A stretch of DNA of 64,000 nucleotides, from assembly GCA_947177185.1 (NCBI GenBank), contig CAMWTJ010000004.1, positions 32,175 through 96,174 on the forward strand, read 5' to 3'. Every line of letters starts with the position of its first letter. Positions within the stretch are counted from its first letter, which is position 1. This stretch comes from an uncultured Porphyromonadaceae bacterium (GTDB taxonomy: Bacteria > Bacteroidota > Bacteroidia > Bacteroidales > Muribaculaceae). The notes beneath the pieces were generated by a model. The model was given only the letters and a program-made list of their open reading frames with translations. It had not been told where the DNA came from and searched no databases. A program made the translations under genes and the position numbers. This document shows, piece by piece, positions 1-64,000 of this stretch.

Positions 1-2
1 CC

Positions 3-596
3 GCACTTGTGGGCAACGAAAAGGCCCGCCTCAATCCCGCCCACCGCGGCGACGAGGAATACAACTATTTCCTCGCCGTGGCCTTCCCCGCCTCGCATCT
101 GAAGATTATAGACTACAACCGCGTGGTCAAGGACCTCAACGGCCTCTCGCCCGAGGAATTCCTCGAAAAGCTGCAATACAAGTTCGAGGTGCACGACAAG
201 GGCACGGTGCCCTACCGCCCCGAGTGCCTGCACAATTTCTCGATGTATCTCGAGGACCGATGGTACTCGCTGACGGCGCGCCCCGGCACCTACGACGATT
301 CCGACCCCATAGGCTCGCTCGATGTGACCGTGAGCAGCGACCTCATACTCCGCGACATACTCGGCATCACCGACCTGCGCTCCGACAAGCGCATCGATTT
401 CGTGGGCGGCATCCGCGGGCTCGAAGAGCTCAAGCGGCGTGTCGACAGCGGCGAGATGGCCGTGGCCTTCGCCCTGTTTCCGGTGTCGATGGAGCAGCTG
501 ATGCGCATCGCCGACACCGGCAACATAATGCCCCCCAAGACCACATGGTTCGAGCCCAAACTGCGCTCGGGGCTCGTGATACACAAACTCGACTGA
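3..596 (+). CDS. DUF1015-family protein, C-terminal part (5' end outside window)
   Basis: Frame is open from the window edge. Contains LKIIDYNRVVKDLNG, RIDFVGGIRGL and the family C-terminus MPPKTTWFEPKLRSGL. Confidence 0.8.
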   Translation, partial: ALVGNEKARLNPAHRGDEEYNYFLAVAFPASHLKIIDYNRVVKDLNGLSPEEFLEKLQYKFEVHDKGTVPYRPECLHNFSMYLEDRWYSLTARPGTYDDSDPIGSLDVTVSSDLILRDILGITDLRSDKRIDFVGGIRGLEELKRRVDSGEMAVAFALFPVSMEQLMRIADTGNIMPPKTTWFEPKLRSGLVIHKLD

Positions 597-615
597 ACGT
601 CGCCTGCCATTGCCG

Positions 616-656
616 CGGGCGGTGTCGGGCGGCTTTCAGCCACCCGGCGCCGCCCG
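616..656 (+). terminator. GC-rich hairpin downstream of the DUF1015 gene (possible terminator)
   Basis: 19-bp imperfect stem with G-U pairs and a TTC loop; the U-tract is weak and offset. Confidence 0.35.
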
Positions 657-706
657 TCGCCACGCATATTTTTGCCCGATTTCTGTGCATTTTAAACAAA
701 AAGCAG

Positions 707-714
707 TAATTTTG
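707..714 (+). promoter_or_regulatory. Bacteroidetes sigma-A -7 element
   Basis: TAATTTTG matches TAnnTTTG, 31 bp before the ATG at 746. Confidence 0.5.
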
Positions 715-745
715 CAATCTGTTAAATCAACCATAAATTCCGGCA

Positions 746-1729
746 ATGAACGAAATAAATCACGACAACGACGGATTCGAAATAGACGAAGTGCGCGTGC
801 GGCGTCCGCGCGACAAAAAAAACAACGCTGTGCTCATAGCCGTCATAGCCCTGGCTGTGATAGCCCTCGGCGTGGGCGGTTGGATGGTGTACGACGCCAC
901 ATCGCGCAACAGCGCTCTCGAGGAGGCGCAGGCCATGATCGAGCAGCAGCAGCTCGACATGGAGCAGATGCGCCTCGAGCAGGACTACGACGACCTCAAC
1001 CGCGAGTTCGCGCAGTTCGAGTCCTCGCGTCAGCTCATACAGGACGACTCCGTGAAGCGCGAGCTCGCCGAGAAATACGAAACAGCCCGCCTGCAGGTCG
1101 AGCAGCTGCAGAACGAGCTCAAGAGCGAGCGCCGCAAAAGCTCCGCCGAGATAGCCAAGCTGCGCAGCGAGATTGAAACACTCCGCGCGCTGCTGCGTCA
1201 CTATGTGGAGGAAATAGACCGACTGAACAAGGAAAACGCCGCCCTGCGCAGCGAAAACGAGGAGATGCGCTCGCAGAACCAGCGCCTCAACTCGCAGGTG
1301 GCCGAAACCTCGCGGCGCAACGAGGAGCTCAGCGAGCGCATGACCCTCGCCGAGAAGCTCAACGTCACGGGGCTCTCGCTCACGCCTCTCAACAAGAAAG
1401 GCAAGCGGGAGAAAAAAGTGGCCAAGGCAGTGCAGCTCATGGCAAGTTTCACCATACCGCAGAACAATTCCACGCCCGTGGGCGAGAAGACCATCTACAT
1501 GCGCATCATTTCTCCCACAGGGCAGTTGCTCGGCAGCGGCGGCTCGTTTGCCTTCGAAGGCGCATCGGTGCCCTGCACGGCCAAGCGCACCATCGAATAT
1601 GCGGGCGAGGAAATCGGCGGAGTCACCATCTACTGGGACGTGGACACCGCTCTGGCTCCCGGCGAATACACCGTGGAACTCTTTGCCGACAACTATCGCC
1701 TCGTGCGCCGCAGTTTCACCCTCAACTGA
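746..1729 (+). CDS. Membrane-anchored coiled-coil protein with a C-terminal beta-rich domain (conserved hypothetical)
   Basis: N-terminal TM (AVLIAVIALAVIALGVGGWMVY), a long E/Q/R/L heptad region, then a beta-rich C-terminus. Confidence 0.7.
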   Translation: MNEINHDNDGFEIDEVRVRRPRDKKNNAVLIAVIALAVIALGVGGWMVYDATSRNSALEEAQAMIEQQQLDMEQMRLEQDYDDLNREFAQFESSRQLIQDDSVKRELAEKYETARLQVEQLQNELKSERRKSSAEIAKLRSEIETLRALLRHYVEEIDRLNKENAALRSENEEMRSQNQRLNSQVAETSRRNEELSERMTLAEKLNVTGLSLTPLNKKGKREKKVAKAVQLMASFTIPQNNSTPVGEKTIYMRIISPTGQLLGSGGSFAFEGASVPCTAKRTIEYAGEEIGGVTIYWDVDTALAPGEYTVELFADNYRLVRRSFTLN

Positions 1730-1735
1730 CAGCCC

Positions 1736-2461
1736 ATGGCCGATTTCCTTCTCTCCCTGATAGCCGACGTGTTCAGCGACGACGTCACCACCTTCGGCGC
1801 CATCGTGCGCTTGTGCCTCAGCATGCTGCTGGGCAGCTGCGTGGGCATACAGCGCAAGCGCAAGGGCCAGCCGGCCGGCGTGCGCACGTTTTCGCTCATT
1901 AGCATGGGGGCCACACTGGCCATGCTCCTCAGCATCTACGTGCCGCAGGAATACCTCGGCCTCAAGAACGGCGATCCCGGCCGCATAGCCGCCCAGGTGA
2001 TCAGCGGCGTGGGCTTCCTGGGCGCCGGCGCCATCATACAGATGAAAGGCTCCGTGCGCGGCCTCACCACGGCGGCCGGCATATGGATGGTGGCCGCCAT
2101 CGGCATGTGCGTGGGCGTAGGGCTCTACACCATCAGCATCGTGGCCACGCTGCTGATTCTGCTCGTGCTCGTGCAGGTGGAGCGCATAGAGCATGTCACC
2201 TCTATGGGAGCCGACTCACGCATCATACGCATCGAGGCCACCACGATAGTGGCCGACATAGAGCCTTACCGCATGGCCCTGCGCTGCGGGGGCGCACAGC
2301 TCAAGAGCTTCTATCTCACCTACGACTACGAGCGCCGCGTCACCAATCTCAACCTCGTGGTGCTGCTGCGCGAAGGCATCGACGTGCTGGCCGTACTCAA
2401 CAGCCTTGAACACGTGAGCCCCACGCGCACCATCACTTTGGCCAATCAGCTGAACATTTAA
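1736..2461 (+). CDS. MgtC/SapB family membrane protein
   Basis: Motifs AGVRTFSLISMGA, DPGRIAAQVISGVGFLGAG and VRGLTTAAGIW. Confidence 0.9.
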   Translation: MADFLLSLIADVFSDDVTTFGAIVRLCLSMLLGSCVGIQRKRKGQPAGVRTFSLISMGATLAMLLSIYVPQEYLGLKNGDPGRIAAQVISGVGFLGAGAIIQMKGSVRGLTTAAGIWMVAAIGMCVGVGLYTISIVATLLILLVLVQVERIEHVTSMGADSRIIRIEATTIVADIEPYRMALRCGGAQLKSFYLTYDYERRVTNLNLVVLLREGIDVLAVLNSLEHVSPTRTITLANQLNI

Positions 2462-3131
2462 TCGGGAGGCTAAAGCGCCGCCTGGCGCAGAATGTCTGCC
2501 GCCACCTGCGTGCCGCACGCCTCGAGGCGCTCCTTGAGGCGGCGCCGGCGGCTGTACATGGTGTTTTGCTTCATGCCGGTGAGGCGGCATATGGTGCCGG
2601 TGTCCATGCGCGCCAGCAGCAGCGCCGCCAGTGTGAAATCGTCGTCACGTATCGCGCCGTCGCTCTGCGCCGCAGCTATGATGCCGCCGAATGTCGAGTC
2701 TATCTCCTTCACCAGCTGCTCCAGTTGCTCCGGCTGCGCCATGCGCTCGAGTTCCGACTCTATTTGCCTCAGCACCCTGCGGCGGCTGCTGTCGGAGTCT
2801 TCGAGGCCGCGCAGCTGCTTGTTGAGCATGTTGAGCGTGGCCCATTGCCTTCGGTATATCAGCTTCAGTCGGTCGTGCATATCGGCGTTCTGCTCCTGTC
2901 CGGCGCACACATCGCTCTGCAGCAGCAGAATCTCGCCCATCTGAGCCTCTATGCGCATGTCCTTCAGGCGCATGCGCATGCGGTGGTAGTACGTGCCGCC
3001 CGCTATGGCCAGTGCCGCCGCCACCATGCCGGCCGTGAGCCATATGCGCAGCCACATGGCCCGCTCCTTCTCCTGCGCGGCTATTTTGTCGTAGTAGTTG
3101 CGCTGCTCCACCACTATCGACTGATTCAATT
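2455..3131. repeat. Direct repeat copy 1 (about 677 bp), pairs with 4166-4843
   Basis: By eye, identical to 4166-4843 apart from a 1-nt indel and two substitutions near the left end; the ORF track shows near-identical shadow ORFs at 2492/4204 and 2645/4357. Confidence 0.95.
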
Positions 3132-4104
3132 TCTGCTCGAGCAGCTCGTTTTGCTGCTCTATCAGTTTGGCCTTGTATGCGAGGGCTTCCTTGTAGTTTT
3201 GCTGCTGTGAGTAAAGATAGGAGTAGGCGTTGTATATAGCGGCTTTTTCTTCGATAGTCGTGGCATACTTGTCGGCAAATTCGAGATGCGCGGCAGCGTT
3301 TTCATAATCTCCGGCCCATGTTTCAACAGTGGCCATATAAGCCACCTCTTGCGTATATTCCGGGTTCATGTAGCCGATCATCTGCGGAATCATAGTCTGT
3401 GCTTCGGCGTATTTATCGTGCTTTACAAGATAGGAAAAATACGCGGTGGTGGCATAATAAAGCAACATGGAGTCCTGCGGCGGCTGCGATGCGAGATGGA
3501 TTACGCTGTCGAATAATGCGTCGCCTTTGTCGCACCCTTCTATATTGCCATAGGTTATTGCGAGCTCGCAGAGCGCGAAGCGATGGTTCCGCTCTTTTCC
3601 GGCTTTTTTGTAATACTCGACCGTTTTGCGGGTGTAATCCAAGGCTTCTTTCAGCATATAGGAAAAGAACATTATATCGGATATAGCTTCAGTAGATTTT
3701 GCCATCCAATAATAGTCCTGCTTCGATTCTGCCATTGAATAGGCCTCCATTAAAGGAATTATGGCATCGTCGTACCGCTTGCAGTTTGTTTCCACGACGC
3801 CTTTGTAGAAAAGCGCCTTCATAAGCCTTTCCTTATCGCCGTTTCTGCGAAATGCTTGCACCGAGCGCTCTATCAGAGAGTCCGACAATTCTATATGGTG
3901 CGTTTTGGTCCGGGCTTGCACATACAGCAATCCATATAGTGGCGAGCTCTTGTGCTCTTGCTCAACACCGTTTACTATGGCCAATGCCGAGTCCGGGTAT
4001 TCCTCAATAATCCGTTCCGCTTCCAGTAACTGCGGGTCGTAATGATTTTTGCATGCAGATAATAATACCAACAGAGAACTGGCAAATACTATTAAATGTT
4101 TCAT
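2470..4104 (-). CDS. Lipoprotein-TPR-TM-HTH one-component sensor/regulator, paralog 1
   Basis: Lipobox LLSAC, helical TPR-like middle, TM (WLRIWLTAGMVAAALAIAGGTYY), C-terminal LuxR-like HTH (DFTLAALLLARMDTGTICRLTGMKQNTMYSRRRRLKERL). Confidence 0.75.
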   Translation of the reverse strand: MKHLIVFASSLLVLLSACKNHYDPQLLEAERIIEEYPDSALAIVNGVEQEHKSSPLYGLLYVQARTKTHHIELSDSLIERSVQAFRRNGDKERLMKALFYKGVVETNCKRYDDAIIPLMEAYSMAESKQDYYWMAKSTEAISDIMFFSYMLKEALDYTRKTVEYYKKAGKERNHRFALCELAITYGNIEGCDKGDALFDSVIHLASQPPQDSMLLYYATTAYFSYLVKHDKYAEAQTMIPQMIGYMNPEYTQEVAYMATVETWAGDYENAAAHLEFADKYATTIEEKAAIYNAYSYLYSQQQNYKEALAYKAKLIEQQNELLEQKLNQSIVVEQRNYYDKIAAQEKERAMWLRIWLTAGMVAAALAIAGGTYYHRMRMRLKDMRIEAQMGEILLLQSDVCAGQEQNADMHDRLKLIYRRQWATLNMLNKQLRGLEDSDSSRRRVLRQIESELERMAQPEQLEQLVKEIDSTFGGIIAAAQSDGAIRDDDFTLAALLLARMDTGTICRLTGMKQNTMYSRRRRLKERLEACGTQVAADILRQAAL

Positions 4105-4141
4105 AATACTAAAGCATAAACTTACTGCAAAGATATGAAAA
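4036..4141. repeat. Direct repeat copy 1 (106 bp: promoter, UTR and signal peptide), pairs with 5757-5862
   Basis: Four mismatches by eye; each copy contains a minus-strand TATCTTTG -7 box (4128-4135 and 5849-5856). Confidence 0.9.
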
Positions 4142-4165
4142 TCCCAAGCGTACCATCACTCTGGT

Positions 4166-4843
4166 CATTTAATCGGGGAGGCTAAAGCGCCGCCTGGCGC
4201 AGAATGTCTGCCGCTACCTGCGAGCCGCACGCCTCGAGGCGCTCCTTGAGGCGGCGCCGGCGGCTGTACATGGTGTTTTGCTTCATGCCGGTGAGGCGGC
4301 ATATGGTGCCGGTGTCCATGCGCGCCAGCAGCAGCGCCGCCAGTGTGAAATCGTCGTCACGTATCGCGCCGTCGCTCTGCGCCGCAGCTATGATGCCGCC
4401 GAATGTCGAGTCTATCTCCTTCACCAGCTGCTCCAGTTGCTCCGGCTGCGCCATGCGCTCGAGTTCCGACTCTATTTGCCTCAGCACCCTGCGGCGGCTG
4501 CTGTCGGAGTCTTCGAGGCCGCGCAGCTGCTTGTTGAGCATGTTGAGCGTGGCCCATTGCCTTCGGTATATCAGCTTCAGTCGGTCGTGCATATCGGCGT
4601 TCTGCTCCTGTCCGGCGCACACATCGCTCTGCAGCAGCAGAATCTCGCCCATCTGAGCCTCTATGCGCATGTCCTTCAGGCGCATGCGCATGCGGTGGTA
4701 GTACGTGCCGCCCGCTATGGCCAGTGCCGCCGCCACCATGCCGGCCGTGAGCCATATGCGCAGCCACATGGCCCGCTCCTTCTCCTGCGCGGCTATTTTG
4801 TCGTAGTAGTTGCGCTGCTCCACCACTATCGACTGATTCAATT
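4166..4843. repeat. Direct repeat copy 2 (about 678 bp)
   Basis: See 2455-3131; encodes the shared TM and HTH C-terminus. Confidence 0.95.
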
Positions 4844-5825
4844 GTTTTTCAAGTTCTTTGTTCTGCCCTTTAATTACAAGCCTGTTGTATCGCGCAACTT
4901 TGGGGTAGTCTTTAAGCAGTTCGTAAATAAATGAATAAGCATTGTATATGTTGACACTGTCAATAACATCAGTAGCATAAGATTCGGCATCCTTCATTTG
5001 CGAAAATGCCTCGTTATAATTTCCTAAATGTGCATCTAACTCGGCACTGCATACAATATTGTAGGTCAGTGGATATTTTTTGTTGAATTCTTTCATGAGT
5101 GCATGATACCGTAGGGCATCACTGTATTCTTTATACTCAACATGGTCTACAAACCTTGGAGCTGTGCAATAGTATAATAAGCCCGAATCAGCGGGGCTAA
5201 CGGTAGAAATAACGCTATCAATAAGAGTTGCGAACGATTTACGGTCTTTCAAATGAAGGTGCTCAACGGCTATATCGCACAATATATATTTATGATTAAG
5301 TTCTATTCCTGCATCCTTAAAACCTTTTGCAGCAATTGTCCAATACTTTAAGGCATCTTTAAATAAATGGCAATTTCTGAATAAATCGCCCAATAACATC
5401 GCTATCCGTGCTTTCCAGATTGTATTGTCCTTGCTTTCCGCTATTTCAAAACTTTGTGTGGCAGGAATAATCGCCTTATCATACTCTTGTTTATAGAATA
5501 GGAGTGTCGCGTAATAATACAAAGACTTCATCAGCCGCTCCTGGTCGTTATCCGTTTTAAAATGGTCCATAGACTCAAGAAGCATGGATGCAGTAGTGTC
5601 TATATAATTATTCTTGTGCCGGGCCTGTGTGTATAACAAGAAATATAGTGCGCGGTCTGACTTAAGCGCAAAGTCGGCGTCGTCGATTGTTTCAATTATT
5701 GAAAGGGCCGAATCAGGATGTTCTTCCATGATATTCTCAGCATGGAGAAGTCGGGTGTCGTAATGATTTTTGCATGCAGGTAATAATACCAACAGAGAAA
5801 TGGCAAATACTATTAAATGTTTCAT
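4182..5825 (-). CDS. Lipoprotein-TPR-TM-HTH one-component sensor/regulator, paralog 2
   Basis: Same architecture as 2470-4104 (signal ends LLPAC), near-identical C-terminal ~220 aa, divergent TPR-like middle. Confidence 0.75.
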   Translation of the reverse strand: MKHLIVFAISLLVLLPACKNHYDTRLLHAENIMEEHPDSALSIIETIDDADFALKSDRALYFLLYTQARHKNNYIDTTASMLLESMDHFKTDNDQERLMKSLYYYATLLFYKQEYDKAIIPATQSFEIAESKDNTIWKARIAMLLGDLFRNCHLFKDALKYWTIAAKGFKDAGIELNHKYILCDIAVEHLHLKDRKSFATLIDSVISTVSPADSGLLYYCTAPRFVDHVEYKEYSDALRYHALMKEFNKKYPLTYNIVCSAELDAHLGNYNEAFSQMKDAESYATDVIDSVNIYNAYSFIYELLKDYPKVARYNRLVIKGQNKELEKQLNQSIVVEQRNYYDKIAAQEKERAMWLRIWLTAGMVAAALAIAGGTYYHRMRMRLKDMRIEAQMGEILLLQSDVCAGQEQNADMHDRLKLIYRRQWATLNMLNKQLRGLEDSDSSRRRVLRQIESELERMAQPEQLEQLVKEIDSTFGGIIAAAQSDGAIRDDDFTLAALLLARMDTGTICRLTGMKQNTMYSRRRRLKERLEACGSQVAADILRQAAL

Positions 5826-5862
5826 AATACTAAAGCATAAACTTACTACAAAGATACGAAAA
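5757..5862. repeat. Direct repeat copy 2 (106 bp)
   Basis: See 4036-4141. Confidence 0.9.
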
Positions 5863-5966
5863 ACTATCCGACAATATGCAATTTATATCAAAATATACGT
5901 AACGAGCAGATATTCAGCGCGTTTGGCGTCTAATGCCTAATGTTCGTATTTTCAGAGTATTATATA

Positions 5967-6042
5967 GTGCACAAAATATTTATTTTGTGCACGTTGTAAT
6001 GCGCTTATAATTAATACTATAAGTCTTTGAGTGCACAAAATA
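5967..6042. promoter_or_regulatory. Candidate operator: perfect 12-bp inverted repeat plus a third half-site
   Basis: GTGCACAAAATA-TT-TATTTTGTGCAC at 5967-5992, and GTGCACAAAATA again at 6031-6042. Confidence 0.6.
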
Positions 6043-6056
6043 AATATCGTTCTAAA

Positions 6057-6088
6057 TTTGGATACATATTATGTGACGCTTAATTTTG
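6057..6088 (+). promoter_or_regulatory. Sigma-A promoter of the DUF3244-rSAM-precursor operon
   Basis: TTTG (6057-6060), 20-nt spacer, TAATTTTG (6081-6088): full Bacteroidetes consensus. Confidence 0.75.
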
Positions 6089-6103
6089 CAAAAAACTAAC
6101 GTG

Positions 6104-6487
6104 ATGAAAATTCAGAGTAAAATAGTCTGCTTGCTGTCTATTATAATGACACTTTATGCAGCACCAATCAGCCAAGCGATGGATGTACGAGATACGTCAA
6201 CTATAATCACGTTGAAATTGAGAGGAGGGCGCCCTGATTTACCGAAGATGCCGTCGCGTCAGCGCATCACGTGTGTTTATGAGGACGGAACTCTGTATCT
6301 TGAATTCAAATATAGCGAAGGCGAGGCGGTGCTTTCCGTCACAGACCTTTGCCATGGAGGCTGCACTGAGCACGTTTTCTCTACAGATGCCCCCGCACTT
6401 ATATATATTGGCGCTGTTGAAGCGGCGACCATTGAGATTTATACAGAAAGCGGCAGCGAATACGTGGCCGAAATTATGGATTACTGA
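6104..6487 (+). CDS. DUF3244-like secreted small protein
   Basis: Signal peptide MKIQSKIVCLLSIIMTLYAAPISQA; pattern P-x-MPSRQRITCVYEDGTLYLEF...IEIYTESGSEY resembles DUF3244; divergent from TPR regulators, as that family usually is. ATG at 6104 preferred over TTG at 6086. Confidence 0.6.
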   Translation: MKIQSKIVCLLSIIMTLYAAPISQAMDVRDTSTIITLKLRGGRPDLPKMPSRQRITCVYEDGTLYLEFKYSEGEAVLSVTDLCHGGCTEHVFSTDAPALIYIGAVEAATIEIYTESGSEYVAEIMDY

Positions 6488-6499
6488 CAAAAGAGCACC

Positions 6500-7789
6500 A
6501 TGAAGCAGAGCATTTTCAATACGTGCATACAGCTTGACAATGGGTTTACCATTGTCTACAATGCGTTTTCCGACAAATATGTGGTGTGCGGTTCGGAGGC
6601 AATCTCAATCGACGGCCACCAAATACACAACTGTTCAGAATTGGTTCGCGCCCGCCTTGAAGAGATTGGTGCGTATGTGCCCGATGATGTCGACGAACAG
6701 CGCATGCTTGAAGAGCGCATAGAGCGCGTCGACAACGACTCTGCATGTTTTGAACTGCATGTGAATCCTACGCTTAACTGCAATTTTCGTTGTTGGTATT
6801 GCTACGAAGAGCACTTGCCGGGTTCAAAAATGGACGCCGCAACCATTGAGGCGCTGTGCAGGCTGATATCTCTGAAGCTCGACGAAACAGAAGGCTTGGA
6901 ATCGTTTAATCTGTCTTTTTTCGGTGGCGAGCCTCTGCTGTACTATTCCGAAACTGCTTTGCCGGTGATAAGACACGCCGTGAAAGCCTGTGCCGGCAGG
7001 GGTGTGCACCTATGGCTGCATTTCACTACTAATGCCTATCTGCTTTCGGAGCAAATTCTTGAAAGCATAGGCGACGTCGACGCCAGTTTTCAGATTACAC
7101 TCGACGGTGCCAGAGAGCAACACGATAAAGTGCGTTTTCAGGCCGGTGGCAAAGGCAGTTACGATGCGATTCTCTCAAATGCACGCAGAGCTGCATCTTA
7201 TGGCAAGCATATCATATTGCGAATCAATTACACTGCCGACAGCATCGCCACGGTGGGCTCCATTGCCGATGAACTACGTGAATTCGGCAGTGAGAAACGC
7301 AATATCACAATTGATCTGCAGCGAGTATGGCAGGACAATGGATGTGCGGCGGACGAAGAACGCGTGCAGGACGACGTGGACAGGCTGTACAGACTGTTTC
7401 GCAGCGAAGGATTCATGTGCAGCACGCCGTACATACGCAATTCTGTGCTGGATTCGTGCTATGGCGACAAGCGCAATTCGATATTGATAAATTACAACGG
7501 CGATGCCTTTTTCTGCACGGCGCGTGATTTTAAGAGCGCCGACCGTGCGGGATTCCTTGCATCGGACGGCAGAATAGTGTGGGAAAACAACGCTCTCGAG
7601 CGCAGGATGGCCGCAAAGTATAAAAGTGCCGCATGCAGGCAGTGCCGCATAGCTCCGATTTGTGGCGGCGGATGCCGGCAGCGCGCGGTGGAAATGGCCG
7701 GTTCGGACGATTGCCTTGTCGGCTTCTCAGACCGGGAACGCACGGAACGGGTGGTCCGGCGCTTCGAACAGATGCATATACCCGCATGA
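6500..7789 (+). CDS. Radical SAM/SPASM-domain peptide maturase
   Basis: CNFRCWYC (CxxxCxxC), FFGGEPLL, QITLDG; SPASM cysteines SCYGD...GDAFFC and CRQCRIAPICGGGC...DDC. Confidence 0.9.
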   Translation: MKQSIFNTCIQLDNGFTIVYNAFSDKYVVCGSEAISIDGHQIHNCSELVRARLEEIGAYVPDDVDEQRMLEERIERVDNDSACFELHVNPTLNCNFRCWYCYEEHLPGSKMDAATIEALCRLISLKLDETEGLESFNLSFFGGEPLLYYSETALPVIRHAVKACAGRGVHLWLHFTTNAYLLSEQILESIGDVDASFQITLDGAREQHDKVRFQAGGKGSYDAILSNARRAASYGKHIILRINYTADSIATVGSIADELREFGSEKRNITIDLQRVWQDNGCAADEERVQDDVDRLYRLFRSEGFMCSTPYIRNSVLDSCYGDKRNSILINYNGDAFFCTARDFKSADRAGFLASDGRIVWENNALERRMAAKYKSAACRQCRIAPICGGGCRQRAVEMAGSDDCLVGFSDRERTERVVRRFEQMHIPA

Positions 7790-7854
7790 TGCTTGCATAT
7801 GGAGCAGCCGGAAAATCCATAAAAGAGTACGGACAAATATCTAAACCAAAACAA

Positions 7855-8118
7855 ATGAAACTAACAAAGATTGAGCAGTTCGTCAGCACACTTGTTGACC
7901 CTGCAATGCCCGCCGACCAGCAGGCGCTTGTTCTTGGCGCCGATTTGGCATTACTGGGAGGCGACAACACCCAGACATGCATTAATCATACTGCAGCGGC
8001 ATGCGGCTCGGAAAATAGGGGATGCACAAACTATGGTGAAGCATGCAGCGAGGGTAGTAATTACAAGTGTACAAATAAAATTCAGCTCAACAACAGCTTA
8101 ACGAGGCCGTGCCAATAG
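7855..8118 (+). CDS. Double-glycine RiPP precursor peptide (87 aa; 36-aa leader, 51-aa six-Cys core)
   Basis: ATG at 7855 after an A-rich TIR (ctaaaccaaaacaa), in the frame of ORF 7633-8118. Leader ends ALLGG; core DNTQTCINHTAAACGSENRGCTNYGEACSEGSNYKCTNKIQLNNSLTRPCQ. Lies directly after the rSAM gene and upstream of a C39 exporter. Confidence 0.85.
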   Translation: MKLTKIEQFVSTLVDPAMPADQQALVLGADLALLGGDNTQTCINHTAAACGSENRGCTNYGEACSEGSNYKCTNKIQLNNSLTRPCQ

Positions 8119-8256
8119 TGCACGTGTATTTGTACATGTAGACTGAGATGGCAGAGCTCTGTGCCGCGAAAAGTGATATAATTATATATGATTAAGGCTT
8201 ACGCAGTTATGATGCTTGCCGATACCTGTCAGACCAAGAACGTGACAATTTGTTGA

Positions 8257-8306
8257 TAACTTTGTCGGCATATTGTTGCGTTCTTGTGTCTGTCGCTGTA
8301 AATTTG
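8257..8306 (+). promoter_or_regulatory. Candidate internal promoter(s) for the barrel and exporter
   Basis: TAACTTTG at 8257-8264 and TAAATTTG at 8299-8306, the latter with GTTG 20 nt upstream. Confidence 0.45.
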
Positions 8307-8349
8307 CAGTGAAATATAGTTCGTGAACGTTGCATTAATAGTGAATTCT

Positions 8350-10668
8350 ATGGTGAAAGCTATCATTTTGACAGTCGGTCTGGCGCTTGCGCCGGGGGCT
8401 GTGGCCTTCGGGCAGCAAAGCGCATTGCGCTTCGGGGTATATGATGCCGACGGCGAGCCCGCGGCGGGAGCAGTGGCCACACTGCTCAGCCGCAGCGACT
8501 CAACCATCATCGACGCGGCCATAGCCACGGCAGAGGGTCAGGTGGTGTTTCCGGCCGACAGCCTTGCGTGGCGCATGGTCGATATCTCTTATCCGGGCTA
8601 TGTGTCGGTGCGCATCGGCGCTTCCGAGGTGCCGGATTCGGTGCGTCTGGCGGTGTCGGCCACCGAGCTGCAAGAGCTTGTGGTGCAGGGACAGACGCTG
8701 CAGCGCGCGACCGGACGCTTTATCTACGACCCCGGCAGCCTGCGCCGGGAGCTGCCCAACGTTTACGAGATACTGCGCTTCACACCCATGGTGCACTTCC
8801 AGGACGGTGTGGCCTCTATCATATCAAAAGGCACAGCAAAGATATACATCAACGGCCGCGACCCGAAAATGCCGCAGGCAGCCCTTGCCGAATATCTCCG
8901 CTCCATTCCGGCTCAGGAAATCAAACGCATAGAAATAGTGACCAATCCGGGCAGCACTCAGCGCGCAGGCGACGCATCCGGCATTGTGAACATTGTAATA
9001 GAAAAGCCCGACGACGGCCTGCTGGGCAGCGCCTCTGCCTCCACAGGCTATGACGACCGCTTTGTCAGAGCGAGGTCAAGCGTGTGGCTCGGCTACAAGC
9101 GCGGAAAATTTTCGGCTTCGGGATCCATCGCTTATCAGCGCTGGGGCAACCGTAGCAAAACCGAGTCGGACTATCGCTATGCGGTGCCCGAAGAGAAATC
9201 GGTGAGCAACACCACCACAGCCTATTCAGCCATCGACGTGCTGGGCGGCAGTGCCGTGGCCGAGTACGCGTTTACGCCGAGCAGCACACTGGGCGCCTCA
9301 TTAAATGTATTCGGCGTATCGGTGGGCGAACACTCCGAAGTGCATACCGTGACTTCCACTCCTGCCGCTACGGCGGAGCTGTCGGCGATGCATGTGAACA
9401 CGCGCACTCCGTGGGTGCGCCCGGAGATAGGCGCGGTGCTTTATTATACCTTGCGCACCGACGAGCTCGGCAGCACTCTGGATGTGACGGCCGACTATTC
9501 CCTGCGGAAGACGGTTACCAACACCGACTACAGCAGCGACGGCAGCCACACGTGGCAGAACACGGCTGTCAGCGGCCACGGATTCAGCTTCACACCTAAA
9601 TACAAATGGATATTGAGCAACGCCCACCGGCTGGATGCTGGCTACGACTTTGTGACCGCCTACATGGACAATAAAAGCGATTTTGCAGGACAGAAAGACG
9701 ATTTTACCTACGATGAAACGGTGCAAAGCGCTTTTGTGCAGTGGAAATCGAAATGGAGCGATGTGTTTTCCGCAGAGGTGGGCATACGCGTCGAAAATTC
9801 ACGGATCAAGGGAGTGTCGCCGGATGCATCGGAGTCGTTCTCGCGCACTTACACCGATTGGTTTCCCTCGCTCAGCCTCAACTTTGACCTGCCGCACTCG
9901 CAGAACCTGTCGCTGGAATTCCAGCGCCGGATTGTTCGCCCGTTCTACAGCACTCTGAACCCGTTTGTGCGCTGGACCTCGTCCACCACATGCACTGCCG
10001 GCAACCCCGACCTGAGGCCGGATTACCCTTGGGACGTTACGCTGTATTATTCTTTCTTGAACGGATTTGTGCTGTCGGCCCACTATACTTACGAATCCGA
10101 AAGTCTGGGCGACTATACTTTCGGCCGCGGGGGCATCACCGTTACGGGCTGGGACAATTTCGGACGAGTACATAGTTTTGTACCATCGCTGTCCTATGCC
10201 AAAACGGTCGGAATCTGGACCGTGAGAGCCTCAACGAATGGAAGCTATAGATATGAGGAAGCAACACTGGACGGCGCCGATATGGGCTATAGTCATTGGA
10301 CTTGGGGGCTGAGTTTTATCAATCACTTTGCTATCTCCAAAAAACACAATTTCGGAGCGGAAATGTTCTATATTGCCATGTCGCCGTGGCAAGCCCTGGG
10401 CCGCCAGAGCAAATGGAAAAATCTGCTCGACGTAAGCCTGAGAAAGGGCTTCAACTCGGGATGGTACGTGTCGCTTAATGTGAGCAACATACTTAATTTC
10501 AGCAACGTGTACCATTACAATTCGCCCGATTACAGCTACGACAACCGCTCGCTGTACAATGGCGTGGGCTTCTCCCTGTCCGTCAGCTACACTTTCGGCA
10601 AGTATCAGGTGAATGCCGCGGAGGGAAAAGGCAGCGACAAAATGTCGGGACGCTACAGCAGTTTCTGA
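8350..10668 (+). CDS. TonB-dependent-receptor-like outer-membrane beta-barrel protein
   Basis: Signal peptide from ATG 8350, carboxypeptidase-regulatory-like N-domain, LQELVVQG, plug motif LRSIPAQEIKRIEIVTNPG...GIVNIV, barrel with IVRPFYSTLNPF and terminal strand FSLSVSYTFG. Confidence 0.8.
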   Translation: MVKAIILTVGLALAPGAVAFGQQSALRFGVYDADGEPAAGAVATLLSRSDSTIIDAAIATAEGQVVFPADSLAWRMVDISYPGYVSVRIGASEVPDSVRLAVSATELQELVVQGQTLQRATGRFIYDPGSLRRELPNVYEILRFTPMVHFQDGVASIISKGTAKIYINGRDPKMPQAALAEYLRSIPAQEIKRIEIVTNPGSTQRAGDASGIVNIVIEKPDDGLLGSASASTGYDDRFVRARSSVWLGYKRGKFSASGSIAYQRWGNRSKTESDYRYAVPEEKSVSNTTTAYSAIDVLGGSAVAEYAFTPSSTLGASLNVFGVSVGEHSEVHTVTSTPAATAELSAMHVNTRTPWVRPEIGAVLYYTLRTDELGSTLDVTADYSLRKTVTNTDYSSDGSHTWQNTAVSGHGFSFTPKYKWILSNAHRLDAGYDFVTAYMDNKSDFAGQKDDFTYDETVQSAFVQWKSKWSDVFSAEVGIRVENSRIKGVSPDASESFSRTYTDWFPSLSLNFDLPHSQNLSLEFQRRIVRPFYSTLNPFVRWTSSTTCTAGNPDLRPDYPWDVTLYYSFLNGFVLSAHYTYESESLGDYTFGRGGITVTGWDNFGRVHSFVPSLSYAKTVGIWTVRASTNGSYRYEEATLDGADMGYSHWTWGLSFINHFAISKKHNFGAEMFYIAMSPWQALGRQSKWKNLLDVSLRKGFNSGWYVSLNVSNILNFSNVYHYNSPDYSYDNRSLYNGVGFSLSVSYTFGKYQVNAAEGKGSDKMSGRYSSF

Positions 10669-10684
10669 TTCATCAGCCGCCACA

Positions 10685-12862
10685 GTGAAATTCAGGCGCA
10701 TATTCTCGTATCAGCAGACCGAACGCTCCGATTGCGGCATGGCATGCATACGCATCGTATGCCGCTATCACGGCCTGTGTGTGCCCATGAGCTACCTGAG
10801 GCATCATGTGGAAACCGGCCGCCTCGGAATCTCGGTGCGCGACATCGTCGCGGCTCTCGGCGGGCTGGGCATGCACAGCATGGCGGTGCGGGTGGGCGTA
10901 GACGACCTGCGCACCATGCCTTTGCCGGCCATATTGTATTGGAACAGGCAGCATTTTGTGGTGCTGTATAAGGCGGATGTCGACAAGGGAGTGTTTAGTG
11001 TGGTCGACCCCTCCGAAGGCAAAATGAAATACCGTACCGACGATTTCAGCGAGTATTTCGTGGCCAACGACGGAAAAGGCATAGCAGTGCTGGCGGAGCC
11101 CGACGAAACGTTCGAGAGCCGTCAGAAGGACATGCCGCCCGACGAGCGCCGCCTGCCGCATCTTGCCGCCCGCATAGTGCGCGAACACTCCGGGCCGTTT
11201 GCGGCGGTGTGCGCGTTCATGCTGCTGGCCATGGGAGCCGACGTGGCGTTGCCGTTCGTGTTTCAACGCACCATAGACGAGGGCATACACAGCGGCGACA
11301 TTCAGCTCATATGGCTGCTGGTTTTCTCGCAGCTGTTTATCTTCTTTGGAAACTACCTGTCCAACTGTGTGGTGGAGTATCTGCTCACGAAGATAGGCCT
11401 GCGCATGAGCATACGCATGATAAACGATTATCTCAAGAAGATCATTTGCCTGCCTATGAGCTTTTTCGCGACCAAGGTAAGCTCCGACCTTATCCAGAAA
11501 GTCGACGACCACAACCGCATACAGAACTTCATGGTGTCGCTGCCCGACACGCTGGTGTTCACGGTGATAAATGTCGTGCTGTTTTCCGGCATATTGATTT
11601 ATTTCAGCCGCACGGTGTTTCTGATATTCATAGTGTGCACGCTGCTGAGCGTGGTGTGGACGGCGCTGTTCATGCGCAGACGCCGCGAGGTGGACTATGC
11701 GTATTTTTCGAAATTGTCGGAAAACCGCAACAATCTGTACGAACTCGTCAACGGCATCGACGAGATAAAGGCCAACTGCGCGCAGCATCAGCGTCTGTCC
11801 ACATGGGACAAGGTGCAGTCGAGAATCAACGACCTGTCGCTCCGCAAGGCTATGCTCAAGATGTATCAGAATGGCGGCAATGTGTTTTTCGTGCGCTTCC
11901 GCGATATTGCCATCACGGGCATTTGTGCCACCCTTGTGGTCAGGGGCGAAATGTCCATAGGCCTGATGATGACACTCAGCTACATTGTCGGGCGGCTTTC
12001 CGCACCGTTTGCCAACCTGATAAACTCGGTCAATATGTTCCAGGACGTGAGCATGTCGTACGACCGCATTGAGGAGGTGATGAACGCCGACCTTGCCGAC
12101 GGACGCGTGCTGCCCGCGCCGCAGTTCGACTCGGTGGAGTTCCGCGACGTGCGTTTCCGCTACCCGGGAGCCGGCACGCCGTTTGTGCTCCACGGCATTG
12201 ACCTGACGATACCCCGCGGACGCACCACCGCTATCGTGGGGCCCAGCGGATGCGGGAAGTCGACGGTGCTGAAGATTCTTCTCGGCTTTTTCAACCCCAC
12301 GTCGGGTGAGGTGCTGGTGGAGGGCGTCAGGCTCGACAGCATATGCGAGGAATCGTGGCTCTCGAAAATGGCGGTGGTGATGCAAAACGGCAACCTGTTT
12401 TCTGGAGATATACTCACCAATATCGCGCTGTCCGACGCCGAGCCGGACCTCGGTCGTGCGCGCAGGGCTGCCGAAATAGCCTGTATCGATGAGTTCATTG
12501 ACAGCCTGCCCATGGGCTTCAGCACCCCGGTAGGGAAAATCGGCATGGAAATAAGCGGAGGGCAGAAGCAGCGTCTGCTCATTGCGCGGGCCATATACCG
12601 CTGCCCGGAAATTATAGTGCTCGACGAGGCCACGTCGTCGCTCGATGCCATTACCGAACGCAGGGTAATAGAAAACATAATGGCTGAATTCCGAAACCGC
12701 ACGGTAGTGATAGTGGCGCACAGACTGAGCTCCGTCAAAAACGCCGACAACATCATAGTGATGGACAGCGGGCGCATAGAGGAGCAGGGCACGCATGCGC
12801 AGCTGCTGTGCGGCGGCGGCCGCTACTACAGCCTGGTGGAGCACCAGATGGAATTCGCTTGA
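10685..12862 (+). CDS. Peptidase-containing ABC transporter (C39 + TMD + NBD)
   Basis: C39 residues QQTERSDCG, LYWNRQHFVVLY and VVDP; Walker A GPSGCGKST, signature ISGGQKQR, Walker B IIVLDEAT. GTG at 10685 is the likely start. Confidence 0.92.
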   Translation: MKFRRIFSYQQTERSDCGMACIRIVCRYHGLCVPMSYLRHHVETGRLGISVRDIVAALGGLGMHSMAVRVGVDDLRTMPLPAILYWNRQHFVVLYKADVDKGVFSVVDPSEGKMKYRTDDFSEYFVANDGKGIAVLAEPDETFESRQKDMPPDERRLPHLAARIVREHSGPFAAVCAFMLLAMGADVALPFVFQRTIDEGIHSGDIQLIWLLVFSQLFIFFGNYLSNCVVEYLLTKIGLRMSIRMINDYLKKIICLPMSFFATKVSSDLIQKVDDHNRIQNFMVSLPDTLVFTVINVVLFSGILIYFSRTVFLIFIVCTLLSVVWTALFMRRRREVDYAYFSKLSENRNNLYELVNGIDEIKANCAQHQRLSTWDKVQSRINDLSLRKAMLKMYQNGGNVFFVRFRDIAITGICATLVVRGEMSIGLMMTLSYIVGRLSAPFANLINSVNMFQDVSMSYDRIEEVMNADLADGRVLPAPQFDSVEFRDVRFRYPGAGTPFVLHGIDLTIPRGRTTAIVGPSGCGKSTVLKILLGFFNPTSGEVLVEGVRLDSICEESWLSKMAVVMQNGNLFSGDILTNIALSDAEPDLGRARRAAEIACIDEFIDSLPMGFSTPVGKIGMEISGGQKQRLLIARAIYRCPEIIVLDEATSSLDAITERRVIENIMAEFRNRTVVIVAHRLSSVKNADNIIVMDSGRIEEQGTHAQLLCGGGRYYSLVEHQMEFA

Positions 12863-12911
12863 GCCGACGCGCGCGCGCAACCGCCGACAGCGGATAGTTT
12901 TTTGACAAAGA

Positions 12912-12943
12912 TTTGGTGGATAGCGGGATTTGGCGTACTTTTG
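12912..12943 (+). promoter_or_regulatory. Sigma-A promoter
   Basis: TTTG (12912-12915), 20 nt, TACTTTTG (12936-12943). Confidence 0.6.
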
Positions 12944-12975
12944 TATGAAAGTCAAGAAACAGCACTTATTGTATC

Positions 12976-13812
12976 ATGAAGATTATTGCCGACAGCAGCA
13001 CTACGCGCACGGAATGGGTATTGGTCGACGGCCGCGAGGTCGTCGAGCGGGCGTTTACTTCCGGTATGAATCCGTACTTTCAGACGCGTCGCGAAATATC
13101 CCACTGTATCCGTCTGGAGCTACCCGACAGCTTCTTCCGCCGCCGCTGGGAGCATGTGTATTTTTATGGCGCGGGATGCGGAACCTCGGAAAAAAACAAG
13201 GTGATGAGCTCGTCGCTCATTGCGCAGTTCAAGACTCCTGTCACGGTGGAGAGCGATATGCTCGGCGCCGCCCGCGGGCTGCTCGTGCGCGAGCCGGGCA
13301 TTGCTTGCATCCTCGGCACGGGCTCTAACTCGTGTCAGTACGACGGCCGCGAGATTGTGCGCAACGTGCGTGCCCTCGGATTCATACTCGGCGACGAAGG
13401 CTCGAACGCCTATCTTGGAAAAATGTTCATAGCCGACGCCATAAAGGATATCGCGCCGTCCGACCTTTCGGCGGCTTTTTTCGAGCACTTTGCCGTTACG
13501 CCCAACTCGCTTATCGACGAGCTGTTCAGTTCGTCGATGCCTTCGCGTGCGCTGGCCCGCTACTCGCGCTTTCTGTCGGAGCATATCGACAATCCGTATG
13601 TGTATCAGCTCATATATGCGGCCTTCATGCGCTTCTTCACCCGCAATGTGGCGGCCTACGATTTCCGCAAGCTGCCGCTCTGCTTTGTGGGCTCCACGTG
13701 CGTGATGTACAGGGAGATACTCGAGCGTGCTGCCACGGATTTCGGAGTGAGCATAGCCAAGGCCGTGCGCAGCTCCATGCCGGGACTGGTGGAGTATCAC
13801 GCCGGCGAGTAG
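12976..13812 (+). CDS. BadF/BadG/BcrA/BcrD-type ATPase, probable N-acetylglucosamine kinase
   Basis: MKIIADSSTTRTEW, VYFYGAGC, ESDMLGAARGL, ACILGTGSNSC and LGFILGDEGS. Confidence 0.8.
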   Translation: MKIIADSSTTRTEWVLVDGREVVERAFTSGMNPYFQTRREISHCIRLELPDSFFRRRWEHVYFYGAGCGTSEKNKVMSSSLIAQFKTPVTVESDMLGAARGLLVREPGIACILGTGSNSCQYDGREIVRNVRALGFILGDEGSNAYLGKMFIADAIKDIAPSDLSAAFFEHFAVTPNSLIDELFSSSMPSRALARYSRFLSEHIDNPYVYQLIYAAFMRFFTRNVAAYDFRKLPLCFVGSTCVMYREILERAATDFGVSIAKAVRSSMPGLVEYHAGE

Positions 13813-13879
13813 GAGCAGGCTCTGAAAAGCATCGGCGCACCGCTTGCGCGGCACGCCGGGGCTATGGAGTGGGTGGCGC

Positions 13880-14923
13880 TCACCACATGGGTGTGAACGG
13901 CTCGGAGGCGCGCAGACGGTCGTTGGCGCAGCCATAGAACGCGCGGTTGCGCGATGTGTCGAGTTTCAGCACCGGCGAGCCCGGAGTCAGCGACAGGCTG
14001 CTCAGGTCGACCCAGAAATTGCCGAGTGTGTCGGCGAATCTTAAATAATAACGGAGCCGCTGCAGGTCGGCCATGCTGCGCCATTGCGTCATCGACACAT
14101 TGGGCTCTCCCTGTATGGTGTAGCCGTAGGGCACGCTCACGTTGTCCATCACGGTGGCCAGGGCCGACACCGCTACATCGCCCTTGAGGTTGTCGGGGAT
14201 GTGGTGTATGAAGAACGACGCGCGCACGAAGCGGTCGGCCGAGCGCACCGTGCCCGGCAGCATGTGCTCGCCGCCCACGCCTTTCCAGTAGGCGTCGATG
14301 GCCTGCATCTGCGGCAGGGTGGGGTCGTTGGTCATCACCTGCAGGTCGCGGCCGCGATAGAGATTCACTTTGCCGTGGTCGTATTCTATCACCATGGTGT
14401 CGCCGCTGCGGTCGGTCAGAGCCCAGTGGAGCAGCGACACGGTGCCGCCGTCGAAGGTCTGGCCGGAGATGGCCAGGTCGTGCTTGCCGAACCAGTCGTA
14501 CACCTCTTCCACGGTGGCGAAATTGTCGAGAAAGTAGCTTATCATCACTGAGAGGCTCATCACGGGGGTGCCCGCCGGCGAGTTGCTTTCGGTGCGGTAC
14601 TCGCTGGTCTTGCAGAACAGGCCGTTCATCACGAGGCCGCAGGCGTTCATACCTTCGGTGACACCGCCGTCGTAGCCCACGGCGAGCACGGAGCCGTATT
14701 TCGATGTCCAGCGCAGCATGGGGCCTTTAGGCATGCTCTGCTTCGACATGCCGGCCGGATATACGTAAAGGTTGGTGGCGATAGGCGTGCGCCAGTCGAG
14801 TGTGCGGCCTACGATTACCTCCGAGGAGTCGGCGGCCAGATATACGACGCGCGAGCATGGGCTGGCCGGCAGTGCGGAAGCCGCGATGGCTGCGGCGGCC
14901 AGAATCAGTTTGAAACGTTTCAT
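13880..14923 (-). CDS. Choloylglycine hydrolase / penicillin V acylase family Ntn hydrolase with signal peptide
   Basis: Signal MKRFKLILAAAAIAASALPASP followed by the nucleophile C-S-R; GRTLDW, EGMNACGL, VMTNDP, LPGTVRSADRFVRA. Confidence 0.85.
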   Translation of the reverse strand: MKRFKLILAAAAIAASALPASPCSRVVYLAADSSEVIVGRTLDWRTPIATNLYVYPAGMSKQSMPKGPMLRWTSKYGSVLAVGYDGGVTEGMNACGLVMNGLFCKTSEYRTESNSPAGTPVMSLSVMISYFLDNFATVEEVYDWFGKHDLAISGQTFDGGTVSLLHWALTDRSGDTMVIEYDHGKVNLYRGRDLQVMTNDPTLPQMQAIDAYWKGVGGEHMLPGTVRSADRFVRASFFIHHIPDNLKGDVAVSALATVMDNVSVPYGYTIQGEPNVSMTQWRSMADLQRLRYYLRFADTLGNFWVDLSSLSLTPGSPVLKLDTSRNRAFYGCANDRLRASEPFTPMW

Positions 14924-14992
14924 GACAATAAGCGTATGTGGGGATGTGTGAATATTATCTTTATGATAAAACCCCACAGGCGCTTGTTTTGT

Positions 14993-15412
14993 TCAGCGCA
15001 GGCGGTCGTAGCTCGCGAGCTTGCGCTTGTCGCGGCGCATGTAGCGGTATGCGCCGAGCGCAAACAGCATGGCTATAAGCAGCAGCACCACTCCGCCGGT
15101 CCATATGAGGTTGGCGCCGGGCATGCCCACGGTGGCCACGAAGCCGCAGCCCACAGCCGAGCCGGCAAGCAGCAGCAGCGACACGAGGGTGACGGTCATC
15201 TGGCGACGCAGGTTCTTGTAAAGGAATATGTTGAGAAACAGCAGCACGCCGATGCACGCGTTGACTATGAGCAGCACGGGCGCGTCCTTTACGAACACGT
15301 CGCTCACGCTGCCGTCGGCGCCGGTGGTCTGAGCGAACGGAGTGAGGCAGAAGATGCCTATGATTATTACGGCTGCAAGCAGCAGCAGAGTCTGGATGCG
15401 TTGGATTTGCAT
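14993..15412 (-). CDS. DUF4293-family membrane protein
   Basis: MQIQRIQTLLLL, IFLYKNLRRQM and the C-terminus DKRKLASYDRLR. Confidence 0.8.
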   Translation of the reverse strand: MQIQRIQTLLLLAAVIIIGIFCLTPFAQTTGADGSVSDVFVKDAPVLLIVNACIGVLLFLNIFLYKNLRRQMTVTLVSLLLLAGSAVGCGFVATVGMPGANLIWTGGVVLLLIAMLFALGAYRYMRRDKRKLASYDRLR

Positions 15413-15417
15413 GAATG

Positions 15418-16479
15418 TTATGGTTTTGAGTTGTAGTTGCTTAAACTTATGGCACGCTGTTCGTCCATGATGGGGCGCAGCGCCTGCATGTCGATGTAGC
15501 GCTGTCCGCTGCCGCGGTCTATGGGAAACGCGAGGCGCATGCGCGCGGCGTTTTCCACCGCCTCAGCACAGGTGAAGCCCGGCTGCAGCGGCCGCAGCGC
15601 GTCGGGCACGCTGTCGGGGCGCGCGGCCACCACGTGGCCCACGGGCGGGTAGCCTGCTATGGTCCACATCACAGGACCGTTCCCGGCGCCCCTGACGGCT
15701 CCCTCTATCACTACCGACGCCACGGACGAGTGGCGCGGTATGAAATCCTGGTCCACAATCCAGCGTAGTGCCGTGTCGGCCGCGCAGTCGCGGTCGAGCA
15801 GCGAGTGGTAGAACGAGCGCGACAGGGTGTCGGTGAGCAGCTGGGGCGACACGCGTGCAGCCCGTATGGCTGCGCCTGCAAGGTGCTGCGCGTTGGCATA
15901 GCGTATGTAGCCCATGCCTTCGCCTTCGGCGCCTGAAACGCTGAAATTGGTGCGCAAGAGCACTCCTTCCGGGGTGTCGTCCACATCGTAGCGTACAAAA
16001 GAGTTGTCGTCAGTTTCGAAATATGCCGCGCCGCCGTCGCTGTCGATGGCTCCGAAATTGGCCTGCACGCCCATGGGACGGGGCAGCGAGCGGAGCAGGG
16101 AGTCGAACTGCTCCACGGACGAGCAGCGCTTCAGCGCAATGGCCATCACGCGCCCTTCCATATCGCGCACGGTGGCTGTGTCGGGGGCAAGGTTGTAGCT
16201 GGCGGTGTTCATTATGGCGAATCCGGCGTCGTTGACGCCGATCCACGCGTCGAGCAGCAGGCTGTCGCCGCCGTTGTACAGTGCGCAGAAGCCATATGTG
16301 GAATCGGTGGGCAGCGTGCGCTCCACAAAGTTCATGTCGCCGGAGCTGTCGCGGTGCTTCCATAGCAGCGGGCGTCCTGTGGCCGACGCGCGCGCGGCCA
16401 CAATCATTGACGTGCATGCGTCGGCGGCCGGTATGCATACCGCCGCGGCTGCCGTTATAGCTATGAGAATCCGTTTCAT
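15418..16479 (-). CDS. Secreted Cys-nucleophile Ntn hydrolase (C45/C69-like peptidase or acyltransferase)
   Basis: Signal MKRILIAITAAAAVCIPAADA then C-T-S; GRPLLWKHRD, GVNDAGFAIMN, ANFGAIDSDG. Real start is 16479, not 17352. Confidence 0.75.
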   Translation of the reverse strand: MKRILIAITAAAAVCIPAADACTSMIVAARASATGRPLLWKHRDSSGDMNFVERTLPTDSTYGFCALYNGGDSLLLDAWIGVNDAGFAIMNTASYNLAPDTATVRDMEGRVMAIALKRCSSVEQFDSLLRSLPRPMGVQANFGAIDSDGGAAYFETDDNSFVRYDVDDTPEGVLLRTNFSVSGAEGEGMGYIRYANAQHLAGAAIRAARVSPQLLTDTLSRSFYHSLLDRDCAADTALRWIVDQDFIPRHSSVASVVIEGAVRGAGNGPVMWTIAGYPPVGHVVAARPDSVPDALRPLQPGFTCAEAVENAARMRLAFPIDRGSGQRYIDMQALRPIMDEQRAISLSNYNSKP

Positions 16480-16533
16480 GCTGCAAATGTAAGAAAAAAC
16501 CCGTAAATTTGCGCATATTATCTCCATGCACCG

Positions 16534-17337
16534 ATGAATATTATAGAAATAAATGATCTGGCCGATGAGCGCCTCGGCGTGTTCGCCCGCCTTACGGAAG
16601 CGCAGTTGCGCAACCGCCTTGAGCCTGAAAAGGGAGTGTTCATAGTAGAGAGTCCCAAGGTGATACGCGTGGCGCTCGATGCCGGCTACGAGCCTTTGGC
16701 GCTGCTGTGCGAGCGGCGTCACATAGGCGGCGACGCGGCCGACATTGTGGCCCGCTGTCCGGCCGATATGCCTGTGTACACCGGCTCGCGGGAGCTGCTG
16801 GCAGGCCTCACCGGCTATACGCTCACGCGCGGCGTGCTGTGCGCCATGCGCCGTCCTGCCGAACGCTCCGTGGCGGATGTGTGCGCGGGAGCCGGACGCG
16901 TGGTCGTGGTCGACGGCGTAGTGGACACCACCAACATCGGAGCTATATTCAGGTCGGCGGCGGCATTGGGCATAGACGCCGTGCTGCTGACGCGCACGTC
17001 GTGCGACCCGCTCAACCGTCGTGCCGTGCGTGTGTCCATGGGGTCGGTGTTTCTCGTGCCCTGGGCGTGGCTCGACGCGCCTGTGGCGTCGTTGCGCGAA
17101 ATCGGCTTCCGCACGGCCGCAATGGCGCTGTCCGACGACTCTGTACCTCTCGACGATGCCGCACTGATGGCCGAACCCAGGCTTGCGATAGTAATGGGCA
17201 CCGAGGGCGACGGGCTGTCGCATGATGTGATAGCTGACGCCGACTATGTGGTGCGCATACCTATGGCGCATGGTGTGGATTCGCTGAACGTGGCGGCTGC
17301 CTCGGCAGTGGCGTTTTGGCAGCTGCGCAGGCGCTAA
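16534..17337 (+). CDS. TrmH/SpoU family RNA methyltransferase
   Basis: VDTTNIGAIFRSAAALG, VMGTEGDGLS and IPMAHGVDSLNVAAASA. Confidence 0.9.
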   Translation: MNIIEINDLADERLGVFARLTEAQLRNRLEPEKGVFIVESPKVIRVALDAGYEPLALLCERRHIGGDAADIVARCPADMPVYTGSRELLAGLTGYTLTRGVLCAMRRPAERSVADVCAGAGRVVVVDGVVDTTNIGAIFRSAAALGIDAVLLTRTSCDPLNRRAVRVSMGSVFLVPWAWLDAPVASLREIGFRTAAMALSDDSVPLDDAALMAEPRLAIVMGTEGDGLSHDVIADADYVVRIPMAHGVDSLNVAAASAVAFWQLRRR

Positions 17338-17369
17338 GACCCTGCCCCCCAATATTTGTCAACGGGGTC
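17338..17369 (+). repeat. REP-like unit, copy A
   Basis: TAA|GACCCTGCCCCCCAATATTTGTCAACGGGGTC|TTA; matches the units at 43941 and (reverse strand) 44119-44153. Confidence 0.7.
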
Positions 17370-17371
17370 TT

Positions 17372-17413
17372 AAAAAGCAATTCCGGCAGATTCTTCTCAG
17401 AGTCCGCCGGAAT
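17372..17413 (-). terminator. Rho-independent terminator (minus strand)
   Basis: 15-bp imperfect stem 17380-17394/17399-17413, followed on the minus strand by TGCTTTTT. Confidence 0.65.
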
Positions 17414-17465
17414 AGGGTTTCCAATAGGTACAATTTCTAAGGTAAAAAAGATTGTTTTAGGTTCG
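17372..17465 (-). ncRNA. Candidate intergenic sRNA A (about 95 nt)
   Basis: TTTG (17502-17499), 20 nt, GAACTTTG (17478-17471); no ATG; ends at the terminator above. Confidence 0.35.
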
Positions 17466-17670
17466 TGATGCAAAGTTCGTCCTTTTTGTGGAGTCGTACA
17501 AATTTTTTTATATGTTATGCGACATGTTTTTACAGCATTTAACGCTGCTCGCTGTTCTGTTTTGGCGGTGTATATAGTTGCGGCACAGCATGTTACGTAT
17601 GCGTACAAGTGGCGTTTTCAGGCGCGCGACGAGCCCTGAAGTGTAAAAAAATGTGCATTTCAGGCTGCGA

Positions 17671-18423
17671 TTACTGCCGAAATCTGTGCAACTCTACGCT
17701 ATGGCCGTCGAACGTGGCGTAGCTATCGTTGTGAATCCAGTCGCCCAGCACTATAAGCCTGCAATCGGGTCCTGCGGGCTCGTCGACCACCACGTGATGG
17801 TGGCCGAGCACTATATAGTCTATGTCGGGGTGTGCAGAGGCGTATTCCTCGGCCCAACGGCGCACGTCGCTCTGCATGCGTCCTTCCCACCGCGCGGGAG
17901 CATCCGGGGCATAGCCGCGGCTTCCCGAACTCCATTTATGGGCAAACGGCACCGTCCAGCGCGGGTGTATGGCCGCATACAGCTTCTGGCAGAAACGGTT
18001 GCGAAAAGCGCTGCGCATGATTCTGAAACTGATGTCGGTGCGGCCGAGGCCGTCGCCGTGGCTTATGAAAAAACGTTTGCCGCCATAGTCGCGCACTATC
18101 GGTCCGTCGGCCACCTCGATGCCGATTTCGTCGCGCAGGTAGTCGAAGAGCCATATGTCGTGGTTGCCGAGCAGCCAGGTCACACGCACTCCCGAATCGG
18201 CCAGTGCGGCCAGCTCGCCGAAAAAGCGCACATAGCCGCGCGGCACCACCGTTTTGTACTCATACCAGTAGTCAAGGATGTCGCCTGCGAGTATGAGGTC
18301 GGAGGCGCGCTCGCCGGCCGCGCGCAGGAAGGCCGCCACGCGCGCCTCGTGGGCGCGGCGGTCGGGCATATAGCAGGCGCCCAGGTGCATGTCGCTGGCA
18401 AAAAATACGGTGTCGCGGCCCAC
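17671..18423 (-). CDS. lpxH: UDP-2,3-diacylglucosamine diphosphatase
   Basis: Metallophosphoesterase motifs SDMHLG, GDILDYWYEY, LGNHD, SHGD and GHHH. Confidence 0.85.
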   Translation of the reverse strand: MGRDTVFFASDMHLGACYMPDRRAHEARVAAFLRAAGERASDLILAGDILDYWYEYKTVVPRGYVRFFGELAALADSGVRVTWLLGNHDIWLFDYLRDEIGIEVADGPIVRDYGGKRFFISHGDGLGRTDISFRIMRSAFRNRFCQKLYAAIHPRWTVPFAHKWSSGSRGYAPDAPARWEGRMQSDVRRWAEEYASAHPDIDYIVLGHHHVVVDEPAGPDCRLIVLGDWIHNDSYATFDGHSVELHRFRQ

Positions 18424-18433
18424 GGCTGTAATG

Positions 18434-18754
18434 TCAGAGAAATCCGAGCTCGAGTTTGGCTTCCTCGCTCATCATGTCTTTGTTCCACTCCGGCTCGAAC
18501 ACGAGATTTATCACCACCGACTTGATGCCGTCGATGCTTTCGAGCTTGATGCGCGCGTCCTCGATTATAAAATCGGCCGCAGGGCAGTTCGGAGCGGTAA
18601 GTGTCATGTCAATCGTGAGATTGGCATCGTCGTCTATGTCAATCTTGTATATGAGGCCGAGGCTGTAGATGTCGACCGGTATTTCGGGGTCGAAGACTGT
18701 GCGCAGCATCTTCACTACGTTTTCTTCGAGCAGCAGGCGTTGTTCGGGTGTCAT
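18434..18754 (-). CDS. DUF59 / SufT-like Fe-S cluster assembly protein
   Basis: VFDPEIPVDIYSLGLIY, MTLTAPNCPAA and W-x3-MMSEEAKLELG. Confidence 0.9.
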   Translation of the reverse strand: MTPEQRLLLEENVVKMLRTVFDPEIPVDIYSLGLIYKIDIDDDANLTIDMTLTAPNCPAADFIIEDARIKLESIDGIKSVVINLVFEPEWNKDMMSEEAKLELGFL

Positions 18755-18858
18755 ATCTGCAAATTTAGTCGTTTTTTTTCAGTGGATGGACAAAAAAGCG
18801 AAAAAAAGTGTTTAAATTTGTGGCAGATATTAACAAACACGCTCAAAATCTTTCGACT

Positions 18859-19473
18859 ATGAACATTATCAAACGCGGCGCGCTTGTGCTCGCCCTCGTT
18901 TTGGCCGTAGCTTCTACTGCTTCCGCGCAGTTCCGCTTCGGTGTGCGCGCAGGCATCCAGACCAGCTCCCTGCATTTCGACAAATCCACCTTCGACAGCA
19001 GCAACCGTGTGGGCTTCACCGGCGGTGTGATGGCAGAATTCACCGTGCCCGTGATAGGCATAGGCGCCGATCTTGGTGTGATGTATGCACACCGCAACAG
19101 CGCAGTGCCCGTGTATGATGCAAACGGCACGGAAGTGGACCGCAAAGGACTCGACTACATCGAGATACCGCTCAACCTCAAGTGGCGCATCAATATTCCT
19201 GTGGTAAACAATATCATACGCCCTTACCTGTTCACGGGTCCGAGCTTTGCGTTCCTCGCGTCGAAGCGGGCCATCACAGACGCGTTCAAAAACAAAAGCT
19301 GCGACGTGGCCTGGAACGTCGGTGGCGGCGTCGAGCTGCTGAAGCACCTTCAGGTGGGTGCATCCTATGGCTTCGGCATGACCAAGGCGTTTGATTACGT
19401 AGGAATCACCGACAACGGCCAGATCAACGGCCGCACCCGCTGCTGGACCATTACTGCGGCCTACCTTTTCTGA
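18859..19473 (+). CDS. Porin-family outer-membrane beta-barrel protein
   Basis: Signal ending ASAQ, FRFGVRAG, LDYIEIPLNLKW, terminal strand WTITAAYLF. Confidence 0.8.
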   Translation: MNIIKRGALVLALVLAVASTASAQFRFGVRAGIQTSSLHFDKSTFDSSNRVGFTGGVMAEFTVPVIGIGADLGVMYAHRNSAVPVYDANGTEVDRKGLDYIEIPLNLKWRINIPVVNNIIRPYLFTGPSFAFLASKRAITDAFKNKSCDVAWNVGGGVELLKHLQVGASYGFGMTKAFDYVGITDNGQINGRTRCWTITAAYLF

Positions 19474-19486
19474 GGCTGACAGAATA

Positions 19487-19547
19487 CTCCCGATAAACAA
19501 AACGTCCGCTCTGCTCGTTCGGCAGGGCGGACGTTTTTTGTCGGGAG
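19487..19547. terminator. Bidirectional terminator between convergent genes
   Basis: Long inverted repeat with core AAAACGTCCGCTCTGC...GCAGGGCGGACGTTTT. Confidence 0.75.
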
Positions 19548-19559
19548 AGTGTGGTGTGC

Positions 19560-19985
19560 TTATTTGATGGCGTCGGCCAGCTCCTGAGCGGAGTATGCGA
19601 GGGCGAAATTGGTGTTGCGGTCGTCGCTGCACAATATCACAATGCGCAATCCGAGATTGGCCTGTGAGGCCATACGGAAGATTTCCCGCATGTCGGTGTT
19701 GCCGGACAGCATCTTGAGCATGGTGGGGCGCATCATGGTCATGTTTTGCTCTATCATGGGAAACTGAGCGGCGGGGATGCCCATGGCGAGATGGATTTCC
19801 ACGGCGTCGGCTGTCAGCTTTACGGCGTCGAGGCTCGAGCCCTGGTCTACTTTCACCGGGCACACGGCGTTGGCTTCGGCTACGATAGTTTCAAGCGATT
19901 TGTCTTCAGCCCGGGCCTCGGTGCTGCCGCATAGCGCGGCAGTGGCCGCCATTGCCGCGCAAAGTATTGTGTGCCTGAGCTTCAT
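19560..19985 (-). CDS. Secreted hypothetical protein (141 aa)
   Basis: Signal MKLRHTILCAAMAATAALCGSTEARA; ATGA overlap with the META gene; contains ANAVCPVKVD. Confidence 0.65.
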   Translation of the reverse strand: MKLRHTILCAAMAATAALCGSTEARAEDKSLETIVAEANAVCPVKVDQGSSLDAVKLTADAVEIHLAMGIPAAQFPMIEQNMTMMRPTMLKMLSGNTDMREIFRMASQANLGLRIVILCSDDRNTNFALAYSAQELADAIK

Positions 19986-20896
19986 TCCTGTGAGTTTTGC
20001 TGTGTGGAGCGTTTCAGAGTCATGAGCTGCGCTCCGCTTTCGTCGAGGAGCATGGCAGTGTCGGTGCCGCCCTGTATGGCGGATGCGGTCTGTTCGAGCG
20101 CTACGAGCATGGCGGTTTCCTGTGCTGTTTTGGGGCATGCCATGCGGGTCACGCCCATGTTGCTGAGCTTGATGGCGTTTGTGCGTTCGGGGCTGATGTA
20201 GATGTCGCCGTTGAAATAGTTGCATCCGGTGTTGCCGTGCACTTTGCCTTCAGCTATGTCGAAGAAGATGTTGCACTCTTCGTCGTCAATGGCCTGGCCG
20301 TCGATGGAGGTCACCTGCCACTGTCCGTTGAGGAATCCCATGTTGTGGCGGCGTGCAGTCAGCAGTTTGTGTCCGTTGCTCTCCATAAGGTAGAGATAAG
20401 ATTCGTGTCCGATTTTTTCGATTGCCACCGTGCGCGGAGTGCCGTCGCCGATAGCCACGTTTATGGCGTGCTCGAAATCTGCGTCAGGGCAAAAACGCAT
20501 GGTGCTTGCCACTTTTGAGAAAGTGATGGTGCTCCCGGCCAGAGTGTAGCTGCCGTTGAGGATGTTGCAGCCGTTGTTGCCGTACAGGCGTCCGTTGTCG
20601 AAATTCAGGTATGGCATTTCTTCGCGTTCGCCCACAGCGGTTCCGTTCACGTCCACAATGGTCCACTCGCCGGCCAGCTGTTCGCCGGTCACAGCAGCAG
20701 CCTGATTTTTCGACGGTTTTGCGGGTTTCGCGGCCGTGGGGTTCTTGTGTGTCTTTCCGGCCTGGGGTGTGGAGGTTTTGTCGGTTGTTGAAGCAGTGCC
20801 GGCGGCTCCGCTCACTCGGGTGGCGTTTTGGCTTGTGGTGCACGCTCCGAGGGCGAGAAGTGCCGCTGCGGCGAGATAGATGTGTATGGTTTTCAT
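19982..20896 (-). CDS. Double META (HslJ-like) domain lipoprotein
   Basis: Lipobox LGAC; two copies of W-x-I/V...G-x-x-GCN...T-M/R-x-x-CP. Confidence 0.85.
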   Translation of the reverse strand: MKTIHIYLAAAALLALGACTTSQNATRVSGAAGTASTTDKTSTPQAGKTHKNPTAAKPAKPSKNQAAAVTGEQLAGEWTIVDVNGTAVGEREEMPYLNFDNGRLYGNNGCNILNGSYTLAGSTITFSKVASTMRFCPDADFEHAINVAIGDGTPRTVAIEKIGHESYLYLMESNGHKLLTARRHNMGFLNGQWQVTSIDGQAIDDEECNIFFDIAEGKVHGNTGCNYFNGDIYISPERTNAIKLSNMGVTRMACPKTAQETAMLVALEQTASAIQGGTDTAMLLDESGAQLMTLKRSTQQNSQE

Positions 20897-21026
20897 ATAT
20901 CTGTTGAACTTGGTTTTACGCTTGTGTTTTATATTAGAGCGCCGTGGCGCGGAAAGGTTTAAGCGCACCGCGCGCGTACGCACATAAGAGAAACGCGTGC
21001 CGTGGCGCATTTGTTCTGAAATGCAA

Positions 21027-21062
21027 GAAGGCTGTCGTGGCGATTAGCCTTCGACAGCCTTC
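21027..21062 (-). terminator. Hairpin downstream of rpsO
   Basis: Perfect 11-bp stem GAAGGCTGTCG/CGACAGCCTTC, 14-nt loop. Confidence 0.55.
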
Positions 21063-21096
21063 CTGTTTGGGTGGTTCTGTAAGTGAAGCCCGGGGC

Positions 21097-21372
21097 TTAC
21101 TTGCGGATACCGAGCTCTTTCTTGGCGATAATGGCACGGTAGCGGTTGATGTCTTTGCGCATCAGGTAGTCGAGAAGACGACGACGCTTACCTACCAGCA
21201 TCTTCAGAGCACGTTCAGTAGTATGATCTTTGTGATTTAACTTAAGGTGTTCAGTTAAATGACGAATACGAACCGAGAATAATGCAATCTGGGCTTCAGG
21301 AGAGCCAGTGTCAGTCTTACCCTTACCGTATTCCTCGAAGATCTTCACTTTTTCTTCAGAATTTAAGTGCAT
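21097..21372 (-). CDS. rpsO: 30S ribosomal protein S15
   Basis: DTGSPEAQIALF, LTEHLK, LVGKRRRLLDYL; -7 box TACCTTTG at 21431-21424. Confidence 0.97.
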   Translation of the reverse strand: MHLNSEEKVKIFEEYGKGKTDTGSPEAQIALFSVRIRHLTEHLKLNHKDHTTERALKMLVGKRRRLLDYLMRKDINRYRAIIAKKELGIRK

Positions 21373-21524
21373 TCTTTCAGAGTTTTGGTGGTTAATAAAT
21401 ATGTTTTTCGCTTAATGCGACTGCAAAGGTACGAAAAATAATCGTATCACGCAAGCGTTTGGTGCGTTATGTGCGCATTTTTTTCAGTGGTGTCGCGCTC
21501 GGATGCTGTTGCGAGGGTGGGGCG

Positions 21525-22352
21525 CTACATATTGTCGAACGTGAAACTGTCGGCGTCGCGCACCGCGGCGAAGCGGCTGCGGTCGCGTAGCAGGCTGTCG
21601 AGGCTGAAAGTGGCGCACGTGGTGCCGGGTGCAAACGCGGGCCGTCCCATCCAGTCGAAGGCATAGCTGCATCCGTCGTATCGGCCGTAGGGGTCTTCGC
21701 CGCTGCGGTTGCCGCACACTATCGGTGCCTGGTTTTCAATAGCGCGCGCTATGAGCAGATGCTCGAGGGCATAGGCACGGGCCGAAGGCCAGTTGGCGGG
21801 CATGAGCATGATGTCGTAGGCATAGTCGAGTGCGCCGGTGTCCGCGGCTGCGGTGTTGCGCATCCATGCCGGAAAGCGGAGGTCGTAGCATACGCACATG
21901 GCCACACGCCAACCCCTGAACATCACAGTCGGAGGGCGGGAGTGCCCTTGCCCGAACACCTGCGCCTCGCTGCTCATTGAAAACAGGTGGCGCTTGTCGT
22001 AGGTGGTGGTGTGCCCCGACGGTTCGGTGAAGAAAGCTCTGTTGTAGCACCGGCCGTCGCTGTCTTTTGCCGCAAAACTGCCGCATACGGCTGCGTCAGT
22101 AAGGCGGGCTATTTCCGCCACGGCCGCTGCCGCCGCGCCGTCGTCGGGCGAGGCAAGCGCGTACATGGCTTCGGGGCTGTTGCTGTAGCCGGTGGAGAAT
22201 AGCTCGGGAAGCACGTATATGTCGGCCTTAACGGGGGCGTCCAGTATCGCGTGGCGGGCAGCGGCGATGTTGGCCTCGACATTGCCGAAGGCGATGTCGA
22301 CAGGGCACACAGCCACTGTGAGCTCACGAGGGCTGTGTGCTGTCGTCGTCAT
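21525..22352 (-). CDS. Carbon-nitrogen hydrolase (nitrilase superfamily, omega-amidase-like)
   Basis: E-K-C triad contexts LPELF, YDKRHLF and VCYDLRFP. Confidence 0.85.
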   Translation of the reverse strand: MTTTAHSPRELTVAVCPVDIAFGNVEANIAAARHAILDAPVKADIYVLPELFSTGYSNSPEAMYALASPDDGAAAAAVAEIARLTDAAVCGSFAAKDSDGRCYNRAFFTEPSGHTTTYDKRHLFSMSSEAQVFGQGHSRPPTVMFRGWRVAMCVCYDLRFPAWMRNTAAADTGALDYAYDIMLMPANWPSARAYALEHLLIARAIENQAPIVCGNRSGEDPYGRYDGCSYAFDWMGRPAFAPGTTCATFSLDSLLRDRSRFAAVRDADSFTFDNM

Positions 22353-22893
22353 CGTCCGTGGTGAATTTGTTGGGATACTTGCCGGTGTATGGCTTGTAGT
22401 ATGACTTTACGGCGCTCATGTCGGCATCTATGTCGCCGGTGGTGGTGAGCATGTCGTGTATGAATATACGGCGTGTGCCGAAGTCTATTACCGCGAGCAT
22501 TATAGGCACATCGGCCGCATAACTGATGCGCAGAAAGCCGGAGTGCCAGCGTGTGGTGCGTTTGCGGGTGCCCTCGGGGGCGATGGCGAGCCGCAGGTTG
22601 TCGCTGCTCTTATAGCGCCGTACGAGCGCGTCGACCAGCGACGGCGCTCCCGGGCGCCGGTCTACGGGCACACCGCCTATCGCACGGAATATGGGACCGA
22701 GCGGCCAGAAGAACCAGCTTTTTTTCATTAGAAATCCGGCGCTTCTTCCCACGCTGCGTATGGCCAGCTCGCCGAGCAGAAAGTCGACGTTGCTGGTATG
22801 CGGCGCGACGCATATGATGCATCGCGGAATGTCGGGCACACTCACGCTCACCTGCCATCCGAACAGTTTCAGGATGCGGGCGTAAATGTTCAT
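22324..22893 (-). CDS. PlsC-like acyltransferase
   Basis: HxxxxD motif PHTSNVD, GGVPVDR and APEGTR. Confidence 0.85.
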   Translation of the reverse strand: MNIYARILKLFGWQVSVSVPDIPRCIICVAPHTSNVDFLLGELAIRSVGRSAGFLMKKSWFFWPLGPIFRAIGGVPVDRRPGAPSLVDALVRRYKSSDNLRLAIAPEGTRKRTTRWHSGFLRISYAADVPIMLAVIDFGTRRIFIHDMLTTTGDIDADMSAVKSYYKPYTGKYPNKFTTDDDDDSTQPS

Positions 22894-23255
22894 TTTCCGG
22901 CGCAGCTGTTCTTGACTATGTCGCGCACGCTTTGCGGCAGCATCGAGTTCATTTCTTTGATGATGGCCGCCACCTCGGTGTCGATATCGGAGTTGAGGCG
23001 CGCGAAGGCAGCGCGGTTGTAGGCGCGGAGTGCGGTGTGGTAGGCGCGCGGTGTTTCAAAATCGGCCGGAGTTTTTTCAAAGCTGAAATTGCAGTGCGAC
23101 AGCGAGTTTACCTGCAGGCGCGCAATGCGTGCCACGAGTTCGCCTACGCGTTCGGGGTCGAAGCCGGGGATATAGTCGGCGGCGCAGAGCAGTTCGCCGG
23201 CCATAGCGCCGCAGATATTGTGGATTTTCTTCTTTAATTCGCGTTTGTTTGCCAT
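22890..23255 (-). CDS. Conserved hypothetical protein
   Basis: 121-aa helical ORF coupled to plsC by an ATGA overlap. Confidence 0.65.
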   Translation of the reverse strand: MANKRELKKKIHNICGAMAGELLCAADYIPGFDPERVGELVARIARLQVNSLSHCNFSFEKTPADFETPRAYHTALRAYNRAAFARLNSDIDTEVAAIIKEMNSMLPQSVRDIVKNSCAGK

Positions 23256-23261
23256 GATAAA

Positions 23262-24551
23262 TTATTGTTGATTGTGACGTAACAGTATTTTTCTTAGAGC
23301 GGGGAGAGTAGGGTCAATCTTGTCTTTTACGACGGTGCGTGCCATGAACCGGGTGAACTGCAGCGGCAGTTCGATGGCGCGCCCGGTGATGGCCGTCATG
23401 CGGTCGAGAGCCTTGGCCGGATGGGTGTTTATGAGGGCCACGCCGTGGCGTCCGGGCCGGCTGCGGCGCAGCAATGCCGATACTGCCGATGCCGAGCGGG
23501 GCTCGGCCACATAGCCGAGTGCGGAATATACCTCTCGGACGGCGTCCTCCTGCGCCTGCGTAGTAAATACCTCTGCGTGCACTTCGCGCCGCAAGGCGTC
23601 TGCGTCGCCGCCGTACAAGGCCAATAGCCGGGGCATGTTGGCCGGCGAGCTGCCGGTCGGGCCGAGGGGAGGCCCGGACACACCGTCGCCGGCCATGTCG
23701 GCGAATATCCCCGGGGTGCAGGCGCCAATTATCGAGCCTATGGGGGCACCCATACGGCGTGCCATAGCGGCGGCGGTCACATTGCTCAGGTTGCCGCACG
23801 GCATGGCGAAATCGGTTTCGGAGGGTTCTATGCCAGCAGCCTTAAGCCGGGCGCAGGCCTCGAAGAAATAGACTATCTGCGGCAGCACTCTTCCGAGGTT
23901 CAGCGAGTTGGCGCTTGTGAGATGAAACATGGCGTTGAGCTCAGAGTCAAGCAAAGCTGTGTCGACGAGCCGGTTGCAGTCGTCGATTGATCCGCGCACC
24001 TCAATGGGGTGGGTGTTTTCGCCTATCGTGGCGAACTGCGCCTCCTGCATGCGGCTGAGCCGTCCTCGCGGATAGAGTATGAACACGTCCACACCCTCCA
24101 GGCCCTTGAACGCGCTTGCTATGGCGCTGCCGCTGTTGCCGGTGGTGGCTACGAGCACGTTTATGTGGCGGCCCGACGAGCTGGAAGCAAGGTGGCGGTA
24201 GAGTCTGGCAAGAAAGCGCGTGCCCACGTCTTTAAACGACAGAGTGGGGCCGTGGAACAGTTCCAGCGCGAAAATATTGTCTGACAGACGCACGAGCGGT
24301 ATGCGGAAGTTCATGCTGTCGGCCACGATGGTTTTCAGCACGGCTCCGTCTACGTCGTCGCCAAGCAGCTGGTTGGCCACCACATAGGCTATATCGAGCA
24401 GCGAGAGCTGGTCGATATTGTTGAAAAAGGCTTTTGGCACCACGGGCCAGGTACGGGGCATATAGAGGCCTCCGTCGGGAGCCACGCAGTGCACTATGGC
24501 TTGGGAGAGGGTTGCGTCAGGTGATTTTTCCGATGTGCTGTAGTACTGCAT
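23262..24551 (-). CDS. thrC: Threonine synthase
   Basis: APDGGLYMP, LELFHGPTLSFKDVG (PLP lysine), VATTGNSG and ANSLNLGR. Confidence 0.9.
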   Translation of the reverse strand: MQYYSTSEKSPDATLSQAIVHCVAPDGGLYMPRTWPVVPKAFFNNIDQLSLLDIAYVVANQLLGDDVDGAVLKTIVADSMNFRIPLVRLSDNIFALELFHGPTLSFKDVGTRFLARLYRHLASSSSGRHINVLVATTGNSGSAIASAFKGLEGVDVFILYPRGRLSRMQEAQFATIGENTHPIEVRGSIDDCNRLVDTALLDSELNAMFHLTSANSLNLGRVLPQIVYFFEACARLKAAGIEPSETDFAMPCGNLSNVTAAAMARRMGAPIGSIIGACTPGIFADMAGDGVSGPPLGPTGSSPANMPRLLALYGGDADALRREVHAEVFTTQAQEDAVREVYSALGYVAEPRSASAVSALLRRSRPGRHGVALINTHPAKALDRMTAITGRAIELPLQFTRFMARTVVKDKIDPTLPALRKILLRHNQQ

Positions 24552-24552
24552 A

Positions 24553-25665
24553 TTATACAGGAATCACGAGCATAGGTATATCGGCCCGAAACAGCATGGT
24601 GTTGGCGGGCCCGGGATTGAACACGCGGCTGAACATGCCTTTGCGCCTGTTGGGCACCACAATGAGGTCGAACGGACGCTCGGCATGCATGGAGAGCACT
24701 CCCGCCACGGGGTCGGGCGAGTCGGCCTCGCGTGCGTCGAAGCTCCAGTCGGGGTAGTGCTCGCGGCAGTAGGAGAGCATCGACTCTGCCGGCCGTCGCC
24801 CCGCCGAGCGAATCAGGCGTTTTCGCGATGGCACGCTCATCAGCAGTATTTCAAGGCCGCCGCGCGGGCTCATGAGCCTTGCGAAAGTGTCGAGCGCGAG
24901 CATGTCGGTCTGCTCGAGCGTGCCGAGAAACAGCACGCGGCGCAGCTCCGCGAAATCGTCGGGACGTATGGGCTCGGGTATGGTGAGCACGCAGAAGCGG
25001 CCGGCGTCGAGCACCTCGGCGCTCACGCTGCCTATCATTTCGCGCTCTTTGCGTGTGCTGCCGCGCGTGCCCATCACTGCCAGCAGCGGCGGGTTCACCT
25101 TTCCGTCCTCCACGATGGCGTCCTCGGGCACGCCCTCGGCTATGCGCACCGAATAGCTGACGGCCGGCATGCCTTGCCCCCGGAAGGCTGCGCACATGTC
25201 CGACGCAAATTTCTGCATCGACATTTTGGCCGCGCCTTCAAGGCGCTCGCGTGTGTCGCCGTCGGCTATCTCATAGGTGAGATTGTCCGACAGCTGCATG
25301 TTGGCGGCCACATAAGGGTCTATGAAAGCGTGCAGCAGGCGCAGCGACGCCGAGTGGCACGCAGCCAGTCGGCCGGCCACGAGAGCGGCGCTCATGCTGT
25401 AGTCCGAGAAATCCGTGGGCACGAGTATGCTGTGCGTTTCCTCGCAGCGTGTGCTGTCGGCCGAGCGAAACATGTCGGCGTTTTCTATCACACGCAGCGC
25501 CAGCGGCAGGTCGTCTTCCTTTATGCGCACTCTTACGCCCGACGCCACCGTCGGGTCGGTCAGGTTGACGTTCTGGAGCATGACTTCTATGCCCTCGCTT
25601 TCCAGAAGCGAGCGCAAGGCCAGGGCCCGGTCGAATGTGTGGATGGCGACGGTGATGTATCTCAT
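24553..25665 (-). CDS. Universal stress protein with N-terminal DUF2007-like domain
   Basis: LRSLLESEGIEV...SGVRVRIKE, ILVPTDFSDYS and AVMGTRG...IGSVSAEVLD. Confidence 0.85.
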   Translation of the reverse strand: MRYITVAIHTFDRALALRSLLESEGIEVMLQNVNLTDPTVASGVRVRIKEDDLPLALRVIENADMFRSADSTRCEETHSILVPTDFSDYSMSAALVAGRLAACHSASLRLLHAFIDPYVAANMQLSDNLTYEIADGDTRERLEGAAKMSMQKFASDMCAAFRGQGMPAVSYSVRIAEGVPEDAIVEDGKVNPPLLAVMGTRGSTRKEREMIGSVSAEVLDAGRFCVLTIPEPIRPDDFAELRRVLFLGTLEQTDMLALDTFARLMSPRGGLEILLMSVPSRKRLIRSAGRRPAESMLSYCREHYPDWSFDAREADSPDPVAGVLSMHAERPFDLIVVPNRRKGMFSRVFNPGPANTMLFRADIPMLVIPV

Positions 25666-25785
25666 TGTGGGGCGGGCGTGTAGTTGGATAGTGCGAGAGA
25701 GCGAGCGCCGGCACAGTGCTGGCGGTCACTCTCTCTTGATACTTGGTTTATGCGTGTGGTGCTTTTATGCGCACGTCACGCCGGT

Positions 25786-26043
25786 TTATGCGTTTTCCTG
25801 CTCTTTGAGGATAGCGACAGCCATGTCGTAGATAGTGGGGTCGTCGAGTACCACGATACCGCCATCGGGACCCGGCTCGATATGCACGCCGCAGTTTTTG
25901 CCGAAGTCATAGTTAACGCCGCCGAAATAGTTGCGAACAGTCTGCACGGTGGTATTGAGTTTGTCGGCGATCTGATGCATCGAGCCGTCGGGCAAACTGT
26001 CCTTGAGGCGGCGCAGTTCGTTGAAGGTTATAGTCTTAGGCAT
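25786..26043 (-). CDS. Small conserved Bacteroidales DNA-binding protein
   Basis: ITFNELRRLKDSLPDGSMHQIADKLNTTVQTVRNYFGG, an HTH-like pattern. Confidence 0.8.
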   Translation of the reverse strand: MPKTITFNELRRLKDSLPDGSMHQIADKLNTTVQTVRNYFGGVNYDFGKNCGVHIEPGPDGGIVVLDDPTIYDMAVAILKEQENA

Positions 26044-26171
26044 AGTTCGAAGAGTTTAGGTGGTTATTGCGTTATTTTGATGTTGGTAAAGTTACTATCT
26101 TATTTTGAAAATGCCAACAATAAGGCGCGAAAATTTATTATGTTTAAAAACACGTCGGCGCTGAGCGGCGC

Positions 26172-26951
26172 TCAGATTTTTTCCACCTCGCGCGCGCGAA
26201 GCCATGCCCGGGTGCTGTTGTTGATTTTCACGTCGTACCACTTTTCCGAACCTTCGGCGGATGGTGCCATGACGCTGTCCACTACCTGCACTTTGGTGCC
26301 TTCGTGGATGGCCACCACCTTGTCGGTGGCGTTTTGCGATGCTTTGGGTGTGGAACTCAGCAGTGCGGTGGGCACAGTCACTACTGCCTCGTTGCTGCGC
26401 CGCGGGGCTGAGGCAGTCTGCGCGGCTATCGTGACTGCGTAGACAAACAGGCACGTGAGTGCGATACCGCCGAAGAAACCCGTCTTGCGCAGCGCCACCG
26501 AGCCGGCAAAGATGTAGAGGGCCGCCATGCCGGCCACAGCCACAAACAGCGCGAGTGCCAGCCATGCCCAGCCGTCGGTGCTCATCCAGGCCGTGATGCT
26601 TTCGTGCAGATTGCCTAGAAACGAGCTGTCGTCCTCGGGCAAGTCCTGAATCTTGGTGCGTACGAATTCAAGATTGGTGCGTGCGTCGGCATGCGACGGG
26701 TCGAGGCGCAGGGCGCGCTCGTAGTTAATGATGGCATGTCCGGCATCGCCATCGCGCCAGTAGGCGTTGCCCAGGTTGTAGTATGTGTCGGCGGTGGGTG
26801 CTTCCTCGGCTATCGAGCGAGTGTAGAGCGCCACAGCGTCGGTATATTGTTCGGCCATGTAGGCGGAGTCGGCGCGCGAGGCGAGCGACACGGCGCCGGC
26901 GGCTGCCGTGCCTATGGCCAAGGCTGTGAGCAGTGTGATGGTCTTTTTCAT
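26172..26951 (-). CDS. batE: BatE (TPR + SH3b)
   Basis: YYNLGNAYWR, YERALRLDP, TM pair, C-terminal SH3 (EGTKVQV...WYDVKI); last gene of the bat operon. Confidence 0.85.
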   Translation of the reverse strand: MKKTITLLTALAIGTAAAGAVSLASRADSAYMAEQYTDAVALYTRSIAEEAPTADTYYNLGNAYWRDGDAGHAIINYERALRLDPSHADARTNLEFVRTKIQDLPEDDSSFLGNLHESITAWMSTDGWAWLALALFVAVAGMAALYIFAGSVALRKTGFFGGIALTCLFVYAVTIAAQTASAPRRSNEAVVTVPTALLSSTPKASQNATDKVVAIHEGTKVQVVDSVMAPSAEGSEKWYDVKINNSTRAWLRAREVEKI

Positions 26952-28774
26952 TTCTTGCGTTTTACACCTTCGAGATTTTTGATGGCGGCGGCGGCGCGTT
27001 CATACAGAGCTGAAACCTCGGCCGCGGAGTGGTCGGGTGTGAACCGTGCCTGCTCGCACTCGTCGAGCACGCCGAGCACCTCCTGCGTGTCGGCCTCGCC
27101 GGCTCCATATTCCTGCAGGCGCGATGCGATGTTGTCGCGCAGCAGTTGCGACGGGGCGATGCCGAGCTTGTCGCTCACATATCCCCACATGGCGCGTGCC
27201 AGCTCCTGGTAGAACTCGTCGTTTTGGCCGCTCTGCATGTAGCCGCGTGCTGCGCGCAGGCGTTTGAGGGCCACACGGCTGGCGCGTGCCAGGCGGCGTC
27301 CGCCCACATCGGCGCGCAGACGCAGAGTCCGGCGGTAGGCGAGCACTGCCCCTACAAGCAGCAGCACCACCAGCGCGTATGCCGCCCAGTAGAGCGCATG
27401 GCCGAACACCTGACGTCCGGGCGCGGCCAGTGTGGCCGGCGACGTGTGTATGTGGCGTATGTCGGTGATGGTGTTGCTGATGGCGCGTTGCTCGCTTCCG
27501 AGCACGGATGTGGACGCGCCTCGCACCACATCGACCGTGTAACTGCGGGTGTCGAGCGTCACGTATTTCTTCTCACTCGGATTGAAATATACGAACGGAC
27601 GTCCCGGTATGGTGGTCTTGCCGGGCTCCTGCGGCACTATGGTGTAGTCCACGCGGTAGGTTCCGCTCATATCGGCGCCGCTCACGGCTGCGGATATGTC
27701 GGTCTTCGGCGTATAGCGGTCTATGCCGGCTGGAAACTGTATTTCGGGTGCGGTAAGGTATTTGATGTTGCCGGTACCCTTTATGATGTAGGAGTACGTG
27801 GCGGCCTCGTTGGTGCGCAGCACCTCGGGGTTCAGGTCGGTGCTCACGGTGAATGTGCCTACGGCGCCGTCGAAGCCTTCGGGGCGCGGTTCGGGCAAGG
27901 CCTCCACGGTGAGCTGGGCCTGGTTGCTGTTGGTCGTTACGGTCTGCTGCACGGGGCGGCGGGTCATGAAGTAGCCCATGTTGACTGTTTCATACGTGCG
28001 CACCACCACGTCGTATTGCCCGGAGTTTACAGTCAGGCGTCCTGATTTCTGCGGATAAAGCAGGCAGCGTTTCAGCACGGCCGTGGTGTAGTTGCGTCCG
28101 TTGTAGTGCTCGGTTTCGGGCTCCAGCGACACCGGCAGCTCCTCGGAGAGGAAACCCTCGAACACCGGCTGTTTCTTGGGCATTATCTGCGTGATATCGT
28201 TGGTGGTGTACACCTTGATGGTCGCGATTACGGCTTCCTGTTCGTACACATGGCTTTTGTTGAACGTGATGCGGATGAGCAGGTCGTCGGGCGATATGCG
28301 CTGTGATGCTTCGGCCGGTTCGTCGGCGCGCGCGGTGTTGCCGCCGTTTTGTTGCGGAGCGGTTCCGGGACGCGTGCGGTCGGGAGGCAAAATCTTGAAC
28401 GATACGGCTTTGCTGCTTATGCTCTGGCCGTTGGCACTTACGCTCACGGCCGGCACATGGACTGTGCCTGCTTTGTCGGCCGAATATATGAAGGAGTAGT
28501 CCACGCTCGAGGTCGAACTCATGCGTCCGTTGATTATCTCGGTGCTCTGCATGGTCGATACCGACGGGCCGTACAGCAGTGTGCAGCCCTCGAGTTCAGG
28601 CGCTTTCGGAGCGTTGGCGTCGCCGTTGGTCAGGCGGAATGTGAGGCTGAATTTGCGTCCTTCCACTACGTTGCCGGGCGGTATCACCTTGAATGATGCC
28701 TGAGCCGATGCCACTATGGCGCAAAGTGCCGTAAAAGCAATCAGTAGTGCTGTGCGCATGCGGGATTTTGTCAT
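26948..28774 (-). CDS. batD: BatD
   Basis: LYGPSVSTMQSTEIING, LLYPQKSGRL, FDGAVGTF; operon position. Confidence 0.85.
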   Translation of the reverse strand: MTKSRMRTALLIAFTALCAIVASAQASFKVIPPGNVVEGRKFSLTFRLTNGDANAPKAPELEGCTLLYGPSVSTMQSTEIINGRMSSTSSVDYSFIYSADKAGTVHVPAVSVSANGQSISSKAVSFKILPPDRTRPGTAPQQNGGNTARADEPAEASQRISPDDLLIRITFNKSHVYEQEAVIATIKVYTTNDITQIMPKKQPVFEGFLSEELPVSLEPETEHYNGRNYTTAVLKRCLLYPQKSGRLTVNSGQYDVVVRTYETVNMGYFMTRRPVQQTVTTNSNQAQLTVEALPEPRPEGFDGAVGTFTVSTDLNPEVLRTNEAATYSYIIKGTGNIKYLTAPEIQFPAGIDRYTPKTDISAAVSGADMSGTYRVDYTIVPQEPGKTTIPGRPFVYFNPSEKKYVTLDTRSYTVDVVRGASTSVLGSEQRAISNTITDIRHIHTSPATLAAPGRQVFGHALYWAAYALVVLLLVGAVLAYRRTLRLRADVGGRRLARASRVALKRLRAARGYMQSGQNDEFYQELARAMWGYVSDKLGIAPSQLLRDNIASRLQEYGAGEADTQEVLGVLDECEQARFTPDHSAAEVSALYERAAAAIKNLEGVKRKK

Positions 28775-28787
28775 GTCTGTGATGATA

Positions 28788-29522
28788 TTACCAGGGTTTG
28801 TCTGTGGATGGGCGTCCGGGTTGAGCGGGCTCTTTCTGCTTGCGTCGCGTGGCGTTTTCTTTGTTCTGCATGGCCTGCAGTATCTGTTCCGCGCTCTGCG
28901 TCATTGGCTGCTGTTGTTGCTGCTGTTGCTGCTGCTCCTGCTCTTGCTGTTGTTGTTCCTGCTGCTGTTGTTGCTGTTGCTGTTGTTGCTGCTGTTTGTC
29001 CTGGTCTTGGTTCTGATCCTGGTTTTGCTGTTCCTGCTGCTTCAACTGTGCAAGACGCAGGTTCTGGCGTGTATTGTTGTTGTCGGGGTTTATGCGCAGT
29101 GCCTGTTTGTAGCGTTCGATGCTTTGGGCATAGTCCTGGTCGTTATAGGCAAGGTTGCCGAGGTTGTAGAACGCTTTTTCCGCAAGAGCGCTGTCGGTGC
29201 GTTCGCACGTCTGCGCCACCTGCTGCAGCATCTGTATGGCCTGTGCCCGAGGGTCGTTTTCGCTGCCTTTGGTGTCTTCGCCGGCCATATTGATAAGGGC
29301 GAGCGCTTTGTTGTATGCGGCTATTTGCGAGGCGGGGTTCAGCTGCAGCGCCACCTCGTAGTTTTCGAGCGCTTTGGCATAATTCCCGTCGTAGAAGAAT
29401 TCGTTGCCCTGCCGCACGGCGTTGCGCTCCGCTTTTGTGGTCGCGGAGGCGGTGGCCTGCGCCGAGGCCGAGAAGGCCGAGGCTGCGAACAGGGATATGG
29501 CGATAAGAACTGTCTGTTTCAT
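28788..29522 (-). CDS. batC: BatC (TPR + poly-Gln)
   Basis: FYNLGN, YKQALRINP, QNLRLAQ, poly-Q, AEQILQAM, C-terminal DKPW. Confidence 0.85.
   Translation of the reverse strand: MKQTVLIAISLFAASAFSASAQATASATTKAERNAVRQGNEFFYDGNYAKALENYEVALQLNPASQIAAYNKALALINMAGEDTKGSENDPRAQAIQMLQQVAQTCERTDSALAEKAFYNLGNLAYNDQDYAQSIERYKQALRINPDNNNTRQNLRLAQLKQQEQQNQDQNQDQDKQQQQQQQQQQQQEQQQQEQEQQQQQQQQQPMTQSAEQILQAMQNKENATRRKQKEPAQPGRPSTDKPW
28902..29045. repeat. CAG/CAA trinucleotide tract (poly-Gln) in batC
   Basis: Runs of ctg/ttg on the plus strand. Confidence 0.85.
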
Positions 29523-30565
29523 TTTTTCTCCTTTTTAGTGAAGAAATTGATTTGGTCGAGCCATCCGATTTTGCGCTCGAGCACGAGCAGGTCTATTACG
29601 AGCATGATCAGTGCTATCCATGCAAACGTGGGGAACTGTTCGGCGCCGGCGCTATAGCTGACGCGGTTGAATTCCGATTTCTCAAGCGTGTTGAGTCTTT
29701 CGTCCAGATCTTCAAGCGCCGAGCCGGATGCGGCGTTTACGTAGATGCCTCCACCGGCTTCGGCAAGCTGGCGTCCGAGTTCCTCGTTGATGGATGTGGT
29801 GACTACGTTGCCCTGCATGTCGCGCATGTATTCGCCTTTGTGTCCGGGCATCGGTATGGGGGCGCCTTTGGCGGAGCCTACGCCCACTATGTTCACCTGG
29901 ATTCCGTTTTCTCTGGCGAGGCGCACGGCGTCGATGGCTTCGCCCTCGTGGTCCTCGCTGTCGGTAATCAGTATGATGGCTTTTTGGGTGTTTTCGTCGG
30001 GAGAAAATCCGTTCATAGCCATGTTTATGGCCCCGGAGATATCGGTGCCCTGGTTGGCCATCATGCCTGGATGCAGCTCGTTGAGGTACATTTTGGCGGA
30101 ATAGAAATCGGTGGTGAGCGGCAGCTGTGTCTTGGCGTCGCCGGCAAATATCACAAGGCCCACTTTGTCGTTGTGCAGCCGGTCTATCAGCTTCTCGAGC
30201 ACCAGGCGCGAGCGGTCGAGGCGCGAGATGCCTGCGGGGTCGTCGCTGGCCGAAGCGAGCATAGAGTTGCTGACGTCGAATGCTATCATTACTTCTATGC
30301 CGTCCACGCGCGCTTCCTGTTCTTTCTGTCCGGCCCGCGGGCGTGCGAGCACGATGACTATGGCTGCCAGCGCTATGATTTCGAGCACTATCTTGATGGC
30401 CGCCTTGTAGCGCGATGCCTCGGGCATCAGTGAGGCTATCACCTCCTGGCGTCCGAATCGGCGCAGTTTGCGGCGTCGCGATGCGCGCGCCAGGGCAAAC
30501 AGCACAGCCACAGCCACGCAGGTGGCGAGCAGGTATAGCAGATGTGGATTCGCAAAGTCAAACAT
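29519..30565 (-). CDS. batB: BatB (VWA domain)
   Basis: MIDAS motif FDVSNSM, PLTTD and ILITDSEDHEG. Confidence 0.85.
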   Translation of the reverse strand: MFDFANPHLLYLLATCVAVAVLFALARASRRRKLRRFGRQEVIASLMPEASRYKAAIKIVLEIIALAAIVIVLARPRAGQKEQEARVDGIEVMIAFDVSNSMLASASDDPAGISRLDRSRLVLEKLIDRLHNDKVGLVIFAGDAKTQLPLTTDFYSAKMYLNELHPGMMANQGTDISGAINMAMNGFSPDENTQKAIILITDSEDHEGEAIDAVRLARENGIQVNIVGVGSAKGAPIPMPGHKGEYMRDMQGNVVTTSINEELGRQLAEAGGGIYVNAASGSALEDLDERLNTLEKSEFNRVSYSAGAEQFPTFAWIALIMLVIDLLVLERKIGWLDQINFFTKKEKK

Positions 30566-30598
30566 ATATGGTAATGCGTTTTGTACGGGTGGATGGTG

Positions 30599-31585
30599 TT
30601 ATGGCATGGTGCGCACCACGGTGTAGCGCAGCAGCAGTTCGATGGCAAACAGAGCGAAGGCAAGCCATGCCCACAGCATGTAGTTGTCCTCGGTGTGGGA
30701 GAAATGGCGCACGTCCATCTGGGTTTTTTCAAGGGCGTCTATCTCGTCGAACACTTCCTGCAGCACGCGGTTGCCGGTGGCGCGGAAATATTTTCCGCCT
30801 GTGCTCTCGGCCACAGTGCGCAGCGTGGCCTCGTCGATCACCACTTTCTGCGGAGCGAACACCATGCGGCCGAATTCGTTGAGCATGGGCGACGGAGCCT
30901 CGCCATTGGTGCCGATGCCGATAGTGTAGATTTTCACTCCCAGCTCCTGCGCCACGCGAGTGGCGTCGAGCGGTGTCACCACGCCGGTGTTGTTGCTGCC
31001 GTCGGTGAGCAGTATGATGCTTTTGCTCTTGGCTTTTCCTTCCTTAAGGCGGTTGAGGGCAGTGGCTATGCCGTCGCCTATGGCGGTGCCGTCCTCAAGC
31101 ATGTTCATGTTGATGGAGTTGATGTAGCTCAGCAGCTGCGCGCGGTCTACGGTCATGGGCACACCCGTAAGGCTTTCGCCGGCGAAAATCACGACGCCGA
31201 TATTGTCGTTTTCGCGTGCGCTGACGAATTTGGCTGCCACGTTCTTGGCCGCTTCGAGGCGGTCGGGGTTGAAATCGCGCGCCAGCATGCTCGTGGATAT
31301 GTCCATCGCTATCATGATGTCGGTGCCTTCGGTGCGTGTGGTGCGCCAGTTGTCCTTCAGCTGCGGGCGTGCGAGCACGATTATCAGGCAGCCTATGGCG
31401 GCCATGCGCAGCACAAACAGCAGATGTCGCACCCATTGCTTCCACGACACAGGCATCTTGGCGAACGCGTGCGTGGAAGATATTGCCATGTAGGGCCGCG
31501 AATTGCGCTGTTTCATCACGTACCACACGGTCATGGGCACGAACAGCAAAAACAGCCAGAGATATTGTGGATGGGCTAATTGCAT
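30599..31585 (-). CDS. batA: BatA (VWA domain)
   Basis: MDISTSMLARDFNPDRLEAAK, GTAIGDGIATALNRL and ILLTDGSNNTG. Confidence 0.9.
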   Translation of the reverse strand: MQLAHPQYLWLFLLFVPMTVWYVMKQRNSRPYMAISSTHAFAKMPVSWKQWVRHLLFVLRMAAIGCLIIVLARPQLKDNWRTTRTEGTDIMIAMDISTSMLARDFNPDRLEAAKNVAAKFVSARENDNIGVVIFAGESLTGVPMTVDRAQLLSYINSINMNMLEDGTAIGDGIATALNRLKEGKAKSKSIILLTDGSNNTGVVTPLDATRVAQELGVKIYTIGIGTNGEAPSPMLNEFGRMVFAPQKVVIDEATLRTVAESTGGKYFRATGNRVLQEVFDEIDALEKTQMDVRHFSHTEDNYMLWAWLAFALFAIELLLRYTVVRTMP

Positions 31586-31590
31586 TGCGG

Positions 31591-32553
31591 TCAGCTGTTT
31601 TTAGGGGTTTCTTTTTCCGCTTCCGCCGGTTCTGGAGCCGGCTTGGTGTCTTCAACGAACGTCAGGGCGGAGTTGTAGGCCTTGACGTTATCGTCGGGCA
31701 GCGGTCGCATTTTGGCGAATTTGACGAAGTCGGCCACCTCAAGCACGTCTTGCATGCGCTCGGCGCTCATGCGCGTGGCTTCGTTGTGGCGCAGCGTGCG
31801 CATGATTTCAGTCGACGGCATTTCCATGGCGTTGATGCCGAACCGTCCGTCGAGATACTGGCGCAGAATGTCGGTCAGCTCCGTGTAATATTCTTTTTCG
31901 CGGCCATTTTCGGTGAGGCGGCGTTCGCGCAGCTGTCCGAGGCGGCGCATTGCCAGTTCGTAAGGCGGTACCACACGCTTGCGGCGCACTACCACCGTGC
32001 CTCCGCGGCGCCAGTAGAGCCATCCGGCCACAGCTGCCGCAATCAGACCCAGGCCGAGCAGTATCCAGGGCCAATAGTCGCTGGCCCATTGCGGAACCCA
32101 GTCGTACCACCGTGCGGGGTAGGCCACAGGGCCCTCCATCGGATGGATTTCTGTGAGTGAATCAAGCTCGACGGGCAGCACTTTAAGCACGAGCGGGCGG
32201 CTCTCGGCAGTGTCGGTGCCGCTTGCCACGCGCAGCGGGGGTAGGGTGACGGTGTCGGGGTCAAACGGCTGCAGGGTCAACGTATAGACGGTTTCGCGCC
32301 GGCCGTTTCCAAGGTCGGACGCCTGGCTGCTTATATCGGACACGTCCACTCCGCCCAGTTGGCCGCCTTTTTCGGGCCATTGCACAGGCGTGGCGTCGGC
32401 CGGACCGAGCACACGCACGCGCAGAGCGGTGCGATAGCCCTGTGTCATCACGGCCGAGTCAAGTTCGGCTGTCACTTTCACTCCCTGAGCCTGTGTGGCG
32501 AGGGCCGAAGCGAAGGCCAGGGCGACCGTTATTATGATGTGTGCTAACTTCAT
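31591..32553 (-). CDS. Conserved bat-operon membrane protein
   Basis: Signal peptide, beta domain, TM, then YYTELTDILRQYLDGRFGINAMEM and ADFVKFAK. Confidence 0.75.
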   Translation of the reverse strand: MKLAHIIITVALAFASALATQAQGVKVTAELDSAVMTQGYRTALRVRVLGPADATPVQWPEKGGQLGGVDVSDISSQASDLGNGRRETVYTLTLQPFDPDTVTLPPLRVASGTDTAESRPLVLKVLPVELDSLTEIHPMEGPVAYPARWYDWVPQWASDYWPWILLGLGLIAAAVAGWLYWRRGGTVVVRRKRVVPPYELAMRRLGQLRERRLTENGREKEYYTELTDILRQYLDGRFGINAMEMPSTEIMRTLRHNEATRMSAERMQDVLEVADFVKFAKMRPLPDDNVKAYNSALTFVEDTKPAPEPAEAEKETPKNS

Positions 32554-32573
32554 ATTATATTAATGTATCAGCG

Positions 32574-33449
32574 TCAGCGTGTGCCGCGGTTTTTGAAGAG
32601 TCCCATCAGAGAGCGCACGTAGTCTTCGTCGGTGGCCACGCTTGCGAAATCCACCCGTCGGCTGCGCAGCGTTTCTGCCATATGCTGCTGGCGGTCGTAC
32701 CACCATCGGCCGTAGGCCTTGCGCACTTTCGAACTGGATGTGTCAATCCATCGCGACGCCCCTGTTTCGAGGTCGAGCACACGCATGAGTCCCACGTCGG
32801 GCATCTGCGTGTCGCGCTTGTCGTACACCTGCAGGGCTATAACGTCGTGGCGGTTGCGCGCCACGGCCAGCGGTTTCGAATAGTCGTGCTCGTCAATGAA
32901 ATCGGATATCAGGAACGTGGTGCAGCGTTTTTTCATGGCGTCGGCGAAATAACGCAGCGCCGCGCCTATGTCGGTGCCTCTGCTTTCGGGCTTGAAATCG
33001 AGCAGCTCGCGTATGATGAGCAATATGTGCTTTCGGCCCTTCTGCGGAGGTATGAACTTCTCTATGCGGTCTGAGAAGAACAGCGCGCCTATCTTGTCGT
33101 TGTTCTGCGATGCCGAAAACGCTATGGTGGCGGCGATTTCGGCTATCATTTCGCGCTTTTCCTCGCCCACAGCGCCGAAATAGCGGCTGCCCGACACGTC
33201 GACGAGCAGCATGACGGTGAGCTCTCGCTCTTCCTCGTACACCTTTATGTACGGGTGGTTGTGACGGGCTGTCACGTTCCAGTCTATGTCGCGGATGTCG
33301 TCGCCGTACTGGTACTCGCGCACTTCCGAAAACATCATGCCGCGGCCTTTGAATGCCGAGTGGTACTCGCCGGCGAAGATGTTCTGCGACAGTCCGCGGG
33401 TCTTTATTTCAATCTTGCGAACTTTTTTGAGCAAATCTTTTGCGTCCAT
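32574..33449 (-). CDS. DUF58-family protein
   Basis: GEYHSAFKGRGMMFSEVREYQYGDDIRDIDWNVTAR. Confidence 0.92.
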   Translation of the reverse strand: MDAKDLLKKVRKIEIKTRGLSQNIFAGEYHSAFKGRGMMFSEVREYQYGDDIRDIDWNVTARHNHPYIKVYEEERELTVMLLVDVSGSRYFGAVGEEKREMIAEIAATIAFSASQNNDKIGALFFSDRIEKFIPPQKGRKHILLIIRELLDFKPESRGTDIGAALRYFADAMKKRCTTFLISDFIDEHDYSKPLAVARNRHDVIALQVYDKRDTQMPDVGLMRVLDLETGASRWIDTSSSKVRKAYGRWWYDRQQHMAETLRSRRVDFASVATDEDYVRSLMGLFKNRGTR

Positions 33450-33475
33450 GTTTCGGAGCTTGCGTCAATAGTGGG

Positions 33476-34471
33476 TTAGGGCACTTGCACTTTGTCGAGA
33501 ATCTCGGTGATGATCTCGTCGGTGGTGATATTGTTGGCTTCGGCCTCGTAGGTGACGCCGATACGGTGGCGCAACACGTCGTGGCTGACAGCGATGACGT
33601 CCTCGGGAATCACGTAGCCGCGCTGGTGGAGGAACGCGTAGGCACGCGCCGCCTTGGCCAGGGAAATCGATGCACGGGGCGAGGCGCCGAAAGCGATGAT
33701 GCCGGTCAGGTCGTTCAGCCCGTAGTCGGCCGGGAAGCGTGTGGCGAACACGAGGTCGACGATATAGCGCTCGATTTTTTCGTCCACGTATATCTGTTCC
33801 ACCACTTTCTGTGCAGCCGTCACTTCTTCAGGCTTGAGCAGGGGCTCGATGTGGGGGCGTTCGCCGGTGATGTTCTGCCGGATGATGATTTTTTCTTCGT
33901 CCTTGGTGGGATAGCCTATCACCACCTTGAGCAGGAAGCGGTCCACCTGTGCCTCGGGCAGGGGGTAGGTGCCTTCTTGCTCTATGGGGTTCTGCGTGGC
34001 CATCACCATGAAGGGCTGGTCGAGAGCAAAGGTGTTGTCGCCGATGGTCACCTGACGCTCCTGCATGGCTTCGAGAAGCGCGCTCTGCACTTTGGCGGGC
34101 GCGCGGTTGATTTCGTCGGCAAGCACGAAGTTGGCGAATATCGGGCCTTTTTTCACCTGAAACTGTTCGCTCTTTACGCTGTAGACCATAGTGCCCACGA
34201 CATCGGCGGGCAGCAGGTCGGGAGTAAACTGTATGCGGCTGTAGCGTGCGTCAATGAGCTGTGCGAGGGTCTTGATGGCGAGGGTCTTGGCCAGTCCCGG
34301 CACGCCTTCGAGCAGCACATGGCCGTTGCTCAGCAGGGCTATGAGAAGGCTCTCCACGAGGTGCTTCTGTCCCACGATGGTCTTGTCCATGCCATGGGTC
34401 ACAAGATTGATGAAATCGGCCTTGGAGGCTACCAGAGCATTGAGCTCGCGGATGTTGACGGATTCTCCCAT
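33476..34471 (-). CDS. moxR: MoxR-family AAA+ ATPase
   Basis: LLEGVPGLAKT, RIQFTPDLLPAD and LADEINRAPAKVQSALLEAM; start refined to 34471. Confidence 0.92.
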   Translation of the reverse strand: MGESVNIRELNALVASKADFINLVTHGMDKTIVGQKHLVESLLIALLSNGHVLLEGVPGLAKTLAIKTLAQLIDARYSRIQFTPDLLPADVVGTMVYSVKSEQFQVKKGPIFANFVLADEINRAPAKVQSALLEAMQERQVTIGDNTFALDQPFMVMATQNPIEQEGTYPLPEAQVDRFLLKVVIGYPTKDEEKIIIRQNITGERPHIEPLLKPEEVTAAQKVVEQIYVDEKIERYIVDLVFATRFPADYGLNDLTGIIAFGASPRASISLAKAARAYAFLHQRGYVIPEDVIAVSHDVLRHRIGVTYEAEANNITTDEIITEILDKVQVP

Positions 34472-34679
34472 AATGTGTATATGTATGTTTGTTTTGTTAT
34501 ATGCGCGGTTATTTGCATACAAAATTACTACTATAACAAGAAACCGTCTACCGCCGAGTGTTAATTTTAGCTATTTTTCGTTGTGTTCACTGAAACTTTA
34601 ACTTAATTTAGGACATCGCGCACTCCGCCCCGCCGGAATATGGTTAATTTCGCAGACAAACCCTGATGAACCCTGTTTT

Positions 34680-35684
34680 ATGATTAATGAAGTATATGCC
34701 GCGGCCGCCGACCGCTATGCCGCAGGCTCTATGCCTTATCGCCGCTGTGGACGCAGCGGAATCCTGCTGCCGGCTGTCAGCCTCGGACTGTGGCAGAATT
34801 TCGGCGACACCGCGCCGCTGGAGCGCAGCCGCGAGATGGTGCGCTATGCTTTCGACCACGGCGTGACGCATTTCGACCTGGCCAATAACTACGGGCCTTC
34901 GTATGGCTCGGCGGAAGAAACCTTCGGCCGCATCATGCACTCCGACATGCGTCCGTATCGCCACGAAATGTTTATATCCACAAAGGCCGGCTACGATATG
35001 TGGCCGGGACCGTATGGTGTGGGCGGTTCGCGCAAGTATCTGCTTACCTCGCTTGAGGAAAGTCTGCGCCGCATGCACCTCGACTACGTGGATGTGTTCT
35101 ACAGCCACCGCTTCGACCCTGACACACCTATCGGGGAAACCCTGCAGGCGCTTGTCGACGCAGTGCGCTCGGGCAAGGCTCTCTATGCGGGCATTTCCAA
35201 CTGGCCCGCCGCCGAGGCCGCACGCGCTTACGCCTATCTGGCAGCGCGCGATGTGCCGTGTCTGCTCTATCAGGGGCGTGCCAATATGCTCGACCGCGAT
35301 CGCATGGCCGGAGGCGAGTTGCAGGGGGCTGCCGACGCCGGAGCAGGCTTTATAGCGTTTTCTCCGCTTGCGCAGGGAGTGCTCACCGACCGCTATCTGC
35401 ATGGCATACCCGCCGACAGCCGTGCCGCGCAGCGGCGCACGCTTCCGCAGGAGCGTCTGTCCGACGAGCTTCTGGGGCGCGTGAGGCGGCTTGCCGACAT
35501 AGCTGCGGAGCGCGGGCAGAGCATGGCGCAGCTGGCCATATCATGGCTGCTGACCGATGTCCGCATAACATCCGTGATAGTGGGGGCGAGCTCCACCGCT
35601 CAGCTTGCCGACAATCTGAGGGCCGCTTCGGCTCCGCCGCTTACCCCGGAGGACATGCGGCGCGTAGAAGATATACTCGCCTGA
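34680..35684 (+). CDS. Aldo/keto reductase (L-glyceraldehyde-3-phosphate reductase-like)
   Basis: SLGLWQNFG, HFDLANNYGP, ISTKAGYDMWPGPYG and FYSHRFDP. Confidence 0.88.
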   Translation: MINEVYAAAADRYAAGSMPYRRCGRSGILLPAVSLGLWQNFGDTAPLERSREMVRYAFDHGVTHFDLANNYGPSYGSAEETFGRIMHSDMRPYRHEMFISTKAGYDMWPGPYGVGGSRKYLLTSLEESLRRMHLDYVDVFYSHRFDPDTPIGETLQALVDAVRSGKALYAGISNWPAAEAARAYAYLAARDVPCLLYQGRANMLDRDRMAGGELQGAADAGAGFIAFSPLAQGVLTDRYLHGIPADSRAAQRRTLPQERLSDELLGRVRRLADIAAERGQSMAQLAISWLLTDVRITSVIVGASSTAQLADNLRAASAPPLTPEDMRRVEDILA

Positions 35685-35703
35685 GCGGCGGGCGACGCGG
35701 GAG

Positions 35704-37104
35704 TCAGACGCTCTCCGACTGCCGCAGCGATTCTATGAAGCGGTCGATGCGGTGCAGCTCGCCGGGAATGTCGATTTGCTGCGGGCAGTGCGGTGCGCAC
35801 TGTCCGCAGCCTATGCAGTGCGAGGCCTGACGCTCGCGCGGCACCGCGCGGTCGTAGCCCACGAGGTAAGCGCGTCGGGCGCGCGCATAGTCGGCGTCCT
35901 GAAGCCCCGACGGTATGTTGCCTTCGTTGACGCATTTGTTGTAGTGCAGCAGCGTGGCGGGGATGTCGAGCCCGTACGGACACGGCATGCAGTACTTGCA
36001 GTCGTTGCACGGTATGGTTGGGTACTGCATCATCATGTCGGCAGTGTCGTACAGAAACTGCATCTCGTCCTCGTTCAGCGGCTTGAGCGGGCAGAAGGTG
36101 CGCAGATTGTCCTGCAGGTGCTCCATGTAGGTCATGCCGCTGAGCACCGTCATTACTCCCGGGTGTGTGCCGGCGAAGCGGAAAGCCCACGACGCCACGC
36201 TGCGCTCCGGCTCGCATTGCTTCAGTCGCGCCATAACGTGGTCGGGCACGCTTGCGAGCCGTCCGCCGAGCAGGGGCTCCATAATCACCGCCGGTATGTC
36301 GCGGCGCTCCAGTTCGCCGTAGAGGTACTCTGCGTTGGTGTTGCGCGGGTTCACGTCGGCTGCATGCCGCCAGTCCACGTAGTTTAGCTGTATCTGCACG
36401 AAATCCCATTTATAGCGGTCGTTCAGTGCCAGCAGGTAGTCGAACACCTCCACGTCGCCGTGGTACGAAAAACCGAGGTTGCGTATGCGCCCGGCCTCTC
36501 GTTCGGCCAGCAGAAAGTCGAGCACGCCGTTGTCGAGGTAGCGCCCCTTCAGAGCATCCATGCCGCCCATGCCTATGCCGTGAAGCAGCATGTAGTCTAT
36601 GTAGTCGGTCTGCAGCTTGCGCAGCGAGTCGCGGTACATGGCTACCGACGCCTCCCGGCTCCACGTCGGCGTAGCGAAATTGGAGAGTTTGGTGGCTATG
36701 AAATACGTGTCGCGCGGATGCCTTGCGAGGGCGATACCTGTGGCTTCTTCAGACTTTCCCTTGCAGTAGGCCGGCGACGTGTCGAAATAGTTCACCCCAT
36801 GCGCTATGGCGGTGTCGACAAGGCGGTTCACCTCCTCCTGGTCGATGGTGTCTTCGCCGTCGCGTGCGCTTGTGCCGGCTATTGTGGGCCAGCGCATGCA
36901 TCCGTAGCCGAGCAGCGACACTTTGTCGCCCGAATGTGGATTCGTTCGATAGGTCATGCTGTCGGTAGGAATGGGTTCTTGGGCGGAGTACGCGCCGGCG
37001 GTGTCGGAGGCGCGTGTGCATCCGGGCAGTCTGGTGGCGGCTACTGCGGCGGCGCCGATGCCGAGTCGGCGCAGAAATTCGCGGCGGTCTATGTTTTTGC
37101 TCAT
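35704..37104 (-). CDS. Aldo/keto reductase with C-terminal 4Fe-4S dicluster and twin-arginine leader
   Basis: DRREFL leader, LGYGCMRWP, NYFDTSPAY, CNDCKYCMPCP and CIGCGQCAPHCP. Confidence 0.85.
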   Translation of the reverse strand: MSKNIDRREFLRRLGIGAAAVAATRLPGCTRASDTAGAYSAQEPIPTDSMTYRTNPHSGDKVSLLGYGCMRWPTIAGTSARDGEDTIDQEEVNRLVDTAIAHGVNYFDTSPAYCKGKSEEATGIALARHPRDTYFIATKLSNFATPTWSREASVAMYRDSLRKLQTDYIDYMLLHGIGMGGMDALKGRYLDNGVLDFLLAEREAGRIRNLGFSYHGDVEVFDYLLALNDRYKWDFVQIQLNYVDWRHAADVNPRNTNAEYLYGELERRDIPAVIMEPLLGGRLASVPDHVMARLKQCEPERSVASWAFRFAGTHPGVMTVLSGMTYMEHLQDNLRTFCPLKPLNEDEMQFLYDTADMMMQYPTIPCNDCKYCMPCPYGLDIPATLLHYNKCVNEGNIPSGLQDADYARARRAYLVGYDRAVPRERQASHCIGCGQCAPHCPQQIDIPGELHRIDRFIESLRQSESV

Positions 37105-37122
37105 GGTGTGGTGAACGGGGCT

Positions 37123-38610
37123 CTAAATGTTATGGTGGCGTTCGTGTCCTTCAACATAAATGGCGCTGAACGGTCGCGCCGGGCACAGATTCTCACAGGC
37201 TCCGCATCCTATGCAGCGGGCGTCGTTGACAACGGGTATTTTCACTGACTTTTCGTCGGCGGGGTCAGACGCTACCATCTGTATCGCTCCCGCCGGGCAG
37301 TGGCGCGCGCAGTTGCCGCACTCTACGCCGTCGGTGAGCGGCACGCAGTTGGCGCGCACCCACACGGCATGTCCCACCTGCACGGCTGTCTTCTCTTCGC
37401 GTGTCACGGGCTGTATGGCACCCGTGGGGCACACTTGCGAGCAGCGCGTACACTCCGGGCGGCAGTAGCCGCGCTCGTACGATGCCTCGGGCTGCATGAG
37501 CCGTGCGGGGTCAGCGGCCGGGCGCAGCACTCCGTTCGGACAGGCGGCCACACACAGCTGGCACGCTGTGCAGTGGGCGGAGAGGTGGCGCCATCCGTGC
37601 GCTCCGGCGGGCACTATCGGGGTGTTGCGGTGCGGTATCTTCTTGTCGGCAAGCACGGCAAGGCCGCCGTCGACTGTTTTCTCCTGCGCGCGCAACGCGG
37701 CCGCAGCGCCCACTACGGCGCTTGTGACAATGAAGGAGCGGCGCTGTGCGTCTGTGGCCTTGCCCCGGGTGGTGGAGGAAGATGTGGCTGTGGCACGCCG
37801 CCGTGCATAGCTTATGGCACCGTGGCGGCAGGTGTCGATGCAGTTCATGCACGTCACGCAGCGTGTGTAGTCTATGGTGTGCGTCTTGCTGTCGATGCAT
37901 GCGGCTTTGCAATTGCGCGCGCACAATCCGCACGCATTGCAGCGCGTTGTGTCAATCACCGGCTTCAGCCATGAGAACCGTGCCACATATCCCAGCACGG
38001 TGCCCACAGGGCACACGGTGTTGCAATACGTGCGGCCGTTGCGCCAGGCCAGTACGGCGAGCACGGCGAGTGTGGCGGCGGCCACGGCGAGCGTGATGCC
38101 GCTGCGCATCCACACGTCCACGCTGTAGAACGCATAGCTGTCGGCACGCTCAGCCATGGCGGCGAGCAGGTTGTTGCCCAGGGCCCACAACGGCGCCAGC
38201 AGCGACTGCGCTATGCGGCCGTAGGCGCTGTAAGGTGCCAGCAGGGCCACTACAGCGCCTATGCCGAGCAAAATCGAAATGGCCATGACGGCCAGCATGG
38301 TGAGGCGCAGCCACGTGAGCGCGCGCGAATAGCTGTAGCGGTATTTGCGTCGCGTGCGTCCGAGCCGGGCGAATATGTCCTGCATGATGCCGAGAGGGCA
38401 TATCACGGAGCAATACACGCGTCCGAAAATCAGAGTGACTGCTATCAGCGCCACCACTACGCCGGCGTTAAGCGCCAGCAATGCGGGCAGAAACTGTATT
38501 TTGGCCATCCAGCCGAACCAGCGGTGGGCTGTGCCTGAAAAATCGAGAAACAGAAGGGTTACAAGCGTGATACTTATGACGGCAAGTGTCACACGGAGTT
38601 TTCTTAACAT
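37123..38610 (-). CDS. Membrane polyferredoxin (multiple 4Fe-4S motifs)
   Basis: GRVYCSVICP, RTYCNTVCP and five or more CxxCxxCxxxC(P) motifs. Confidence 0.85.
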   Translation of the reverse strand: MLRKLRVTLAVISITLVTLLFLDFSGTAHRWFGWMAKIQFLPALLALNAGVVVALIAVTLIFGRVYCSVICPLGIMQDIFARLGRTRRKYRYSYSRALTWLRLTMLAVMAISILLGIGAVVALLAPYSAYGRIAQSLLAPLWALGNNLLAAMAERADSYAFYSVDVWMRSGITLAVAAATLAVLAVLAWRNGRTYCNTVCPVGTVLGYVARFSWLKPVIDTTRCNACGLCARNCKAACIDSKTHTIDYTRCVTCMNCIDTCRHGAISYARRRATATSSSTTRGKATDAQRRSFIVTSAVVGAAAALRAQEKTVDGGLAVLADKKIPHRNTPIVPAGAHGWRHLSAHCTACQLCVAACPNGVLRPAADPARLMQPEASYERGYCRPECTRCSQVCPTGAIQPVTREEKTAVQVGHAVWVRANCVPLTDGVECGNCARHCPAGAIQMVASDPADEKSVKIPVVNDARCIGCGACENLCPARPFSAIYVEGHERHHNI

Positions 38611-38789
38611 TGCAAGTCAGGAGATTATGCGGTTAGTGCTGCAAAAATACGAAAAATATGGCATCGGCATATACCATTATTACTGAAATTATTATCCAAA
38701 TTACGGCTAATAATACTGAAAAAAGGATAATTTTCAGGGCATTTTGGCTTGAAATGCGTTGTTGCATGTGAGTACTAACCAAATTAATT

Positions 38790-39308
38790 ATGATTATGGG
38801 AGCACATCACGATGCATTTATGAACAAATTGCTTGAGATGCAGAGCCGACTTTACAGCTTTGCATACAGCCTCACGAGCAACCGCGACGATGCCAACGAC
38901 TTGCTTCAGGACACCACCTTGAAGGCCATGGACAGCGAGGAAAAATACCGCGACAATGTGAATTTCAAAGGATGGGTGTTCACCATAATGCGCAATCTCT
39001 TTATAAATAATTATCGGCGCGTGGCGCGCTCCGGCACCACCACCGACGGCTCCGACGGAGAGTTCTTCCTGAACATGTCGCAGGAGTCCGGGCTCGAAAC
39101 GCCCGAGGGGGCGCTTTCTGTGGCCGATATAAACGCCGCGATAAATTCGTTCAGCGACGACTACAGGGTGCCATTCTCGATGCATCTCGCGGGCTACCGC
39201 TATGCCGAGATTGCAGAGCGCGTGAGCCTGCCGCTCGGCACGGTGAAAAGCCGCATCTTCTTTGCCCGCAGGCGTCTGCAGGGCATGCTGGCCGACTATC
39301 GCAAGTAA
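38790..39308 (+). CDS. ECF-type RNA polymerase sigma factor
   Basis: DLLQDTTLKA, NFKGWVFTIMRN and region-4 YAEIAERVSLPLGTVKSRIFFAR. Confidence 0.9.
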   Translation: MIMGAHHDAFMNKLLEMQSRLYSFAYSLTSNRDDANDLLQDTTLKAMDSEEKYRDNVNFKGWVFTIMRNLFINNYRRVARSGTTTDGSDGEFFLNMSQESGLETPEGALSVADINAAINSFSDDYRVPFSMHLAGYRYAEIAERVSLPLGTVKSRIFFARRRLQGMLADYRK

Positions 39309-39430
39309 AACCGCGTGCGTAGGCATGTGCGATGCGGCGCGCACGCGCCGCATCGATTCTTGCCCACAAGCAAATTTAACGGAACGCGTGCGCGCAGTTC
39401 GCGAAATTTTCGCTAATTTCGCGATGTCTT

Positions 39431-42400
39431 ATGAAGAATCCGCTGCGTGTGCTTCGAGCCTTTGTCGTGACGGTGTCGGCGCTTCTTGTGTCGACGCCTG
39501 TCGCATTATATATTCTGCTGGCCACGCCGTGGGCGCAGGAACGCCTCTGCGGGGCGGCGCGTGCGGAGTTGACGGCGCTGCTCGGAGTGCCTGTAAGCGT
39601 GGGCGAGGTGCGCGTGCATCCTTTCAACCGTGTGGACGTGCACGATGTGAGTGTGAGCGCGGCCGGCAGCGAGTGCCTGCGTGTGGAGCGACTTGGTGCG
39701 CGTTTTGAACTGTATCACTTTCTGCGCACGGGGCGCATTGTGTTCGACTATGCTTTCGTTGACCGTCCTGTGCTGCGTCTTACGCGTGACAGCGAGGGCG
39801 CGCCGCTCAATATAGCGCCTGTCATTGAGCGCCTTAAGGGCGACGGCTCTGATTCCGGCGCCCGCTTCCGCTTCAAGGTGGCCACACTGTCGGTGCGCGA
39901 CGGCCGCATAAGCTACGATGTGCTCGACGCGCCCGAGGCGGATTCGTCCCGTTTTTCAGCGCAGCATATAGAGTTTTCGGCTGTGCAACTGCATGCCTGC
40001 CTGCGGCTGATAAGCAACGACGCGTTTGATGTGGAGCTCGACCGCCTGTCGTTTGCAGAGCGAAGCGGTCTTGAGTTGCGCGGCATGTCGGCGAGGGTGC
40101 AGGCTGATACGGCAGGCATAAGCCTCGACGACTTGCGTGTGAGCCTGCAAAACACGGCTATAGCTCTCGACGGCTTCTACGACCGCCGCACGCATGCCTG
40201 GTGTGCCGAAACCGATTCGGCTTTTGCCTCGGTGGTGTATCCCCCGGATTTTGCGCCATTGCTGCCTGCGCTTGCCGACGCGGTCACGGGATTCGGCCTG
40301 AAAATCTCGGCATGCGGCGATACATCTTCCGCCCGGCTCACGCAATTTCAGCTTTCGTCGCTTGATAAGTCCATAGTGTTCAGTGCCCACGGCGAGGCCG
40401 CGCACGTGAATTCGCCCGACGAATATATCGACCTGCACTCGCTGCGCCTTACCGGCGATGTGCCGCGCCTGTGCGCCGGCGTCCGGCGTGTATTGCCCTC
40501 CAAGGGAGGTCTTCTCGACCGGCTCGCGCTGCTTGGGCACGCCGATGTGCGTGCGCGTGCGCGCCTCACCGGGCGTTCCGAAGGACGCCTTGACCTGCAG
40601 GCTGCTACGGCTGCCGGCAATCTTGAGATAGACGCATCGGTGTTTACGGCCGACACGTTTGCCACGTCGGCCGTGAAAATGTCGGCGCAGCTCGACGGAT
40701 TCGCTTTGGGTGGATTTATACGCCGGCGCAAGTTCGGGGCTGTGAGCGCATTGCTTGAGGCCGACGGACGTGTGGCGCGCGGTGCATTTATCGGTTCTGC
40801 TTCGCTGGCCGATGCATCAGTGGAGTTCAACGGACGCCGGTGCAGCGGCATATCGGCCTCCGCGCGTTTCGAGCGCGGCCATGCGTCGGGTGTGCTTGAT
40901 GTCGACGACCGTGCCATGCAGGTGGCGGTCAACGCCGATGTGAGCTATGGACGTGCCGGGCGTGCGTTGCGCCTGGAGGGCGACCTGGACTGCCTTGACC
41001 TCAACTGGCTCGGCCTGGCCTCCGACAGCTACGCCGGCTTTCTGCTCAACGCGGCTGTGGAAGCCGATGTGCGCGGGCGTAATGTCGACGACCTTCAGGG
41101 CCGGGTGGCCCTGAGCGGGGTGAATTTCCGCGACGCCGACGGCAGAGGCGTTGAGCTGCGCGCGCTTGAGATTGTGCGCGACCTTGAGGCGCGCACCCCT
41201 GTAGTGGAGCTTAACTCCGACTTTGTGAACGGCAGAATTGAGGGACAGTTCACTCCGTCGCGCCTGTCCGAGGCCTTCGCTGCGATAGCGCACCGCGTGT
41301 TCCCGGCTTTGGCCGGAGAAAATGCCGCGCGGGAGCACAACTGCAGCGATGCTTTCGATTTTGAACTGGCGGTGGCCGATGCCGAGCCTCTTTCCGAGTT
41401 TTTCAAACTGCCGGTGAGCATAATACACCCGATTGAGATAGACGGAGCGCTGGATTGCCGCGCGGGCACTTTCCGTATGGCCCTTGACGCTCCTTATCTG
41501 CAGCAGGGCGACAAAATAATAGACAACACTGCGTTGTTTGCGGCTGCAGATGCGGCTGCAGGGCGCGCCACTGTGTATGCCACAACTCACATGCCCACCA
41601 AAAAGGGGCCGATGGCGGCAGTGCTGAGTGTGGATGCCTTCGACAATATAGCCACCACCGACATTGACTGGACCATCGAGCGAAAAATACCGCTCAACGG
41701 CGCTCTGAGTTTCGACACCGGGCTTGGCCTGGGAGCCGACGGCCGTATAGCCGCCGATGTGGAATTCCGCCCGGGCACGATTAACTTCGGCGATGATGTG
41801 TGGCGCATACTGCCGGCGCATCTGTCGTGGTCCGACGGAGCTGCTGTTGTCGACGATTTCGTGCTTGAGGCCGGAGAGCAGCGGGTGTCGGTCGACGGCT
41901 GCGCTACGGCTTCCGAGGATGCGGTGCTCACAGTCGATATAGAGCGGGTGTCGTTGCTGCCGATATTTGAAACACTTGAGATAAACAATGCGCTGATAAG
42001 CGGCACAGCCACCGGCACGTTCGAGGGACGCGCGCTGCTGGGGCCGGCGCCGGTGCTCACGAGCGAGAGCCTGCATGTGGACAGCATAGGCTACAACCGC
42101 TGTCTGCTCGGCCGCAGCGCCGACGTGCGCGCCAGCTGGGACAACGACAGCAAGGCTGTGGTACTCGACGCGGCCATCGTTGGACTTGACGGGCTGCCGT
42201 CGTCCATAGCCGGCACCATAACGCCTGGAAGCGAGGAACTGGACCTTGATTTCGACGTGCAGCATGTGCCCGTGGGCTTCATGCAGCCGTTTATGAAGGC
42301 TTTCGCATCTTCGGTGGACGGCTATGCCTCGGGCCATGCCCGTCTGTTCGGAACGTTCAAATACATCGACCTCGAGGGTGATGTGTTCGCCGATTCGCTG

Positions 42401-43927
42401 GCTCTGAAAATTGATTTTACGGGCACGGAATATTTCTGTACCGACAGTCTGCATATCCGCCCCGGAGTCATAGATGTGCGCGGAGCGGTGATACGCGATA
42501 TCAATGGACACACAGCCGGTCTTGACGGCACGGTGCGCCATAATTTCTTCATGGAGCCGTCGTTTGATTTCCGGGTCAAAGACGCCCGCGATTTTCTTTG
42601 CTACGACGTTTCGTCGAAGCAGAGCCCCGACTGGTACGGCACCATTTACGGCAACGGAGGCGCCCATATCTACGGCGAGCCCGGAGTGGTGAATATAGAT
42701 GTGAACATGGCCACCGCCGCAGGCTCTACCTTTACGTTTGTGCTCAACGACATGCTTGATGCCGACGAATATTCGTTCATGACGTTCCGCGACCGCACGC
42801 CTCAGGAGGTGATTACGGACTCTATTGTGGCCGTTGAGCGCGTGCCGGAGGCCGTGCTGGAATATCAGCAGCGTATGGCCTCGCAGGCTGAAGAAACGAC
42901 GAGCGACTATAACATGGATTTCCGGGTCGACATCACACCGGCGGCACGAATCAATCTTGTGATGGACCCTGTGGGCGGCGATGAGATACGTGCCTACGGA
43001 GCAGGTGCGATGAGGCTCACCTATGGGTCGGCCAACAATGATCTGCGCATGTTCGGCAACTATACGCTCGAGCGCGGAAGCTATAATTTCACGCTTCAGG
43101 ATATTATTATAAAGGATTTTACGATAAACGAGGGCAGTAATATCAGTTTTCACGGCGACCCTTATGCCGCTCAACTCGATATCGAGGCAGTATATGCCGT
43201 GAACGCCAACCTCAGCGACCTTGACGAATCATTTTTGCAAGACCGCGAGCTGAATCGCACGAATGTGCCCGTGCATGCGCTGATGAAGGTGAGAGGCGAC
43301 ATGCGCCAGCCCGATATAAGCTTTGACCTCAGATTTCCGACTCTGAGCTCCGATGTGTACCGCAAGGTGAGATCAATAGTGAGCACCGAGGAAATGATGA
43401 ACCGTCAGATAATATATCTGTTGGCTCTCAACAGGTTCTATACGCCGGATTATATGAGCACTACCAAAGGCAACGAGTTGTTTTCGGTGGCATCGTCCAC
43501 CATCTCGAGCCAGCTCGGCAATATGCTCGGCAAGCTCAGCGAAAACTGGACCATTGCGCCGAACCTGCGCTCGGATCGAGGCGATTTCAGCGACGTGGAG
43601 GTGGATGTTGCCTTGTCGAGCCGCCTGCTCAACAACCGCCTGCTGTTCAACGGCAACTTCGGCTATCGCGACAAGTCGCTAAACAACAATCAGTTCATAG
43701 GCGATTTTGACATCGAATACCTATTGAACCGCCGCGGCACATGGCGCCTGAAGGCCTACAACCGCTACAATGACCAGAATTACTATCTGCGTTCGGCTGC
43801 CACAACGCAAGGCATCGGCATAATGTTCAAGCGCGATTTCGACAGCCTTCTGGACTGGCTGCGTCCTTTCAAGCGTAAGCGTGAAGCAGCAAAGGCCGCG
43901 CAGAGCGCGGCCGAACAGGCGGAGTAG
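39431..43927 (+). CDS. tamB: Translocation/assembly module TamB-family protein
   Basis: N-terminal TM, long beta-rich body, conserved C-terminus LNNRLLFNGNFGYR...TWRLKAYN...GIGIMFKRDF. Confidence 0.85.
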   Translation: MKNPLRVLRAFVVTVSALLVSTPVALYILLATPWAQERLCGAARAELTALLGVPVSVGEVRVHPFNRVDVHDVSVSAAGSECLRVERLGARFELYHFLRTGRIVFDYAFVDRPVLRLTRDSEGAPLNIAPVIERLKGDGSDSGARFRFKVATLSVRDGRISYDVLDAPEADSSRFSAQHIEFSAVQLHACLRLISNDAFDVELDRLSFAERSGLELRGMSARVQADTAGISLDDLRVSLQNTAIALDGFYDRRTHAWCAETDSAFASVVYPPDFAPLLPALADAVTGFGLKISACGDTSSARLTQFQLSSLDKSIVFSAHGEAAHVNSPDEYIDLHSLRLTGDVPRLCAGVRRVLPSKGGLLDRLALLGHADVRARARLTGRSEGRLDLQAATAAGNLEIDASVFTADTFATSAVKMSAQLDGFALGGFIRRRKFGAVSALLEADGRVARGAFIGSASLADASVEFNGRRCSGISASARFERGHASGVLDVDDRAMQVAVNADVSYGRAGRALRLEGDLDCLDLNWLGLASDSYAGFLLNAAVEADVRGRNVDDLQGRVALSGVNFRDADGRGVELRALEIVRDLEARTPVVELNSDFVNGRIEGQFTPSRLSEAFAAIAHRVFPALAGENAAREHNCSDAFDFELAVADAEPLSEFFKLPVSIIHPIEIDGALDCRAGTFRMALDAPYLQQGDKIIDNTALFAAADAAAGRATVYATTHMPTKKGPMAAVLSVDAFDNIATTDIDWTIERKIPLNGALSFDTGLGLGADGRIAADVEFRPGTINFGDDVWRILPAHLSWSDGAAVVDDFVLEAGEQRVSVDGCATASEDAVLTVDIERVSLLPIFETLEINNALISGTATGTFEGRALLGPAPVLTSESLHVDSIGYNRCLLGRSADVRASWDNDSKAVVLDAAIVGLDGLPSSIAGTITPGSEELDLDFDVQHVPVGFMQPFMKAFASSVDGYASGHARLFGTFKYIDLEGDVFADSLALKIDFTGTEYFCTDSLHIRPGVIDVRGAVIRDINGHTAGLDGTVRHNFFMEPSFDFRVKDARDFLCYDVSSKQSPDWYGTIYGNGGAHIYGEPGVVNIDVNMATAAGSTFTFVLNDMLDADEYSFMTFRDRTPQEVITDSIVAVERVPEAVLEYQQRMASQAEETTSDYNMDFRVDITPAARINLVMDPVGGDEIRAYGAGAMRLTYGSANNDLRMFGNYTLERGSYNFTLQDIIIKDFTINEGSNISFHGDPYAAQLDIEAVYAVNANLSDLDESFLQDRELNRTNVPVHALMKVRGDMRQPDISFDLRFPTLSSDVYRKVRSIVSTEEMMNRQIIYLLALNRFYTPDYMSTTKGNELFSVASSTISSQLGNMLGKLSENWTIAPNLRSDRGDFSDVEVDVALSSRLLNNRLLFNGNFGYRDKSLNNNQFIGDFDIEYLLNRRGTWRLKAYNRYNDQNYYLRSAATTQGIGIMFKRDFDSLLDWLRPFKRKREAAKAAQSAAEQAE

Positions 43928-43940
43928 CAAAGGGGGCTTA

Positions 43941-44153
43941 GACCCCGCTCCCCAATATTAGTTAAGGTCTGGGCGGTCAAGCGTTGTGCAGATGTGTTCG
44001 CGCAGTGAGGGAGCAATGCGGTGGCATTGTGACCGAAACAAGCGGGCGCAGATGCACGGCGATTGGCCGAGGCGAAGGTAACTTATGCCGCGGATAAATG
44101 AGAATACATATGTTTTGCGACCCCGGCGTTAACTAATATTGGGGAACGGGGTC
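43941..44153. mobile_element. 213-bp non-autonomous element (REPIN/MITE-like) bounded by inverted REP-like units
   Basis: Left GACCCCGCTCCCCAATATTAGTTAA versus the reverse complement of the right end, GACCCCGTTCCCCAATATTAGTTAA (1 mismatch in 25); TTA on both flanks (43938-43940 and 44154-44156); no ORF. Confidence 0.65.
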
Positions 44154-45041
44154 TTAGAGAACGGCGGATAGTCCGGCCACGAAATCCTCGAAACGGTACC
44201 AGCTGTCGTCGCTGAAAGGATTCTCGTAAGTGGTGGCGGCTGTGTTTTCGAGGGCGTCGAAGGGGTTGAAGCCTCTGAAAATATTCACCACAGCACTTCC
44301 TGAAATACGCTTCGACGCTTCTATGAAATAGAATTTGCCGTCGGGGTTCTCGGCTATCTGCAGATGGAACACTCCGCGGAACAGCGACGCGTCGCAGCGC
44401 GAATTGACTGTGCGGACGAAGCGGCCCACAGCTGCCACAAGCGGATGCGATGCCGGAAGCAGGCGCACAAGTTTGTCGTAGCCGCAGCGCAGTTTCGTTT
44501 CGCGTGCGAAAATGTCGTAACTGCCGTCGCGCTCGACCACATCCACCACATACTCGTGGCGTATGTCAATGAGCTCTGATACGCACACATTGTCTTTGAA
44601 CTCGACGTTTCGCGAGCCGGCCGACAGTGAGTTAGGTTTGACGCACACGGCTTCGAGGTCGAACGTCCGGGGTATAAGAATCGGAGAGTCTGCTCCGGCA
44701 AGTCTTTCGAGAGTGCGGTTGACAGTGGCTTTTTCGTAGAACCACGGCTCCACTGCCGCCATCATGTCGGGCGCTACGGCGTGCTGCACGTCCGAGTCGC
44801 GCTGACGGGTGAGCTCGTCGCCGGGAAAAGCGCGGCATCCGTCGGTTCCGAGCATGGCAGCGGCCGCGTCGGCGTTCATTCGCTCCACGCCTTCCGGGGC
44901 GGGAATCTGCAGGAAGGTGGGGTCGCTGTCGGCCATGACGAGGGTGGCGTCGCTTTCAGGATGCTGTTTTTTCCACGCACGATAGAATATTTCGGCGGAA
45001 AAACCCGCACGGCTGCCGGCCTCGAATACTATATATTTCAT
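44154..45041 (-). CDS. Divergent ATP-grasp-like protein
   Basis: CVKPNSLSAGSRNV, EYVVDV, FHLQIAENPDGKFYFIEASKRISG; ATGA overlap with the upstream deacetylase gene. Confidence 0.55.
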   Translation of the reverse strand: MKYIVFEAGSRAGFSAEIFYRAWKKQHPESDATLVMADSDPTFLQIPAPEGVERMNADAAAAMLGTDGCRAFPGDELTRQRDSDVQHAVAPDMMAAVEPWFYEKATVNRTLERLAGADSPILIPRTFDLEAVCVKPNSLSAGSRNVEFKDNVCVSELIDIRHEYVVDVVERDGSYDIFARETKLRCGYDKLVRLLPASHPLVAAVGRFVRTVNSRCDASLFRGVFHLQIAENPDGKFYFIEASKRISGSAVVNIFRGFNPFDALENTAATTYENPFSDDSWYRFEDFVAGLSAVL

Positions 45042-45694
45042 AAAATCATTTTTTGAACGTAAAATTTTTCTGCATAATCCACGCCGCACTCCACGCCGCG
45101 TATGCGTGCCAGCGCGAGCACGCCGTCGCGGTTGAGGGGCGAGGGGGTGGCGCGTATCTGTGTGGCATACAGCTCAAACAGCGCCACTTTGGCGTCTATG
45201 CAGTCGGAGATGTCGTGGTACATGTATCCGCCGCCTATCGGCCCCACTTGCGTGGTGGCGAAGGGGTATTCATACAGGGCTACAAGCCTGGGCGAATATC
45301 CTTCGCGAAGACGTACCGAGGCCAGGGCGCAGTCGTAGAGTTTGATGTGGTCCTGATGCAGACTGCGGTAGTTGATGAATATTTCTTCCGGCCTGAAAGT
45401 GTCGATTATCGAGTCGAGCCGCGACGTGATGTCGAACGCCGGTATGGTGTCCATGCGCGCGTCCATATTGTGAAACAGCACTTTGCCTTCTGCGTCGAGC
45501 GCGCGGCACACAGCGTCGAATTCGGCCATGCGTGTGTCGTGGTCCTGACGCTTGTCGGTGCCTCCGATAGTGCCTATTACGAGCATTATTTCGGCTCCGA
45601 GTGCTTTTTGGTGCAGCAGGTAGCCGCCGCAGCCCAGCACTTCGTCGTCGGCATGCGGCGCTATCACCAGTATTCGTTTCTTGGATTCGTCCAT
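45038..45694 (-). CDS. PIG-L/LmbE-family N-deacetylase
   Basis: ILVIAPHADDEVLGCGG, HQDH and KVALFELYATQI; start refined to 45694. Confidence 0.88.
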   Translation of the reverse strand: MDESKKRILVIAPHADDEVLGCGGYLLHQKALGAEIMLVIGTIGGTDKRQDHDTRMAEFDAVCRALDAEGKVLFHNMDARMDTIPAFDITSRLDSIIDTFRPEEIFINYRSLHQDHIKLYDCALASVRLREGYSPRLVALYEYPFATTQVGPIGGGYMYHDISDCIDAKVALFELYATQIRATPSPLNRDGVLALARIRGVECGVDYAEKFYVQKMIL

Positions 45695-45720
45695 TTTGTG
45701 AAATAAAGTATAGTCGTGAA

Positions 45721-46458
45721 TCAGCTTTTTATGAACCGCTTGGCATTTATCACCCATCGCGTGGCCCGCGGGCCTATGGCTCTTTGCACACGCTTTTTGA
45801 AGCGGTGCCAGGGCGATTTCCACGAGCCGGCGAAGCGGTGTATGCAGTAAGTGCGTTCGGTGGCGCGCAGCTCAAGGTTTTCTTTGTCTATCGGGCTGAA
45901 ATAGTCGGTGGGCAGCACACTCAGCGTGCCCGGTTCGCGGCCCACATGTTCGGGTGCGTCAACGTCGCGGAGAGCGATGCCCAGGGCGGCGAGTTCTTCG
46001 CCTATCACATCGGGCATGGTGGTAGTGTCGAGCGTGCCGTCGTCGCGCACAAACTGTCTGGAGTCATAGCGCCTGAGCAGGGCTTCGAACAGGGGGTGTC
46101 CGGCTTCGGCGCCCATCACCGCCGCCTCGACACATTCCGACCCGGTTTCGCGACACATGAAGTAGGGCAGCTGCAGCAGCGGGTCGAATGTTTTCAGCAG
46201 CTCGACGTCGCTGTCGAGGTATATGCCGCCTTCGTGGTATAGCGCATATGCTCTTATGTAGTCGGCCGCGAAAGCGAATTTACGGTTGTCGAACGCCGCG
46301 TCCACCCATGCCGATTTGCCTCGCGGAAAGGCGTTGTAGTCCCAAAGTTTTATTTCGTAGTCGGGCAGCAGTCTGTGCCATCCGTCCACGTAGGCCTGCA
46401 GGTTGGCGGGCATGGGGCCGCTGCTCAGCCAGCAGTAATGTATCACTTTCGGTATCAT
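45721..46458 (-). CDS. DxD-type glycosyltransferase (GT32-like)
   Basis: MIPKVIHYCW, FAADYIR, GGIYLDSDVE, FSP and HRFAGSW. Confidence 0.88.
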   Translation of the reverse strand: MIPKVIHYCWLSSGPMPANLQAYVDGWHRLLPDYEIKLWDYNAFPRGKSAWVDAAFDNRKFAFAADYIRAYALYHEGGIYLDSDVELLKTFDPLLQLPYFMCRETGSECVEAAVMGAEAGHPLFEALLRRYDSRQFVRDDGTLDTTTMPDVIGEELAALGIALRDVDAPEHVGREPGTLSVLPTDYFSPIDKENLELRATERTYCIHRFAGSWKSPWHRFKKRVQRAIGPRATRWVINAKRFIKS

Positions 46459-47393
46459 AGACTGTTCTGTTTAAGAAATGTGGCTATGTGGCGTTCTTTT
46501 TTCTCCTCGCGTATCTCGTCTATGGCCATGAAGATGCCGGTTTCCTCCACATCGCCGAATTCGTCGTTGACAGCGGTGCCGAGTATGTGCATTGTGGGCG
46601 ACAGGCTCATGTAGGCGTTGACAAGTGGCGGTATGTTGTCGCCGCGGCGTCTGACCTCGGCCTTCAGTATCTTGTAGTCGGCTTTGAAATCGGGGCCGGT
46701 GAACAGCTTTTCCATCTCTGCCCTGTCGTAGGTGACAGGCAGGGGCGATATCGGGGTTACGAGCTTTTCGGGATCGGGAAAATGCTTGTTGAGAAAATAC
46801 AGTATCATGTCGCGACATTCGGCGGTGTAGTTGGGATACATCGTCATTTTTCCGAACATGTATCGTATTTCAGGATACAGCACTGTCAGTGAGCCGAGGC
46901 CGTCCCACAGATTGTCGAGCACATATATGGCTTTCGAGCCTGCGCGCGTGGTCTGATACTCCAGTCGCACGAAACTGCGTCCGAGCTCAAGCGTGTGCGG
47001 CAGGTATTCACGTATGAACTTGTCGGAGAAGCGGAACATGTGGCTGGTGGCTATTCGGGGAGTGCCGTCGGGCAGGATGTGTATGTCGTTGCCGAAAATG
47101 AATCGGTAGCCGCCGAGTATCTGCCGGCTGTCGGGGTCCCATACCAGCAGTTGCCGGCACGGCGGGTCCATGGTGTCGAAGCTGTCTATGTCGCAGGCTT
47201 TGCCTGTGCCGCCGCCGGCGGTGCGGAAAGCCACTTCGCGCAGGCGGCCGATTTCGCGCATGGTGTTGGGCGCGCAGTGCGCGTCGACCACGTAAAGCAT
47301 GTTGCCGCCATTGTTGGTGTGGCGGAGGAAGCGCTCGGGAGTCAGTTCTTGCTCTATGAGTTCGGTGTCTACGGGCGAAATGATTTTCTCCAT
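46455..47393 (-). CDS. glsB: GNAT N-acyltransferase, glycine-lipid synthase GlsB/OlsB-like
   Basis: MREIGRLREVAFRTAGGGTGK, ILGGYR, TLELGRSFV, LDNLWDGLG and NIPPLVNAY; follows an O-acyltransferase as in Bacteroides glsAB. Confidence 0.75.
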   Translation of the reverse strand: MEKIISPVDTELIEQELTPERFLRHTNNGGNMLYVVDAHCAPNTMREIGRLREVAFRTAGGGTGKACDIDSFDTMDPPCRQLLVWDPDSRQILGGYRFIFGNDIHILPDGTPRIATSHMFRFSDKFIREYLPHTLELGRSFVRLEYQTTRAGSKAIYVLDNLWDGLGSLTVLYPEIRYMFGKMTMYPNYTAECRDMILYFLNKHFPDPEKLVTPISPLPVTYDRAEMEKLFTGPDFKADYKILKAEVRRRGDNIPPLVNAYMSLSPTMHILGTAVNDEFGDVEETGIFMAIDEIREEKKERHIATFLKQNSL

Positions 47394-47398
47394 AGCGG

Positions 47399-48238
47399 CT
47401 ATTGGTTTTGTGACGGAAGGTTATACACGATTTGTTTTATGCGCTCGGCTTCGGCATCGGTCGCGCCGGCAAGGTCCTGCCAGGCAATGGGGCGCCCGCA
47501 GGTGATGGTGAAATGCGAGCCTCGGGCCGCGAATACCTCGCGCGGAAGCAGTATCATTTCGAAATTGAAACGAAAGCCCATGCGCATGCGCCTGCGCGCC
47601 GCCCGGTAAAAGCCCGGGGTGTTGTGCCCGTCGAAATGGAGCGGCACGATGTGGCGGCGGTGTTCGATGGCTTTGCGGATAAACATGCGGTTCCAGCGCA
47701 GGTCCGACACCTCGCCGTTGTCGCGGAGGCGCGACACCAGGCCGGCGGGAAACATCAGCACAGGGCCGTCGCCTTTCATGGCGTTTTCCATGCTGCGGGC
47801 CGTGCCGCGGCTTTGCGCGCCGTGGGTATTGACGGGCACGAAGCATCCGGCCAGCGGCTCCACGGCCATCAGCAGGTCGTTGACCACTACCTGCAGCTCG
47901 CAGCCGTAGTGCTCCGACAGGCTTGCTATGAGCGCCATGCCGTCGAGGCCGCCCAACGGGTGATTGCACACAAACAGCACCCGCTTCTGCTCGCGTGGAG
48001 GGAGATTCGCCGGGCACTGCAGGTCGACACTCACGTCAAGGTCGCGCAGCACGCCGCGGCAGAATTCCGAACCGCGTGCGGGGTAGTTGTTCTCAAGCAG
48101 CTCGTTCAGGCTGTCCTGGCAGATAAGCCGCTCCAGGGCCCTGCGGAGCACACCGGGCACAAAACGGCTTTTCTTCCCCAGCTTCTGCTGCAGGACTTCC
48201 TTGAGGTTTATGTGTATCGGGCCTTGGCTGTCGGACAT
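47399..48238 (-). CDS. glsA: O-acyltransferase, GlsA-like
   Basis: FVCNHPLGGLDG, VVVNDLL, MFPAGLVSR and PREVF. Confidence 0.7.
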   Translation of the reverse strand: MSDSQGPIHINLKEVLQQKLGKKSRFVPGVLRRALERLICQDSLNELLENNYPARGSEFCRGVLRDLDVSVDLQCPANLPPREQKRVLFVCNHPLGGLDGMALIASLSEHYGCELQVVVNDLLMAVEPLAGCFVPVNTHGAQSRGTARSMENAMKGDGPVLMFPAGLVSRLRDNGEVSDLRWNRMFIRKAIEHRRHIVPLHFDGHNTPGFYRAARRRMRMGFRFNFEMILLPREVFAARGSHFTITCGRPIAWQDLAGATDAEAERIKQIVYNLPSQNQ

Positions 48239-48356
48239 ATTTGCGAATTTAGCTACAAAATTAGCGAAAATTAACGGACAATAGTCTTTTCAGGCGTTAA
48301 AGCGCGTTAAATTTGTTCTGCTCGCATTTTTCGGCTAATTTTGCATCTCCGATATT

Positions 48357-49784
48357 ATGAGTGCGGATTGTCATATATTGCGTGGCGCGGCCCGAGGAGC
48401 GGTCGTCGCTTACGGTGTGCCTGCGGCAGTGTGTGTCGTAGGTGTTGCCTTGCTCTTGCTGCCCGGCGCGAGCCCGTTGCCGCTGATGTGCGGATGGCTT
48501 GTGCCTGTGTTTGCTCTGCTTGCGGCATATCGCCGGCAGCCGTGGAGCTCTGATGCCGGCAGCTGGACCTTGCTCGTGGTGTCGGTGGTCCTGGCGTTGG
48601 GTATCATACTGAATTGTCATTACTATATATGTGTAAGGGGCGATGGCAATCCCGGCGCTCCGTCGCTTGTGAACGTGGATGCCTCCAATGCGTGGAACAA
48701 TGCTCTTGCGTCCATAGGAGAGCAGCCTCCCGGCGTGCCCGAAAGTTGGCCGGCCAAAGAGTATGGACTGTTTGTGGGCCTGCTCTTGCGCCTGTTCGGC
48801 ACGGATATATGTGTGCCGTTGCTGTTCAACGCGTTTTGCGCCTTGGCGACCATTGTGCTCACTGGAGCTGTGGCGTGCGGGTGCAGCGGCGGTTCCGCAT
48901 CGGAGCGGCGCCGTGTGGCCACATGCGCTATTGTCATGGCGTCGACACTGTGCTATTTCATTGCATCAGGCATGTTGCTTATCAAGGACTGTCCGCTGGC
49001 CTTGGCTGTGGCTCTTGCCGCGTGGTGCGGACTGCGCGCGCGCCGCGGCTTTGATGCCGCCCTTGTCGCAGCGCTTGCGGTGTCGGTAGTGATTACGGTT
49101 TATTGCCGTCCGAACTATCTGCTGGCTGAAGCTGCGATTGTGGCGGCGCTCGGTGCGTGGACAGACAGAGCGGGAGCGCGGCGCACCATAGCGGTAGTGG
49201 TTTTCGTGCTGGCCGGATGGCTTGTGGCGCACGCGGTATTCCCGGTTGTGCCCTTCGAGCGTTTTGTGGATTCTACGGGTCGTGCGCTATCCGACGACCC
49301 CGGAGAAATATCCCAGCACTCATTTTACATGCGCTTGTTTCATGACTACTACGCATTTTCTTTTGCCGAGCACTGTCTGTTGCTGCCTGTCACTGCGGCC
49401 ATACAGTTTTTGATACCTCTGCCGTGGACTTGGGACAAATATCTTATGTTCGGACCCGCAATCGCGCTGGCGCATTTTTCGTTTTGCCGTTATGCAGTGG
49501 GGGCGGCAGCTATGTATTATCTCGGGGCGCAGTTTGGGCGCGGGCGTTCTTCCACGCTGCTGCTAAGGCTTTTTGTGGCTGGCGTCGCGCTGTATCTTGC
49601 CACGGCTTTCCAGTTTGGGGGCACTGTGTCGCGCTACGGCATACCGCTGGTTTCGCTGCTTGTTCCGGGAGCAGCCTATGCGTGGTGTAGCTACCGTCGC
49701 CGCCGTTCGTTTGTGGTATGGATGTGCCTGTTTGCGACGGCCATGGCCGTGTTGCTGTCTGTGTGCTATTATCTCACAATATAA
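48357..49784 (+). CDS. Polytopic membrane protein (Wzy polymerase / GT-C-like)
   Basis: About 11-12 hydrophobic segments with two large loops; LLIKD and RY motifs; glycan-gene context. Confidence 0.5.
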   Translation: MSADCHILRGAARGAVVAYGVPAAVCVVGVALLLLPGASPLPLMCGWLVPVFALLAAYRRQPWSSDAGSWTLLVVSVVLALGIILNCHYYICVRGDGNPGAPSLVNVDASNAWNNALASIGEQPPGVPESWPAKEYGLFVGLLLRLFGTDICVPLLFNAFCALATIVLTGAVACGCSGGSASERRRVATCAIVMASTLCYFIASGMLLIKDCPLALAVALAAWCGLRARRGFDAALVAALAVSVVITVYCRPNYLLAEAAIVAALGAWTDRAGARRTIAVVVFVLAGWLVAHAVFPVVPFERFVDSTGRALSDDPGEISQHSFYMRLFHDYYAFSFAEHCLLLPVTAAIQFLIPLPWTWDKYLMFGPAIALAHFSFCRYAVGAAAMYYLGAQFGRGRSSTLLLRLFVAGVALYLATAFQFGGTVSRYGIPLVSLLVPGAAYAWCSYRRRRSFVVWMCLFATAMAVLLSVCYYLTI

Positions 49785-49787
49785 AAT

Positions 49788-50633
49788 ATGAAAACAAGCG
49801 ATAAAATAGCCAAGGCTTTCAGCGATGCCGGTTCTTCGCTGAAGAGCATTGCGAAAATTGCGTTGCTGAGCCGGCGCTGCACCATAAGCCGGCGCGACGC
49901 CGCGCACGGCGATGCGCTTATAATACTCGGCAACGGTCCGTCTTTGCGTCAGACCATAGAGCGCCGGTCGGATGCGCTAAAGTGCAACCCTTCGCTTGCC
50001 GTGAATTTCGCCGCCAATACGGCTGAGTTCGGTGTGCTCCGGCCGAAGTATTATGTGATGGCCGACCCGCATTTCTTCAGGTCTGACGAGCCGAACGTGT
50101 GCAGTCTGTGGCGCAATTTGTCGGAGGTGGACTGGCCGATGACGTTGTACGTGCCGTCGCCGCAGCGCATGTCGGTACAGCGGCGCGTTCCGAATCTGAA
50201 AGTGGAAGGCTTCAACGCAGTGGGTGCCGACGGATGGCGGTGGCTAAGGCATGCAGCCTATCGCAGCGGACTTGCTATGCCGCGTCCGCGCAACGTGCTC
50301 ATTCCGTCGATTATGATTGCCATAAAAGCCGGTTTCAGGCGCATATATCTCGTGGGTGCCGACCACTCCTGGCTTAAAACCCTGAGCGTGGGCGACGACA
50401 ATGCGGTGCTGAGCATCCAACCGCATTTTTACGAAGACGACAAGCGGGAGCTTGCTCGTTCGGCTACGGAATACCGCGGCTACCGTCTGCACGAGGTGCT
50501 GGGGGGCTTTACGATGGCTTTCCGCAGCTACCATCAGATAGCCGAATACGCCGCAGCATCGGGGGTGCAGATATTCAACTCCACTCCGGGCAGTTTCATT
50601 GATGCGTTTGAGCGTCGCGAAATTGATTTATAG
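49788..50633 (+). CDS. MptE-like/DUF115 glycosyltransferase-like protein
   Basis: IILGNGPSL, LAVN, KYYVMADPHFF, IYLVGADHSW, HFY and IFNST. Confidence 0.65.
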   Translation: MKTSDKIAKAFSDAGSSLKSIAKIALLSRRCTISRRDAAHGDALIILGNGPSLRQTIERRSDALKCNPSLAVNFAANTAEFGVLRPKYYVMADPHFFRSDEPNVCSLWRNLSEVDWPMTLYVPSPQRMSVQRRVPNLKVEGFNAVGADGWRWLRHAAYRSGLAMPRPRNVLIPSIMIAIKAGFRRIYLVGADHSWLKTLSVGDDNAVLSIQPHFYEDDKRELARSATEYRGYRLHEVLGGFTMAFRSYHQIAEYAAASGVQIFNSTPGSFIDAFERREIDL

Positions 50634-50700
50634 GCCCCCTGTGAGCAGGTGGGCGATGTCGTGTCCCGGCCGGTGATTGATTGCGCGCCGGGCATATGGC

Positions 50701-50732
50701 AAAAGAGCCGCTCCTCACGAAGCGGCTCTTTT
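50701..50732. terminator. Bidirectional Rho-independent terminator
   Basis: Perfect 12-bp stem AAAAGAGCCGCT/AGCGGCTCTTTT, 8-nt loop. Confidence 0.85.
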
Positions 50733-50836
50733 ATTATGTGTCTCTAACACTAAATACCTAAAACCATTAAAATCCTTTTTACAATCTTGTTTTAACCTTA
50801 TCAGAACCTAAAATCTTAGTCCTAACAATTATTTAC
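50701..50836 (-). ncRNA. Candidate intergenic sRNA B (about 135 nt)
   Basis: TAATTTTG (50848-50841) with GTTG 19 nt upstream; no ORF longer than 5 codons; repeated AGG motifs; ends at the terminator. Confidence 0.45.
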
Positions 50837-50984
50837 ATTGCAAAATTAGCATCAATTGCGCCATGGACAACGAGTGCATGAAGCAAATATAAATAAAATT
50901 AAGCGTAAGATTTATTTAAATAACTGATAAGTAATAGATTGATGCTGTGGTGGTGCTGCCGAAATATAAACCGAAATATAGGTG

Positions 50985-51722
50985 TCAATCGCAGTTTTCG
51001 CCGCAATTTATGGCGCTGTTTTCTTCGCTTGTGCCGATTTCGGGATGCTCGTGCAACATTTCCAGCAGCTTTTTGCGAGAGTCGAATACGACACCCGAGG
51101 GCCCGAACGACTGCACCCCGAAATCCTTCATGCGGTTGAGCGCCTCAACGAGGGCCGAGCGCTGCACGCCCCATATGGCGCACAGATTGCGCATCGGGCA
51201 CTCTATGGCGAGGTTTTCGCCCGAGGCCTGTGTCAGCGCCACAACCCAAAACGCGATGCGCTCCTCAAGCGACCCCGAGGTCATGGACATAAGGCCCACG
51301 ACGCTCTTCTGCGCGTTCATGGACACAATGTTCAGGTAGTTGAACATAAACACCGGGTCGGAATTGAGTATTTTAAGATAGTCGGACTTGCTTATCTGGA
51401 GTATGCCGGTGGCCTCGAGGGCTGTTGCGGTGCAGGGGTAGTTGGTGGCGCGTCCGAACAGAAAGTCGGGCGCAATCACGTCGGGTGCACGCAGGGTCTG
51501 CGACACAGCGATACGACCGTTGCGGTTGGTGGTGGTGAGCCTTACAGAGCCGCTTATTACAAAAGTGATGTGTGTGCATGGCTCGCCAGCCTTCACCACG
51601 GTAGCGCCTTCAGGGTATTTTAGAAAATGGAATTTCGATGCTCCGGCGGTTTTTTTTATGGTTTCTTTGCTCACACCGCGAAAAAGCGGAAGTTCCATCA
51701 GAAGATCGAACATGCTGTTCAT
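50985..51722 (-). CDS. Crp/Fnr-family transcriptional regulator
   Basis: LPLFRG, cNMP-binding pattern GEPCTHITFVISGSV...APDFLFG...YPCTATA, LEERIAFW; start refined to 51722. Confidence 0.85.
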   Translation of the reverse strand: MNSMFDLLMELPLFRGVSKETIKKTAGASKFHFLKYPEGATVVKAGEPCTHITFVISGSVRLTTTNRNGRIAVSQTLRAPDVIAPDFLFGRATNYPCTATALEATGILQISKSDYLKILNSDPVFMFNYLNIVSMNAQKSVVGLMSMTSGSLEERIAFWVVALTQASGENLAIECPMRNLCAIWGVQRSALVEALNRMKDFGVQSFGPSGVVFDSRKKLLEMLHEHPEIGTSEENSAINCGENCD

Positions 51723-51910
51723 ATGCGTAGAATTATCGTATAAGATATTAACACTGCACGGCTCGCTAAGTTTGCTGCGCACACTTTTTTCGTCCTGCAA
51801 AGTTACTTATTTTTCCGTTTGCAGCGAAAAATGCGCGCAAACACTTGACAACGGCCTGAAAATTCATTAATTTTGCATGTTTTTAGGTTTGCAGAAGCCC
51901 CCGAAGAGCA

Positions 51911-52786
51911 ATGTCCAAGAAAAGATCATTACATATCAGTGTGTTCGGTGCGCGCGCCACTTCCGTGGTGAGTGTCGCGTTGGTTCTTATCCTTTTGGGG
52001 CTCGCCGCCTTGATTACTGTTTCCGCCCGCCGTGCCACCGACGATGTGCGCCGCGACATGGGCTTCACGGTGAAAATGCAGCGCGACGCGTCAGCCGGCA
52101 ATGTCAACGCCGTCAAGAAAGCACTTGCGGGGGCGGCATATGCTGAATCGTTCGTGTACGCGAGCGCCGACGACATTCTCGCCCAGGAAGCGGAACTGAT
52201 AGGTGAGGACATCATGCAGCTTGTCGATGAAAACCCTTATGGCGCGGAGTTTGATGTGCGCCTGCGTCCCGAGTGGGCTTGTGGCGATAGTATTGCTGTT
52301 GTCGTTTGTGGCCTTGAGGCAATAGAGGGCGTGGACGAGGTTCTTACCGACACGGCAGTTATCGATACGATAAACAACAACATAACGCGCCTGACGTGGA
52401 TAATGCTCGCAGTGGCGGCGGCGTTATTGGTGATATCGTTTGTGCTGATAAACAACACGGTGAGCCTCGCTGTATATTCCCGCCGATTTGTGATTCATAC
52501 CATGCGCCTTGTCGGGGCCACCGGCGCGTTCATTCGCAGGCCTTTCCTTGCTGCCGGCGCCATGACCGGCCTTGTGGCGGCTGTGGCGGCATCTGCTGTG
52601 CTCGCAGCCGTGCAGGCCTACGTGATGCGTATGGATCCGGCTGTCGCTGCTACTCTTGACTGGCGGGCGAGTGCCCTGATATATGCGGCCCTCGCTGTGG
52701 CCGGTGTGTTGATATGCCTGATAGCGTCGGTAGTGGCTACCAACCGCTATCTGCGCAGCGATATCGACGATTATTATATGAACTAA
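51911..52786 (+). CDS. ftsX: FtsX-like cell-division permease
   Basis: TSVVSVALVLILLG, GENP-like ENPY and ISFVLINNTVSLAVYSRRFVIHTMRLVGAT. Confidence 0.85.
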   Translation: MSKKRSLHISVFGARATSVVSVALVLILLGLAALITVSARRATDDVRRDMGFTVKMQRDASAGNVNAVKKALAGAAYAESFVYASADDILAQEAELIGEDIMQLVDENPYGAEFDVRLRPEWACGDSIAVVVCGLEAIEGVDEVLTDTAVIDTINNNITRLTWIMLAVAAALLVISFVLINNTVSLAVYSRRFVIHTMRLVGATGAFIRRPFLAAGAMTGLVAAVAASAVLAAVQAYVMRMDPAVAATLDWRASALIYAALAVAGVLICLIASVVATNRYLRSDIDDYYMN

Positions 52787-52801
52787 CAATTCCGTAAGCA
52801 T

Positions 52802-53074
52802 ATGGAATCAAAGAAGAAAAATGATGCTATAAAGCGCGAGAACGAGAGCGAAAAGCCCTTGATGCGCAACAATTTTATCGCCATGGCAGTGGCCGGCGCG
52901 CTTATCGTGCTCGGCTTTGTACTGATGCTCGGCGGCAGTACTACCGAAACCGAGTTCAACCCCGATATTTTCAGCACTCGCCGTATAGTAATAGGTCCGG
53001 CGCTTGCGTTCATTGGATTTGTAGCCATGGCTGTAGCCATAGTGTTAAAACCTCGCAGCAAACAGAATAAATAA
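52802..53074 (+). CDS. DUF3098-family membrane protein
   Basis: NFIAMAVAG...LMLGG...FNPDIFSTRRIVIGP; position between ftsX and uppP. Confidence 0.85.
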   Translation: MESKKKNDAIKRENESEKPLMRNNFIAMAVAGALIVLGFVLMLGGSTTETEFNPDIFSTRRIVIGPALAFIGFVAMAVAIVLKPRSKQNK

Positions 53075-53916
53075 TGGAATGGCTTGACGCATTGCTGCTC
53101 GGCATAATACAGGGCCTGTCGGAATACCTGCCCGTTTCCAGCAGCGGACATCTCGAAATTTTCAAGCAGATACTCGGAGTGGAGCTGAACCCTGACGCTT
53201 CGCTTGAGTTCAGTGTTATGCTTCACGTGGCCACGGTGCTCAGCACTATCGTGATACTGTGGCGCGAATTTTGGCCGCTGTGCGTTTCGTTCTTTACGTT
53301 TCGCCGCGACTACAATTTCTATTATGTGTGCAAGATTCTGCTGTCGTGCATCCCGGTGGGCATAGTCGGCGTGTGCTTTAAAAAGCAGATTTCCACGCTT
53401 TTTGAAGGCAATCTTACCATAGTGGGCGTTTGTCTGATGGTCACCGCCGCACTGCTGTGCTTCGCTTATTTCTCGCGCACCCGTCAGGCGATGCTTGCTC
53501 CAGCGGCCCATCAGGGACGCGACATCTCGTGGCGCGACGCCATAATTATAGGTGCCGCGCAGGCTGTGGCCGTGCTGCCAGGCCTGTCCCGCTCGGGCAC
53601 TACTATCGCTACCGGCATAATTTTAGGCGACGACCGTGAGAAGGTTGCCCGTTTTTCGTTTCTGATGGTTATTATACCGATTCTCGGCGAAGGACTGCTC
53701 GACATAAAGGATATGCTGGCTCCTGCGACGGACGCAGTGGCGGCCGGAGGGTCTGTCGGCGCCATGTCGCTAATTATCGGCTTTGTCGCATCATTTGTTG
53801 TGGGATGTATAGCCTGCCGCTGGATGCTTGATATAATAAAGAAAGGCAAGCTCGTATGGTTTGCAGCCTATTGCGTGGCAGCCGGACTCCTGTGCCTTGT
53901 TTATCCGCTGTTCTGA
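53074..53916 (+). CDS. uppP: Undecaprenyl-diphosphate phosphatase
   Basis: IQGLSEYLPVSSSGHL, LPGLSRSGTTI and FSFLMVIIPILG. Confidence 0.92.
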   Translation: MEWLDALLLGIIQGLSEYLPVSSSGHLEIFKQILGVELNPDASLEFSVMLHVATVLSTIVILWREFWPLCVSFFTFRRDYNFYYVCKILLSCIPVGIVGVCFKKQISTLFEGNLTIVGVCLMVTAALLCFAYFSRTRQAMLAPAAHQGRDISWRDAIIIGAAQAVAVLPGLSRSGTTIATGIILGDDREKVARFSFLMVIIPILGEGLLDIKDMLAPATDAVAAGGSVGAMSLIIGFVASFVVGCIACRWMLDIIKKGKLVWFAAYCVAAGLLCLVYPLF

Positions 53917-53920
53917 TATT

Positions 53921-54655
53921 ATGGATTTCATTTCAGGCGCGGTGCTTTGCATAGACAAGCCTTTGGGCTGGACGTCGTTCGACGCTGTCAAGCGCGTGCG
54001 CGGCGCGCTCACGCGCCGCCTAGGCGTGCGTAGGCTGAAAGTGGGACATGCCGGCACGCTCGACCCCTTGGCCACAGGAGTGATGATAGTGTGCACGGGA
54101 CGCGCCACCAAACGAATTGAAGAGCTGCAGGCCGGCGAGAAAGAATACGTGGCCACAATGGCCCTTGGCGCCACGACCCCGAGTTTTGATCTTGAAACCG
54201 AGGTGGACGCCACATATCCTACCGCGCACATAACGCGTGAGGCGGTGGAGCGTGTGCTGAGCAGCTTTACCGGCCACATACAGCAGGTGCCACCGGCATT
54301 TTCGGCTTGTAAGGTCGACGGCAAGCGTGCTTACAAAAGCGCGCGCGCAGGCCAGGAAGTGGAACTGAAACCGCGTGCGCTCTTCATTGCCGAGCTTGAA
54401 TTGCTGGAATACTCGCCCGAGAGCATCACGGTGCGTGTGGTCTGCAGCAAGGGCACTTATATAAGAGCGCTCGCGCGCGACATCGGCGTCGCGCTCGGGT
54501 CCGGCGCCCATCTCACGGCGCTGCGGCGCACACGGGTAGGGGATATATCCATAGCCGATTGTGTGAGCGTGCAGCAGGCTGCCGACATCATAGCCAGTGT
54601 GCCCGTGGAGTTTCCCGACTGGTACGACGGCCCGCGCAAGGAGCAGGGAGCGTGA
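53921..54655 (+). CDS. truB: tRNA pseudouridine(55) synthase
   Basis: DKPLGWTSFD, KVGHAGTLDPLATG and CSKGTYIRALARD. Confidence 0.95.
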   Translation: MDFISGAVLCIDKPLGWTSFDAVKRVRGALTRRLGVRRLKVGHAGTLDPLATGVMIVCTGRATKRIEELQAGEKEYVATMALGATTPSFDLETEVDATYPTAHITREAVERVLSSFTGHIQQVPPAFSACKVDGKRAYKSARAGQEVELKPRALFIAELELLEYSPESITVRVVCSKGTYIRALARDIGVALGSGAHLTALRRTRVGDISIADCVSVQQAADIIASVPVEFPDWYDGPRKEQGA

Positions 54656-54723
54656 CGCTCGCCCGCGCCTACTCTCTCTTCCTATAAATCATAAACCAAA
54701 ATCACAGACATAATAAAAGCAAT

Positions 54724-55773
54724 ATGAAGCTTTCGCAATTCAAATACCGCCTCCCCGAGGAGCTGATAGCGCAGCATCCCGCCGAGCACCGCGACGAGTC
54801 GCGCATGATGGTACTTCACCGCCGCACAGGCGAGATTGAGCATCGTCTGTTCAAAGACATACTTAATTATTTCGACGACGGCGACGTCATGGTGTTCAAC
54901 GACACCAAGGTGTTTCCGGCGTTGCTTTACGGCAATAAAGAAAAGACCGGCGCGCGCATCGAGGTGTTTCTGCTGCGCGAGCTGAACGCAGATATAAAAC
55001 TTTGGGATGTGCTCGTGGAGCCTGCCCGCAAGATACGCATCGGCAACAAACTGTATTTCGGCGACGACGAGTCGATGGTGGCGGAGGTCATAGACAACAC
55101 CACCTCGCGCGGTCGCACGCTGCGTTTCCTTTACGACGGACCGCGCGAAGCCTTCAAGCGCGATCTCTACGCCCTCGGCCATACGCCGCTTCCCGAATAC
55201 ATCAAGCGTGAGCCGGAGGAAGAGGATGCAGAAAGATATCAGTGCATATTTGCCCGCAACGAAGGCGCTGTGGTGGCACCCGCTGCCGGCACGCATTTCT
55301 CCCGCGAGCTGCTCAAACGCCTTGAAATCAAAGGCGTCGGCCAGGCTTTCCTAACGGAGCACAGCGGTCTGGGCAATTTCCGCGAGATTGATGTCGAGGA
55401 CCTTACCAAGCACAGGATGGATTCCGAGCAGCTGATAGTGTCGCAACAGCTTGTCGATACGGTCAATGCAGCAAAGGACGCGGAGAAGCAAGTATGCGCC
55501 GTGGGCACAAGTGTGCTCCGAGGCATGGCTACGGCTGTGAGCATGGGCGGCCATCTGCAGACCTATGACGGCTGGACCAACAAATTCATATTCCCGCCGT
55601 ACGATTTCACGGTGGCGACGTCGCTGGTGAGCAATTTCCACATGCCTTATTCCACCATGCTTATGATGGTGGCCGCTTTCGGCGGCTATGATGAGGTGAT
55701 GCACGCATATTCGGAAGCGGTCAAGGAGCATTATCGTTTCGGCGCCTATGGCGACGCCATGCTTATAATATGA
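54724..55773 (+). CDS. queA: S-adenosylmethionine:tRNA ribosyltransferase-isomerase
   Basis: [40 protein letters not shown] and [12 protein letters not shown]. Confidence 0.95.
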
Positions 55774-56051
55774 CGAGCGGTTCCGATATAATATCGCGCG
55801 CGGCTGCTGCCGCCGGCATAGGAGGAGAGGCGGGGCGCGCTGTTGCCGCTGCTATTGCTTCGGCCATACGCGAGCGCTGCTCGCAGCTCGACACTATTGC
55901 GATTCCGGGCTTTGGAAACTTTGTGCCGGTCAAGACCGACGAGCACATTGTGGCGGAGCCCGACGGTTCGCGCGTGCTTGTGCCGCCGCATGTGGCTCTT
56001 ACGTTCAATCCCGGCAGCATGCTGCGCAAACGTCTGTCGGCCAATGAATAG
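55770..56051 (+). CDS. HU/IHF-like DNA-binding protein (divergent)
   Basis: IAIPGFGNF, arm with [18 protein letters not shown]. Confidence 0.75.
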
Positions 56052-57111
56052 CACAGTCACTCTACCCGAGCTGTCCGCTATCGTCGCGCGTGCGGCGGCC
56101 ACGGACAGCGATACTGCAACGCGCTTTATCCTTGAACTGGTGGCGCAGATAGAGTCGGCGCTCGCTGCCGGAGGCCCGGCTGAGGTGGATGGTATCGGTG
56201 TATTCGCACGCGATGCCGTGTCCGGCCGAGTGACGTTTACGCCCGACGCCGGACTGGCGGACGCTGTGAACGCGCCATTCTCGCTCTTTGAGCCGGTAGT
56301 TCTCCCGCAGAGTGCTCCGCAGGATGTGCTGGACGACGATCGCGATGCGACGGTGGCCGCCGTGGCAGACAGCGTCGCGTCCGAAGCGGAGGACGAGGTA
56401 GAGCGCGCGGAGTCTGTCGCCACAGCCGACGCTTCGGATGCTGCCGAAGCATGCGCGGCAGACAGCGATACGGCAGTCGACGACGAGGCTGCCGCGCCCG
56501 AACCGGCGCCCGAAGCCGAACCGGCTGCGCACACCGACGATACGGCGCCGTCGGCGGCGACTGAGCCGTCGGCCCCGCATTATTACGACGACGAATATGA
56601 AAGCACGGGCGGCGGAGCTACGCTGCTTCCGTGGCTCACGGCTTTGCTGGGCATTATCATAGGCATGGGTGCAGGCTACTGGATAGGCACCCGCTATGGA
56701 GCTCCTGCAGTGGTGGTCACGCAGACGGTGCAGGCTACAGACTGCATTTCGGAAAACGCTGCTGCGGCGACGCCGCAGGATTCTGATGCAGCCGACACGC
56801 TGCGGGTGGTCATTTCAGCGCCCGAGGCAGAGCAAGCACCCAAGCAGCCTGCGAAGGCGGCCGAGCCGGTCTACGACACTGTTTCCACCTCGCGCTTCCT
56901 CACTACAATCGCACGCGACCACTATGGCCGCAAGGACTATTGGGTGTTTATCTACGAGGCTAATACCGACATCCTGCGCCATCCGAACCGCATACCTCCG
57001 GGCACGCGTGTCGTGGTGCCCGACCTTGGCGACCATGCGGCGCTCGACGCTGCTACACGTGCGCGCGCACGAGAGCTCGCGCGTGAAATTTACAACCGCT
57101 ACGATATGTAG
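56044..57111 (+). CDS. HU-like N-domain, acidic linker, TM, LysM-like C-domain
   Basis: AEVDGIGVF...VTFTPDAGLADAVNAPF; TM WLTALLGIIIGMGAGYWIG; FLTTIARDHYG...WVFIYEAN...NRIPPGTRVVVP. Confidence 0.7.
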   Translation: MNSTVTLPELSAIVARAAATDSDTATRFILELVAQIESALAAGGPAEVDGIGVFARDAVSGRVTFTPDAGLADAVNAPFSLFEPVVLPQSAPQDVLDDDRDATVAAVADSVASEAEDEVERAESVATADASDAAEACAADSDTAVDDEAAAPEPAPEAEPAAHTDDTAPSAATEPSAPHYYDDEYESTGGGATLLPWLTALLGIIIGMGAGYWIGTRYGAPAVVVTQTVQATDCISENAAAATPQDSDAADTLRVVISAPEAEQAPKQPAKAAEPVYDTVSTSRFLTTIARDHYGRKDYWVFIYEANTDILRHPNRIPPGTRVVVPDLGDHAALDAATRARARELAREIYNRYDM

Positions 57112-57836
57112 CCCTCTTTCTCATCAAGCAACGCAGCCAGCGCATCGATTCTTTCGTCGAACGAGTCGATGCGCTGCGTCTGTTCGCGCGTGAGGCCGTA
57201 GATGTTCAGTCCGCAGCCGCTGTGGGTGCAGTATTCGGCTTCCGCGGCGTTAGTATGGCCGTGCGGGCATATATACCTAAGTTCTTTGCGCAGCAGTCCG
57301 CGTCCGTCGGCCATCTCGCCTTCTTCCGGGAGTGTGCGCAGTCGCCTCGAGAGGCGTCGCATTTCCCTGAGGTCTTCGCGGCTGTAGGTGGGCTGGAAGG
57401 CCTCGAGCAGGTCGGCTGCAAGCGACGCCTCGCCGCGGTCTATAAGCCCGATAACGGATGGCGCGTCGAACAGTTCGCAGTCGCAAATCAGGCTGTACGT
57501 AGCTTCCGGCGCGCTTACGGTGTCGTCGTAGACAAGCTCCACAGCGTAGTGCCGGGGAATAGATTTCAGGTAGCGGGGAAACTCTATCAGCGCAAGGCGG
57601 TTCGGCGCCCGCCGTTCTTCCTCGGGCAGCACCGCGCTCACCAGGAATTTTCTGTACAGAGCCCATCCTATGCCCGTGAGGGCATGTCCGATGATAAAAT
57701 CCCAGTTGGCCTGCGACGGAAAAACTCCCGGCTGCGCAAGCAGTTCGGCATAGCGTCGCTGCAGCAACTCCGTGCGCAATTCGTCGGCTGATACGACCGG
57801 CGGCTGAGGTACAAGAGTCTGGTCGGGTGGCAACAT
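57099..57836 (-). CDS. Hypothetical protein with a C-terminal Cys/His cluster
   Basis: 245-aa ORF; CPHGHTN...YCTHSGCG resembles a zinc ribbon. Confidence 0.6.
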   Translation of the reverse strand: MLPPDQTLVPQPPVVSADELRTELLQRRYAELLAQPGVFPSQANWDFIIGHALTGIGWALYRKFLVSAVLPEEERRAPNRLALIEFPRYLKSIPRHYAVELVYDDTVSAPEATYSLICDCELFDAPSVIGLIDRGEASLAADLLEAFQPTYSREDLREMRRLSRRLRTLPEEGEMADGRGLLRKELRYICPHGHTNAAEAEYCTHSGCGLNIYGLTREQTQRIDSFDERIDALAALLDEKEGYIS

Positions 57837-57984
57837 CGTTCGGAGGTGAAAAATCTGATATATTCTGCAAATATAAGAAATTTTGCGGAATAGTATGAAA
57901 TTTAACTGTTTAACATTTGCATTTTAAGAAAACGCACATTATATTTGTGGACCGAATTATCACAGTCACAACAAAATACGCATT

Positions 57985-58851
57985 ATGATTCAACCAGACA
58001 ATATCCAGGCTGCATCGCAATTTTTGGTGCGGCATTATGAAATATCGCCGGTTCCCGTATATGTGGATACCACGGAGCCGTTTTTCTTTGTCTTGCTCGA
58101 AGGTGAAATCACAGTTGCGTACGATAGTTTTCCGGCCCTCACCATACGTCCCGGCGAGTTTGTGATGGTGCTCCGCCACAGTTGCTACCGCATGACGGTG
58201 GTGCGGCCCTCGGTGGGCATGCGTGTGTATAATTCGGAGTACTTTGTTGAGAAATGCTATAACGTGTTCGGCAATCTGTCTGATTTCATTACCAAGGATT
58301 TTCAGTACGAGTTCCGCGCGCTTCCGACTGTGCCGGCCATAAATCATTTTCACCACAGCATAAAGCAGACTATAATGGACGGGAACGCCTCGCCGCAACT
58401 GTTCACGCAGTGGCACGATGTGATGATTTCCATGATGGCGCTGTATTACACTCCGCGCCAGGTGGCCGAGTTTTTCTATCCGGTGCTCGCCTCCGACTTT
58501 GATTTCCGCCGCATGGTGATAGACCACAGCCTTAAGGTCAAGGACCTCCCGGAGCTGGCGGCGCTTTGCCATATGTCGCTAAGCACGTTCAAGCGGCGTT
58601 TCAAGCGCACGTTTCACGCTCCTGCCCATACGTGGATAGCTGCGCGCAAGGCCCATTTCATATACAGTGAGATTGTGAACACGCGCAAGACGTTCGGTGA
58701 GATAGCCGAGCAGTTCAACATATCGTCGAGTGCATATCTCACCGTGTTCTGCAAGCAGCATTTCGGGCAGACGCCCCAGGAGATACGTCGCCGCCGCTAC
58801 AAGTCGGTGCTGTGCGGCGAGCCGCAAGACGAAATCAGAGCAGTTCCTTGA
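57985..58851 (+). CDS. AraC-family transcriptional regulator
   Basis: [20 protein letters not shown]...[30 protein letters not shown]. Confidence 0.88.
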
Positions 58852-59452
58852 CGCCACGGAAGGTGCGTCGGTGCAGCGGGCTGACTCCTGCGGCCGCAAG
58901 TGCAGCGCGGTGGGATGCGGTGGGGTAGCCCTTGTTCACATCCCACCCGTATTGCGGGAATTCCGCAGCTGCGGCGTCCATGAAGTCGTCGCGCGCGGTT
59001 TTGGCCAGCACCGATGCCGCGGCTATGTTGGCCAGCTTTCCGTCGCCCCCTACCACAGTGGTATGCTCCACACCGGCATAGGGTTTGAAGCGGTTGCCGT
59101 CCACGGCTATGTGCGCCGGGCGCACGTCGAGGGCGTCAAGCGCTCTGTGCATGGCGAGGATAGACGCATTGAGTATGTTGATGCTGTCTATTTCTTCTGC
59201 AGAAACAGACGCCACTGCCCAGGCTACGGCCTCGGCTTTGATCACAGGCACAAGCTTGCGACGCTGCGCGTCGCTCAATTTTTTTGAATCGTTGAGCAGC
59301 GGATGGCTGAAATTGTCGGGCAGAATCACTGCGGCAGCATACACGGGGCCGGCGAGGCATCCGCGTCCGGCTTCGTCGCATCCTGCTTCCGACATGCCCG
59401 GACGCAGGCACGGCGGCAGAGGAGCCGCGAGTTTTTCAGATGGCGATTTCAC
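58835..59452 (-). CDS. rnhB: Ribonuclease HII
   Basis: [33 protein letters not shown] and KGYPT. Confidence 0.95.
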
Positions 59453-60158
59453 AGTTGAGTATCAGTTCTACAAGATAAAGCGAGCGTACGTCGGAACGGC
59501 GCACTTCGATGTCGTCGTAGTCGGGGTTGTCGCTGTGCAGTGTGATTTTGTCGGGATCGGCGTTCCGGCGCACGTATTTAATCATGCGGTAGTCGTCGAG
59601 CACCACTACATATATCTGTCCCCATAGTATCGGGGCCGTGTCGCTGACAGGGCGGATAGACACCCAGCTGCCGTCCGATAGGCGTGGCGACATGGAATTG
59701 CCCCGCACCCGCACCAGCGGGTAGTCGGGGTTGACGCCCGGAAGGTTGAAGAAGCCCACTATGCGGTCGTCGGTGAATTCCCGGCTCAGATTGGCGTTGC
59801 CGGCGCTCACATTGATATCGTAGACCGGGGCCCCCTTGCGTGCCGATATGGCTGATTCGCCCGAATAGTCCGACGATGTGTTGAGCTCGCGGGCATGTAT
59901 GTCGCGGGGAAACGGCACCCCTTCTCCTTGGGTCAGCCATTGCTTTGATACGCCGAGGTCTACAACGAGGCGGTTGAGAAACGCATCAGTCACAGGCATC
60001 CGGCCCGAGAGCATGCGCGACAGGTTGGAGGGGTCTACGCCTGTGCGGGAGGCAAACTTGGCCTGCGTCATGCGCGACAGTTTTATCAGATAACGCAGGC
60101 GGTCGATAACGGAAGCGTTTGTTGCCGGCAAGGCGAGGTTGTCGAGTGAGTTTGCCAT
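59436..60158 (-). CDS. XRE-HTH + S24 peptidase (LexA/CI-like) regulator
   Basis: [24 protein letters not shown], cleavage-site-like VSAG, catalytic Ser in GNSM and Lys in MIK. Confidence 0.85.
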
Positions 60159-60254
60159 GTGGGTATGTGTTTTGTTTGCAAAGATACAACATTTTTTGTA
60201 AAATGCAAATGTGCATTGAACAACAAACGCCGTCTGCCGCCGTTATAAATATAT

Positions 60255-61052
60255 ATGATGGATATCCTTGAAGCAATAAGGACGCGCACATCGGTGCGCA
60301 CCTACGACGGCCGCGCTCTTGACGCGGCCGAGCGTGCGTCGGTTCTTGCCGCGATAAAAGCCGAGTCCGCGCCTTTTGGCGGCAGCTACGAGATACGCCT
60401 GCACTCATTTTCCGGCCCCGGCGAGTTCCGTCCCGGCACGTACGGTGTGATTCGCGGCGCCTCGGACTATCTCATGATGGCTTACGACGACAGCTCCGAT
60501 GCCGCACGGCTGAGTGCCGGATATGCCATGGAGGGGGTGGTGCTGCGCGCCACGGCCATCGGGCTCGGCACATGCTGGATTGCCGCCACGTTCCGCGGCA
60601 CTGATTTCGCCCGTGCGTGCGTGTGGCCCGACGGGATGCCGCTGAAGATAGTAAGCCCTATAGGGCATCCGGCGGGGAGGCGTTTTATAGAGCGGGTGAT
60701 GCGCATGGGAGTCGGCTCCGACAGGCGCAAGCCGTTCGGCACGCTGTTTTTCGACGGCGAGCCAGGCCGACCGCTCTCAGCCGCGGCATCATGCTTCGGC
60801 GAATCTCTTGATATGCTTCGCCTCGCACCCTCGTCCACAAACTCCCAGCCATGGCGGGCCGTGGTGGCCGGTGGCAGCGTGCACTTATACTGTATGCGCA
60901 AGGGAGCGCTGTCGGTGCTCGACTGCGGCATAGCCCTGCGCCACCTTTACGAGGCCGAAACTGCGGCCGGGCATGCGGGAGCCTTTTACCGCGACGAAAG
61001 CGCACCACGGATGCAGGGCGCGGACTACCTTACGAGCTATCGCCGCATATGA
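60255..61052 (+). CDS. Nitroreductase-family protein
   Basis: IRTRTSVRTY, LGTCW, RLAPSSTNSQPW and DCGIALRHL. Confidence 0.85.
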   Translation: MMDILEAIRTRTSVRTYDGRALDAAERASVLAAIKAESAPFGGSYEIRLHSFSGPGEFRPGTYGVIRGASDYLMMAYDDSSDAARLSAGYAMEGVVLRATAIGLGTCWIAATFRGTDFARACVWPDGMPLKIVSPIGHPAGRRFIERVMRMGVGSDRRKPFGTLFFDGEPGRPLSAAASCFGESLDMLRLAPSSTNSQPWRAVVAGGSVHLYCMRKGALSVLDCGIALRHLYEAETAAGHAGAFYRDESAPRMQGADYLTSYRRI

Positions 61053-61094
61053 CGCGTGTTTGCAAAGCCCGAAATTAAAGCGTAACTTTGCAGC

Positions 61095-63083
<1,989 letters not shown>

Positions 63084-63103
63084 ACCGCAGCTCAACTGAA
63101 GCA

Positions 63104-63139
63104 CAGCGCGCCCGAGGCCTCACGGTCCCGGGCGCGCTG
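63104..63139. terminator. Hairpin between convergent genes
   Basis: Perfect 11-bp stem CAGCGCGCCCG/CGGGCGCGCTG. Confidence 0.55.
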
Positions 63140-63162
63140 CAAATATATGGCAGAAAAGAAAA

Positions 63163-63999
63163 TCAGATAGCTATTTTAGTGGCTTTGCCGTTGCGGAGCA
63201 TGATGTACACACCATGCGCCGACGGTTGCTCGCGGAGTCTGCGGCCGCCCAGGTCGTAGTACACGGCTGCCTGTTCCGGCGCTTCGATTTCGTCGATGCC
63301 GGTGGCGTGGGCTTTCGTCACGAGGATATACTGGTCGGAGGGCACGATGCTGACTGTGGCATAGACTTTGTCGCCAGAGCGCACTTCGCCATCGGCGGCC
63401 GGAGTGAGATTGGTTGTGGTATTGGCGCGCAGCTGCAGAGGCAGGCGCTCGTCCTTTACAATCTGGGCGGAAGAGGTCGGTCCGTAGATAAATACCGGCA
63501 TGCTGTATTGCCGTTCGTAGGACACCCGGAACGATGCAGGCAGTACCACGTTTCCGGCATATACGCCGTCGGAGCCTGAGAGTGCCACGTATTCGGAATC
63601 GCTGCTCATTAGAAAAATCTGTGCCGGATATACGATTTCGTCGGGGCTGTCGGAGTATTTGACAGTAAAGTAATTGTATCCGGGATTCTGGTAATAAGTG
63701 ATGTCGTAGGTGCCGGGGTCTACGGATGCGTATCGTCCCATTATCGACAGCGGGTTTTCCATGCCGATGATGGCCGGCTGAGTGGCCCATGAGGGCATGT
63801 TGTAGAAGGTGGCTTTTGTATCGGAAGTGCTTTCGGCGAAGAACGTGAAGCCCGCCCCCTCGATAGCCACGCCCTTGGCGCTCATGCCTTCTGCGCCTTG
63901 CGAGGCGGTCAGTTCCACCTGCCCCTGATAAGTTCCGTCGGGAAGCTGCACGGTTTTTCCTGAAGCATCTACAGGCACTACGAATATTTTGCCCTCGGA
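63163..63999 (-). CDS. Secreted protein with T9SS-type C-terminal domain (5' end outside window)
   Basis: Frame is open to the window edge; ends TGIDEIEA...VYYDLGGRRL...GVYIMLRNGKATKIAI. Confidence 0.7.
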   Translation of the reverse strand, partial: SEGKIFVVPVDASGKTVQLPDGTYQGQVELTASQGAEGMSAKGVAIEGAGFTFFAESTSDTKATFYNMPSWATQPAIIGMENPLSIMGRYASVDPGTYDITYYQNPGYNYFTVKYSDSPDEIVYPAQIFLMSSDSEYVALSGSDGVYAGNVVLPASFRVSYERQYSMPVFIYGPTSSAQIVKDERLPLQLRANTTTNLTPAADGEVRSGDKVYATVSIVPSDQYILVTKAHATGIDEIEAPEQAAVYYDLGGRRLREQPSAHGVYIMLRNGKATKIAI

Positions 64000-64000
64000 G

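Follow-up and report, generated by a model that had tools for sequence, protein, structure and literature searches.

Tandem membrane regulators with near-identical output halves and different sensors beside a RiPP operon of a Muribaculaceae bacterium

The window, i.e., the whole 64-kb stretch of DNA that we have analysed, belongs to a mouse-gut Muribaculaceae bacterium and carries two neighbouring regulator genes on the minus strand. The ORF, an AF2 model, Foldseek and a profile search defined the product of regA (2470..4104, 544 aa) as a single-pass membrane regulator. The product of regB (4182..5825, 547 aa) is a paralogue that shares the architecture of RegA and differs in the sensor, as revealed by its ORF and the alignment. 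The presumptive DNA-binding halves of the two proteins are near-identical, and their sensor halves look unrelated.

RegA displays a lipoprotein signal peptide with Cys18 (nearly invariant in 127 relatives), a TPR sensor (aa 24-326), a long helix (aa 330-433) that includes the TM segment (aa 351-373; aa 354-376 in RegB) and a C-terminal helical/HTH domain (aa 439-541). The AF2 model of RegA had a pLDDT of 92, and Foldseek with its TPR part retrieved the peptide-binding proteins LGN, Rap and NprR, plus MalT domain III. Based on this model, the TPR superhelix would be a periplasmic sensor, with the helix of about 100 residues beginning as a juxtamembrane segment, crossing the membrane and continuing as a cytoplasmic coiled coil. 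The search of curated DNA-binding families with the C-terminal domain gave no significant match. We infer that RegA and RegB are one-component transcription regulators that span the inner membrane and bind DNA through a putative C-terminal HTH. Their architecture is SusR/BT3442-like, and the profile search (E ≤ 1e-3) yielded a family of 30,503 cluster representatives, mostly full length.

The pair lies upstream of, and divergent from, a radical-SAM peptide (RiPP) operon on the plus strand. Its genes encode, in this order, a DUF3244-like secreted protein of 127 aa (6104..6487), a radical SAM/SPASM peptide maturase (6500..7789), a GG-leader, Cys-rich precursor peptide (7855..8118) whose leader ends in LLGG and whose core has six Cys, and an OMP_b-brl_3 outer-membrane beta-barrel with a C39-peptidase ABC exporter (PCAT; together 8323..12862, from the L001 gene tables and ORFs). 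An earlier note on this DNA had called the first of these a DUF3244 protein. The Pfam search of the window's protein returned no match, and the homologue at locus L010 clears the DUF3244 threshold; hence, the protein is DUF3244-like by transitive homology through relatives and by position only. The pairing of a regulator with such a gene was present in 12 of the 29 loci fetched.

We have compared the two regulator genes by BLASTN and MAFFT. Positions 4166-4843 matched 2455-3131 at 99.6% over 678 columns. Within this, a strict constant block of 668 bp (2464..3131 in regA and 4176..4843 in regB, both on the minus strand) contained only 2 mismatches, at 2503/4215 and 2511/4223. The block is delimited by alignment and concerted evolution, and in regA also by GC3; it encodes the juxtamembrane helix, the TM segment, the coiled coil and the C-terminal domain. 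Identity ended abruptly at 3131|3132. The sensor cassettes that follow on the minus strand, A (3132..4035) and B (4844..5756), both encoding a TPR domain and about 910 bp long, were ~45% identical as DNA (19-25 matches per 50 nt) and shared 104 of 307 aligned positions (34%) as protein. This bore out the earlier proposal that the middles are recognisably homologous at the protein level, and the coordinates and counts given there were correct within a few bases. Sensor A was 97% identical to the single-copy relatives L001 and L002, and the best match of sensor B elsewhere was 36% identical in amino acids. Such a pattern of similarity cannot be chance.

Upstream of the sensors, the 5' blocks (4036..4141 in regA, 5757..5862 in regB, minus strand) had 4 mismatches in 106 bp. 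Each carries a -7-like TATCTTTG box (4128-4135 and 5849-5856, respectively). The block had been read as promoter plus signal peptide; it is indeed mostly signal peptide, but only 37 nt of it precede the ATG, so that a whole promoter is not included. RegA probably has no full promoter of its own and would be transcribed by read-through from regB; between the two genes, no terminator-like site was found. The 5' block of regA is of the B type and differs from the 5' end of L001. This B-type block, which also occurs on copy 1 of L004, shows at least one earlier exchange at a 9-nt "HYD" junction (4036-4044), an event that falls outside the simple three-step history proposed below.

The repeat is a perfect head-to-tail tandem, with one unit at 2420-4141 followed by the other at 4143-5862, and BLASTN found no further copy in the 64-kb window. 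The tandem junction (4141|4143) is followed by a duplication scar (4143..4175, unstranded), the 3' flank of regB, in which the mgtC 3' end is repeated in degraded form. Compared with 2420-2463, the scar shows 6 substitutions and an 11-bp deletion.

The relatives have provided a more precise view of how this arrangement arose. The haplotypes belong to one species, with flanks 98-99% identical in nucleotides. L001 and L002 carry a single A-type gene. L003/L004 carry an A-A tandem with a junction identical to that of the window and the identical scar, 11-bp deletion included. L004 matched the window everywhere except for 4844-6240 (L004 9577-10976). This 1.4-kb cassette (4844..6240, unstranded) comprises sensor B with its signal peptide, the promoter region between the divergent genes and, from the DUF3244-like gene, codons 1-46 (6104-6240). 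These codons are allele-specific and encode a signal peptide and a tail; conservation sets in with the beta-sandwich part (6241-6487). The earlier note had proposed exchange of a sensor "middle" through the constant flanks. One replacement relative to L004 supported the exchange, but the exchanged segment is larger and also includes the signal peptide, all of the divergent promoter region and 46 N-terminal DUF3244-like codons, and the right-hand crossover lies in the DUF3244-like gene, not in the 106-bp block.

Base composition followed the same borders. GC3 was 0.84 in the constant half, in line with flanking host genes (0.81-0.86), 0.58 in sensor A, 0.39 in sensor B and in the 5' part of the DUF gene, and 0.25-0.30 in the signal peptides, with the jump coinciding exactly with the identity boundary. 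Cassette B (sensor, promoter region and DUF3244 N-terminus) is compositionally foreign and of low GC. Logan contigs from four gut-metagenome runs contained sensor B at 99% identity, and those of runs X1 and X2 spanned the 4843|4844 boundary.

In the 668-bp constant block, the two window copies differed at 2 positions, as did copies 1 and 2 of L004, and differences between the genomes amounted to 8-15. Seven sites separated the genomes, with the two L004 copies agreeing in one base and the two window copies in another. The L004 sensors differed from each other at 5 of 913 sites. As the window and L004 have the duplication scar in common, the constant half must have been homogenised by gene conversion.

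We consider it likely that duplication, replacement of the 1.4-kb cassette and continuing gene conversion together explain the regA/regB mosaic. The regulator unit would have been duplicated head-to-tail before the split between the window strain and L004. Homologous recombination would then have swapped the cassette in the operon-adjacent copy, with one crossover where the conserved juxtamembrane/output half begins and the other where the conserved beta-sandwich part of the DUF3244-like gene begins. Ongoing conversion would act where the tandem copies remain homologous and end where homology ends, keeping the output half, plus the 5' block in the window, nearly identical.

The exact model of the earlier note, i.e., one recent duplication and a single import of the sensor middle by crossovers in both constant blocks with no continuing conversion, appears unlikely. 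In its favour, the sequences flanking sensor B are near-identical to those of regA, with a difference of 4% between the 5' blocks and of 0.3% between the 3' blocks. However, the scar and junction common to L004 make the duplication older than the strain split, the private substitutions common to the two constant blocks of each genome need repeated homogenisation, and the difference from L004 reaches 6240, not 5756. Furthermore, the regB 3' scar is ~20% diverged, whereas the adjoining coding block is 99.7% identical. The same note had itself rejected a simple recent duplication, and the single-A and A-A relatives with the same junction and scar, as well as the concerted constant halves, agreed with it.

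The A-then-B order in the window genome rests on short-read assembly logic, and an assembly chimera was therefore weighed, in which an L004-like A-A strain and a single-B strain were threaded through the 668-bp repeat, with A and B being alleles. The repeat exceeds short-read length, and run X1 contains several haplotypes at once (an A-type sensor joined to a signal peptide of the L001 type, together with sensor B and two variants of the junction). Yet the path mgtC, A, junction, B, operon is the sole one using each segment once, and the tandem joint (4142->2420) was seen on an X1 contig. At 4215 and 4223, the junction-linked window copy has A and T, in which it differs from both copies of L004 and hence from plain L004 sequence. 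Moreover, the tandem architecture was assembled independently from another sample, and tandem mosaics are present in other genomes too. A chimera is thus quite improbable; if it were one, the constant-end, swapped-sensor mosaic would persist as an allelic polymorphism.

Tandem mosaics of this kind were also present in two other Bacteroidales lineages, and the middle region varies among relatives (window vs. L004, L013 and L030). In the L013 pair, amino acid identity was 95-100% beyond ~aa 360 and 32-62% in the sensor, with a constant block 90% identical in nucleotides. In copies 2 and 3 of the Paludibacter locus L030, the last ~450 nt were 96-100% identical and the sensors 56-89%. The tandem of L013 and the single gene of L022 differed with the same breakpoints, one of them within the DUF gene. 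In three independent lineage pairs, the variable stretch ran from the sensor across the promoter region into the N-terminal tail of the secreted protein.

An ancient duplication without recombination, with purifying selection on the output half and diversifying selection on the sensors, is very hard to sustain. Across the family, conservation is somewhat higher in the C-terminal half than in the sensor, and the nucleotide and protein identities of the L013 constant block indicate that selection contributes there, but selection explains neither 668 bp with 2 differences, synonymous sites included, beside ~45% identical DNA, nor a rise in GC3 from 0.39 to 0.84 at a single codon; the within-genome private substitutions, synonymous-site identity and strain comparison already contradict it. 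Programmed variation (a shufflon, an invertase switch, a diversity-generating retroelement or silent cassettes feeding an expression site) is just as remote: the variable region is flanked by repeats and several haplotypes occur at one locus, but the repeats are direct rather than inverted, regA and regB are both complete ORFs, the sensor differences are spread throughout rather than confined to selected codons, and in the annotated relatives the 10 kb on each side contain neither a recombinase nor a reverse transcriptase.

Under the history of duplication, cassette replacement and conversion, two periplasmic inputs would feed one identical transmembrane, dimerisation and DNA-binding output, and RegA-RegB heterodimers could form. 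We infer the target operon, the DNA binding and the nature of the ligands. Three exact operator-like GTGCACAAAAT sites (5967-5977 on the plus, 5982-5992 on the minus and 6031-6041 on the plus strand) lie within 75 bp before the peptide operon and are the only matches at ≤1 mismatch in 64 kb. They are retained in the otherwise diverged intergenic allele of L001, and L022 has a related TGCACAA repeat with a 63-bp spacing. The identical output of both regulators probably acts on these shared sites. The earlier note had deduced one operator from the identical HTH; this is reasonable, and the conserved triple GTGCACAAAAT motif supports a single shared operator. The putative HTH has no match among curated families. 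A candidate Bacteroidota-type promoter of the peptide operon (6054..6088, plus strand), recognised by the consensus of Bacteroides promoters, comprises a -33 TTTG within 6054-6064 and a -7 TAATTTTG at 6081-6088. Both elements fall in stretches that are conserved between the two aligned intergenic alleles. The precursor peptides of L001 and L004 are nearly identical to that of the window; hence, exchange of the sensor is not matched by a change in the RiPP core.

The pair resembles the SusR-like regulators SusR and BT3705, Bacteroidota-specific inner-membrane proteins of ~550 aa that sense periplasmic ligands and activate adjacent operons via a poorly classified C-terminal HTH; the direct GTGCACAAAAT copies 64 bp apart belong to the same comparison. 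One relative had a weak SusR_regulator match over the TM region, and the SusR model had no detectable match in RegA or RegB. Unlike SusR, they adjoin a peptide operon, not a susC/susD glycan locus, and their sensor is a lipoprotein-anchored TPR with its closest folds among peptide binders. The homology to the BT3442 family (NCBIfam NF053779) is distant and full length, with relatives covering positions 6-546 of the 563 of the profile; at 38-39 bits, far under the family cut-off of 940, membership of the equivalog was rejected in favour of the same superfamily only. We take the structure 3d33 to be linked to DUF3244. It is that of BVU_0276 (PDB 3d33), a BT_3441 homologue with an immunoglobulin-like fold; the neighbour of BT_3441 is BT_3442, a multi-domain TPR protein, and the two head a cluster of secreted/pore-forming proteins (PMC2954219).

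In staphylococcal agr, hypervariability extends over the receptor's sensor half and the adjoining signal gene, between conserved borders and with discrete specificity types within a species (PMC10482373). As in agr and the similar pherotype loci comCD and blpCH, the variable stretch here extends over the sensor and the adjacent gene, comprising sensor, promoter region and secreted-protein N-terminal tail. The proteins, phylum and output differ from those of agr (a one-component HTH vs. a histidine kinase), and the window has two types in tandem in one genome. As in other concertedly evolving tandem paralogues, within-genome copies are closer than positional orthologues, although the duplication preceded the divergence of the strains. 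Here, conversion is limited to one gene half because the other half was replaced by non-homologous-looking sequence, and the outcome is a constant-output, variable-input pair. Finally, the TPR superhelix is similar in size and curvature to those of the RRNPP sensors Rap, NprR and PlcR (Foldseek probability 1.0, TM-score ~0.6 on the target), whose regulation is likewise tied to secreted peptides. RRNPP proteins are cytoplasmic with the HTH N-terminal or absent, whereas in RegA and RegB the TPR is predicted to be periplasmic and the HTH C-terminal, behind the membrane helix.

The two regulator genes, regA (2470-4104, minus strand, 544 aa) and regB (4182-5825, minus strand, 547 aa), are open reading frames arranged head to tail. 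Global alignment and BLASTN delimited two constant blocks: 2464-3131 matches 4176-4843 over 668 bp with two mismatches (at 2503 and 2511), and 4036-4141 matches 5757-5862 over 106 bp with four. The sensor middles enclosed by these blocks (sensor A, 3132-4035; sensor B, 4844-5756) share ~45% DNA identity and 104 of 307 protein positions (34%), so that an earlier note was correct in describing constant ends with a swapped sensor middle. The repeat is an exact tandem in which the second unit starts at 4143, directly after the unit 2420-4141. Past the regB stop, 33 nt repeat in degraded form the mgtC 3' end found behind regA, differing from it by six substitutions and one 11-bp deletion. No third copy of the regulator repeat was found in the 64-kb window.

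Both N-termini carry lipoprotein-type signal peptides (LLSAC and LLPAC; lipobox LSAC), and the lipobox cysteine is nearly invariant among 127 relatives. The full-length starts of regA, regB and the neighbouring DUF3244-like gene are supported by this cysteine and by homologues. The public gene calls for the contig (regA, 450 aa, P0028; regB, 462 aa, P0002; DUF3244-like, 79 aa, P0180) appear to start at internal Met codons, and the signal peptides and low-GC 5' parts are missing from them.

The AlphaFold2 model of regA, built on the 127 relatives, had a mean pLDDT of 92. It predicted helical repeats (TPR) at aa 24-326, a single helix at aa 330-433 with a hydrophobic stretch inside (351-373) followed by RMRMRLK, and a compact helical domain at aa 439-541. 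Helices 487-497, 502-509 and 513-530 of the C-terminal model are compatible with an HTH, and the domain gave sub-threshold HTH matches (regA, HTH_36, E=0.041; two relatives, the LuxR/GerE-type PF00196, E=0.01, and HTH_29, E=0.09); from the helix pattern and the context, we infer a C-terminal "HTH." The predicted topology is thus a periplasmic N-terminal sensor, a single TM helix and a cytoplasmic C-terminal HTH-like domain. Since the constant block starts ~25 residues ahead of the membrane helix, the variable part corresponds exactly to the predicted periplasmic sensor, and the constant part comprises the juxtamembrane segment, the membrane helix, the coiled coil and the output domain. Foldseek matched the modelled repeat domain to the peptide-binding TPR superhelices of LGN/Pins, Rap, NprR and MalT domain III, and the model suggests that the sensor ligands may be peptides. 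The cytoplasmic coiled coil (regA aa 414-478, window 2700-2860) gave weak PDB sequence matches to the coronavirus spike S2 HR1 (E about 2e-4); the PDB search of regA yielded such coiled-coil look-alikes only, which we attribute to heptad-repeat composition and not to homology.

Three haplotypes were found among strains that are 98-99% identical in the flanks. The relative loci L001 and L002 carry a single A-type gene, whose signal peptide and intergenic region differ from those of the window. L003 and L004, from another sample, have two A-type genes in tandem, with the junction and the mgtC scar, including its 11-bp deletion, as in the window, and the same B-type 5' block on the mgtC-proximal copy. 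The window and L004 are collinear except for 4844-6240, which corresponds to 9577-10976 of L004 (both segments ~1.4 kb). The differing unit therefore consists of sensor B with its signal peptide, all of the divergent promoter region and the first 46 codons of the DUF3244-like gene. The exchange of a sensor cassette, as proposed in the earlier note, was borne out in that sensor B is swapped relative to L004, but its limits were not, since the unit runs past the sensor middle to 6240.

The constant-block copies differ at two sites within the window and at two sites within L004, versus 8-15 sites between genomes (9-13 for window versus L004), and seven positions have one base in both L004 copies and the other base in both window copies. 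The shared scar places the duplication before the split of the window and L004 strains; given that copies within a genome are closer to each other, the constant half has undergone concerted evolution by gene conversion. This agreed with the idea that conversion acted on the constant flanks, as opposed to a simple duplication. The L004 sensors are homologous and conversion runs through them (5 of 913 sites differ), whereas in the window conversion ends where homology ends. On regA, the changeover from the B-type 5' block to the A-type sensor lies in 9 nt (4036-4044, codons HYD) common to all three types, which points to an earlier exchange.

The 668-bp repeat exceeds short-read length and no Nanopore or PacBio run was found, so the A and B sensors could be alleles of two co-assembled strains. 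However, sensor B was present at 99% identity in Logan contigs from four gut-metagenome runs, the boundary 4843|4844 was crossed by contigs of two runs (X1 and X2), X1 contigs hold the tandem joint, and the tandem was assembled independently in L004. We consider co-assembly unlikely, and the mosaic itself would stand even if A and B were alleles. Selection alone as the force holding the constant half identical was rejected. So was the action of a DGR, shufflon or invertase, given the direct orientation of the repeats and the lack of any recombinase or reverse transcriptase gene within 10 kb on either side in the annotated relatives. Run X1 also contained a second tandem-junction variant (5862/2450), made of a 5' block, 20 nt (TTCCAACACGCACCATCACT) and a 3' flank in which the 11 bp are not deleted; the population therefore has two or more types of tandem junction.

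The peptide operon is divergent from regB. It starts with the gene of a secreted 127-aa DUF3244-like protein (6104-6487, ATG at 6104), followed by those of a radical SAM/SPASM maturase (6500-7789), an 87-aa precursor (7855-8118; LLGG at the end of the leader, six cysteines in the core), an outer-membrane barrel (OMP_b-brl_3) and a C39-peptidase ABC exporter (PCAT). The operon appears to make a secreted, modified peptide rich in cysteine and to supply the exporter for it. The 127-aa protein gave no Pfam match at E<=0.01 and no PDB sequence match to 3d33, which we take to be a DUF3244 representative. Its AlphaFold2 model was poor (pLDDT 56, shallow alignment) and the fold search returned no significant match; the homologue search retrieved its own cluster only. 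The protein is 39-41% identical to those encoded after related regulators in L005 and L006 (DUF3244, E=0.032) and 23% identical to an L010 protein that passes the DUF3244 model (PF11589; 25.9 bits, cut-off 25), the latter sharing with it the motif P-x-P-S...Y-x-G-x-L-x-L-x-F.

The precursor is nearly invariant in all haplotypes, and tracking of the RiPP core by the two sensors was therefore rejected. The L004 precursor gene (7699-7962) differs from that of the window by 9 of 264 nucleotides, the C-terminal end being IQQNNSASMPCQ versus IQLNNSLTRPCQ in the window, and the L001 precursor has one different residue (E to G).

The composition of the region followed the same boundaries. GC3 was 0.84 in the constant half and 0.81-0.86 in the flanking genes, and its step coincides with the identity boundary. 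Over 3132-12862, a gradient was observed from 0.39 (sensor B and the DUF 5' part) through 0.58 (sensor A and the maturase) to 0.69 (OMP) and 0.75 (PCAT), with the signal peptides at 0.25-0.30. By this pattern the sensors and the operon are foreign in composition, and the output half is either native or has long been resident; the peptide operon has the look of an older import that is partly ameliorated.

Three exact GTGCACAAAAT sites occur in the intergenic region, at 5967 (+), 5982 (-) and 6031 (+), and are the sole matches with at most one mismatch in the 64 kb. They lie just upstream of -33 TTTG and -7 TAATTTTG elements, before the DUF3244-like gene. In the L001 intergenic allele, these sites and the promoter are kept as islands and the remainder is ~45% identical; in L022, a single-regulator locus, AAATTGTGCATCC occurs twice with a spacing of 63 bp, and related sites are present in L013. 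Two of the three GTGCACAAAAT sites are embedded in a 31-nt imperfect palindrome (I2, window 5948-6011). A terminator-like hairpin was called at 5987-6004, which overlaps the palindrome and probably reflects the same element. The scan for sigma-70 promoters is not meaningful for Bacteroidota and was used for terminators only. We propose that regA and regB would bind the GTGCACAAAAT sites via their identical output domain, and that they may control the peptide operon and possibly themselves. Upstream of regA there is a -7-like box only, and the terminator scan found no terminator-like site between regB and regA, so that regA is probably co-transcribed with regB. The identical membrane and coiled-coil helix would also make regA/regB heterodimers possible.

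A locus scan with a close alignment (A5; the broader A1 and A2 proved too divergent) gave twenty-nine loci of other Bacteroidales, which were screened with profiles. In 12 of the 29, a DUF3244-like gene, recognised with a custom profile, lies next to the regulator, and tandem arrays were present in L013 (two copies), L028 (three) and L030 (four, Paludibacter). Constant ends with diverged sensors were again found in L013 and L030. The sensors of the L013 pair are 32-62% identical, versus 95-100% for residues ~360-520 (nucleotides 91-99% over ~540 nt), and copies 2 and 3 of L030 are 96-100% identical in their last ~450 nt, with sensors at 56-89%. The four family regulators of this Paludibacter MAG stand in a row (L030, 2914-10937), and the near-identical C-terminal ~450 nt is found only in the middle two. 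L013 has a homologous peptide operon (maturase 50% identical), and its comparison with L022 mirrors that of the window with L001: homology stops inside the DUF gene and returns at the second regulator. In a third lineage, the L005 and L006 alleles differ from sensor residue ~140 through the N-terminal tail of the DUF3244-like protein, with the boundary again at the PK(A/M)PSRQ motif. In L005-L008, from another species, the genes that follow the regulator and its DUF3244 partner are not a RiPP operon but encode a serpin and a C10 (streptopain-like) peptidase with an inhibitor I69 domain; in L008, the DUF3244 and peptidase genes are both absent.

An exhaustive profile search recovered 30,503 mostly full-length cluster representatives at E<=1e-3, of which 3,190 also passed E<=1e-30, giving a family of about 30,000 clusters at 50% identity. 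Its apparent rarity in a word-indexed protein search (19-25 hits) was a sensitivity artefact. The exact constant C-terminal half had no relative in GTDB representative genomes or JGI metagenomes, and the species or locus is absent from these sets. Curated libraries gave weak matches only, to BT3442_fam and to the TPR sensor of FimS. The BT3442 family model (NF053779) scored 38.0 and 39.3 bits, below its curated cut-off of 940, and several relatives aligned to the profile over its whole length; regA and regB are distant BT3442 homologues only. BT_3442 is a TPR protein next to BT_3441, whose homologue BVU_0276 (PDB 3d33) has an immunoglobulin-like fold, the pair standing at the head of a secreted-protein cluster (PMC2954219). 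Similarly, the DUF3244-like gene lies here 279 nt upstream of the TPR regulator, on the opposite strand.

SusR-like regulators, which combine periplasmic sensing with a C-terminal HTH of no known family and have direct repeats spaced by 67 or 77-bp as predicted operators (PMC3878776), are the nearest described analogues. The predicted topology of regA and regB is that of SusR (periplasmic N-terminal sensor, single TM, C-terminal HTH-like domain), but their neighbours are the DUF3244-like, radical SAM/SPASM maturase, GG-leader precursor, OMP_b-brl_3 and PCAT genes and not susC/susD. At a threshold as loose as E<=10, the SusR_regulator model (NF058541) still gave no match to either regulator or to the C-terminal half; one distant relative (P0150) matched it at E=1e-3 along a 46-residue stretch around the TM helix. 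With the RRNPP receptors, which are cytoplasmic TPR proteins with an N-terminal HTH where present, the common feature is the TPR fold only, as the regA TPR lies between the signal peptide and the TM, and its HTH-like domain is C-terminal. regA and regB belong to a very large Bacteroidales family of membrane-spanning TPR regulators, without a curated domain model or experimental study, in which pairing with a DUF3244 protein is frequent and some members stand ahead of loci for antimicrobial peptides or toxins.

The agr locus is a described case of allelic, hypervariable sensor cassettes with conserved DNA at their borders (PMC10482373). As in agr, the variable segment covers the sensor and the adjacent gene of a secreted product, has conserved DNA on both sides and occurs as discrete types within a species, a layout seen in window/L004, L005/L006 and L013/L022. 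The exchanged unit could be read as a sensor-tail specificity cassette for strain-level signalling, and as more than a rapidly evolving stretch between conserved anchors, a reading that we consider unlikely. The TPR sensor would recognise the allele-specific N-terminal tail of the DUF3244-like protein (~21 residues past the signal peptide), or a peptide released from it, and sensor and tail would therefore be inherited together, as agr pherotypes are. Tandem arrays with an identical, gene-converted output and dimerisation half would combine the own type and an "orphan" sensor in one cell. Here the orphan would be regA, whose cognate tail type is absent from the window genome, and it could listen to other strains and drive the bacteriocin-like RiPP operon. 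The case is weakened because physical adjacency alone could explain the co-inheritance.

Tandem-paralogue gene conversion and hypervariable sensor cassettes are already known; new are their combination, the protein family, the recurrence across Bacteroidales and the consistent inclusion of the DUF3244 partner tail in the cassette. The locus offers a population-resolved example of signal input rewired with output untouched, one half being gene-converted and the other replaced by foreign sequence, and the recurrence of tandem mosaics singles out sensor, promoter region and DUF3244 tail as the part of the module where evolution is active. In Muribaculaceae, a family that is dominant in the mouse gut but poorly understood, strain-specific sensor types could govern antagonism or signalling at the strain level. 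The window itself comes from a Muribaculaceae MAG, going by the name of a cluster member. If true, the specificity cassette would be a widespread, unrecognised cell-cell or kin-discrimination module in gut Bacteroidales.

In run X3, a 9.3-kb contig covers the operon from 6241 rightwards at a depth of about 197, whereas mgtC and the regulators have a depth of about 15. On the upstream side of 6241 this contig carries a third sequence, ATCAGTAGCTATAAGAAAACCGAATACAAG, which suggests that a far more abundant strain has a further allele of the DUF tail or of the regulator.

What the first reader, a model, noticed from the sequence alone, without database searches (positions are those of the whole stretch)
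7855..8118. Hidden 87-aa precursor with a 15-residue period and NxxC-x-N motifs
The ORF track buries this inside a 161-aa ORF. The leader ends in LLGG. In core numbering, Cys lies at 6, 14, 21, 28, 36 and 50. C6, C21 and C36 are exactly 15 apart and each is followed by x-N (CIN, CTN, CTN). N18-R-G-C21 and N33-Y-K-C36 are NxxC motifs. Established: streptococcal NxxcB makes a Cys-S to Asn-C-beta thioether at an NxxC motif. Inference: a multiply crosslinked ranthipeptide-like product (2 Da lost per link). An alternative is a disulfide/Asn-ladder mini-solenoid.
Basis: partly seen in the sequence, partly recalled or inferred. Interest (0 to 1): 0.8.

Follow-up and report, generated by a model that had tools for sequence, protein, structure and literature searches.

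The report
Cys/Asn-rich RiPP precursor beside radical-SAM maturase
A small unannotated gene in a gut Bacteroidales genome encodes the precursor of a secreted peptide that a neighbouring radical-SAM enzyme most likely staples into rings through cysteine-asparagine links; it belongs to a sizeable peptide family that carries no family annotation in the libraries searched.

Summary
Window 7855-8118(+) is an 87-aa ORF with a 36-aa leader ending LLGG and a 51-aa core. The core has Cys at 6/14/21/28/36/50 and three C-x-N motifs 15 residues apart.

It is a real gene. More than 150 distinct homologues (225 clusters at 50% identity) share five Cys and five Asn at near-100% conservation. Strain variants carry 11 non-synonymous and 0 synonymous core changes, none at a Cys or a conserved Asn, and only synonymous leader changes.

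It lies in a conserved cassette: radical-SAM/SPASM maturase (6500-7789), precursor, TonB-dependent-receptor-like barrel (8323-10668) and C39-peptidase ABC exporter (10613-12862).

The best characterised relatives of the maturase are thioether-forming enzymes (PapB, QhpD, CteB). It fails the cut-off of every curated family, and the peptide matches no Pfam or NCBIfam model.

A multiply thioether-crosslinked, ranthipeptide-like product is therefore the best reading, but the chemistry is inferred. Strict NxxC is a minority spacing; the family rule is N-x(2-3)-C-x-N.

AlphaFold gives no fold (pLDDT 44.6), so the mini-solenoid alternative gains no support.

Verdict: a new, uncharacterised family within a known kind of system, and a good experimental lead.

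The parts
7855..7962 (+). Leader peptide (36 aa, MKLTKIEQFV...LALLGG) of the precursor. It has a double-glycine-type end for C39 cleavage.
   Evidence: Translation. Homologue N-termini and the leader motif K/R-I/V-E-x-F ... V-I/L-L align from this ATG. G[GAS] lies within 25 aa before C1 in 141/156 homologues. Strain variants show only synonymous leader changes.
7963..8118 (+). Core peptide (51 aa plus stop): three modules N-x(2-3)-C-x-N-x(4-5)-C. Cys at core 6/14/21/28/36/50; conserved Asn at 2/8/18/23/33/38.
   Evidence: Strain variant X3 has 11 non-synonymous and 0 synonymous codon changes in the core, none at a Cys or conserved Asn, and the frame stays open.
6500..7789 (+). Radical SAM/SPASM peptide maturase (429 aa). 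It has C94-x3-C98-x2-C101 and seven SPASM Cys (C320, C339, C379, C382, C388, C392, C405).
   Evidence: Pfam Radical_SAM at 5.9e-13. NCBIfam best hits are TIGR04463 (141 bits), CefB (139.5) and PapB (109.8), all below their cut-offs. The Cys are invariant in 15 homologues. The profile hits CteB 5wgg at 5e-29.
8323..10668 (+). Outer-membrane beta-barrel, TonB-dependent-receptor-like, a conserved cassette member. The likely true start is the ATG at 8350.
   Evidence: Pfam OMP_b-brl_3 at 8e-56 and a weak Plug hit. Homologues in related clusters carry CarboxypepD_reg, TonB_dep_Rec_b-barrel and OMP_b-brl_3. Synteny is shown.
10613..12862 (+). Peptidase-containing ABC transporter (PCAT): C39 peptidase with catalytic-Cys motif SDCGMAC, then ABC membrane and ATPase domains. 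Predicted leader removal and export.
   Evidence: Pfam Peptidase_C39 at 2e-26, ABC_membrane at 5e-28 and ABC_tran at 1e-29. Translation. Synteny.
6086..6487 (+). Small protein with a hydrophobic, signal-peptide-like N-terminus (likely start ATG 6104), directly upstream of the maturase. Role unknown; it may belong to the cassette.
   Evidence: Translation. No Pfam or NCBIfam hit. A weakly similar 140-aa ORF occupies the same position in L001 (E 0.01).
2470..5825 (-). Two tandem TPR-containing paralogues (2470-4104 and 4182-5825), divergently oriented to the cassette. Possible regulators or sensors; the association is tentative.
   Evidence: Weak TPR_12 and BT3442-family hits. The pair is 62% identical overall, with a near-identical C-terminal ~230 aa. 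A homologue lies beside the rSAM in L024.

Best explanation
Window 7855-8118 encodes the precursor of a ribosomally synthesised, post-translationally modified peptide (RiPP).

The proposed pathway:
1. The 36-aa leader docks the peptide on the adjacent radical SAM/SPASM maturase (6500-7789).
2. The maturase uses 5'-deoxyadenosyl radical chemistry and its auxiliary Fe-S clusters to join Cys thiols of the 51-aa core to carbon atoms of the conserved Asn residues. These are ranthipeptide-type thioethers, each costing 2 Da.
3. The favoured topology has each Cys linked to the conserved Asn lying N-terminal to it: N2-C6, N8-C14, N18-C21, N23-C28 and N33-C36. That gives five tandem rings, with an optional sixth link involving C50.
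4. The C39-peptidase ABC transporter (10613-12862) then cuts after LLGG and exports the product.
5. The conserved TonB-dependent-receptor-like barrel (8323-10668) handles outer-membrane passage or re-uptake.

Shown here: the ORF, its family-wide conservation, selection on the frame, the synteny, and the enzyme's class.

Inferred: that the links are thioethers, that Asn is the acceptor and at which carbon, the ring topology, and the biological activity (bacteriocin or signal).
For: Real coding gene:
- There are 30 called homologues, further uncalled ones beside rSAM homologues and 225 clusters at 50% identity.
- The invariant columns are all Cys or Asn.
- In 156 cores chosen on Cys spacing alone, Asn at +2 of C1 and C3 is 100%, and Asn at -3/-4 of C3 and C5 is 100% and 98%.
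- Strain variants have a synonymous-only leader and a hypervariable core with Cys and Asn fixed.

Cassette: the order pep-rSAM-OMP-PCAT recurs in L001-L007, L011, L012 and L129-L131. The PCAT has an intact C39 catalytic motif.

Enzyme class:
- CX3CX2C plus a seven-Cys SPASM domain are invariant.
- The best characterised relatives are PapB (full-length match, 110 bits), QhpD and CteB (5wgg, 5e-29). All of these form Cys thioethers to side-chain carbons (PMC9413430, PMC9389541).
- Precedent for Asn as acceptor: NxxcB links Cys-S to Asn C-beta (PMC9389541).

Topology:
- The five invariant Cys and the five most conserved Asn pair up exactly under the 'Asn upstream of Cys' rule.
- The two least conserved elements are the Asn at +2 of C5 (87%) and C6 (69%).
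- NxxC is enriched in unrelated precursors beside related rSAMs: 200 observed against 78.8 +/- 7.6 in shuffles.
Against: - No expression or product data exist. No RNA run was found, and translation from 7855 is inferred from comparison only.
- The maturase is below the cut-off of every curated family (141 vs 525; 139.5 vs 600; 110 vs 340), so its chemistry cannot be transferred by membership.
- The strongest motif is Asn at +2 of Cys (z = 18 within the family). That would equally fit a Cys-to-downstream-Asn link with PapB polarity, or a pure recognition role.
- The Asn at +2 of C5 is kept whether or not C6 exists (91/44/16/5), so a proposed N38-C50 link has no co-occurrence support.
- The conservation statistics come from sequences retrieved with a profile that rewards those same columns.
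- No RRE domain was detectable by Pfam.
Confidence: 0.6

Rival explanations
1. The same RiPP system, but with PapB polarity. Each Cys is linked to the next Asn on its C-terminal side: C6-N8, C14-N18, C21-N23, C28-N33 and C36-N38. Small C-x-N rings would alternate with C-x(3-4)-N rings, and C50 would stay free or form something else.
For: Asn at +2 of Cys is the single most enriched and invariant feature. PapB, the closest characterised full-length NCBIfam match, links Cys to a downstream acidic residue and tolerates 0-6 spacers (PMC9413430). The Asn at +2 of C5 is retained in 44 of 49 cores that lack C6.
Against: This scheme leaves the 94-99% conserved Asn before C1 without a role. It also gives C5 no partner in the 13% of family members that lack Asn at +2. 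Across the wider clade, NxxC is more enriched than CxN.
Confidence: 0.2
2. A sactipeptide-type or other rSAM product. The maturase would make S-C-alpha (sactionine) bonds, or a non-thioether change such as a C-C crosslink or epimerisation. The Cys would then form disulfides or bind metal, and the conserved Asn would serve recognition or turn formation.
For: SPASM enzymes with similar scores include sactisynthases, cyclophane formers and others: SkfB, SuiB, DynA, YhhB and FxsB. Family membership is not met for any thioether family.
Against: The highest-scoring characterised matches are non-alpha thioether formers. The core has few aromatic residues, which cyclophane chemistry needs. One-to-one conservation of five Cys with five Asn suggests donor-acceptor pairs.
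Confidence: 0.12
3. An unmodified, disulfide-bonded mini-protein (Asn-ladder solenoid or class II bacteriocin) that is merely exported by the PCAT. The rSAM would act on something else.
For: There are six Cys, an even number. A GG-leader with a PCAT also serves unmodified bacteroidetocins (PMC10352776).
Against: AlphaFold2 finds no fold: mean pLDDT 44.6 and pTM 0.17. 31% of family members have only five Cys. The rSAM is the constant neighbour of family peptides across loci.
Confidence: 0.05
4. Not a gene: a chance ORF in the spacer between the rSAM and OMP genes.
For: The 87-aa product as such was not listed as a called protein of the window. There is no expression data.
Against: Hundreds of homologues exist with conserved leader and Cys/Asn columns. 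The frame is open in all strain variants, and leader changes are synonymous only.
Confidence: 0.02

Closest known systems
NxxcA/NxxcB (streptococcal RaS-RiPP, NxxC subfamily)
   Same: An rSAM enzyme links a Cys thiol to the beta-carbon of an Asn lying N-terminal to it (PMC9389541). The window core has NxxC at C21 and C36, and every family member has Asn 3-4 residues before C3 and C5.
   Different: NxxcB is a Gram-positive enzyme. Here there are three repeated modules with 5-6 Cys, an invariant C-x-N, mostly NxxxC spacing, a Bacteroidales GG-leader/PCAT/OMP context, and no neighbour matching a named regulator family. Sequence relatedness to NxxcB was not tested because its sequence was not on hand.
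PapA/PapB (freyrasin ranthipeptide)
   Same: Multiple (six) in-line thioether rings are made by one rSAM/SPASM enzyme on a repeat-like core (PMC9413430). PapB is the best characterised full-length NCBIfam match to the window maturase: 109.8 bits, model positions 10-325 of 330.
   Different: PapB's acceptor is Asp in CX3D with Cys upstream. The score is far below the family cut-off (340). The window enzyme has an extra ~90-aa N-terminal region.
CteA/CteB (thermocellin) and SCIFF peptides
   Same: CteB (5wgg) is the closest solved structure: 2e-14 with the single sequence and 5e-29 with the profile. The window core also has six Cys within 45 residues.
   Different: CteB links Cys to Thr C-gamma. 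The SCIFF maturase model scores 67.5 against a cut-off of 425, and the peptide hits no NCBIfam model.
NCBIfam TIGR04463 and CefB 'Cys-every-fifth' maturases (computational families; I found no paper on the latter)
   Same: These are the top two HMM matches across the whole enzyme. More distant rSAM homologues in my loci sit beside C-x-N-x-x repeat peptides.
   Different: Scores are 141 and 139.5 bits against cut-offs of 525 and 600. The window's Cys spacing is 8/7/7/8/14, not 5.
Bacteroidales rSAM + PCAT + GG-precursor gene clusters found by genome mining (PMC10352776)
   Same: The architecture is the same: rSAM, GG-motif precursor, PCAT, OMP and sometimes TPR genes. They are reported as prevalent in human gut metagenomes and are chemically uncharacterised.
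   Different: In the passages I read, that study does not describe this peptide family or its Cys/Asn motif. Its figures, which hold the precursor sequences, were not available to me.

Membership tests
RiPP precursor with double-glycine leader | N-terminal leader ending in G-G/A/S, with a cognate C39-peptidase transporter nearby | tested here: met
   The leader ends LLGG. G[GAS] lies before C1 in 141/156 homologues. The PCAT has a Peptidase_C39 hit at 2e-26 and the SDCGMAC motif.
Radical SAM/SPASM peptide maturase | A CX3CX2C cluster motif plus a C-terminal seven-Cys SPASM motif | tested here: met
   C94/C98/C101 and C320, G334-x4-C339, C379-x2-C382-x5-C388-x3-C392 and C405 are invariant in 15 homologues. 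Pfam Radical_SAM is above its gathering score.
Radical SAM/SPASM peptide maturase | An N-terminal RiPP recognition element (PqqD-like) | tested here: inconclusive
   About 90 residues precede the rSAM core. Pfam finds no PqqD-like or other RRE-type family match there, even at E <= 1. The 8vpo alignment starts at residue 4. No structure was predicted.
Ranthipeptide | A maturase related to known ranthisynthases | tested here: inconclusive
   The best characterised hits are PapB, QhpD and CteB, but all fall below their family cut-offs.
Ranthipeptide | A thioether between Cys sulfur and a non-alpha carbon of the acceptor residue | not testable with these tools
   This needs MS and NMR of the modified peptide.
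NxxC subfamily (NxxcA/NxxcB) | A conserved N-x-x-C motif in the core | tested here: not met
   The window has NxxC twice. Family-wide, however, Asn at -3 is the minority (C3 68/156, C5 35/156), and the rule is N-x(2-3)-C.
NxxC subfamily (NxxcA/NxxcB) | A maturase orthologous to NxxcB | not tested
CefA/CefB Cys-every-fifth system (NF038107) | Maturase above the curated cut-off, and a precursor with Cys at every fifth residue | tested here: not met
   139.5 bits against a cut-off of 600. The Cys spacing is 8/7/7/8/14.
TIGR04463 rSAM/SPASM RiPP maturase | A score above the curated cut-off | tested here: not met
   141.1 bits against a cut-off of 525.
SCIFF (six Cys in forty-five) / TIGR03974 maturase | The peptide matches the SCIFF model, and the maturase is above cut-off | tested here: not met
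   The peptide hits no NCBIfam family. The maturase scores 67.5 against 425.

The most novel reading that the evidence does not exclude
The product may not be a simple bacteriocin. It could be a secreted thioether peptide that the producer, or its kin, takes up or senses again. The evidence is contextual. A TonB-dependent-receptor-like barrel, which is an importer-type protein rather than TolC-like, is a constant member of the cassette. Two membrane-anchored TPR paralogues with diverged outer halves and identical inner halves sit next to it. That would make this a peptide signalling system, or a Cys/Asn-based metallophore system, in Gram-negative gut Bacteroidales. Its chemistry would be new: five or six Cys-Asn thioethers in a three-fold module.
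Probability: 0.15. Interest if true: 0.8.

Novelty: new variant of a known kind. Interest (0 to 1): 0.55.

Why it matters
No Bacteroidales rSAM RiPP chemistry was described in the literature I could search, although such clusters are reported as common in human gut metagenomes (PMC10352776).

This finding defines a concrete peptide family: at least 225 clusters at 50% identity, with no Pfam or NCBIfam model and no name. It has a sharply conserved five-Cys/five-Asn skeleton and a fixed four-gene cassette.

The family gives a directly testable hypothesis: the number and polarity of Cys-Asn thioethers. It would also extend Asn-acceptor thioether chemistry from a single streptococcal NxxC ring to a multi-ring scaffold in Gram-negative commensals.

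The hypervariable core between fixed crosslink residues suggests diversifying selection. That pattern is typical of molecules used in inter-strain competition or recognition.

Tried and rejected
- A word-indexed protein search with the single peptide found only one hit, P0001. The family appeared only after I collected uncalled ORFs beside rSAM homologues and searched with a profile.
With the single peptide it found nothing. The scan with the rSAM worked.
- An exact look-up of the window rSAM found no record.
- RNA evidence: no RNA-labelled run holds the locus, only contigs of DNA or unknown kind. Transcription and translation therefore remain untested.
- AlphaFold2 of the peptide gave no confident fold, so no fold search was run.
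- The terminator-like hairpin at 8108-8124 is no more stable than shuffled sequence (z = -0.26) and was dropped.
- Pfam at E <= 1 found no RRE in the rSAM N-terminus, no convincing HTH in the TPR proteins (HTH_36 at E 0.083) and nothing for the 133-aa protein.
- Considered and rejected: SCIFF, CefA/B and TIGR04463 membership; an N-glycosylation sequon (only N8-H-T fits); and a YcaO-type heterocycle (none of the genes examined between 1 and 19863 matched YcaO).
- Literature searches found no paper on 'Cys-every-fifth' or on this motif.

Full report
**1. The observation**

Translating window 7855-8118(+) gives an 87-aa product: MKLTKIEQFVSTLVDPAMPADQQALVLGADLALLGG followed by DNTQTCINHTAAACGSENRGCTNYGEACSEGSNYKCTNKIQLNNSLTRPCQ.
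- The leader ends LLGG.
- The core Cys are at 6, 14, 21, 28, 36 and 50.
- C6, C21 and C36 are 15 apart and read CIN, CTN and CTN.
- N18-R-G-C21 and N33-Y-K-C36 are NxxC.

The mechanical ORF list shows only the 161-aa ORF 7633-8118, whose first 52 codons overlap the upstream gene in another frame. One metagenome gene call, P0001, starts at the ATG at 7786. Homologue N-termini align with the ATG at 7855.

**2. The surroundings**

- Immediately upstream, 6500-7789(+) encodes a 429-aa radical SAM enzyme with CNFRCWYC and a C-terminal CRQCRIAPICGGGC block.
- Downstream, 8323-10668 encodes an OMP_b-brl_3 barrel (8e-56) with weak Plug and TonB-receptor hits.
- Next, 10613-12862 encodes a C39-peptidase ABC transporter with an intact SDCGMAC motif.
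- After that comes an unrelated 278-aa ORF with no family match (12976-13812).
- Upstream lie a small ORF with a signal-peptide-like N-terminus (6086-6487) and two divergently oriented TPR paralogues.

**3. Is it a gene?**

A scan of species-representative genomes with the rSAM protein gave 47 loci. All but one are titled Bacteroidota; the exception is a 2.3-kb contig labelled Lactococcus. The best match is 52% identical, from a Muribaculaceae genome.

Small ORFs with GG-type leaders and Cys-rich tails flank most of these rSAM genes. An iterative profile search over their six-frame ORFs recovered clear homologues of the window peptide in L001-L006, L012 and L035.

Alignments of 10 and of 26 sequences, at 20-40% identity to the window, have invariant columns that are exclusively Cys or Asn: core C6, N8, C14, C21, N23, C28, C36 and N38. 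N33 reaches at least 90%.

A profile search of the 5.8-billion-protein collection returned 30 proteins, none with a name or a Pfam domain. An exhaustive HMMER search of 1.84 billion representatives returned 225 clusters at E <= 1e-3.

I then selected cores with a regular expression on Cys spacing only, so no Asn was required. This gave 156 unique cores.

| Feature | Count out of 156 |
|---|---|
| Asn at +2 of C1 | 156 |
| Asn at +2 of C3 | 156 |
| Asn at +2 of C5 | 135 |
| Asn at -3/-4 of C1 | 147 |
| Asn at -3/-4 of C3 | 156 |
| Asn at -3/-4 of C5 | 153 |
| Sixth Cys present | 107 |
| C1-C3 spacing of 15 (range 13-17) | 83 |
| C3-C5 spacing of 16 | 96 |
| C3-C5 spacing of 15 | 51 |

One caveat applies. 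The sequences were retrieved with a profile that rewards these same columns, so the percentages are upper bounds.

**4. Selection within the species**

Contigs from four public gut-metagenome runs cover the locus at 95-99% identity without indels. I applied their differences to the window sequence.
- Run X3 has 11 changed codons. All are non-synonymous, all are in the core, and none touches a Cys or one of the six Asn.
- Run X2 has two synonymous leader changes and four non-synonymous changes in the C-terminal tail.
- Run X1 has one core change.
- The frame stays open in all three.

A conserved leader with a hypervariable core around fixed crosslink residues is the usual signature of a RiPP precursor.

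**5. The cassette**

The order peptide(s)-rSAM-OMP-PCAT recurs in L001-L007, L011 and L012. It also recurs around the most widespread family member, P0014, where the order is pep-rSAM-OMP-pep-PCAT. There the OMP carries CarboxypepD_reg, TonB_dep_Rec_b-barrel and OMP_b-brl_3 domains.

In most relatives the precursor lies upstream of the rSAM. In the window it lies downstream.

**6. The enzyme**

Fifteen homologues share invariant C94/C98/C101 and seven SPASM Cys, including G334-x4-C339 and C379-x2-C382-x5-C388-x3-C392.

The best NCBIfam matches all fall below their curated cut-offs.

| NCBIfam family | Score (bits) | Cut-off (bits) |
|---|---|---|
| TIGR04463 | 141 | 525 |
| CefB 'Cys-every-fifth' | 139.5 | 600 |
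| Geopeptide maturase | 123.4 | 400 |
| Clo7bot maturase | 117.4 | 600 |
| PapB | 109.8 | 340 |
| QhpD | 96.4 | 453 |

Against solved structures, the single sequence hits CteB (5wgg) at 2e-14. The family profile hits CteB at 5e-29, then 8vpo (full length), ChlB, anSME, SuiB and SkfB.

The characterised relatives at the top of both lists, PapB, QhpD and CteB, all make thioethers from Cys to side-chain carbons. PapB makes six Cys-Asp C-beta links in CX3D motifs and tolerates 0-6 spacer residues (PMC9413430). NxxcB makes a Cys-Asn C-beta link and also accepts Ala, Gln or Asp as acceptor (PMC9389541).

No RRE-type family match (PqqD-like) was found by Pfam in the first 91 residues.

**7. Mechanism**

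The best-supported reading has four steps: leader-guided modification by the rSAM/SPASM enzyme, formation of several Cys-Asn thioethers, C39 cleavage after LLGG, and export. The chemistry is inference.

Two ring polarities fit the data.

*Upstream rule* (Asn N-terminal to its Cys, as in NxxcB). This pairs the five invariant Cys with the five most conserved Asn: N2-C6, N8-C14, N18-C21, N23-C28 and N33-C36. It leaves the least conserved pair, N38 (87%) and C50 (69%), as an optional sixth link. NxxC is also strongly enriched in unrelated precursors beside related rSAMs, at 200 observed against 78.8 +/- 7.6 in shuffles. CxN is less enriched there, at 122 against 80 +/- 8.

*Downstream rule* (PapB polarity). 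This is favoured by the absolute invariance of C-x-N (z = 18). It is also favoured by N38 being retained regardless of whether C6 exists (91/44/16/5). However, it leaves the Asn before C1 unexplained.

I favour the upstream rule modestly.

Asn at -4 outnumbers Asn at -3 by 93 to 68 at C3 and by 123 to 35 at C5.

**8. Alternatives**

AlphaFold2 with a 24-sequence alignment gives mean pLDDT 44.6 and pTM 0.17. Only a weak leader helix is predicted, so an autonomous disulfide/Asn-ladder fold gains no support. In addition, 31% of family members have an odd number of Cys (five).

Sactionine or non-thioether chemistry cannot be excluded, because the enzyme belongs to no curated family.

**9. What is known**

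Genome mining has reported that rSAM + PCAT + GG-precursor clusters, some with OMP or TPR genes, are common in Bacteroidales and prevalent in human gut metagenomes. Their chemistry has not been characterised (PMC10352776).

I found no paper on this peptide family, on 'Cys-every-fifth' systems, or on Cys-Asn thioethers in Bacteroidota within the searchable library.

**10. Verdict**

This is a new, unnamed peptide and maturase family within a known kind of system. It is a solid lead for experiment, not a categorical surprise. Interest 0.55.

Noticed in passing
window 2470-4104(-) and 4182-5825(-): These are tandem paralogues of 544 and 547 aa with a lipoprotein-like signal (..LSAC) and weak TPR hits. 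Their N-terminal ~320 aa are only ~45% identical, while the C-terminal ~230 aa are ~99-100% identical. That C-terminal part includes a hydrophobic TM-like stretch and an HTH-looking end. The pattern suggests recent gene conversion with diverged sensor halves. They may be regulators or sensors of the neighbouring peptide cassette, and a homologue lies beside the rSAM in L024.
   Followed up: partly
window 8323-10668; L129-L131: The conserved outer-membrane partner of the cassette is TonB-dependent-receptor-like: OMP_b-brl_3, with CarboxypepD_reg and TonB_dep_Rec_b-barrel in homologues. It is not TolC-like. Some related clusters carry two copies. This hints at uptake or sensing of the peptide rather than, or in addition to, export.
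   Followed up: partly
window 6086-6487(+): A 133-aa ORF (likely start ATG 6104) with a signal-peptide-like N-terminus and no family match lies directly upstream of the rSAM gene. A weakly similar 140-aa ORF occupies the same position in L001 (E 0.01). It could be an accessory or immunity protein.
   Followed up: partly
L007-L047 and L053-L127 (loci of more distant rSAM homologues): Other Bacteroidota rSAM homologues sit next to quite different GG-leader Cys-rich precursors. Examples are C-x-N-x-x repeats, CxC/NCDC repeats and C-x3-C Gln-rich repeats, often in several tandem copies. This looks like a large radiation of uncharacterised precursor types sharing enrichment of Asn three residues before Cys.
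   Followed up: partly
L003 512-802; L005 3662-3901; P0027-P0030: Several family members look truncated or frameshifted: the leader is intact but the core is lost, or the leader start is lost. They could be decaying extra precursor copies or assembly errors.
   Followed up: no
L023: A 2.3-kb contig labelled Lactococcus garvieae carries an rSAM and precursor of the Bacteroidota type. It is probably a binning or contamination artefact.
   Followed up: no
window 10613-10668: The predicted PCAT start overlaps the end of the OMP gene by 56 nt. This suggests either translational coupling or a later true start.
   Followed up: no
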